This document shows, in pieces, positions 1 to 35,135 of a DNA stretch of 35,135 nt. The notes under the pieces are model-generated. The model was not told where the DNA came from, searched no databases, and saw nothing but the letters and a program-made list of their open reading frames with translations. This DNA is from Chiloscyllium plagiosum (taxonomy: Eukaryota). Every line of letters begins with the position of its first letter. The first letter of the stretch is position 1. Location of the stretch: positions 3,393,536 to 3,428,670 of the forward strand of contig NC_057719.1 in NCBI RefSeq assembly GCF_004010195.1. Reading direction: 5' to 3'. The position numbers were made by a program, and so were the translations under genes.

Positions 1-272
1 GGAAAGATATAAAAGAGACCTAAGGGGCACCTTTTTCACGCAGAGGGTGGTATGTGTATGGAATTAGCTGCCAGAGGATGTGGTGGAGGCTGGTACAATT
101 GCAACATTTAAGAGGCATTTGGATGGGTATATGAATAGGAAGGGTTTGGAGGGATATGGGCCGGGTGCTGGCAGGTGGGACTAGATTGAGTTGGGATATC
201 TGGTCGGCATGGATGGGTTGGACTGAAGGGTCTGTTTCCGTGCTGTACATCTCCATGACTCTGTGACTCTAT
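1..272 (+). mobile_element. CR1 LINE 3' end (ORF2 C-terminus, 3' UTR and tail)
   Basis: FFTQRVV-type coding remnant (ttcacgcagagggtggta), GGACTGAAGGGTCTGTTTCC 3' motif and (ATGACTCT)-like repeated tail. Confidence 0.9.
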
Positions 273-352
273 AACACATGACTGCCTAGCAATAGTGCTT
301 ATTTTTCCCCAGCATCCATATCATGTGTGCGCGGGTACCCACCTGGTTATAT

Positions 353-479
353 TTTTAAAAGTTTTTCTTTATTAAACAGTACAGCTCACAAACAATTAGC
401 ATGAACAGCTGTATACAGAGAAACAACAATTTATACGGGACAGGAGTGGCAAAGCCAAGCCCTAGACCCCCCATCCCCC
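353..479 (-). mobile_element. 3' tail of a non-LTR retroelement, with AATAAA and A-rich end; homologous to 17390-17493
   Basis: Minus strand GGCTTTGCCACTCCTGTCCCGTATAAATTGTTGTTTCTCTGTATACAGCTGTT...CTGTACTGTTTAATAAA aligns with plus strand GGCTTTGCCACTCCTCTCCATTGTAAATTGGTGTTTCTCCATATACAGCTGTT...CTGTATTGTTTAATAAA near 17410-17485. Confidence 0.8.
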
Positions 480-536
480 CCAGGTTATATATCCGGTTTG
501 TTGCAGTGAACTTTGACACAGCACAATCCACACAAG

Positions 537-618
537 TGGCCGCAGAAGGGTTTGAACCCACTCCTTCTTTCAGACTGGAACCTGAAACCAATACCTTCCA
601 CCACTCACCAATGCTACC
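537..618 (-). pseudogene. tRNA-Leu-derived pseudogene or SINE head (82 nt, CAG at the anticodon position)
   Basis: GGTAGCATTGGTGAGTGGTGGAAGGTATTGGTTTCAGGTTCCAGTCTGAAAGAAGGAGTGGGTTCAAACCCTTCTGCGGCCA aligns without gaps to vertebrate tRNA-Leu(AAG/TAG) type (GGTAGCGTGGCCGAGCGG...GGTTCGAATCCCACCGCTGCCA). Mismatches in the acceptor, D and T stems argue against a functional tRNA. Confidence 0.85.
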
Positions 619-688
619 AGCCATCCCACCTGGTTGTATGTATTTTTTCCTGGTAACATTTTAAAAATGTTATTAAACAATACTCTAC

Positions 689-780
689 CTGGTTATATTG
701 GTCGACCAGGGCTTTCCTGATTGGCGGAGATTAACAATGACCTCATAGTTAACAAGTTCCACCTCGTCCCAATCGCTACT
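689..780 (-). mobile_element. 5' part of an LTR (CCAAT and TATA-like region), same family as 15589-17626
   Basis: Minus strand AGTAGCGATTGGGACGAGG...GCCAATCAGGAAAGCCCTGGTCGACCAATATAACCAGG aligns with TGTAGTGATCGGAACGAGG...GCCAATCAGGGAGCCCTGGCTGACAGAT at 15589-15688. Confidence 0.75.
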
Positions 781-1049
781 GGAACAAAACACATGTGGTG
801 GAATCGGGTTGCTGCAATACTGACAAAAGTGGTTGCCAAAAACAGATTTGATGGGCTATTAGAATCATTCTAAGGTGTGGAGCTAAATCATTTTGAGCTG
901 TTATAGCAGCCGAACAGGCATAGTCTTCTGTGCTGTGAGATTCCAACTCTTTACAAAATAGAGAGAGAGAGAGAGAGTGAGAATGAGGTCAGAATAAATG
1001 CAAAATCTTGCAAGCATGTCAAAGGTTAGATATGTGTGGAAATAGAAGT

Positions 1050-2395
1050 TGTCCAGTACCTGGAGATGGTACTGAGGGATAAAATCTATTTGTATTTGGA
1101 AAATAATAGGTGCATCAGTGATAGGCAACATGGTTTTGTACAGGGGAGATCGTGCCTTACCAACTTAATAGAGTTCTTTGAGGAAGTGACCAAGTTGTTA
1201 GATGAAGGAAGGGCTGTAGATGTCATATACATGGACTTTAGTAAGGTGTTTGATAAGGTTCCCCATGGTAGACTAATGGAGAAAGTAAAGTCACATGGTG
1301 TGCAGGGTGTTCTAGCTAGGTGGATAAAGAACTACTTGAGCAACAGGAGACAGAGAGTAGTAGTTGAAGGGAGTTTCTCGAAATGGAGAAAGGTGACCAG
1401 TGGTATTCCACAGGGGTCAGTGTTGGGGTCACTGTTGTTTGTAATATACATAAATGATCTGGAAGAGGGCACTGTTGGTATGATCAGCAAGTTTGCAGAT
1501 GACACAAAGATTGGTGGAGTAGCAGAAAGTATAAGGGGACTGTCAGAGAATACAGGAGGATATAAATAGACTGGAGAGTTGGGCGGAAAGTGGCAGATGG
1601 TTTTCAATCCAGACAAATGTGAGGTGATGCATTTTGGGAAGTCTAATTCTAGAGCCAACTATACTGTAAACAGGGGAGCCTTGGGAAAAGTTGATGAGCA
1701 GAGAGATTTGGGAGTGCAGGTCCATTGTACTCTATGGGTGGATAGAGTAGTCAAGAAGGCATTTGGTATGCTTGCCTTCATCGGACGGGGTATTGAGTAT
1801 AAGAGCTGGCATGTCATATTAAAATTGTACACGATGTTGGTTCAGGTGCATTTAGAATACTGTGTACAGTTCTGGTCGCCACATTACCAAAAGGATGTGG
1901 ACGCTGTGGAGAGGGTGCAGAGAAGGTTTAAGAGGATGTTGCCTGGTATGGAAGGTGCTAGCTATGAAGCGAGGTTGAGTAGGTTAGGATTGTTTTCATT
2001 AGAAAAAAGGAGATTGAGGGGGGACCTGATTGAAGTCTACAAAATTATGAAGGGTATAGACAGGGTGAATAGAGACAAGCTTTTTCCCAGGGTGAAGGAT
2101 TCAATAACGAGAGGTCACACTTTCAAGGTGAGAGGTGAAAAAGGATAAACGCGGCAAGTACTTCACACAGAGGGTGGTGGGTGTTTGGAATGCGTGGCCA
2201 GCAGAGGTGGTAGAGGCAGGCACGGTCGATTCATTTAAGATGCGTCTGGACAGATGCGTGAGTAGGTGGGGAGCAGAGGGATACAGATACTGAGGGATTG
2301 ACCAACAGGTTTAGACAGTGGATTTGGATCGGCTCAGGCTGGGGGCCGAAGGGCCTGTTCCTGAGCTGTAAATGTTCTTTGTTCTTTCTTCTTTG
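1050..2395 (+). mobile_element. 5'-truncated CR1 LINE with reverse transcriptase domain
   Basis: ORFs 1036-1569 and 1579-2148 contain [43 protein letters not shown] and HLEYCVQFWSP; 3' UTR ends in a TGTTCTT-type tail. Confidence 0.97.
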
Positions 2396-2629
2396 TCCAG
2401 GCGCAGGGGAAGGAAGATCATGAGTTACAGATGAAGTTAAGCTCACAGGCAGATCTACCCCAACCTTACAACAGCTACCTTGCAAGGACAAGACAGCAAG
2501 AAGGCCAGGAAGTATACTTTCAAATCTAATCGCTTACCGGGAAACATCTTCTGAAATATTTGAAAAGCTGCCCTCTCTTGGACAAATGCAAACCATAAAC
2601 CTATCATAAACACAAAGGTAGCTCAATGA

Positions 2630-2897
2630 CCAGGGACATAGATTTAAGGGAAGGGGCAGGCGTTTCGATGGGATGTGAGAAAAAGCTTTCTCACCCACAG
2701 GCTGGTCGGAATCTGAATCTCACGTAAGGGACGGAGGGGCAGAAGAAGGTTTGAGGTGTGCAATTGTGATTCCAAAGTATGCAAGGTGATGGGCCAAGGG
2801 TTGGAAGTGGGATTAGGTCAGGAACAGAGTCGCTTCTGAGCAGCACAGACTCAAAGGCTTGAAGAGGCGTTTTGTAGGTTCTTGACCTCTATGACCT
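2630..2897 (+). mobile_element. Degraded CR1 3' fragment
   Basis: GGGACATAGATTTAAGG...CTTTCTCACCCACAGGCTGGT pattern (RGH.FK...FF.QRVV) and TGACCTCTATGACC tail. Confidence 0.65.
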
Positions 2898-3061
2898 TTT
2901 CACTCTATGAACAGCTCCAGAATATAACTTCAGTCAGGTTTTGTGTGTCATGGTGTTATTGTTCATTCACGGGGATGTGGAGTCAGAGGTCAGCCCAGCT
3001 CTTACTGTTAATCCCACAGCTCCTTCAGGAGGTGGTGCTGAGCTGCCTTTATATTATAATT

Positions 3062-3250
3062 TCACACAGAATCCCTTTAGTATGGAAGCAAGCTGTTCGG
3101 CCCATTGAGTCCATACCAACCCTCTGAAGACCATTCTACTCAGACCCGTCCCCCCTACCCAATCCCTGTAACCCTGTATTTCCCATGGCTTACCCATCTA
3201 GCCTGCACATCCTGGACACTGCAGACAATTTAGCATGGTCAATCCACCAT
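3062..3250 (-). mobile_element. HE1-type SINE, 3' part
   Basis: Similar to the 3' half of the full copies at 4008-4350 and 10350-10670. Confidence 0.8.
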
Positions 3251-3254
3251 AACT

Positions 3255-3750
3255 TTCATCAGCAACGACCAATCAGCAACACTCCTCTTCACTAACTCGA
3301 CTTCTCAGCCTCCATTTGATATCAGGCTACAAACTTGATTCCAAGTCTACTAATTCTCAGTTATCTTGTCTGCTCTCCCACAGTACAGCCTGTCTGAATA
3401 CTATCTCATTGTCCCAGTTCATCTGTCCCTGGTCACATCTGTTCCCCTCCAGCCTCTGTATTCAATGGATTTCTTTCCATCGCCTGCAAATATGATTTTC
3501 CTTTCAGCATTCCAAAGGAATTAGTCACTCCATACACTCTGCTGCTCTCCCAAGTCACCCCCCCCAACAGCCTTCACACAGTATTGTTCCGACACAAAGG
3601 CAGAATGTGGTTGGAACAGTTGAAACTGCTAACTTGCTCTGTTACCTTCCCTCACCATGGCCTCACATAGTCTTTCCAGGTTAAACTGCAATAACCACTT
3701 CTTTCATTTCCGATGGAAGTTTGTGGTGTCTGAGCTGAGAAGGGATAGAT
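3255..3750 (+). mobile_element. Highly degraded Penelope-like element (RT thumb to GIY-YIG start)
   Basis: ccaagtctactaattctcagttatctt...gtcccagttc resembles the YKPTDSHSYL...SQF motif, and tctttccaggttaa resembles the FQV motif before the endonuclease. Confidence 0.45.
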
Positions 3751-3809
3751 TCTAGGCAACCATTCCTGAGCGTGATGACTCTATTTAACTTTCAGAGTGG
3801 CCTCACCAG

Positions 3810-3900
3810 TACAAACACAGGCAATGCCAGAGAAACTCAGCAGGTCTGGCAGTGCCTGTGGACAGAGAGAAACAGAGTTAGTTTCGAGTTTGAGACATGA
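3810..3900 (-). mobile_element. Penelope-type terminal fragment
   Basis: ctcagcaggtctggcag...agagaaacagagtt..tttcgag matches the arms of the element at 21647-21846. Confidence 0.7.
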
Positions 3901-4007
3901 TTCCATCAACTCCCCTGGGGAGATGAAGACTCTGAGGGTTTCCTGGGTGACCAGGGCAGACCTCACACTGACGGTGCCCACCACAAGCTGCCCAGAGTCA
4001 GGGGCAG

Positions 4008-4350
4008 TTTAGATTGGACTAGATTAGATTACTTACAGTATGGAAACTGGCCCTTCGGCCGAACTAGTCCACACCGAATCTCTGAAGAATAACCTGGCCA
4101 GGCCCAATCCTCAACCCTATATTTACCACTGACTAATGCACCTGACACTATGGGCAATTTCCCATGGCCAATTCACCCAACCTGCACATCTTTGGATTGT
4201 GAGAGGAAACCAGAGCAACCTGGAGGAAACCCACGCAGACACGGGGAGAATGTGGAAACGCCACACCGACAGTCACCCGAGGCTGGAATCGTACCGGGGA
4301 CCCTGACGCAGTGAGGCAGCAGTGCTAACCACTGAGCCACCGTGCCACCC
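4008..4350 (-). mobile_element. Full-length HE1-type tRNA-derived SINE
   Basis: Minus-strand head GGGTGGCACGGTGGCTCAGTGGTTAGCACTGCTGCCTCAC (A box), B-box-like motif, CR1-like 3' end and (AATCT)n tail. Confidence 0.93.
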
Positions 4351-5739
4351 ATTTGGCGGGTGGAAGAGCAGGTTTCATGGCTCCACCACACTAGGCCAAC
4401 GAAGGGGCAAATAAATGAAGCAGATATTGGTAAGATCGAACTGCATGCAATTTGGAGTCATTTCATCATCCATGGCAATGCTGAGGGCAGAATGGCCATG
4501 CTTAGGGTTCACAGGCAGGTCAGAGGCAATGTGTATCAGGCAGTTGGCCTTTGCACATTCACCGTCGGCATCTCAACGGCAATCTCAAACAAATGAGGTT
4601 TGTAGCAATGTATTAAAAAGAGGCCAGTGCAAGCCAAAGGTGACCCATAATGTGTGAGACAGCAACAGGGAACCTGTGGGAGATGGACAGAGTCACTTTG
4701 TCATCTTCCAGGCACGTTTCACGTTGGTCCGTTCTGAATGCAATGACAAGTTGAATGGTCAGTCTGGGAGCAAGATGTTGCCTCTAGTTGTCTTGGGTTT
4801 GTTTGTTTTTGCCGCTGTAAATAACAGCTCATGTTTGGAATGGCCCGATTTCTTGCCTGCCTGAGGTGACCCTGTACTGGGCAAAGAGAAGCTGTAGGTC
4901 TTCAGTGGACATTGGGGACAGAGGAGCGGTGACTTAGAGAGGGTGCTTAGACAGAATGTAGCTGAGGTCAGGTAAACAGTGCGGTCTGACTGTTAAATAA
5001 CTATGAGAGTAAGGGAACGGGAGCATACGTGTGATGCCAGCCATGAGCAGTGTAGCTGGACCATGACATTGCTGGTGACGGGCAATGCCAGATTGCCAAT
5101 ACTTATCCAAGATGGTGTCAGAATTGGGGTCCCCAGCCTGTCTGCTTCTCTTTACGTTCCTTCTCTTTATTCCCTCTTTTTTTCTCTCTCTCTTGCACTT
5201 ACCTCCTGTGAAGAGCTCAGTCATTACGAGGGCATTGAGGTAGCGACTGAGCACAGTGTGGCCTTGAGCAAGGCGAACGTGGACCTGTGGCAGAAGATTT
5301 GTTTAAGACGGTGGCAGAGCAGTTGGCAGAGGGGCAAACACAGAGCCTGGTATCAGCCGCAACAACTGCTATGTTAGCAAAGACAACGACAGCCAAGTAG
5401 GTCCAGTGGTGCAAGATGGGTGCCAGAGGATCGGCAGCTTCAACCTTGGTTGAGTCCGGCACTGGTTGGGGCAAAGCAGTGGCAGAAGAGGCATCACAGT
5501 GATGTCAGCGGAGAAGGTGGCACCTGCAGTCAGTGTGGGCTTCAGCTGCAGTGATATGGTAGGCCCAAATTTGTACTACTGAAATGGACTGTGATGCGGG
5601 GGCATTGGTGGGCCCAGAGCCCAATGTGGAGACTCCCCCACATCAATATTGACCGGAGCACAAGAAGAGAGGAAGACCAACTTATATCTAAGTCTTATAT
5701 CTTAATTTAAGTATTGTATCTTAATATCTACTGTAAGTC

Positions 5740-5811
5740 AAAATGGCGTTGGTATGTGGCAATGTATTATGTTTCTCACTGTGTTTATTTGTTAAATACA
5801 AGTGACAATAA
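5740..5811 (+). mobile_element. Probable LINE 3' end (Rex/Babar-like) preceding a microsatellite tail
   Basis: tctcactgtg...acaagtgacaataaa runs directly into the TCAY repeat. Confidence 0.4.
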
Positions 5812-5959
5812 ATCACTCACTCATTCATTCATTCACTCACTCACTCATTCCTTTCTTCATTCATTCATTCATTCATTTATTCATTCATGCATTCATTCAC
5901 TCACTCACTCATTCCTTCATTCAATGACTCACTCATTCCTTCATTCATTCATTCATTCA
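5812..5959 (+). repeat. Compound (TCAT/TCAC)n tetranucleotide microsatellite
   Basis: Directly visible tcactcactcattcattcattc... run of about 150 bp. Confidence 0.97.
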
Positions 5960-6284
5960 GTGGCCTTTTAAGGGATGGGAGCAGGTACAAGGGTTGCTGT
6001 TCCTGGGCAGGTCTCCAGCGAGTGGTGAGCTATTCCAGGAATGGCGTGCAGTAAAATGACAGTGGAATCAAATGAGAGAGGAGACATGTTGGTGGGGGGT
6101 TTGGTGAGATGAGGCAGGAAATCTCACTAGGTGGAGAAAAACACCCCAAAAAATGTTCATTGCAACTCAGACTTAGCCAAACTATGTAAAGTTCAGCTCT
6201 CTTCATCTGTTAGCTATCAATCCTCAAAACTCTGGTGAAGTATTGGAGTGTTATTGCAGTTGTGGGTACACCTAAAGGAAAGCA

Positions 6285-6390
6285 AATGGTTCAAGAGGTC
6301 AGCTCACTCCCATTTTGTCCAGTGTGTTCAGGGATGGGCAATATGTGCTGACCCAGCCAATGATGCCAAATCCCATCCATGAATAAAAAT
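6285..6390 (+). mobile_element. 3' tail of a CR1/L2-superclade LINE
   Basis: ggttcaag...gggatgggcaata..tgctg..ccagcca..gatgcc...atccc...tgaataaaaa is the reverse complement of the 6760-7045 pattern. Confidence 0.7.
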
Positions 6391-6759
6391 TTACATACTT
6401 ACTACTTTTCAGCTGCTCTAAAGAGGAATTGAAATCAACAAGATGTTATCTTTTGGCTCAAACAGCTTTCTTAATGTTACTGTTTGTGTCATCAAATAGA
6501 TGCCAACTAATAATTTTGTGATGAAGCAAGTGATCTCATTATTTTTGCTTCTGTCCACATGCTTCCTTGCCATGTTTCCATTCAGATTTCAATCTGCCAG
6601 AAACATTATTTTGTTCAGAGACTTCTTGTCTGAAATAGGCATGAATCGCATGTCAGAAACATGATCAAGGTCTGTGCAGGCTGGAACATTATCTGTTCAA
6701 AGATTGAAGCAATGCTGTATCTATTCGAAGATGAACAGTTTTAATTTAATGCAAAGTTC

Positions 6760-7045
6760 TTTTTTTGCTTCACACATGGGGTGTGGACATCATTAACAGC
6801 GCCCAGCATTTATTACCCATCCTTAGTTGCCCCTTGAGAAGGTGGGGGTGAGCTGCCTTCTTGAACCGCAGCAGTCCATGTGCTGTGGGTTGACCCACAA
6901 TGCCCTTAGGGAGGGAATTCCAGGATTTTGACCCAGTGACAGTGAAGGAAGGCGATATATTTCCAAGTCAGGATGGTGAGGGGCTTGGAGGGGAACTTGC
7001 AGGGGGTGGTATTCCCATGTATCTGCTGCCCTTGTCCTTCTAGAT
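6760..7045 (-). mobile_element. 3' end of a CR1/L2-superclade LINE
   Basis: Minus strand AGGACAAGGGCAGCAGATACATGGGAATACCACC...CTCACCATCCTGACTTGG matches the plus-strand copy at 9910-9988. Confidence 0.8.
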
Positions 7046-7389
7046 CGAAGGATCTTCGGTGAATTTCTATAGTTTTGAGAAATCAATGTGAAGGGTGAAT
7101 TTGCAAAAATAAGAATTAAGGGAAAGTGATGATTTCGCACTTTTCAGCTGTTACAACCATAATAAAATCACTGCTGATCTGTTTGTATTTTGAATTTCAC
7201 AATCCCATCTATCCTTTCGCTTCCTTCGCATAAATGAATCGATTTTCCTTAAAAATATACAATGAACTCATTCCACCAGCTCTTGGGGCAGTCTGTTGCC
7301 CAACAGTCTGTGAGTAAAATAACATTCCGCTCATTTCTGCTTTCAAAGGGTGGCCCCCTATTTTGAAACCTTAGTGTAGAAAGTCTAAG

Positions 7390-8200
7390 ATCCCCACAGG
7401 TGCCAGCACGGGCACGCAGGGTGGGTAAGGAGGAATACAGAATGCTTGTCTTCATTAGCCATGGCAGAGGCAACAGGAGCAAGGAAGTGTTGTTGCAATT
7501 TCATAAACTATCGGACAGGTTACAGATGGAATACTGTGTGCAAACCTGGTCACCAGACTATAGGAAGGACGTGATTGCACTGGAGACGGGGCAGAGGGGA
7601 TTCACCAGGACGTTGTGTGGAATGGAAAGCCTTAGTTATGAGGTTAGACTTAATAGGCTGGGTTTGTTTTCCCAGGATGTCGAAGGAGGGATCTGTTAGA
7701 TTAGATTAGATTCCCTACAGTGTCGAAACAGACCCTTCAGCACAACCAGTCCACACCAACCCTCCGAGGAGTAACCCACCCAGACCCATTTCCCTCTGAC
7801 TAATGCACCTAACACTATGGGCAATTTCCCATGGCCAATTCACCTGACCTGCACATCTTTAGGCTGTGAGAGGAAACCGGAGCACCCGGAGGAAACCCAC
7901 GCAGACACGGGGAGAATGTGCAAACTCCACACAGACAGTTTCCCGAGGCTGGAATCGAACCTGGGATCCTGGTGCTGTGAGGCAGCAGTGCTAACCACTG
8001 AGCCACTGTGCAGCCTGAGTGGGTAGTGGAGGCAGCTACTCTCACAACATTTTTCAAACATCCGGACGAGCATTTAAAACGTTAGTTCACTGTCTGCGAT
8101 CGCTCAGGTGCAGGAAAATGCAAGATGAGTGTAGTTTGGTGTTTGTTGGCAAGCGTAGACATGTGGGCTGAAGGGCCTGTTGCTATGCTGCATGACTTTA
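7390..8200 (+). mobile_element. Degraded CR1 fragment interrupted by an HE1 SINE
   Basis: ORF 7400-7699 MEYCVQTWSPDYRKDVIALE...SYEVRLNRLGLFS; 3' UTR resumes after about 8015 with GGGCTGAAGGGCCTGTT. Confidence 0.85.
7697..8015 (-). mobile_element. HE1-type SINE
   Basis: (TTAGA)n tail at left; core ggaaaccggagcacccggaggaaacccacgcagacacggggaga. Confidence 0.93.
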
Positions 8201-9014
8201 CGAGTGACCCCGGCTTCTGGACGAAACATCCTTTCCATGTCTATCTTGTCAAGTCTCTTCAGGATCTTCAGTCAATCTTCAATCAAATCACCCCTCACTC
8301 TTCCAAAGTGGAAGCTGTTCTCTACTATAATTGGCACACGTTGCATTGGGAGTGTGTCCCTTTATGAGGTGAGTCATGTGATATTGATGATGTTCAACGT
8401 TTTACAGAGTGCACGGCATGGGAATTCAATCCTCTCTATTGGGTTGCAACAAGTGACGAGTTTGTTCTTAATTCTGAATGGAGCTGAGTATCTGCCCAGT
8501 ACAGAGTAGAAGCAAACCCATTCTGCTCAACCCTCCTCAAAGGACAATTCCACTCACTCTCGGGATCAGTCTCAGAACCCACTGCTGAACAGTCCCCAAT
8601 ACATTTATATCCTTCCTTAAGCAAGAAGAACAAAATTGAACACAGTGTACAGGATGTATTCTCACTGGTGTCCTGTAACACCAAAGCTAAGCTGTGCTGG
8701 AAATTTACAATACACCTCACACCCAAAGAGAGAGAGGGCTGGAGGTGTTTACAGAGACTTGGGAGGACTGTACAGGTTTGAGGTTAGGACAGGGACCCGG
8801 AGGGAGTGAAGGCTCAAGGAGGCATGCCTGTCATTGTGTTGTCGAAGGATTTCAGATTATCAGCAGCCTGACATGTGGGAGGGGCTTACCGAGATCTCCT
8901 GGTTAGAAAACGAAATTGTAGGTAATGTCACTGGGAGCTAATGTCGGTGAAGGAGCAAACAGATGATTGGGGAAAGGAATTTTGTGCAGGTGAGGAGACA
9001 GGAAACAATATGAG

Positions 9015-9138
9015 AGAGTGAGGTCTGCAGATACTGGAGATCAGAGTCTAGAGTGTGGTGCTGGAAAAGCACAGCAGGTCAGGCAGGTCAGGAGCAGAAG
9101 GATCGATATTTCGGGCATAAGCTCTTCATCAGGAATGA
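9015..9138 (-). mobile_element. Penelope terminal fragment with degenerate hammerhead motif
   Basis: Minus strand TTCCTGATGAAGAGCTTATGCCCGAAATATCGA; same family as 35003-35135. Confidence 0.8.
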
Positions 9139-9139
9139 G

Positions 9140-9335
9140 AATCAGGAAGCTCAGGTATGAGATGAGCTCAGGCCTACAGTGGATGAGAGATGAGAAGCTG
9201 TTACAAGGGTCATCAGACTTGTCAAGAGCAGAGGTAACAAAAGCATGGGACGAGGGGCTAACATGGTTGGCACAGGGGGACGGGCAGACTGTATTACACA
9301 ATAGAGGTGTAGGTGATCTTGGCGATGGACAGGAT
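9140..9335 (-). mobile_element. Degraded L2 LINE fragment
   Basis: Minus ORF segment HAFVTSALDKS...PELI resembles L2 ORF2 HAFVTSRLDYSN...LELIQ. Confidence 0.6.
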
Positions 9336-9394
9336 GGGGTTACGAGTCTCTTTGGTGTTAGCACGGACCAGAAACCCAACTGGATCAGCTTTGT

Positions 9395-9988
9395 AAATCC
9401 AGTGGCTTCAAGAGCAGGTCGGAGACATCCTGTAACTCCCAACCTGATTCCCCAAAGCCTGTCCACCAGGCAAAAGTGAGGCCTGTAGATGCTGTAGATC
9501 AGAGTCGAGAGTGTCGTGCTGGAAAAGCACAGCAGGTCAGAGGGCATTCGAGGAGCAGGAGAATCAGGGCTCATGAAGGGTTTTTGCCCGAAGCATCGAT
9601 TTTCCTGCTCCTCGGATGCTGCCTGACCTGCTGTGCTTTTCCTGCACCACACTCTCATCCCCAAAGCCTGTCCACAAGGCACAAGTCAGGAGTGTGATGG
9701 AATACTCCCAATTCCATGGATGGGTGCAGCTCCAACAACACTCAAGAAGCTTGAAACCATACAGGACAAAGCAACCTGATTGATTGGCACCACATCCACA
9801 AACATCCATCCCCTTCACCAGCAGCATGTACTATCTACAAGATGCACTGCATGAATTCACCAAAGATCCTCAGACAGCATCATCCAAATCCATGGCTACT
9901 TCTTATCTAAAAGGGCAAGGGCAGCAGATACCTGGGAACACCACCTCCTGCAAGTTCCTCTCAGTGACCCTCACCATCCTGACTTGGT
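9395..9988 (+). mobile_element. CR1/L2-superclade LINE fragment, interrupted at about 9473-9657
   Basis: aaggcacaagtcaggagtgtgatggaatactcccca reads KAQVRSVMEYSP, followed by WMGAAPTTLKKLETIQDKA. Confidence 0.8.
9473..9657. mobile_element. Short palindromic Penelope-derived element with central degenerate hammerhead
   Basis: Inverted arms gagagtg..gtgctggaaaagcacagcaggtcag...gaggagcaggagaatc and gattttcctgctcctc...ctgacctgctgtgcttttcctgcaccacactctc around ctcatgaagggtttttgcccgaagcatc. Confidence 0.85.
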
Positions 9989-9989
9989 C

Positions 9990-10903
9990 AGAAGTCACAC
10001 AACACCAGGTTATAGTCCAACAGGTTTATTTGAACTCACAAGTTTTCAGAGTGTTGCCCCTTTATCAGATGAAGTGAAGAGAATCACTCAGGCACAGAAT
10101 TTATCATCAGAGAGATGAAAAGATCAGACAATCTTTTTGAGTGGAGTGTCCATAGGCTGAATAATAAGTCTCTGCAGGTGACCAAGAGTGTCAGACTATG
10201 TGAGTAAAGTGTTAACAGCTGAATGGTAAGTGAAGAGATTACTTATAATCTGGCTAACTGAGGCAGAGAGACAATTATAAAAAAAAGTAAAATAAGGTGA
10301 TGCTGGAGACAAACCAAACAGCTGGAATGACATGATCAGTATAAGACTTGGGCGGCACGGTGGCACAGTGGTTAGCACTGCTGCCTCACAGCGCCAGAGA
10401 CCCGGGTTCAATTCCTGCCACAGGTGACTGACTGTGTGGAGTTTGCACGTTCTCCCCGTGTCTGCGTGGGTTTCCTCCGGGTGCTCCGGTTTCCTCCCAC
10501 AGTCCAAAGATGTGCAGGTCAGGTGAATTGGCCGTGCTAAATTGCCCGTAGTGTTAGGTAAGGGGTAAATGTAGGGGTATGGGTGGGTTGCGCTTCGGCG
10601 GGGCGGTGTGGACTTGTTGGGCCGAAGGGCCTGTTTCCACACTGTAAGTAATCTAATCTAATCTAATCTACTAAAGACTCATATGCTGAGGGTCTAACCA
10701 AAATAACAAGTAATCCAAAACTGTACAAACTAGTTTAGGTAGTGAGATCGCAACAAGTTATCAAGTTGAAGGTGTCAAAACAGGAACGTAAGGAGGATTT
10801 TACAGAACAGTATGGTGGGCTTATACATAGCGTGACATGAACCCAAGATCCTGGTTGAGACTTGTCTTCATGTGAATGAAACTTCGCTATCATTCCCTGC
10901 TCG
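9990..10903 (-). mobile_element. 5'-truncated Penelope-like element (GIY-YIG C-terminus and 3' UTR)
   Basis: Minus strand 10902-10821 translates EQGMIAKFHSHEDK/LNQDLGFMSRYV* (one frameshift); degenerate hammerhead CTGATAAAGGGGCAACACTCTGAAAA near 10045-10070; terminus CCTGTTGGACTATAACCTGGTGTTGTGTGA. Confidence 0.8.
10350..10670 (+). mobile_element. Full-length, young-looking HE1-type SINE inserted in Penelope
   Basis: GGGCGGCACGGTGGCACAGTGGTTAGC A box, GGTTCAATTCC B box, intact CpGs, (AATCT)n tail, and AAGACT on both flanks. Confidence 0.95.
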
Positions 10904-12089
10904 GGGGATGATACCCCTCAGGATTGGCTATCCGTTTCTGCTCGGGGGATGATACCCCTCAGGATTGGCTTTCAGTTTCTGCTCAGGGAGATGATACCCC
11001 TCAGGATTGGCTATCAGTTTCTGCTCAAGGAGATGATACCCCTCAGGATTGGCCATCAGTTTCTGCTCAGGGGGATGATACCCCTCAGGATTGGTTATCC
11101 ATTTCTGCTCAGGGAGATGATACCCGACAGGAGTGGCTATCCGTTTCTGCTCAGGGAGATAATACCCCTCAGGATTGGCTATCAGTTTCTGCTCAGGGGG
11201 ATGAAACCCTTCAGGATTGGCTATCAGTTTCTGCTCGAGAGATGATACCTCTCAGGATTGGCTATCAGTTTCTGCTCGAGAGATGATACCTCTCAGGATT
11301 GGCTTTCCGTTTCTGCTCGGGAGATGATACCACTCAGGAGTGGCTATCAGTTTCTGCTCGGGAGATGATACCCCTCAGGATTGGCTATCCGTTTCTGCTC
11401 GGGAGATGATACACCTCAGGATTGGCTATCAGTTTCTGCTCTGGGAGATGATACCCCTCAGGATTGGCTATCAGTTTCTGCTCGGGAGATGATACCCCTC
11501 AGGATTGGCTATCAGTTTCTGCTCAGGGAGATGATACCCCTCAGGAGTGGCTATCCTTTTCTGCTCAGGGGGATGATACCCCTCAGGATTGGCTATCAGT
11601 TTCTGCTCGGGGGATGATACCTCTCAGGAGTGGCTATCAGTTTCTGCTCTGGGAGATGATACCCCTCAGGATTGGCTATCAGTTTCTGCTCAGGGGGATG
11701 ATACCCCTCAGGATTGGCTATCCGTTTCTGCTCAGGGAGATGATACCCCTCATTATTGGCTATCAGTTTCTGCTCGGGGGATGATACCCCTCAGGATTGG
11801 CTATCCGTTTCTGCTCAGGGAGATGATACCCCTCATTATTGGCTATCCGTTTCTGCTCAGGGAGATGATACCCCTCAGGAGTGGCTATCCGTTTCTGCTC
11901 AGGGAGATGATACACCTCAGGATTGACTATCAGTTTCTGCTCAGGGAGATGATTCCCCTCAGGATTGGCTATCAGTTTCTGCTCAGGGAGATGATACACC
12001 TCAGGATTGGCTATCCGTTTCTGCTCAGGGAGATGATACCCCTCAGGATTGGTTTTCAGCTACTGCTTGGGGGATGATACCCCTCAGGA
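10884..12089. repeat. Minisatellite, about 29 copies of a 41/42-bp unit
   Basis: Unit TTGGCTATCAGTTTCTGCTC(A)GGGAGATGATACCCCTCAGGA; 29 GATGATACC-type cores counted by eye. Confidence 0.97.
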
Positions 12090-12535
12090 CTTCTCCACCA
12101 TGAGTGCCCACATCTGTAAGGAGGCCTGATCTTTGCAGGATATCCCACAAAGTAGTGGGATCATTCTCTCCCTCCTCTGCCTTGTAATATAACCCCGGAG
12201 TGACATACAGCCTGATGGACAAGTAACTGCCACTTTTCACATTAACTGGGCCCTCAGGGGGGTGTCAAGGAGAACTCGAGGATGTCTTTCCTTCATTTTC
12301 CGCTGTGATATGGGCACAGTGAGATCTCAGGGCAAGATCTGGTGAAGGAGATCATTTTCTGCCTTGGGCAGTGACTTACGAAAACCTTTCCATTGGAGAA
12401 AAGCTTCCTGAATATTCTACCATTTTAAGACGGCGCCCTCTTGACCTGGTTTTCCCTGAACAGAGGAAATAGGTTACACAACTAGTCCTGAGTATGTAAC
12501 CCTTCCGGCCATTCTCAGGCCTTTACTTCCCAGGT

Positions 12536-12890
12536 GATAAGACTATCACATGTAGGCCATTCAGCCCATCGAGTCTGCTCCACCATTCAATGACACCACG
12601 GCTGATCTAATAATCCTTAACTCCACTCTCCTGCCTTTAACCCCTAACTCCTGATTCCCTTCCTGATTAAAAATCTGCCTCTCTCAGCCTTGAATATACT
12701 TAATGACCCACCCTCCTCAGCCCTCTGTGGGAAAGAATTCCACAGATTCACTCACTCTGAAAGAAGCAATTCCTCCTCGTCTCTGCCTGAAATGTGTGAC
12801 CCCTTACTCTGAGCCAGTTCCCTCCAGTCCTAGACTCTCCCACAGGAGAAACAACCTTTCCACATTGATGCTGTCAAATCCTTTCCAGCC
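12536..12890 (-). mobile_element. CR1 3' end
   Basis: taggccattcagcccatcgagtctgctccaccattcaatg...gaattccacagattc...gaagcaattcctcctc is a reverse-oriented CR1 3' UTR and ORF2 end. Confidence 0.85.
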
Positions 12891-13574
12891 AATCTGTTGA
12901 CACTAATGCAGCAATAGAAATGAATGTGTCCTCCAGGCAGCGTCTGACAAAGTCTGCTATAACAGAAGCATCATTCCCTCTGCTTACATATACCCCTGAG
13001 GTGTAAACCCCTAAATCTCCAAGTGCATTCCTAACCAGGTCGGATTCCATGAATGAGAGCAAGTGAATGATTAATCATGAACAAGGCACCTCACATTCAA
13101 TCTGAACATCTTTAATTTCCATCTAGGTAGATGTATTCTGAGAAGCAATATCCAGAGAGTCCAACTTGTAGGAAGAGGGTCTCAGGCTGATCTGGGCTTC
13201 AGTCATTATTGTCCTTGATATTTTCTTCCTCTTTAGTTGCTAAAGAAAGAAAACATATCAGTCACAGCAATACATATGACCCAGCAGAAATCCCAAACAT
13301 CCACCCTCTCTCTCCTTCTAGTGGTTCAATCTTTATCAAGACTCAATGAAACAGGTGTCCTTTTGTTCGTCCAACACGGGGAATGGTTACCAGGCTGCAG
13401 CGGTTTACAGCAATTGGCAAAAGACTCAAAGGGAACAGAGCTATGGATCAATTGATTTTTCCAGGAAATTGCAACAATCTGGATTGCTTTCCCTAAATGG
13501 GTGATGGACAAACATAAGAAATAAGACAACAGTAGATCGCATGGTTACTCAATCCAGCTGCCCTTCCCATTAGA

Positions 13575-14074
13575 TCCACAGAACCCCTCCAGTATAAAAC
13601 AGTGCATTCGGTCCAACAAGTCCACACCAACTCTCCCCCAATTTCCCATGACTTATCCTCCTTACCGGCGCATCACTAGATACTATGGGCACTTTATCAT
13701 CGCCAATCCGTGTAACCTACACATTGCATCTCTACAGTGTGGAAACAGGCCCTTCAGCCCAACAAGTCCACACCAACCCTCTGACGAGTAATCCATGCAG
13801 ACTCACCTCCCCCCAACTACTCTACATTTACCCCAGACTAACGCACCTAACCTACACATCCCTGGACACTATGGGCAATTTAGCATGGCCAATTCACCCT
13901 AACCTGCACATCTTTGGACTGTGGGAGGAAACCGGAGCACCCGGAGGAAACCCACACAGACACAGGGAGAATGTGCAAACTCCACACAGACAGTCGCCTG
14001 AGGCTGGAATTGAACCTGGGTCCCTGGCGCCGTGAGGTAGCAGTGCTAACCACTGAACCACTGTGCCGCCACCC
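13575..14074 (-). mobile_element. HE1-type SINE (full copy about 13733-14074) plus an adjacent degraded 3' fragment
   Basis: Same head, core and tail as the other HE1 copies. Confidence 0.9.
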
Positions 14075-14279
14075 ATTTTATTCTAACAAGACAAGGACCA
14101 ATGTGCACATGGGAATATCCTCTTGGAGGAGAGTTCAATGGAATTGTCAGGGGAATGGGCACCAGCAGATAGTAATTGTACAGAGGTACAAGGGATACGA
14201 ATGAGAGTGATAGATAATATTAATTAGGAAGCACTATCCTATTGGATAGGAGCAGACAAAGAATAACTATGGTTACAGC

Positions 14280-14540
14280 TATTTCAGGAGATGAGGACTT
14301 TCCTTTATGAAGAGAGATTAAGCAGTTTTGGACTCTGTGGAGTTTAGAAGAATGAGAGAAGATGTAATTGAGGTTTATAGGATGCTAAAGGGGATTGGCA
14401 AAGTAGACATCAAGACAATGCCCCTGTGGGGCAATCAAGCATAAGAGGTCACGGTTTGAGGGTAAAGGGTAGGTAGCAGATCGAAGTCAGACATGAGGAG
14501 AAATTACTTGTCTCAGAGTTGTTAGGTGGTGGAATTCGCT
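14280..14540 (+). mobile_element. Degraded CR1 ORF2 C-terminal fragment
   Basis: tatgaagagagattaagc...ggagtttagaagaatgagagaagatgtaattgaggtttat reads YEERLS...EFRRMREDVIEVY. Confidence 0.8.
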
Positions 14541-14544
14541 CCCC

Positions 14545-14785
14545 CGGCTTTGATCGCCGTGCCTTTTCACCTATTGGAATGCATTGACCATGTCCCTGAA
14601 TGATTTCCTCCTTGAAGACTATCCATCGCTCTGTAACAGTATTTCCTGTTAATGTTTGGACCATGTTCCCCAGGCTAGCTCCTCTTTCATGACAGTCAGT
14701 TTAGTCTTCTTTCAGTTAGGGGTTCGACATGATGCTGTTTCCAGCTCCTCACTATTACTAAACTAAACCTTATGACCATTCTTAG
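14545..14785 (-). mobile_element. Degraded CR1 ORF2 linker fragment
   Basis: Minus ORF 14449-14664 includes ERWIVFKEEIIQGHGQCIP. Confidence 0.55.
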
Positions 14786-14799
14786 AATTGTGTCGTCAT

Positions 14800-14857
14800 G
14801 ATTTACAGGTGCCGGTGTTGGACTGGGGTGTACAAAGTTAAAAGTCTCACAACACTC
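14800..14857 (-). mobile_element. Penelope extreme terminal fragment
   Basis: ccggtgttggactggggtgtacaaagttaaaagtctcacaacac; also seen at 26745-26790 and continuous with the 9990 terminus. Confidence 0.7.
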
Positions 14858-15702
14858 TTAGAATCATGGAGGTAGAGTCCTTTGTGCAATAGCACTCAAA
14901 TTTGTTCAACTATTCCCTATTTGTTTGTACAGAAACTGAGAGGGTCATTTTATTAACCCATTGGCCACCAATATCACAAACTCATTGAGCCTGAAGACTT
15001 GCCTGTCTACCTAGCCCTTTCTATATGGTCATTCAGGTACAAACTCCTATCTCCTCAAGATAAAGTCTACCCCCCGAACAGAGCAGACCCCTCATCATGG
15101 TATTGACATGTGCCAAGATCAAACTCACTGCAAGGTAGACACCCCTCAAGATGTCTATCACCTCCTCCATGGAATATAACCCAACATTGGGATCATCTCC
15201 CCCAGCCCAGATAATATATTGCCCCCAAAGATTTATGAGACCCCTCCACAAGATGCCAACACTCTCCAAATCCTCCCTTTTCTGCCTCCCCAAATCCTCC
15301 CTTTTCTGCCCCTTTCAGGTTGTCCAATGGCATGATTTTCCCAACCTTTGAGGTCAGGGAACATCAGGAAGGCAAATTTTGCGGAGGATACAAAGATGTA
15401 AAGAAATACAGGCAAGTTAAGTGAATGGAGTAACATTTGGCAATGGAATGTTATGTGTGGAAATGAAATGTTGTCCACTTTGGCAGGGAGAACAGAAAAA
15501 CAGAATATTATTTGGATGGAGAGATATTGCAGAATGCTGCAGGACAGAGGGATCTGGATGTCATTATACTTGAATCATAGAACATTGATGTAGTGATCGG
15601 AACGAGGGCCTGGTAGACCTCATTGACCATGAGATCCTTGATTGGGGTGGTTAACCTGGGCCAATCAGGGAGCCCTGGCTGACAGATGGAAATTGGAAAT
15701 TC

Positions 15703-15819
15703 CGTAGTGTTAGGTAAGGGATAAATGTAGGGGTATGGGTGGGTTGCGCTTCGGCGGGGCGGTGTGGACTTGTTGGGCCGAAGGGCCTGTTTCTACATTG
15801 TAAGTAATCGAATCTAATC
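15703..15819 (+). mobile_element. 5'-truncated HE1-type SINE
   Basis: Near-identical to 10546-10660 (ccgtagtgttaggtaaggg...gggccgaagggcctgtttc). Confidence 0.9.
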
Positions 15820-15907
15820 ATTTCCGGTTCTTTAAGAAAAAGAAAAAAAAAAGAAACAGGAGATTCAAAAAGTCTCCTGATTCTAGGGACTGACTCTGGG
15901 CTGGCTG

Positions 15908-17493
15908 GGCCACAGTGAGTGTGTTACTGTTGTTTTTGGCTTTGTTTGGGAGTACTGGATTCTTAAACTGGCTGGTTTACAAAGCCAGTTTTGTTAACTT
16001 TTTATATTGAGAACTGATTTCTAAATTGCTTGATCCACACGGTCAATGTGTTTCAGGTGTAACTCAGTTTTGCATTGGTAAACTGTTGTCTCACTGGCTG
16101 GTTACAGCTTGTGTTACTCTTTTCTCTTTTGCTTTGAGAAAAGGACAATGTTGATTTTGTGGCAGGGCTTAGCCCTTGCATTTTGTTTTTATTTGTTTTT
16201 TTGTATGTGTCCTTACTGTTTTTTGGTGTTTGGACTTAGCCCTTGTGCGAAAATCTTTCCAGATGAACTGTTCCTGTGGGTAGGCCTGACCCTGTGACTA
16301 GGCCTCGGTAAAGACTGAACACCTGTGTGAACACTTGCTGTATCCTGGAGTTTGGGAGTAGACCCTTCCTTCGGGAGTGGACCAAACCCCTGAATTAACT
16401 GCACCTTCACAATGTACTGTGTTCCTGTGAGTGGGCCTGGTTCTCCAAGGATGGGCCAGGTCTCCATGGAGACTGAACACCTGTGTCTGTGCTGTGGAGT
16501 GTGTATTTGCTGCCTTCAGGAGTGGACTCTGCCCTTGGTTGTAGACTGTTTTTAGCAATGGACACTACAGTTTGGAGTGGACTCCATTTCTGACAATGCA
16601 TTTTGTATACTGGAGTGGACTCTGTTCCTGGGAATGGACTCCATATTTTGAAGAGAACCGTTTATGGTAATGGACTCTGTGTACTAGAAGGGACTCTGAT
16701 TGTTGATAATTGACTCTGTTTTGTTGCTTGTTGGGTTTATCACCTGGGTCCCTGGGTCTTGTGTCCCTGGGTCTGACAGGCCTTACTGTGAGCTGGGAGG
16801 CTCAAAGCTGTCATCCCGAGAGCCAGAGGGTTGATAGGCCATTCTGAGCGCTGTTGTCCCGAGAAGGGGTGATCAGGACGGGCTGTCCTAGAGGTGGGCG
16901 GAAGATGTGTCAGAGCAGCCGAAAGCCAGAAGGTGCGAAGGGGCAGGCTGAGATCCGGAAAGCTTGTGGGCTACCCTACGCGCCATCATCCCAGGGGAAG
17001 AGGACGGGCTGTCCTAGAGGTGGCTGGAAGGTGTGTCAGGGCAATCCATAGGCTGGATGGCGCATCGAGGTGGGTGAGAGCCCAATGGTCTGTAGGGGCA
17101 GACCGAGAGCCGGAAGGCGGGCAGGCCGTCCTCAGCGCTGTCACCCCGGGCGGGTACCGAGACGGACTGCCCTAGAGGTGGCTGGAAGGTGTGTCAGGGT
17201 AGACCGAGAGCTGGAAGGGGCATAGGGGCGATTTGCCTTTGAGTGGCCGGAAGGTGGGAGGGATGGGTGGCTTGCTGGGGGAGTCTGTGTTATATGCATT
17301 GTTTCTCATCTAGTTAGACTGTCTTGTATGTATTTGTTACTGATCCTTTTGTGATGACTTGCCCCCCTTTCCATGAAAACTGGCTGAACAGTGGGGTTTG
17401 GGGTCTGGCTTTGCCACTCCTCTCCATTGTAAATTGGTGTTTCTCCATATACAGCTGTTAATATTAACTGTATTGTTTAATAAAATAAAAAAA
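15908..17493 (+). mobile_element. Non-coding non-LTR retroelement segment (long 3' UTR-like; possibly L1/Tx1 clade)
   Basis: T-rich sense strand, internal TGGACTC(T) repeats (16370-16720), three GG(G/A)CTG(T/C)CCTAGAGGTGG repeats (about 16880, 17007, 17164), ends in AATAAA plus A-tail, flanked by a 55-bp direct repeat. The clade is an inference because there is no ORF. Confidence 0.65.
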
Positions 17494-17889
17494 GAAACAG
17501 GAAATACAGAAAGTCTCCTGATTCTAGGGATTGGCTCTGAGCTGGCTGTTCAGAGCCTATGAACTGTGCACATGTAAATAAAGGGAGACTTGGTGATGGA
17601 ATACTGACCTCTGCATACTTATTTCAATTAGCTTGCAAGGCACAACAAACAACTAGGAAAGCAAATGAAATGGTGGCTTTTATTATAAAGGGATGGAATC
17701 CAATAGTAGGGAATTCCTGTTGCTATTGTACAGGGTATTGGTGATGTCACAGCCAGAGTAATAAAACAGTGCCAGTCCCCTTGTTTAAGGAGGCACATAC
17801 ATGCACTAGACGCGTTGAATGTTCCTGGGATGAAGGAGTTAATTTATGAAAAGTTGACCACGTTGGGCCCTTCCTCTTGAGAGTTCATC

Positions 17890-18708
17890 AAGTCATAGAG
17901 TCCTACAGCACACTGACAGGCCCTTGGCCCAAACTGGTCCATACCAACCAAAATATCCGTCCACACGAACCCCATTTCCCTGCACTTGGTCCATATCCTT
18001 CTAATCCTTTCCTATCCATCTATTTATCTAAATGCGTTTTAAATGTTGTTCATGTACCCGCCTCAAACACTTCCACTGGCAACTCCTTCCATTTGTGTAC
18101 TACCCTCTGTATATAAAAAAAGTTGCCCCTCAAGTTCCCTTTTATTCTTTCCCCTCTTACCTTAAACTGATGCCCTCTAGTCCTAGATTTCCCCAACCCT
18201 GGGAAAAAGACTGAATGTATTCACCCTATCCATGCCTCTCATAATCTTATATGCCTCTATAAGATTCCCCCTCACTCTCCTATAACCTAAAGAAAAAAAG
18301 TCCTAGCTTTGTCCAACCTCTCCCTATATCTCAGACCATTGACTCCTGTCAACATCCTTGTAAATTCTTCTGCACTCTTCCCAGTTTAATAACATCCTTC
18401 CTATAGCAAGATGACCAAAACTTAACACAATACTCCAAGTGTGGCCTCACCAATGTCCTGTATAACTGCAACATAATGTCCCCAACTTCTATACTCAATG
18501 CTCTGACTGATGAAGGCCAGTTTGCCAAAAGTGCCTTCACTGCCCTGTCAACCTGTGACTCCACTGTCAGAGAACCGTGCACCTGAACTCCAAGGTCCCT
18601 CTGTTCCGCTACACTCCTTAAGGCCTTACCATTCACCATGGAACTCCTACAATGACTTGACTTTCCAAAATGCAACACCTCACAGTCATCTATATTAAAC
18701 TCCATTTG
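17890..18708 (-). mobile_element. 5'-truncated CR1 nested in an older CR1
   Basis: ORF 18349-18705 CEVLHFGKS...QRDLGVQVH...LVRPHLEYCVKFWS. Confidence 0.93.
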
Positions 18709-19149
18709 AGAGGATACGAGGTGATTGTATTAAAATAAAAGACTCTGAGGAGGTTTGTCAGGGTGGAGCGGATCATTCACCGCATGGGGAAACCCTCAAC
18801 AAGGGGGCACAAGAGCAACTTCTTCTCTAAGGGAACTGTATTCAGTCAAAATGTCTTCACCAAAGAGCAGTGGAGCCTGGGTCTTTGAACGTAGAGAGTT
18901 AGATTGGTTTGGATCTACCAGGGAATCAAGGATTGTGAAGTGAGAAGCTGTGGATGGTTCAGTGCACACTGGAACGTGCAGTTGACACCATAATCACATC
19001 AGCCATGATCTTACTGAATGACGAGTAGATCCAAAGGGCTGAAAGGCCTTCTCCTGCTGTTTTATGATTCTTTTAATTTTATGTGCTACTTTTCCAGGTG
19101 CATTGCAAATCCAGCACCTGCTTCCCTGCTTTTCCTGAACTTGGAATGT

Positions 19150-19345
19150 CTTATGGAGACAGTGTAAAGGGAGTTTTACTCTGTATCTAACCTTAAGCTG
19201 TCCCTGTTCTGGAAGTGTTTGATGTGGACAGTATAGAAGGAGCTTTGCTCTGTATCTAACCTTATGCTGTTCCTGTCCTGGGATTGTTTGATGGGGTGCA
19301 GTGTAGAGGGAGCTTTATTCTGTATCTAACTCCAAATTGTACCTG
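19150..19345. repeat. About 3 diverged copies of a 69-70-bp tandem unit
   Basis: gacagtgtaaagggagttttactctgtatctaacc..gctgtccctgt..tgggagtgtttgatg recurs; same family as 20130-20530. Confidence 0.85.
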
Positions 19346-19346
19346 T

Positions 19347-19505
19347 TATAGAGTTAAACAGCACGAAACCAGACCTTTCAGTCCAACCTGTCCTCACCAA
19401 TTAGATTTCCTAATCTGACCTAGTCCTGTTTGCCAGCACTTGGCCCTCATGTCTCTGAACCCTTCCTGTTCATATTCCCATCCAGATGCCTTTTAAATAT
19501 TGGAG
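19347..19505 (-). mobile_element. CR1 3' tail
   Basis: atagagttaaacagcacgaaaccagacctttcagtccaac...ccatccagatgccttttaaat is the reverse complement of the 1-272 pattern. Confidence 0.8.
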
Positions 19506-19754
19506 ATTGACTTTTGGTTTGAGTGTACCTCAGGGAATAATCGCAATTTGTGCCTGACTCAATCCACTCTGGGAATGTGGAAAGGATGGTCTCTGTTCTG
19601 ACAGCGGTAACATCCCTGCTGTTTGTCAGTGGGAGTTGGTCACACTTGGGTTTATACCATGGAAATATCACACTGTCTTGGCACTGCAAATACCTTGATG
19701 GGGATAGCATTGAGGGATCTGTACTCTGTATGTAACCCCACGCTGTTTATTACT

Positions 19755-20122
19755 CTTGGGGCATGGGCACTCGTGGCTGGCCAGTATTTACTGCCCGTTC
19801 CAAGTTGCCTTGGAATGGAGTGACTTGCTGGGCCATTCCAGAGGGTAGGTGAGATTCAACCACGTTGTTGTGGGTCTGGAATCACATGCAAACTAGAGCA
19901 GGTAAGGACAACGATTTTCTTCATTCAAGGACATTGCTGACCCAGATGGCTATTTCCAAAAATTGACAATGGTTTCATGTCCATCAGTCGACTCGCACTC
20001 CCAGATTTTCATTGGAATTCAAATTCCAACATCTGCCATGGCAGGATTCAAACCAGGTTCCCACAACATGACCTGAGTTTCCAGATTAGCAGCCCAGCAA
20101 TACTATCACGAGGTTGTCACCA
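19755..20122 (-). mobile_element. Second tRNA-derived SINE family (possibly SacSINE1/DeuSINE-like)
   Basis: Homologous to 33725-34165; minus-strand GGTTTGAATCC B box and a 3' tail shared with the LINE at 6760-7045. The family name is from recall. Confidence 0.65.
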
Positions 20123-20129
20123 TGTTGGA

Positions 20130-20530
20130 TAGGAACAGTGTAGAGCGAGCTTAACTTTTGGTTTAAAAGAGTAGAGTGCAATTTCCTGTGTATCTAACCC
20201 CGTGCTGTCCCTGTCCTGGGAGTGTTTGATGTGGACAGTGTAGAGGGAATTTTACTCTGTAACTAACCCCATGCTGTCCCTGTCCTGGGAGGGTTTGATG
20301 CGGAGCAGTGTAGAGGGAACTTTACTCTGTAACTAACCCCATGCTGTCCCTGTCCTGGGAGTGTTTGATGTGGAGCAGTGTAGAGGGAACTTTACTCTGT
20401 AACTAACCCCATGCTGTCCCTGTCCTGGGAGTGTTTGATGGGGAGCAGTGTAGAGGGAACTTTACTCTGTATCTAACCCCATGCTGTCCCTGTCCTGGGA
20501 GGGTTTGATGGGAGGAAGCTTGACTCTGCG
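20130..20530. repeat. Tandem array of a 70-bp unit, about 5.5 copies
   Basis: CTAACCCC(A/G)TGCTGTCCCTGTCCTGGGAG(T/G)GTTTGATG..GAGCAGTGTAGAGGGAACTTTACTCTGTA with period 70 (20261, 20331, 20401, 20471). Confidence 0.95.
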
Positions 20531-20742
20531 CTTATTTGCAAACTCCATCTGAAATATGGGTTTGTTGGACAGTGCAACAGGAAGTATATTCTGTATCGAA
20601 CTGTGTGTGATCCTGGCCTGGAATTGCTGGAAAGTGGGTGTCGAAAATGGGAAGATGCATTACCCAAAAGAGACACCTGTCACTCATGCAGACACATGAA
20701 TGTTTCAAATTCCTCAGCAATCTCATCAGCAATCTGACCTAC

Positions 20743-20914
20743 CTTTGGGCTACGTGCCCTTTCAGAAGATGCGAGGTGTGGTTCACTACCATTTGCAATA
20801 ATTGGGCCAGCTGCTTTTTCTTTGCAGCCGTCTCCTTGGAGGTATCTTGAGAAGTCAAGATGACCTCAGTCCTCTGCTCTTTGTGGAGCTTAATGTCCCG
20901 ACCAAAGACGCTAT
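20743..20914 (-). CDS. Exon F (172 bp, phase 1 to 2) of an uncharacterised coiled-coil/low-complexity gene
   Basis: Acceptor ctctcttgttctttctcag|AT, donor AAG|GTAGGT; open frame DSVFGRDIKLHKEQRTEVILTSQDTSKETAAKKKQLAQLLQMVVNHTSHLLKGHVAQ; phase matches upstream exons. Confidence 0.7.
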
Positions 20915-21533
20915 CTGAGAAAGAACAAGAGAGTGACTACGTTTGGGGCAACGGTCCAAAGGCATACATCCCAGATAACCAAATCCTTGATGGATGGTCT
21001 CTCTGTCACCTCTCTCTCTCTGAAGACAGTACTGACCACCCCACTGCGTAATGCCCAGGCTATCACCTGACCAAACCTGACCGATTACGTAGGAAAATGG
21101 GTGGGTGGGTGTGGGAGTGAGGCATGTGGGAATGAGGGTGTATGGGAGTGAGGTTATTGGGGCTGTGGGTAGAGGGGTGTATCCTGGAAGCCGTGTTACT
21201 TTGGGAACAGCATGAGCTGCCAAATGCTGCTGGAATGATTACTGACCTGGAGGAGTAACTCCATCTCCTCTCTGCATGACCCTGTCCATGAATTGACCTC
21301 AAGGCCAGGAGAACTAACCTTGAAAAAAGTTCTGACAGCTGATACAGCATTGTGCTGGAGCTGGTTGATTGATCGTTACTAACATAACAGCGGTGAGGAC
21401 AGCTATGGAATGGGTTCCCAATCCCAGCATACTACAGGACACCCGCATCTACACAAAGCTGCTGGACTGGCGTGGGATCTCCCTTGGGAGCTGTCCTTTC
21501 AGTCATCCATGCCCCAAGTTCTCAAACTCTTAC

Positions 21534-21632
21534 CTTCAGGGTTTTGGAACTTATCTCTTTGACTGAGTTTTTGACCAGCTTCCCCTGAGAGTGTTTTACA
21601 TTGCTTGGTAAGACCAACTTCATGATGGAGAT
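21534..21632 (-). CDS. Exon E (99 bp, phase 1 to 1, possibly alternative)
   Basis: Acceptor ttttctgttctggtatgtttcag|AT, donor AAG|GTAAGA; reads DLHHEVGLTKQCKTLSGEAGQKLSQRDKFQNPE. The acceptor overlaps a Penelope-derived arm. Confidence 0.6.
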
Positions 21633-21646
21633 CTGAAACATACCAG

Positions 21647-21846
21647 AACAGAAAATTGCTAGACTCAGCAGGTCGGGCAGCGTCCGTCGGTGGGGAGAGA
21701 GAGAGAAAAACAGAGTTAACCTTTCGAGTCCAGTGACCCTTCTTCAAATTTCTATAACGACCCTGGACTCAAAAGGTTAACTCAGTTTCTCTCTCGCTCC
21801 ACAGACACTGCCAGACCTGCTGAGTCTCGCCAGCAATTTTCTGTTT
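21647..21846. mobile_element. Palindromic Penelope-derived element
   Basis: Arms aacagaaaattgct..agactcagcaggtc.ggcag...gagttaacctttcgagtccag and ctggactcaaaaggttaactc...ctgccagacctgctgagtct...agcaattttctgtt; minus-strand hammerhead remnant TTGAAGAAGGGTCACTGGACTCGAAAGGTT. Confidence 0.85.
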
Positions 21847-22025
21847 TTATTTTGTTGCCTGGTCTGAAGTCAGGTTTCAGCTCAATGTCGCTGTTACGGA
21901 GTGCCCCGGGGTATTTTACTTTGTTCGAGGCACCACTAAAATTCAGCTTGTTGTTGTGCCCTGAGTACAGAGTTGAGAGTTTTTAATGTAACTGTGCATC
22001 GCTAGACTTGGGTGATGTCCATTAC

Positions 22026-23202
22026 CTGGTAGGGGAGTGTTCTCGTTGGCTGAATGATGTGTGGCCCGTTTCTTTCTGTGCGGTTTGCTCTGGGATAAGC
22101 AGAGCTCCTTCTCCCCGGCGGCTCTCTGTTTGCTCTGGGATGTGACCGGTGAGTGCTCACCCAGTTTCACACTGAACTGGAGGAGGTGCTCCTTCGGCAC
22201 CTTGGGCTGGGAGCCCCGGGGCTGGTGGTGCCGGGATCGTCGGCACACGTGTGCCCGTTGTGATGGTTTGGTTTGCGGCTGGGCTTTGGTGCCTGGTTGC
22301 CGACTGTAGCGATCTGGGCTCTGGGAGGCCGGTTTAGGTGTCACCGGGCAGCTCCCTGCGGTGCACCTGTGCTGACTGAGGGGTCGGGCGTACTGCTCCT
22401 GGCCCAGCTCAGAGATCTGCGGCCCGGCCTGGTGTATTCGGCCGTCAGCCTGCTGGGGACCACCTTCAAGCAAACGCCCTTCCTCGTCCCGATCCGAGGT
22501 AGGCTCAGACTTCCTGCCTTGGGAACAGCCCTGTTGCTGGCTTCCCTCCTGCTGCTCCTGGGTTTCCTCCTGAGACTGCGCCTCACCGTCTTGTAGACCA
22601 TTGGCAGTTGTCCACTGCTGGGTTTGGTGCTGTACCTGACTGCAATGATGTGGCTTCAAGTCAGGTGGTTGGTCCTTTGGGCTAGACGAGTATTGGCCCA
22701 GATGGTGGCACTGACAGTGAAGCCATCCACCCTGTTGACACTGGTGTTCTTGATCTGGGTAATGCATCAGGGTGTCCAGTAACTGGCCTTGGTCTGCCTG
22801 CGAATCTTGCTGTGAGCAATGAGGCTGATGATTGAGCCACTGACCGTGCAGACAGTGCTGTTTCTGAACTCTGGGCCATCCGGCCTGTGGACTGGACCAG
22901 TCGTCATTGGCGTTGTACCCTGGATCTTCAACCTGCTGGAGCTGGGAATGCTGCAGTTGCTGGTCTCCACAAGCCTGATGGTCGAGCCACTGGCTCTGGG
23001 TGCCCTGGCGTTTTGTGTCCGGCTGGGTCACTTGGTAACCGGCCCACTCCTGGTCTGGGTGCTGAGGCGGACTGTGAGATTGTTGAAGCTTTTTGCCAAT
23101 GCTCTGCAACTCCTCCAGCTGCTCGGGCAGCCAGTGACTCTCCGTCCCAGCCAACTGGCACTCCGGCCTCTCTATAATTCCCATCTCCTCCGGTTTTGTG
23201 TT
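22026..23202 (-). CDS. Exon D (1177 bp, phase 0 to 1), Q/H/S/P-rich low-complexity region
   Basis: Stop-free GC-rich frame (413-aa ORF 21943-23184, extended upstream by NTKPEE); acceptor ctttgtcatttgctttgttcag|AAC, donor CAG|GTAATG at 22025; a same-phase alternative donor ACG|GTGAGG lies at 22586. Confidence 0.85.
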
Positions 23203-23324
23203 CTGAACAAAGCAAATGACAAAGACACTTTAGCTTGTTCTGTCCGAAACGCCGACCGCTTTAGCACAGAAAATGAAACAATCCCTGCTGTAAGAGGTAA
23301 AGGAAAATACTCGTTTTGTCAGAC

Positions 23325-23405
23325 CTTTTCCAGAAGTGCTTTTGCTAGGTCTTTGATTTTCTTATCGTCTTGGCAGGATTTCAATTTCAGGGCATCTATC
23401 TCTTC
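23325..23405 (-). CDS. Exon C (81 bp, phase 0 to 0), coiled-coil
   Basis: Acceptor tttgttcctttttag|GAA, donor AAG|GTCTGA; reads EEIDALKLKSCQDDKKIKDLAKALLEK; 122-bp intron to exon D. Confidence 0.8.
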
Positions 23406-24209
23406 CTAAAAAGGAACAAATTCCATCAGTTTTCCTGAATTCTGGGTGGAGAGGAAATACAATATGTTTGCAAACCTGACAACTGCTCTGGTCATTAAAT
23501 ATTGTATATTAAAGATACCTTATATATTATATATGTACATCAATAACTTAAGCAATTGCAATGTAGGATAAATAATTGCTCTCTCTCTCACTCTCTCTCT
23601 CTATATTATATATATTCTATATCCACATCTATATATAAAGCAATAGATTATATTATCAAAATTGCAAATCATCGAACTATAGAATTGCTACATTGCAAAA
23701 TGAGGATCTTCACCCACTGTATACACACAATAGTACTATCCTCTCGTGCCACTCCCCTGCATTTCATTTCAATACAAATAACCAACAATGCCTAAACTGA
23801 ACTTGCCTCCTCCCCATTTCCAGACAGCCCCTTCCACCCCTTAACCATTCGCCGGGTAAGAAAGTTTCACCTCCCGTCACCCTGGTGTTTTTATTTTGCA
23901 CATCAATTAAATCATTATGTTCCGTCTACCACCGAGAAGATCGCCTTTCCATTTACCCAGACTAGCCCGTCCACAATCTCCTCACAGCATTCTCCCGGAA
24001 AAGAACCATCTCAACCTCTTCATCCTATGCTCATCATGGCGGTTTCTTATCGCTGGGACTATTTGTGTAAATCGCTCCTGCACTTGAGTCGCTCCAATGC
24101 GTTTACATCAGAGTTATACCATAGCGCCTACTACTGTTCACAATCCTGCAGCTGAGATCTAACAATCATGGACAGGTTCAACATCACCTCCTTCTCTTGT
24201 ACTCTCTGC

Positions 24210-24710
24210 TATTAGACCATTAGCCCAGAGAATATTGGAGCAGAATTAGGCCATTTGGCCCATTGACTCTGCCCCACCATTCCATCATGGCCAAACTGTT
24301 TCTCAACCCCATTCTCCTGCCTTCTCCCTTTAAACCTCGATCCCCTCACTGATCAGGAACCTATCTGTCTCTGTCTTAAATACACTCAGTGATTTGGCCT
24401 CCACAGCCCTCAGTGGCAATGGGTTCCACAGATTCCCCACCCTCTGGCTGAAGAAATTCCTCCTCATCTCAGTTCCAAAGGGGTCGCCCCTTCACTCTGA
24501 GGCTGTGCCCTCGAGTCTTCTTCTCTCCTACTGGTGGAAACATTTTTCTCCGTGTCCACTCTATCCAGACGTCTCAGTATTCTGCAAGTATCAGTCAGAT
24601 CCGCCCTCATCATTGTAAAATCCCTCAGGTACAGACCCAGAGCTGTCAACCGCTCCTCATATAACAAACCCTTCATCCCTGGGATCAGTTTTGTAAACCT
24701 CTCCGGACCT
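24210..24710 (-). mobile_element. CR1 3' fragment
   Basis: Minus ORF RFTKLIPGMKGLLYEERLTALGLY and CR1 3' UTR; further degraded CR1 lies at about 23680-24200. Confidence 0.88.
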
Positions 24711-25239
24711 ATTACAAAGCCGAGAACCCCAAATGTTTTATTAACTGTTCTCTTACCTGTCCTGTTGCCTACAATGACCCACACAAGTATTGTTGTATTA
24801 TTTATATATTTAGGATCTGTAGATGCTGCTTATAGATATTGTCGATGCCAAATGGCTTGATGCTTTAGCTAGAGGTACTGTATAATTAAATACAGTCTAC
24901 AGAACTGAGCTGTTGCTTTGATGAATTGGACAGAGCTAGTGTGAAGCTCAGAATAATCACATCAATTGGGCTCAATCCCAACCATGACAGAGATAGGCCT
25001 AAGACCTGTCACCCTAGCTCTCTCTCTCTCTCTGAGAGTAGAATACAAAGAGCCAAAGGGCAATCGCAGAGATAAAGCAACAATAAACAATGAGCCAAGG
25101 ATTGGTCTTTGGGCAAAGTACCTTAGGAACAGTGTTCTGTCCATTGAGGTATTGTGCATTTCAGTACTCTACCTGAAAATAATACGACAGCAGAGAAGAT
25201 GGGCCAAATGGCCTACTTCTTCTCCTGCATCTTATGGAA

Positions 25240-25570
25240 ACATTCATCGAATCCCTTTGGTGTGGAAGCAGGCCATCGACTCCACACCAACCCTCCAAAG
25301 AACATCCCACACAGATCCACCTCCCTACCCTAGTCCTGTAACCCTGCATTTACTATGGCTAGCCTACATATCTCTGGATACAATGGGCAATTTTCCATGG
25401 CCAGTCCACCTGACCTGCACATCTTTTGATTTTGGAAGGAGACCGGAGCACCCGGAGGAAACCCCACGCAGACACAGGGAGAATGTGCAAGCTCCACACA
25501 GACAGTCGCCCGAGGCTGGAATCAAACCTGGCTCCCTGGTGCTGTTAACCACTGAGCCACCATGCTGCCC
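25240..25570 (-). mobile_element. HE1-type SINE
   Basis: Conserved core ccggagcacccggaggaaacc...cagtcgcccgaggctggaatc. Confidence 0.9.
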
Positions 25571-25609
25571 TATGCATCTAATGCACAGTATAGGTACAGC
25601 CTTTCCATC

Positions 25610-25960
25610 CATAAGACCATAAGACCATAAGACATAGGAGCAGAAGTAAGGCCATTCGGCCCATCGAGTCCACTCCGCCATTCAATCATGGCTGATGCGC
25701 ATTTCAGCTCCACTCCCCGTAGCCCTTAATTCCTCTAGACAACAAGAATCTATCAATCTCGGCCTTGAAGACATTTAGCGTCCCGGCTTCTACTGCACTC
25801 CGTGGCAATGAATTCCACAGGCCCACCACTCTCTGGCTGAAGAAATGTCTCCGCATTTCTGTTCTGAAATGACCCCCTCTAATTCTAAGGCTGTGTCCAC
25901 GGGTCCTAGTCTCCTCATCTAACGGAAACAATTTCCTAGCATCCACCTTTTCCAAGCCAT
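25610..25960 (-). mobile_element. Young CR1 3' end
   Basis: (CATAAGAC)n tail; ORF 25704-25955 TRGHSLRIRG..FRTEMRRHFFSQRVVGLWNSLP. Confidence 0.95.
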
Positions 25961-26282
25961 CCAGCTACTGACATGATTGTAACTATTTTATACACAACTT
26001 TTTATTCACTTGTGCGTCACTTTCATGCCACAATGCTGTTAGGGAGAGAATTACAGGATTTTGACACTGAAGGAATGGCAATACTTTTCCAAGTCTGGAA
26101 TGGCACCGGAAGAAGTTGCAGCTGCCACTGCTGCTATTATCCACATCTTCCAACAGGAACTGAAGTGGAACAATATTGCCACTCTGTCACCAGCTCAAAA
26201 TACCAGCCTCCCTTGCCAATGGCTCTGTGGGCAGTGGAATGCACGACCCTCAGTAAACACAGCAGAGGTCAGCAATGAAGAG

Positions 26283-26727
26283 GTACAGTAGGTAGTGAAG
26301 AAGGCTAATAGCATGCTGGCCTTCATAACAAGAGGAATTGAGTATAGAAGCAAAGAGGTTCTTCTGCAGCTGTACAGGGCCCTGGTGAGACCACACCTGG
26401 AGTACTGTGTGCAATTCTGGTCTCCAAATTTGAGAAAAGACATTCTGGCTATTGAGGGAGTGCAGCGTAGGTTCACAAGGTCAATTCCTACAGAGATTAG
26501 GAGAAACTTCTTCACCCAGAGAGTGTGGCTGTGTGGAATGCTCTGCCCCAGAGGGCAGTGGAGGCCCAGTCTCTGGATTCATTTAAGAAAGAGTTGGATA
26601 GAGCTCTCAAAGATAGTGGAATCAAGGGTTATGGAGATAAGGCAGGAACAGGATACTGATTGAGGATGATCAGCCATGATCATATTGAAGGGCTGAATGG
26701 CCTACTCAATTGTCTATTGTCTATTGC
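26283..26727 (+). mobile_element. CR1 3' portion with internal deletion
   Basis: KKANSMLAFI...RPHLEYCVQFWSP...RRFTRSIP joins directly to TEIRRNFFTQRV; (CTATTGT)n tail. Confidence 0.92.
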
Positions 26728-26838
26728 CTAAGATTTGGAGGAGCTGGTGTTGGACTGGGGTGGACAAAATTAAAAATCACATAGCATCAGGTTATAGTTC
26801 AACAGGTCGACCTGGTGTTGTGATTTTTCACTTTGTCA
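26728..26838. mobile_element. Short inverted Penelope terminal fragment
   Basis: gacaaaattaaaaatcacatagcatcagg ... cctggtgttgtgatttttcactttgtc inverted arms; same family as the 9990 terminus. Confidence 0.75.
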
Positions 26839-26945
26839 GCAATCAAGACCAATCACAGCCAGGAGGGAAGTATCCAAAGGGTTTTACAATGTAGTTGGCC
26901 CATAAAGTAAACCTGCTCTGGACAGTCTCAGCGTGTTACCTGAAG

Positions 26946-27112
26946 TGAAAGCAACAAGTGTTGGAGATCACAGCGGGTCAGGCAGCACCCATGGAGAGAG
27001 AACAAGCTAACATCAGCTCTGATGAAGAGTCAGCGTGACTCGAAACATTAGCTTGTTCCCTCTCCACGGATGCTGCCTGACTTGCTGTGATCCCCAGCAT
27101 TTGTTGTTTTCA
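26946..27112. mobile_element. Palindromic Penelope-derived element with central hammerhead
   Basis: Inverted arms of about 66 bp (26946-27012 and 27046-27112). Confidence 0.85.
27015..27053 (+). ncRNA. Minimal type I hammerhead ribozyme motif
   Basis: AGCT-CTGATGA-A-GAGTC(AGCGT)GACTC-GAAA-CATT-AGCT: 4-bp stem I, intact core, 5-bp stem II; the stem III palindrome is decayed (ACAT). Confidence 0.7.
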
Positions 27113-27117
27113 GTACA

Positions 27118-29140
27118 AAGAACATAACAGCGCAGTACAGGCCCTTCAGCCCTCGATGTTGCACTGACCTGTGAAACCAATTTGAAGCCCATCTAACCTA
27201 CACTATTCCATTTTTGTTCATATGTTTATCCAATGATCAATTAAAAGCCCTTAAAGTTGGCAAGTCTACTACTGTTGCAGGCAGGCTGATCCACACCCTT
27301 ACTACTCTCTGAGTAAAGAATCTACCTCCAACATCTGTCCTATATCCATTACCTCTCAATTTAAAGCTATGGCCCTTCATGCTAGCCATCACTTTCCAAG
27401 GAAAAAGCTCTCATTGTCCACCCTATTTAACCCTCTGATTATCTTATATGTCTCAATTAGGTCACCTCTCAACCTCCTCTCTAATGAAAACAGCCTCAAG
27501 TCCCTCACACTTTCCTCATAAGACCTTCCCTCCATACCAGGCAACATCCTTGTAAATCTCCTCTGAGCCCTTTCCAAAGCTTCCACATTCTTCCTACAAT
27601 GCGGCGACCAGAACTGTATGTAATACTCCAAATGCGTGCTCACCAGAGTTTTGTACAGCTGCAATATGACCTCGTGGCTCCGAAACTCAATCCCTCTACC
27701 AATAAAAGCTAACACACTGTATGCCTTCTTAACAACCCTATCAACCTGGGTGGCAACTTTCAGAGATCTATGTACATGAACACAGAGATCTCTCTGCTCA
27801 TCCACACTACCAAGAATCTTACCATTAGCCCAGTATTCTTTATTCCTGTTGTTTCTTCCAAAGTGAATCACTTTACAATTTTCTGCAATAAACTCCATTT
27901 GCGATCTCTACAGATGTCTCTCTGTGACCTGCAACATCCTTCAGCACTATCCACAACTCTACAACCTCAGTGTCATCCGCAACTTGACTAACCCATCCTT
28001 CTATGTCCTCATCCAGGTCATTTTATAAAACTGACAAATAGCAGGGGACCCAAAACAGATCCTTGCGGTACACCACTAGTAACTGAGCTCCAGGATGAAT
28101 ATTTCTCATTAACCACCACACTCTGTCTTCTTTCAGCTAACCAATTTCTGATCCAAAGCACTAAATCACCCTCAATCCCGTGCCTCCGTATTTTATGCAA
28201 TAGACTACCGTGGGGAACCTTATCAAAGACCTTACTGAAATCCATATACACCACATCAACCACTTTACCCTCATCCACCTGTTTGGTCACCTTCTCAAAG
28301 AACTCAATAAGGTTTGTGAGGCATGACCTACCCTTCACAATTCTGTGTTGACTATCCCTAATCAACATATTCCTCTCTGGATGATTATAAATCCTATCTC
28401 TTATAATCCTTTTCAACAGTTTATCCACAACCAAAGTAAGGCTCACTGGTCTACAATTTCCAGGGTTATCTCTAATCTCCTTCTTGAATAAGGCAACAAT
28501 ATTTGCTATCCTCCAGTCTTCTGGCATTATTGCTGGAGGTAGTGATGGCATAAAAATAAGGCTGGCATGGTGGCTCAGTGGTTTGCACTGCTGCCTCACA
28601 GCACCAGGGTCTTATGTTCAATTCCATCCTCGGGCGACTGACTGTGTGGAGTTTGCACATTCTCCCCGTTTCTGCGTGGGTTTCCTCCGGGTGCTCTGGT
28701 TTCCTCCCACAGTCCAAAGATGTGCAGGTTAGGAGAATTGGCCATGCTAAATTGCCCAAAGTATTAGGTGTGTTAGTCAGAGGGAAATGGGACTGGGTGG
28801 GTTACTCTTCGGAGGGTCGGTGTGGACATGTTGGGCTGAAGGGCCTGTTTCCACACTCTAGGGAATCTAATCATAAAGATCCAAGCCAAAGGCTTGGCAA
28901 TCTCCTCCCTGACTTTCCAGAGAATCCTAGGATAAATACCATCCGGCCCAGGGGACTTATCTATTTTCACACTTCCAGAATTGCTAACACCTCCTTAAAC
29001 TTCAAACCAGTCCAGTCTAATAGCCCGTGTCTCAGTATTCCCCTCGACGACATTGTCATTTTCCAGTGTGAATACCAACGAAAAATATTCATTTAGTGCC
29101 TCTCCTCTCCTCTGACTCCACACACAACTTCCCACTACAG
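27118..29140 (-). mobile_element. 5'-truncated CR1 LINE with RT, interrupted by HE1
   Basis: [54 protein letters not shown] and HLEYYIQFWSP. Confidence 0.97.
28560..28872 (+). mobile_element. HE1-type SINE nested in CR1
   Basis: TGGCTCAGTGG A box, GTTCAATTCC B box, AATCTAATC tail; CATAAA(A/G)AT on both flanks. Confidence 0.92.
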
Positions 29141-29556
29141 CATCTGTGGTCATTTGTTCCTACCTGTGACCTGATAGTGTGCTCCACTTCATTTCCAAAA
29201 TTAAACAAGGAGTAAATTGTCGGTGCTTTATTCAAATTGATACATCAGTTGTTGTTGATGTGAAATGTCACTGCCTGGCAGTGCACAGATCCCCATTGTG
29301 CAGGGGGGGGACTTCTTCCTCCACATAGAGCAGTCCCAGGTCACAGCTTCTTGCCTTTGGGTTTCAACTTCCAGCCCTGACCCATCTTTGCTCCCAGACC
29401 TCCCTCAATCAGTGCAATCAGGTTTATTTAACCTATCCTGGCTTCTTCCTGTATCCCCACACACCAGTAGGAACAATAGTATCAATTAGTACTCTCAATA
29501 TATTCCCAGCACCTCCACATCATTCATACATTCTAGCCAGATCTTATAGAGAAGTT

Positions 29557-30279
29557 CAGGCTGTAAGTTAGCTCGCTGAAATGGTAGATTTGTTCTCAGA
29601 CGTTTCATCACCATGCTGGGTAACATCATCAGTGAGCCTCTGGTGAAGCGCTGGTGTTCTGTCCCACTTTCTACTTCTGTGTCTTGGTCTGTTGTGTGGG
29701 AGATATCATTTCCGGTTCTTTCCCTGAGAGGTTGCTAAATGGGTTCCAAATCGATGTGTTTATTGATGGAGTTCCAGTTTGAATGCCAGGCCTCTAGGAA
29801 TTCCCATGTGTGTCTCTGTTTAGCCTGTCCCAGGACGGATGTGTTGTCCCAGTCAAACTGGTGTCCCTCATCGTCTGTGTGTGTATAGATACCAGTGATA
29901 GTTGGTCATGTCGTTTGGTGGCTAGTTGGTGTTCATGTATCCTGGTGGTTTCAATTGGGACAACACATCTATCCTGGGACAGGCTAAACAAAGACACACA
30001 GGCAACTCCTATAGGCCTGGCAAACTATCAATAAACACATTGATTTGGACCCTATTTATCAACCTCTGAGAAAAAGAACTGGAAATGATATTACCCACCT
30101 TAACAGACTAAGACACGGAAACAGAAAGTGGGACAGAACATCAGTGCTTCACCAGAGGTTCACGTTATGATGTTCCCCAGCATGGTGGCGAAACGTCTGA
30201 GAACAAACCTACCAGCTCAGTGAGCAAACATACAATCTGAATCTCAAGCTGAGCTACAAATCTTCACAAAAATTGCTTG
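29557..30279. mobile_element. Penelope-like element as two inverted 5'-truncated copies (GIY-YIG C-terminus)
   Basis: Minus copy TRIHEHQLATKRHDQLSLVSIH...GHQFDWDNTSVLGQAKQRH..EFLEAWHS..SINKHIDL; plus copy from about 29950 FNWDNTSILGQAKQRH...INKHIDLDPIYQPLR. Confidence 0.93.
29595..29636 (-). ncRNA. Minimal type I hammerhead ribozyme motif
   Basis: CTCA-CTGATGA-T-GTTACC(CAGCAT)GGTGAT-GAAA-CGTC-TGAG: perfect 4-bp stem I, GUC triplet, ACGT palindromic stem III. Confidence 0.75.
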
Positions 30280-30660
30280 TAGAGAAGTTGCAAGACAAGA
30301 GATGCCAGACGCTGATAAGGGATAGGGAACCATCAACAAGATCTTGGATAAGATTAACCGCCCCCTAAAGTGGGTGAGGAGGGTAATAGCAACGTTAACC
30401 TATGATAAAGAATAGGCACCTGTCTTTCAATGAAGCATTTTAATGAAGCAGTGTTGGAATTTGGATAAGGAGGTACTCATTTGGCAAAGCTATTGTATAA
30501 ATGCCTGTTCCTGTATTTCTCAGTGTTAGCCTTTGAGAACCTGAGCCTTGCATTCACTGAAATAAATGATCAAAGACCCTTGAGCAGGTCTCCCACTCTG
30601 CGGGAAGTATCCACAATCATTCGCCTGGTTTGATTTGGGTCCTGGTGCTGTTGCTGCTGT

Positions 30661-30830
30661 TTCTCTCCCTTCTCCTCCTTCCCTCCCTTCCCCTCCCTCC
30701 TTCCCTCCTTTCCCCTCCTTCCCTCCCTTCCTCTCTATCTCTCTCTCTATCTGTCTTTCTCTCTCTCACCTCCTTCTTTCTTTTACTCTCCAACTCTCCC
30801 TCTCTCTCTCCCTCTCTCTCCCTGTCTCCC
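30661..30830. repeat. Polypyrimidine/polypurine low-complexity tract
   Basis: (CCTT/CCCT/CT)n run of about 170 bp. Confidence 0.95.
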
Positions 30831-31024
30831 TGCAGGAATTTCTCACTGTGGTTTTGAATTAAAAGTCTCCAGAGAATCTTAACAAGACTTTGCAAAGATC
30901 TGCAATCAGTGTAGGTTAGTTCACTGACCACGGAGGAAGTTGTCCTCTGTCGAATTGCTCGGAGCTGTAGTTTGCTGGTTTCCACTGGCTTGGTGGGTTT
31001 CCCTTGCTGTTGCAATCTACTTAC

Positions 31025-31135
31025 TTTCAGCTTGATCTCGACGGTGTCAAGCTTCTGTTTCTCCAGATGAAAAGCACCTTTCATCGACTCCAGCTGTTCC
31101 TTCAGGAACATCCACCGATATTCCGATCTCTCCAG
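31025..31135 (-). CDS. Exon B (111 bp, phase 0 to 0), coiled-coil
   Basis: Acceptor ttcctcctttgttttcaag|CTG, donor AAA|GTAAGT; reads LERSEYRWMFLKEQLESMKGAFHLEKQKLDTVEIKLK. Confidence 0.88.
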
Positions 31136-31484
31136 CTTGAAAACAAAGGAGGAACTTACATTTATATAACACTTCCATGAATTTGGGATGCCACCAAGTG
31201 TTTTTTTTTAAACCGGTCGTGTTCTTCATAAAGTGTCGAGTATACATGCCATTGTACACACAATGTGATAAGAGCCGAATGAAATGGTCCGGGCGATTAT
31301 TAGTGGGGGGATGGGGGAGATAGGGATTGGCCCCAGCCTGGTGGCAAGCTCTGCTGCAAAATAGTGGCCTGGGATTATTTACAAGCATCCACGTGGGAAA
31401 ACAATATCCCACCAGGAGGATAGTACCTTGGACAGTGCAGCATACCCTCAGTACTGCACAGGGCAAGTCAACTGTCAGCTGTGA

Positions 31485-31990
31485 ATGTTTTGGGTCCCTT
31501 TATCTAAGGAAAGATAGACTAGCATTGGAGGCAGTCCAGAGAAGGTTCATTCGGCTGATCCCAGTTTTAAAAGGATTTGTTTTTCTTTTAATGAGAGGTT
31601 GGGGCCAGTACTCATTGGAGTTTAGAAAAATGAGAGGCAACTTTATTGAAACAGACAAGATTCTGAGGGGACGTGACAGGGGAGATGGAGAGAGGTTGTT
31701 GGCCCTTGTGGGAGAGTCTAGGACCAGAGGGGCATCATCCCAGAGTAAGGGTCACACATTTAAAGCAGAGATGAGGAGGAACGTCTTCTCTCAGAGATCT
31801 GTGGAGGTCGGTCATTAAGTCTATTCAAGGCTGAAACAGACTGATTTTTAATCAGTAAAAGAGTTGGGGGCCATGGGGGCAAAGGCAGGAGGGTGGAATT
31901 GAAGGTTATCAGGTAAGCCATAATCTCATTGAATGGCAGAGTATATTAGATGGGCTGAATGGTCTCTTCTGCTTCTTAATGTCTATCGTG
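31485..31990 (+). mobile_element. CR1 3' fragment
   Basis: YLRKDRLALEAVQRRFIRLIP...EFRKMRGNFIE...EMRRNVFSQR. Confidence 0.88.
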
Positions 31991-32227
31991 ATTGTTTGTT
32001 TCAGTCTCTGGGCGTGGGATTTGAACCAATAACTCTCTTAACTGAGTCACAGCTGAGCCAACATGGCATGACCCACACCTGCCTGTTACTGACCTCTCCA
32101 TGAACAAATTCACGAAAAGAAATGGAAAAGAAATAACAGATTGGAGAGCCGGCATCGACAGCAACATGCAGGGACAGCAACATTAACACGGCAAATGATC
32201 CTCAGGCTGGGTTATATGGATAATAGC

Positions 32228-32310
32228 TGAAAATGTGTTACTGGAAAAGCGCAGCAGGTCAGGCAGCATCCAGGGAACAGGAGAATCGACGTTTCGGGCA
32301 CAAGCCCTTC
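32228..32310 (-). mobile_element. Penelope terminal fragment truncated inside the hammerhead
   Basis: Minus strand GAAGGGCTTGTGCCCGAAACGTCGATTC..., lacking the CTGA part. Confidence 0.8.
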
Positions 32311-33724
32311 CAAACAGAATATAAGACTGAGCCACCAGAAAAGATAGTCCAGCAGCCACTAAAGTCTTGGCCCAGGAGTTTTTTTCATGGAATGCTGGAA
32401 AAAGGACGAGATAGGAAAGTCGGGGGCTGGTTCGGGAAAGGAATTCCAGAAATTAAGGCCTTGTCACTTGAAGGGGGATCAACATCGGAGGAGAGACCTT
32501 GGCCTAGTCAGTTGGTCCTAGAGTACGTGCTGAGATTCAGGAGCAGTCCCGACCCACCTCACCTGTCTTGGGAAGGAGGGGCCCGAGTGAAGGGACTTTA
32601 GGGGAGGTGCGTGACTGTGTCTCCCCCCCGCCTGTACCCATTTCCGAGCAGCTCTGTGGAGTACCCAGTCCCCCTTTCTCCCAGCTCTGCAGAGTGGCCA
32701 GGCCCACTATGAACACAGGCCTCCTGGTGATCCCAGACCTTTCTTGCAGTTGTGGGGTTACAAATGAGGCCCTTTAACCTCACGCAACACTGAGTACAAA
32801 TGTCTGGCCTGGTGAATTCTGGCCTCCATCAGTGTGGGGCCCTCACCCTGGGCCTGCAGGTGGAAACAGGATCTACTGATGCGAGAGGAATAGCTTGGTC
32901 AGTGAGTTGGCTTCTCTAGAGCATCTTAAACAAGGGAGATCTGGGGTTGGGCCTAGGCAGCTAAAGGAAAAAACAGGTCACATTCCATGCCTAGGTTAGA
33001 AAGAATCAGCTGACAGAACATGGTTTAGGGCCTGGATTAAGAAGAATAGTGAAGAGCCATCAATGGATTGTTCAAATGATATGTGGATTGTTCTTAACCA
33101 ATGTTCCTGCCCCTGCCTCCGTTTTTTGGGAGGGAGGGGAAATGGAAGGGGCTATGGTTAGATTTAGCTGAGATGGCCCCACAAAATAAATAAAATGGTG
33201 GGGTGCTCATAACGTGCAACCCTTGATTCACCCCTTAGTGGAACCAGACAGTGGGGCCCATGAGAAGAAAAATCGCAGAAAAGAAACGACTGTAAAATTT
33301 TAGTACAATTGACATTGGTTTTTGGCTTACAGCTATGATGCTGAGGTGATTAATGCACGAGGAGTGGGTTGAGAGGAATGATGAGTTCTGTCCACCAGCT
33401 TCATATTGTTAGGCTACTGTACACATAATATCTTCGATATTTTGATATGGACCAGGCCCTTGGCTCATCCTAATAGTCCTGGCTCAGCATGGAAGCTATC
33501 TAACATTTTCCAATCCAATTGTCAGCTGCTCTATTTGGTTTTGCAATTGATTCAGAGACAATTTGTGCCAAAATTCTCCACATCTGAAAGACCCACTGGG
33601 TCATCAACAAAACAATTCCTACTGAATTTTGCACTAATGTTCGAAATCACAGACTCCGGACCAGGACACGAAATGTTACAGAATGTGGGAATGAAATCCA
33701 GGAAATTATTTATAACCCTTTTTA

Positions 33725-34165
33725 TTATTTTATTCATTCAGGGGATGAGGTCGTCACTGGCTGGGTCAGCATTTATTGCCATCCCAAATTGACCAGAGGG
33801 AAGTTAAGAGTCAACCCCATTGCTGTGGGTCTGGAGTCACATGTAGGCCAGACCAGGTAAAGATGGCAGCTTCTTTCCCTGAATGACATTACTGAACCAG
33901 ATGGGCTTTTCCAACAATCAACCAAGGATTCGTGGTCATCATTAGACTCTTAATTCCAGGTTTTTGTTGAATTGTAGATGATCAGCCATGATCATAAGAA
34001 ATGGTGGTGCTGGCTCGAAGGGCCGAATGGCCTACTCCTGCACCTATTGTCTATTGAATTCAAATTCCATCATCTGCCATGGTTGGATTGGAACCCGGGT
34101 CCCCAGAACAGGACCTGGGTCTCTGATTAACGTTCCAGTGATAAAATCACTTAGGCAATCCCCTT
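33725..34165 (-). mobile_element. Second-family SINE containing a short plus-strand CR1 tail (about 33973-34053)
   Basis: Homologous to 19755-20122; the insert gatgatcagccatgatc...ctattgtcta has TTGAATT on both sides. Confidence 0.75.
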
Positions 34166-34387
34166 CCCCCATTGACAAAGAACCCAGCCATGCCCTCAGT
34201 ACTGTAACTTGGAAAATTACCCCAGCGAGTAATTCATGAAGTGGATGGAATGTACAGAACGTAGGATGGAAAATTAAAAGCTTTGAAAAAGTGTCACTTT
34301 GAACACAGGGCACGGAATCCAAATGTCCAATTAAAAGGAAGCCTGTGATTCCCCCATTCTTTACACAGTCTAGCGTTGTTCACTGAC

Positions 34388-34463
34388 CAGCTGTTTGAGA
34401 GAGTCGGCAGATTGAAGCACTCGCTTATTCTCCTGAAGAAGAAGGACTTCTCTTGCTCGGAGT
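34388..34463 (-). CDS. Exon A (76 bp, phase 2 to 0), coiled-coil; the gene start lies further upstream, probably beyond the window
   Basis: Acceptor cattctgctctgttctacag|A, donor CTG|GTCAGT; reads LRAREVLLLQENKRVLQSADSLKQL and joins exon B in frame. Confidence 0.8.
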
Positions 34464-34544
34464 CTGTAGAACAGAGCAGAATGATCAGTTCTTAGACAGC
34501 AAGACTGTTTCTAACGCAGGACTGGATTAGCAGTAAAAGTTGAG

Positions 34545-34610
34545 AGTAAAGCTTACTGAGTTGGACTGAAGGATTTGTTTGTATGCTGTACAGCGCTATG
34601 ACTCTATGAC
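34545..34610 (+). mobile_element. CR1 extreme 3' tail
   Basis: gttggactgaagga...tgctgtaca...ctatgactctatgact. Confidence 0.7.
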
Positions 34611-35002
34611 TGGAAGCAACTCAACACTGGATTCAAATCTGGACTCATCATACCAGGAAGAGAGGAGGTTTTATTATCAAAGCTGAATTTCCACCACCCA
34701 ACCTAATTGTAACTCAATTTTTGTTTGATACATTAAGCAGTGCTTCAAATGGAAAAAGGATCTGATAGCTAAGCACTTAGAAAACCAAATAAACAAAATG
34801 GAGAAGTCAAAAGGTCACATCCCACCATTTCAAGGCAATCAGTTAAAGGCTGAGACACCTGACGGTTTAAGTATTAGAAATTATAATATTTACTCTTAGG
34901 ACAATGGGTTTGTGAAAGTCTCCATAGTCCCAGAGGACCATAAGTTGTTCTATCATTGGACAGAGGTGACTGGTGGTGAGGTTAACCTGAGGGTCACTGT
35001 GG

Positions 35003-35135
35003 TAAAAACAATGACTGCAGATGCTGGAAACCAGATTCTGGATCAGTGGTGCTGGAAGAGCACAGCAGTTCAGGCAGCATCCGAGGACAGGCAAAATCGA
35101 CGTTTCGGGCAAAAGCCCTTCATCAGGAATAAAGG
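35003..35135 (-). mobile_element. Penelope terminal region running off the window edge
   Basis: Same family as 9015-9138, 9473-9657 and 32228-32310. Confidence 0.85.
35095..35130 (-). ncRNA. Minimal type I hammerhead ribozyme motif with intact core
   Basis: ATTC-CTGATGA-A-GGGC(TTTT)GCCC-GAAA-CGTC-GATT: GUC triplet, ACGT stem III, weak stem I. Confidence 0.75.

Follow-up and report, generated by a model that had tools for sequence, protein, structure and literature searches.

Tx1-clade families that target LTRs, and non-autonomous partners that share the target of a LINE, are already known (PMC4494074). The crocodilian families Tx1-8_Crp and Tx1-4_AMi prefer LTR retrotransposons (Kojima 2015, PMC4494074) and in this resemble the LINE that is termed family B in the present study. 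In the main text of that account, neither a position within the LTR nor a TATA site, arrays or LTR-derived heads are mentioned for them, and the head of Tx1-4_AMi is described as U1-derived, which sets it apart from the LTR-derived heads found here (PMC4494074). Similarly, the non-autonomous elements SINEU-1/2/3 have a transposon target in common with Tx1-Mar LINEs, and transcription from the flanking target sequence has been proposed for them; as in families A and B of our study, tandem copies sandwich a target site duplication (TSD) and heads have been added repeatedly, but the target is a Mariner DNA transposon and the heads are snRNA-derived (PMC4494074). Family A further differs from SINEU in its length of 1.6 kb, its LTR-derived head and its sense orientation behind a Pol II-type promoter. 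The named protein closest to family B is that of Tx1L from Xenopus laevis (YTX2_XENLA; 61% in the RT region, 42% in the endonuclease), which likewise has an APE-type endonuclease, described as specific, and inserts into another transposon; this target, however, is the DNA transposon Tx1D and not an LTR (PMC1950540). In the R1 and R2 elements of 28S rDNA, the target-derived 5' end of the transcript is reported to anneal to the target, and R1 makes 14-bp TSDs; these elements belong to other clades, use another target and rely on homology upstream of the nick, whereas the heads described here copy downstream sequence (PMC2718515). Finally, HeT-A and TART of Drosophila telomeres form head-to-tail arrays, and their full-length copies carry a repeat of 3' sequence at the 5' end; the promoters of HeT-A are array-borne (PMC5537684). 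Searches of the freely accessible literature returned no account of the shark system described below or of a TATA-box LTR target, nor any description of an LTR-derived head on a long passenger or of a renewal of heads from target sequence that lies downstream.

The window analysed here is a stretch of 35,135 nucleotides of Chiloscyllium plagiosum (contig NC_057719.1), in which an initial annotation had described two copies of one LTR family, one on each strand, that carry a common tail and might have been hit repeatedly at one promoter site by a target-specific, possibly Tx1-like, non-LTR element. Both LTRs and both tails are present (Table 1, loci A and B). The target site GAAACAGG occurs at 15853 and once more at 17494 and thus brackets a family A copy, the first ~55-70 nt of which duplicate LTR sequence located 3' of the target site. 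The additional A-run that had been noted to reach the site at this locus was found by sequence inspection, as was the very short tail remnant between the target sites of locus A. The five target motifs reported for locus A do exist, but the first of them spans 698-688 rather than 699-689, one base off, and only the first and the last are exact 11-mers, the other three being degenerate. Overlooked were the full-length element, its LTR-like head, a tRNA-Leu retrocopy and a family B tail. The retrocopy, which has six relatives, was called by ARAGORN at a relaxed threshold and not at the default. A 3' LTR half was not found in the sequence searched downstream of locus A, and an Rfam scan of window positions 250-900 returned one mir-137 match, which was judged to be due to chance.

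Table 1. Features of the two loci in the window (positions refer to the whole stretch).
Locus	Feature	Positions	Strand	Remarks
A	5' half of host LTR with CCAAT	699..780	-	
A	Target site 1, exact ATATAACCAGG	688..698	-	
A	Family A tail remnant of 14 nt and A/T-rich end	659..683	-	remnant at 683-670
A	Target sites 2 and 3, degenerate, flanking an insert that is A-rich only	629..658	-	sites at 658-649 and 639-629
A	tRNA-Leu gene retrocopy with flanks, between target sites	495..625	-	tRNA part ~536-618; ARAGORN, relaxed threshold
A	Target site 4, degenerate	480..490	-	
A	5'-truncated family A copy with A-rich tail	353..479	-	
A	Target site 5, exact	342..352	-	
A	Family B 3'-end remnant	290..336	-	81-85% to the B tails of loci L146 and L143
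B	5' half of host LTR	15589..15701	+	TG start at 15589, CCAAT at 15661, TATA word decayed here; 85-91% identity to 29 other loci
B	Unrelated SINE fragment (family D11), later insertion beside the target site	15702..15819	+	97% to window 10546-10663
B	Very short insert, A-run at its end abutting the target site	15820..15852	+	A-run 15834-15852
B	Target duplication and LTR-like head of family A	15853..15922	+	89% to 17494-17548
B	Full-length family A copy, ~1.6 kb, non-coding, internal repeats, AATAAA then A-tail	15853..17493	+	
B	Family A 3' tail	17390..17493	+	stretch named in the initial annotation
B	Target site and 3' half of host LTR	17494..17626	+	AATAAA; CA end at 17626

The tail was searched for elsewhere, yielding 849 candidates of which 40 were scored and 30 fetched, leaving 29 non-self loci. 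The LTR 3' half lies downstream of the tail on the same strand in 22 of these 29, the 5' half lies upstream within 1.5 kb in 8/29, and either LTR half or the site motif is present at 26/29; among the three tails that lack a scored LTR or motif, visual inspection places L013 clearly off target and leaves L026 in doubt. A 9-mer core of the site, sought within 50 nt after the tail, follows family A tails exactly in 17/52 cases and with at most one mismatch in 34/52, counts that are pooled from tail sets taking in loci fetched with LTR or partner queries; in the subset of family A loci picked by the tail the corresponding values are 8/27 and 19/27. Family B tails are followed by the exact core in 36/116 cases and with one mismatch in 74/116, many of the misses being long A-runs that overrun the 50-nt window of the test. 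Among controls, the core was found exactly or with at most one mismatch in 14 and 115 of 1246 tiles of the window, in 1 and 9 of 94 A-rich tracts, and in 1 and 3 of 38 ends of an unrelated SINE. In addition, the 5' and 3' sites of one insertion differ on average at 3.1/12 nt compared to 4.5/12 for shuffled pairs, a difference reached in 0/10,000 permutations (n = 21, including mis-paired rows). A position-weight test placed 14/50 A tails, 33/138 B tails and 4/38 SINE ends above the 95th control percentile; it was dropped, and the core-motif count used instead, because it had been built only from type-a LTR sites and thereby penalised those of type b. Insertion of the tail is therefore real, site-specific and beyond chance: the 3' flanks are non-random, and the proposal of repeated hits at a single LTR promoter site is borne out.

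It might still be argued that the site is just a hot spot, created by a relaxed L1/Tx1 endonuclease together with A-tails that draw in more inserts, so that arrays build up at a word that is abundant in the LTRs, with no real sequence specificity. The site is indeed A/T-rich and tolerant of mismatches, the exact core following only about a third of the tails, many types of cargo are found there, and one inverted family B insertion with a 13-bp duplication sits at the 5' end of an LTR (L117). Against this, one position was hit in 11 of 29 LTRs, the LTR 3' half follows most of the tail-picked A loci, the word is missing from other A-rich tracts and SINE ends, and Tx1L, the nearest named relative, is described as having a sequence-specific endonuclease (PMC1950540). 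We therefore consider a hot spot of this kind improbable.

The host LTR was approached independently by its 5' half, a search with 1705 first-look candidates of which 40 were scored and 30 fetched, 29 of them besides that of the window itself. Eighteen of these 29 loci are empty, that is, unbroken through the target site (one of the 18 ends short further on), while the remaining 11 are filled by insertions at exactly the TATA-like word. Empty LTRs measure ~200-232 bp, have TG...CA ends and contain CCAAT, the TATA-like word and AATAAA; their 5-bp flanks match at four or more of five positions in 6/19 own pairs vs 5/342 cross pairs. At L154, and at this locus only, a decayed RVT_1 domain followed by RT_RNaseH (PF17917, E 1.6e-12) is located 3' of the LTR in Gypsy order. 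As assigned from the LTR ends, the duplications and the RT-RNase H order of that single locus, the host is probably the LTR of a Gypsy-type (Ty3/Gypsy) retrotransposon. At least two LTR subtypes, type a and type b, differ 3' of the target site. Based on its position among the motifs, the target word is presumably the TATA box of the host LTR.

Since the tail is absent from the 18 empty LTRs, it is not an integral part of the LTR and lies outside its consensus. This also bears on the idea that a few ancestral insertions were multiplied along with the LTR, or that the tail belongs to a long LTR variant. Such a history could account for the few 5' junctions that recur at unrelated loci (L154/L155, L229/L231, L214/L234); yet these recurring junctions lie in different host LTR variants, as expected of RNA-borne heads. 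Furthermore, 85 B-type starts are spread over reference positions 72 to 1103, the duplications are locus-specific, and a single ancestral insertion is contradicted by 5' junctions that vary from copy to copy and by duplications that match the local LTR variant. Thus, this explanation is largely refuted and is given hardly any weight.

Family A, which bears the tail, is a ~1.6-kb non-coding retroposon with a poly(A) tail. The longest stop-free frame of the window copy comprises 100 codons, the best tblastn match of five full-length copies to Tx1 proteins was no better than E 0.15, and no ORF was found within family A or upstream of its tail in any copy examined, so that the expected recovery of an ORF2 by extending tail copies in 5' direction failed. 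Lacking both an ORF and Tx1 protein homology, family A is classed by its sequence as a non-autonomous passenger and not as the LINE itself. Copies are truncated at many different points, and the word duplicated on either side of them is that of the surrounding LTR variant; where junctions are clean, the target duplication measures ~12-17 bp. With a target in common with the LINE, an A-tail, TSDs and 5' truncations, family A appears to fill a SINEU-like role; it is, however, not a classical SINE, given its length and a head that matches LTR sequence.

The LINE that would serve this passenger is family B, which occupies the same target site and was found in 9 of the 11 filled LTRs. Near-full-length copies of ~7 kb encode, in broken frames, a CCHC-like ORF1, an APE endonuclease, an RT and a zf-RVT domain. 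These domains (Exo_endo_phos, E 3.9e-8; RVT_1, down to E 7e-36; zf-RVT, below the cut-off) were pieced together from separate broken copies, an intact ORF2 being seen in none, and the zf-CCHC of ORF1 scored E 0.002-0.005 in two copies, under the curated cut-off. The RT is 61% identical to Xenopus Tx1 ORF2 over the full query, compared to 43-49% for teleost relatives, and groups with Xenopus and turtle Tx1 with support of 100/99 in a 20-row tree with CR1 as its only outgroup, no L1 row and a bootstrap that had not fully settled; the endonuclease matches that of Tx1 at E 2e-60 (42%) and that of human L1 at E ~1e-16. The phylogenetic placement of APE and RT that the initial annotation had called for is thereby provided, and its Tx1 guess holds for the system by way of family B, but not for the tail family itself. 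Family B has a poly(A) tail, 5' truncations and TSDs, and its target preference lies above the level of >20% of flanks that Kojima uses as a criterion (PMC4494074). Judged by these features, it is a LINE of the Tx1 clade, apparently with two ORFs, and a candidate autonomous partner of family A. [quoted passage not shown] The inverted family B fragments of L117 may mark a second, minor target.

Families A and B are not the only cargo. An intron-less copy of the RPS19 mRNA with its 5' UTR and a short A-tail sits at the LTR site between duplications (L058:975-1409, minus strand), tRNA-Leu copies are found at the site both in the window (625-495) and at locus L211, and bare A-runs likewise occupy it. 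All of these are stacked head to tail in the sense direction of the LTR, with site copies of ~12-17 bp in between, and families A and B alternate inside single arrays. The range of cargo points to a recruitment in trans that is based on poly(A). Clear homology between the tails of A and B was not found, so it is the common site that ties B to A as its driver; taken together with the RPS19, tRNA-Leu and A-run inserts, the alternation of A and B suggests that B is the likely mobiliser of A in trans. Two further kinds of insert were observed. At L008 (oriented 1395-1625) a tRNA-like head, for which ARAGORN gave no call and which we take to resemble tRNA-Arg, is joined at the site to the tail of family A and may represent a chimeric insert. 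A third non-coding type with an A-like tail and a different body is present at the same site in L101 (oriented 8390-9040) as well as in L017 and L198.

Thus, it is hypothesized, with a probability of roughly 0.8, that family A is a non-coding retroposon which is inserted at the presumed TATA site of the LTR in trans by the Tx1-clade LINE family B. By analogy to the biochemistry of Tx1L and L1, the APE endonuclease of B would nick the bottom strand at the left, A/T-rich border of the site, and any poly(A) RNA could then be reverse-transcribed from the exposed T-rich end. Cleavage of the second strand ~15 bp downstream would then remake the site on both sides, which is what would allow arrays to grow. 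The cDNA end might anneal to homologous DNA near the nick, either the LTR or an earlier insert, and thereby renew the head. The LTR promoter upstream would likely drive transcription, which would often read through the array.

The 5' ends are informative in this respect. Full-length family A copies begin with about 55-70 nt of type-a LTR sequence from just 3' of the site, and in one subfamily (L160, L175, L176, L185) an extra piece of type-b LTR is located in front; in L005/L165 a family A copy carries a 43-nt head that is tandemly repeated about five times. One subfamily of B starts with ~55-60 nt of LTR sequence from the same position that is of type b. A search for such LTR-headed B copies gave 897 candidates; 11 of the 20 fetched run on for more than 300 nt into the 5' region of B, and in three an intact CCAAT/TATA half immediately precedes the head. 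In the other B subfamily, 30-957 nt from the end of B's own ORF2 and 3' UTR precede the 5' UTR in 29/30 loci; this head always ends at the same ~45-nt repeat, and nine heads start no more than 12 nt from the beginning of that repeat. With 10/12 loci scored, the 5' repeat mismatches the 3' end of its own copy at 0.084 and those of other copies at 0.087; a jump in cis onto the 3' end of the same element, as in TART, was therefore ruled out, and the 5' repeat of B is no perfect non-terminal repeat of the TART kind. At L100 (G000:C18), the 45-nt repeat is the exact point at which two B copies are joined head to tail, an arrangement expected from LTR-like recombination or from homology joining upstream.

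Where do the LTR-derived heads originate? A first comparison of heads with flanking LTRs, in which the LTR filter was too strict, yielded five pairs and no signal (p 0.2-0.6). A rerun with a looser filter gave 17 pairs among 31 loci, including L233, which is not a true LTR end, and the poorly placed L223, and here family B heads resemble the LTR in which they lie more closely than the LTRs of other loci (p = 0.001, n = 17). Nevertheless, the own LTR is the best match in only 4/17 loci, and a type-b head lies in a type-a LTR in five, indicating that the head is often RNA-borne up to the site itself. For family A, L016 and L191 display the type mismatch in the reverse direction, and an odd LTR variant present on either side of L234 reappears, within another LTR, as the head of L214. 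At L146, the 5' junction is identical, over the ~44 nt that follow the site, to an older insert located further downstream and then switches to younger sequence. We infer that heads in some cases derive from the local target and in many were already borne by the RNA. If a head is RNA-borne up to the site, transcription must start further upstream, as a start 25-30 nt past the adjacent TATA cannot yield it; the simplest source would be an LTR promoter whose transcripts run through the array and then anneal upon integration. A common 5' start is shared by 21/113 pairs within arrays vs 92/3457 pairs between loci, and some of the repeated junctions may be tandem duplications at the DNA level (L076, L097, L190). 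In L218, L220, L223, L224, L229 and L231-L233, B heads are followed by ~100-150 nt of 5' UTR and then an A-run; these 3'-truncated inserts were perhaps primed at an internal A-rich tract.

The heads suggest homology-joined 5' ends and a borrowing of the LTR promoter. More tentatively, and in our estimation at less than even odds, they could reflect a promoter-parasite system of a Tx1 LINE and a passenger, neither with a promoter of its own, for which the LTR provides landing pad, promoter and 5'-end template; as part of this proposal, and held with the same reserve, the target-copied head would rebuild an LTR-like junction of promoter and start. Rather unlikely, if somewhat less so than a simple hot spot, is that family A is driven by an unseen Tx1 family or is the internally deleted derivative of one, transcribed from its own internal promoter, so that the head is a frozen relic of a single ancestral insertion without a role in transcription. 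The missing homology between A and B would be explained in this way; A copies are ~80% alike and B copies ~90%, so that A looks older, and the head is often element-borne. In contrast, no A tail examined has an ORF upstream of it, A and B alternate in single arrays, and heads have been gained repeatedly, namely type a and an extra type b on A and both type-b and self-derived heads on B, which does not fit a relic. Mobilisation by family B thus remains our preferred explanation.

Given this reading, the system is a vertebrate example, well sampled, in which an APE-type LINE would read a single ~15-bp word in a Pol II promoter and accept any poly(A) RNA as cargo. The many dated junctions make second-strand priming at LINE 5' ends and the transcription of site-specific LINEs testable, and should the target be the source of renewed heads, this step can be read directly from the arrays. 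For the host LTRs, about a third of which were hit in this sample, insertion at the TATA word is predicted to disable or redirect them.

Other repeats were observed elsewhere in the window. The RT fragments that served as the tree outgroup, presumably from a CR1-like LINE, are located at 1030-2148 (plus strand) and 27389-28611 (minus strand), and the longest stop-free frame, 428 codons and Gln-rich, spans 21943-23229 on the minus strand. A 42-bp minisatellite of ~29 copies with 90% matches occupies 10886-12089, and a family of 69-70-bp tandem repeats is arranged in two blocks between 19142 and 20514.

What the first reader, a model, noticed from the sequence alone, without database searches (positions are those of the whole stretch)
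10884..12089. Minisatellite built from a Penelope truncation junction
Seen: the array starts exactly where the minus-strand Penelope ORF remnant begins (EQGMIAKF...LNQDLGFMSRYV*). Half of each unit, GAGCAGAAACTGATAGCCAA (EQKLIA), is homologous to those first codons. The other half, GGGAGATGATACCCCTCAGGA, runs on into unique DNA at the right edge (12069-12089). From recall, EQKLIAKF..H..GLNRD is a Penelope GIY-YIG C-terminal motif. Inference: the 29 units are a chimera of ~20 bp element plus ~21 bp flank, formed by repeated template switching at integration or by later amplification of a two-copy seed. This is notable because Penelope RTs are relatives of telomerase RT.
Basis: partly seen in the sequence, partly recalled or inferred. 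Interest (0 to 1): 0.75.

Follow-up and report, generated by a model that had tools for sequence, protein, structure and literature searches.

The report
Minisatellite spanning a Penelope element edge
A 41-42-base piece of DNA straddling the cut-off end of an old Penelope-like jumping gene was duplicated once and later multiplied to 29 copies by ordinary repeat turnover, so it is a neat but fairly ordinary transposon-derived minisatellite rather than evidence of telomerase-like repeat synthesis.

Summary
The array is real (29 units of 41-42 bp, 10883-12089) and the unit is a chimera. Its 20-bp half (B) belongs to a high-copy Penelope-like family. Its 21-22-bp half (A) does not sit in that family: family reads reach depths of about 250-490 on the adjacent element but only 8-17 on the unit. 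The 29 copies were not written in one go at integration. The 27 inner units carry about 1% private changes against about 10% decay of the element, share recombined variants, and mostly differ from the ancestral state kept by both terminal units. A second species holds the unit at only about 2-3 times single-copy depth. The repeat cut by the element's 3' end does not resume beyond the array and there is no target-site duplication, so the A|B junction may be a deletion breakpoint, not a clean insertion junction. Best reading: one old junction-spanning duplication, later expanded as a VNTR. A seed made during integration is possible (about 15%) but unshown. TE-derived minisatellites are well known. 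The Penelope label rests on structure and recall; no database hit confirmed it.

The parts
10883..12089 (-). Minisatellite, 29 x (A 21-22 nt + B 20 nt); the last B is the start of the element remnant
12069..12089 (-). Outermost A half (41-nt type, identical to the innermost A); joins the right flank at 12090
12049..12068 (-). Outermost B copy, 5 of 20 changes from the array consensus (3 private)
10903..10923 (-). Innermost A half; the A|B' junction at 10903/10902 is the element's present 5' limit
10883..10902 (-). B': element-side copy of the B half, 4 of 20 changes from array B
10821..10902 (-). Last 26 codons and stop of the element ORF, with a 1-base frameshift near 10862
   Evidence: contigs of organism B lack one base at 10862 (table 4)
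10670..10820 (-). 3' UTR / pseudo-LTR of the Penelope-like copy, first part; high-copy family
   Evidence: depth up to 486 (X11) and 442 (X12)
10350..10669 (+). SINE-like repeat inserted later into the element's 3' UTR
   Evidence: other copies in the window; family loose ends before 10683 match window 10322-10349 across it (table 7)
9988..10349 (-). Rest of the pseudo-LTR down to the element's 3' end; lacks the ~35-nt tail seen in another copy
   Evidence: 9992-10025 matches 26774-26807 at 85%; tail at 26739-26781 and 14807-14849
10044..10068 (-). Degenerate minimal hammerhead-like motif (CTGATAA...GAAA; one core base off)
   Evidence: read from sequence; no stable fold; not matched by the strict pattern or by Rfam
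9905..9987 (+). LINE-like repeat cut off exactly at the element's 3' end; its continuation is missing beyond the array
   Evidence: 88% to 6963-7045; continuation score 23 vs shuffles 21-31, positive control 116
12090..12540 (.). Right flank, origin unknown; not repeated in the window, no protein family found

Best explanation
A single-locus, TE-derived minisatellite whose unit spans a junction. Step 1 (inferred from structure): a Penelope-like copy inserted into a LINE-like repeat. Step 2 (inferred): DNA was lost on the element's 5' side, at integration or later, so that the last 26 codons came to abut unrelated sequence ending in A. Step 3 (inferred): one early tandem duplication of 41 bp (A + B) across that junction made the seed, probably by slippage or end-joining helped by the short AAGT repeat that flanks the unit, with loss of one G. 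Step 4 (shown by variant structure): unequal exchange, conversion and slippage turned over and expanded the inner units; a 42-nt variant spread and the terminal units were left to decay. The array is most likely a neutral VNTR with no function.
For: B is family sequence: loose ends at 10859 (162 and 125 reads) end in the same 8 nt as array B, where B' differs by one; three records in table 5c (2 reads, 2 contigs) skip the decayed stretch and resume on the array's B half. The 42-mer is not family sequence: depth 15-17 and 8-9 on the unit against 184-268 on the 32-nt family block at 10828-10859. Turnover after insertion: 13 singleton changes in 27 inner units (1.1% per site) against 18 of 185 majority differences (9.7%) between the element and its family; shared variants in 11, 9, 7 and 5 units; 13 of 54 variant pairs show all four combinations; independent decay simulated at the observed 5.5% never gave a variant in 10 or more units (0 of 1000), and at 10% gave 7.8 pairwise differences against 3.7 seen. 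Both terminal units keep the same 41-nt A; only 3 of 27 inner units do; private changes 6 of 82 terminal vs 11 of 1134 inner sites, p=5e-4. All 28 B-to-A joints lack the G that both flank and element have there, which points to one founding event. Organism B: one contig fits 10903-10943 at depth 45.9, 2.3 times the median of 18 listed contigs; organism A sums to 26-42 times.
Against: The seed looks about as old as the element (terminal B halves 6 private changes in 40; array B keeps the family base that B' lost; the duplication joint is present in a second species), so formation during integration is not excluded. The AAGT microhomology does not give the observed joint without an extra 1-base loss. 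Neighbouring units are not more alike than distant ones (p=0.37 and 0.15). Contig depth is not a copy number and a filter hides records (tool caveat), so the short array in organism B is suggestive only, and B could have contracted. No empty site was seen.
Confidence: 0.7

Rival explanations
1. The two- to three-copy seed was made during integration: the element's RT or a repair polymerase copied B, slipped back onto A and re-crossed the nascent junction. Ordinary turnover then expanded it.
For: The seed is old and shared with organism B. Duplications of 16-27 nt of upstream target are known at R1 5' junctions (PMC2718515, passages). PMC3389668 suggests that tandem repetition can be triggered during retrotransposition.
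Against: A is not the partner of the 3' target site and there is no TSD. R1 rearrangements duplicate flank only, not flank plus element. Of 17 joints found among 795 and 1378 laid family contigs plus reads, the 15 shown hold one 'goes back' joint, the array's own (2 not shown). TRF lists no array at the other PLE-like stubs of the window.
Confidence: 0.15
2. A and the right flank are cargo or filler of the same complex insertion (captured DNA or part of another repeat), so the junction is internal to a composite element and the unit may exist elsewhere.
For: The original target does not resume at A. Earlier notes on this genome report Penelope-linked captured DNA and fillers (unchecked). X11 lays about 16 reads on the unit where 3-6 are expected for one 1.2-kb array at a genome size of 3-5 Gb.
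Against: Depth on the unit is low in X12 (8-9) and contig sums in X7 fit about 30-40 units. Only two organisms hold a twentieth of the words. No look-alike in earlier findings.
Confidence: 0.12
3. All 29 units were written by the Penelope RT in one telomerase-like run at integration and have only aged since.
For: The array begins exactly at the element's 5' limit; PLE RTs share an ancestor with telomerase RT (PMC8557442, abstract passage).
Against: Shared, recombined variants, about 1% private change in inner units, a derived majority state and a low depth in organism B all contradict it. Half of the unit is absent from the element family, so the element RNA could not template it.
Confidence: 0.03

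Closest known systems
TE-derived minisatellites in the human genome (Ahmed and Liang 2012, PMC3389668; main text read, parts 1-3 of 4)
   Same: Single-locus tandem repeat seeded in TE sequence and expanded locally over time; 7,276 cases reported, 136 of them partial Alu duplications at the 5' side of an Alu; outgroups hold fewer units.
   Different: Here only half of the unit is TE sequence, so it would miss their criteria (70% similarity to a TE, or overlap by one period); the parent is a Penelope-like element.
Haber and Louis short-flanking-repeat model of minisatellite birth (seen only as described in PMC3389668 and PMC6947457)
   Same: The unit is bracketed by a short repeat (AAGT, 4 nt; 5 of 6 with the next bases) and later expanded.
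   Different: The repeat is shorter than the 5-10 bp of the model and the joint lacks one G.
R1 insertion site rearrangements (Stage and Eickbush 2009, PMC2718515; passages)
   Same: About 20 nt of upstream sequence duplicated at a retrotransposon's 5' junction.
   Different: One extra copy of target only; no element sequence in the duplicated piece, no array.
Non-LTR retrozymes and PLE partial tandems (bioRxiv 10.64898/2026.07.22.740005, abstract and passages; PMC8557442, passages)
   Same: Tandem DNA derived from the 3' region of a PLE.
   Different: Those units are pseudo-LTR sequence with a hammerhead in each; this unit is ORF end plus non-element DNA and has none.
Repeat-adding RTs: telomerase, DRT2 (PMC12039810), DRT10 (PMC12632851) (search listing only)
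   Same: Head-to-tail repeats beside an RT-derived element.
   Different: Their whole repeat is templated by an RNA; here half of the unit is not in the element family and the copies show recombinational turnover.

Membership tests
Penelope-like element (adjacent copy) | ORF with telomerase-like RT and GIY-YIG endonuclease | not testable with these tools
   Only 26 codons remain; no PDB hit, no candidate in the protein search. The motif label is recalled, not from a call.
Penelope-like element (adjacent copy) | High-copy, 5'-truncated dispersed family | tested here: met
   870 and 725 reads laid from about 4% of two runs; depth up to 486.
Penelope-like element (adjacent copy) | Optional 30-40-bp tail at the 3' end | tested here: met
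   A ~35-nt extension follows the same end at 26739-26781 and stands at 14807-14849 but is absent at 9988; feature as described in PMC11167929 and PMC8557442.
Penelope-like element (adjacent copy) | Hammerhead motif in the pseudo-LTR | tested here: inconclusive
   Degenerate motif at 10044-10068 by eye; no Rfam match, z +1.3, missed by the strict pattern.
Penelope-like element (adjacent copy) | Inverted 5'-truncated partners among family copies | tested here: inconclusive
   2 of 15 listed joints are 'opposite strands', one contig each.
TE-derived minisatellite / VNTR | Head-to-tail units of 10-100 bp, locally duplicated, with TE-derived sequence | tested here: met
   only half of the unit is TE-derived
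TE-derived minisatellite / VNTR | Turnover by recombination or conversion among units | tested here: met
   13 of 54 pairs with four combinations; independent-decay model rejected; terminal units more decayed
TE-derived minisatellite / VNTR | Copy number varies between individuals or species | tested here: inconclusive
   Depth hints only: X11 15-17, X12 8-9; organism B about 2.3x, organism A 26-42x
RT-synthesised tandem repeat (telomerase/DRT-like) | Whole unit present in the element's RNA template | tested here: not met
   No family depth over A+B
RT-synthesised tandem repeat (telomerase/DRT-like) | Units born together and decayed independently | tested here: not met
Non-LTR retrozyme | Type I hammerhead in each unit | tested here: not met
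   No motif in the unit
Clean retrotransposon insertion | Target resumes on the far side, with or without TSD | tested here: not met
   Continuation of the cut repeat not found in 12069-35135; longest shared word between the two sides 6 nt, out of register

The most novel reading that the evidence does not exclude
The founding flank+element duplication was laid down during Penelope integration by iterated template switching across the nascent 5' junction, making PLE insertion a direct source of minisatellite seeds; this locus would be a datable fossil of that step, later expanded in one lineage.
Probability: 0.15. Interest if true: 0.55.

Novelty: new member of a known kind. Interest (0 to 1): 0.22.

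Why it matters
How minisatellites are born is mostly unexplained (known models covered 6% of TE-derived cases in PMC3389668). A unit that spans a junction dates its own birth: it cannot be older than the junction, and a related species seems to keep a short form. That makes the locus a tidy case study and a usable VNTR marker. It would matter more only if such junction arrays proved systematically enriched at young Penelope insertions, which would inform the still unvalidated late steps of PLE integration.

Tried and rejected
No whole genome is held for the window, so no genome-wide count or screen was possible. An exact search for the 20-nt B half in metagenome contigs gave 12 loci; none of 12 continues into the element, all look like chance matches in microbial DNA. 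Protein searches with the ORF remnant found nothing. Right flank: Pfam 0 hits in 6 of 6 frames; PDB 3 of 6 frames searched, only two hits at E 0.65; one frame against 1.84 billion representatives gave one hit (E 3.6e-5) to a repetitive bacterial adhesin-like protein, rejected because its repeats inflate the score and tblastn gives E 0.72 at best; another frame gave no homologue and no Atlas hit. A as a fold-back copy of B: only a 5-bp inverted match, folding z -0.3 to -0.4 for array units; rejected. The array's reading frames carry no credible domain (Pfam hits below cut-off). Rfam matches in 8500-13500 are all below gathering scores. Runs X5/X6 were listed with a small share (0.05); only X5 was laid. 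Literature searches for a described PLE-junction minisatellite (listings screened, not all full texts) showed none; subscription journals and preprint supplements are not covered.

Full report
OBSERVATION. The array is there: TRF reports 10886-12089, period 42, 28.9 copies, 90% matches. On the minus strand the order is right flank - (A B) x 28 - A - B' - rest of the element, with A 21-22 nt and B 20 nt. B' (10883-10902) opens a 26-codon ORF end with one frameshift and matches array B at 16 of 20. Ten of 28 full units are 41 nt and 18 are 42 nt. The stretch 12069-12089 is the last A copy, and other DNA starts at 12090.

THE ADJACENT ELEMENT. I laid two raw-read runs and one contig set of the window's apparent species (organism A: X11, X12, X7) and one contig set of a second organism (B: X5) on 10675-10945 at 80% likeness. 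The stretch 10675-10859 is a high-copy family (870 and 725 reads laid; peak depth 486 and 442). Loose ends before 10683 match window 10322-10349, so the element continues across a later SINE-like insert down to 9988. It ends without the ~35-nt extension that follows the same end at 26739-26781 and stands alone at 14807-14849; an optional 30-40-bp tail is a described PLE signature (PMC11167929, parts 1-2 of 4 read; PMC8557442, passages). A hammerhead-like motif at 10044-10068 is degenerate and unconfirmed. No database confirmed the ORF remnant. The Penelope label is therefore likely but rests on structure and recall.

IS THE UNIT A CHIMERA? Yes. Family reads that stop at 10859 (162 in X11, 125 in X12) have a loose-end consensus that I translate by hand as IAKFGTHGDG on the minus strand; its first 8 nt equal the last 8 nt of array B, where B' differs by one base. 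Three rows of table 5c (2 reads, 2 contigs) skip the decayed stretch and resume at 10923/10924, on the array's B half. If the family held the whole 42-mer, hundreds of reads would lie on 10903-10943, as 184-268 do on the 32-nt block 10828-10859; depth there is 15-17 and 8-9, and 19 and 6 joints 'go back 41', that is, these are array reads. The exact homology boundary is not resolved because loose ends are printed to 30 letters only.

IS A THE INSERTION-SITE FLANK? Not shown, and there is evidence against a clean junction. The element's 3' end cuts a LINE-like repeat at 9987 (88% to 6963-7045). In the other copy that repeat runs on for 200 nt, starting with an AT-rich stretch, which fits the AT-rich target preference reported in PMC11167929. 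That continuation is not found right of the array (best score 23, shuffles 21-31, positive control 116), and the two sides share no TSD. So DNA was lost on the 5' side, at integration or later, or A is filler or cargo. The flank 12090-12540 is not repeated in the window and gave no credible protein hit; its genome-wide copy number was not tested.

WHEN WERE THE COPIES MADE? The element differs from its family majority at 18 of 185 positions (9.7%; X11 rows above 50%, counted; indels not counted). The 27 inner units hold 13 singleton changes (1.1% per site) and 48 occurrences of shared variants, the commonest in 11, 9, 7 and 5 units; 13 of 54 variant pairs show all four combinations. Simulated independent decay at 5.5% never put a variant in 10 or more units (0 of 1000) and gave about 32 singletons; at 10% it gave 7.8 pairwise differences against 3.7 observed. 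Both terminal units share an identical 41-nt A that only 3 of 27 inner units keep, and they carry 6 private changes in 82 sites against 11 in 1134 (p=5e-4, which corrects a miscount). All 28 B-to-A joints lack the G present in both flank (AAG) and element (AAG), as expected from one founding duplication. Against a simple stepwise model, neighbours are not more alike than distant units (p=0.37), and all six private terminal changes lie in the B halves. In organism B the depth bins are fitted almost exactly by one contig on 10903-10943 at depth 45.9 and one ending at 10907 at depth 30.8; 45.9 is 2.3 times the median of 18 listed contigs, against 26-42 times in organism A. The first contig spans the B-to-A joint, which exists only after duplication, so the seed predates the split of the two organisms and seems short in B. 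The tool warns that contig depth is no copy number and that records are filtered, so this is support, not proof.

MECHANISM. Shown: chimeric unit, single type of duplication joint, turnover of inner units long after the element began to decay. Inferred: insertion into the LINE-like repeat, loss of DNA on the 5' side, one early 41-bp duplication across the new junction, expansion by unequal exchange, conversion and slippage. I give this 0.70. A seed made during integration gets 0.15: it fits the age of the seed and has a loose precedent in R1 junction duplications (PMC2718515, passages), but the 15 of 17 family joints shown hold no other tandem joint and other PLE-like stubs in the window have no array. 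A composite element with captured DNA gets 0.12. RT synthesis of all 29 units gets 0.03.

COMPARISON AND NOVELTY. TE-derived minisatellites are common and were already proposed to start at or after retrotransposition and to grow slowly (PMC3389668; reviews PMC9659126 and PMC6947457, passages; PMC3648361, abstract). It works like these and is filed with them, with the twist that half of the unit is not TE. It is not a retrozyme (no hammerhead per unit; bioRxiv 10.64898/2026.07.22.740005, abstract and passages) and fails both tests for an RT-written repeat. My searches listed no description of a PLE-junction minisatellite, but they cover open-access text only. Verdict: real, partly well interpreted, ordinary in kind. 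Interest 0.22.

Noticed in passing
window 10883-10923: Three of the four changes in B' make it pair better with the adjacent A (11-bp stem on the + strand, z -1.55): possibly templated quasi-palindrome changes, not significant on its own.
   Followed up: partly
window 10903-10943, run X11: About 16 reads on the unit where 3-6 are expected for a 1.2-kb array; may be a longer allele, a second locus or multiple counting. X7 also shows a unit variant absent from the window (table 5c).
   Followed up: partly
window 12097-12108: The flank next to A reads GTHG on the minus strand, as does the family ORF just after B; probably chance, no homologue found.
   Followed up: partly
window 19142-19330 and 20171-20514: Two related 69-70-bp tandem arrays 1 kb apart (81% alike): a dispersed minisatellite family.
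   Followed up: no
window 9030-9160, 9500-9660, 26948-27112, 32228-32310, 35020-35130: Stubs of other PLE-like families; 9500-9660 and 26948-27112 are inverted-repeat hairpins; intact CTGATGA...GAAA cores at 9132 (-), 27019 (+) and 35126 (-).
   Followed up: partly
window 14807-14849: Tiny stub made of little more than the PLE 3' tail.
   Followed up: partly
window 21943-23229: 428-codon stop-free frame on the minus strand and a 197-codon frame on the plus strand in a GC-rich, skewed stretch; no Pfam hit.
   Followed up: partly
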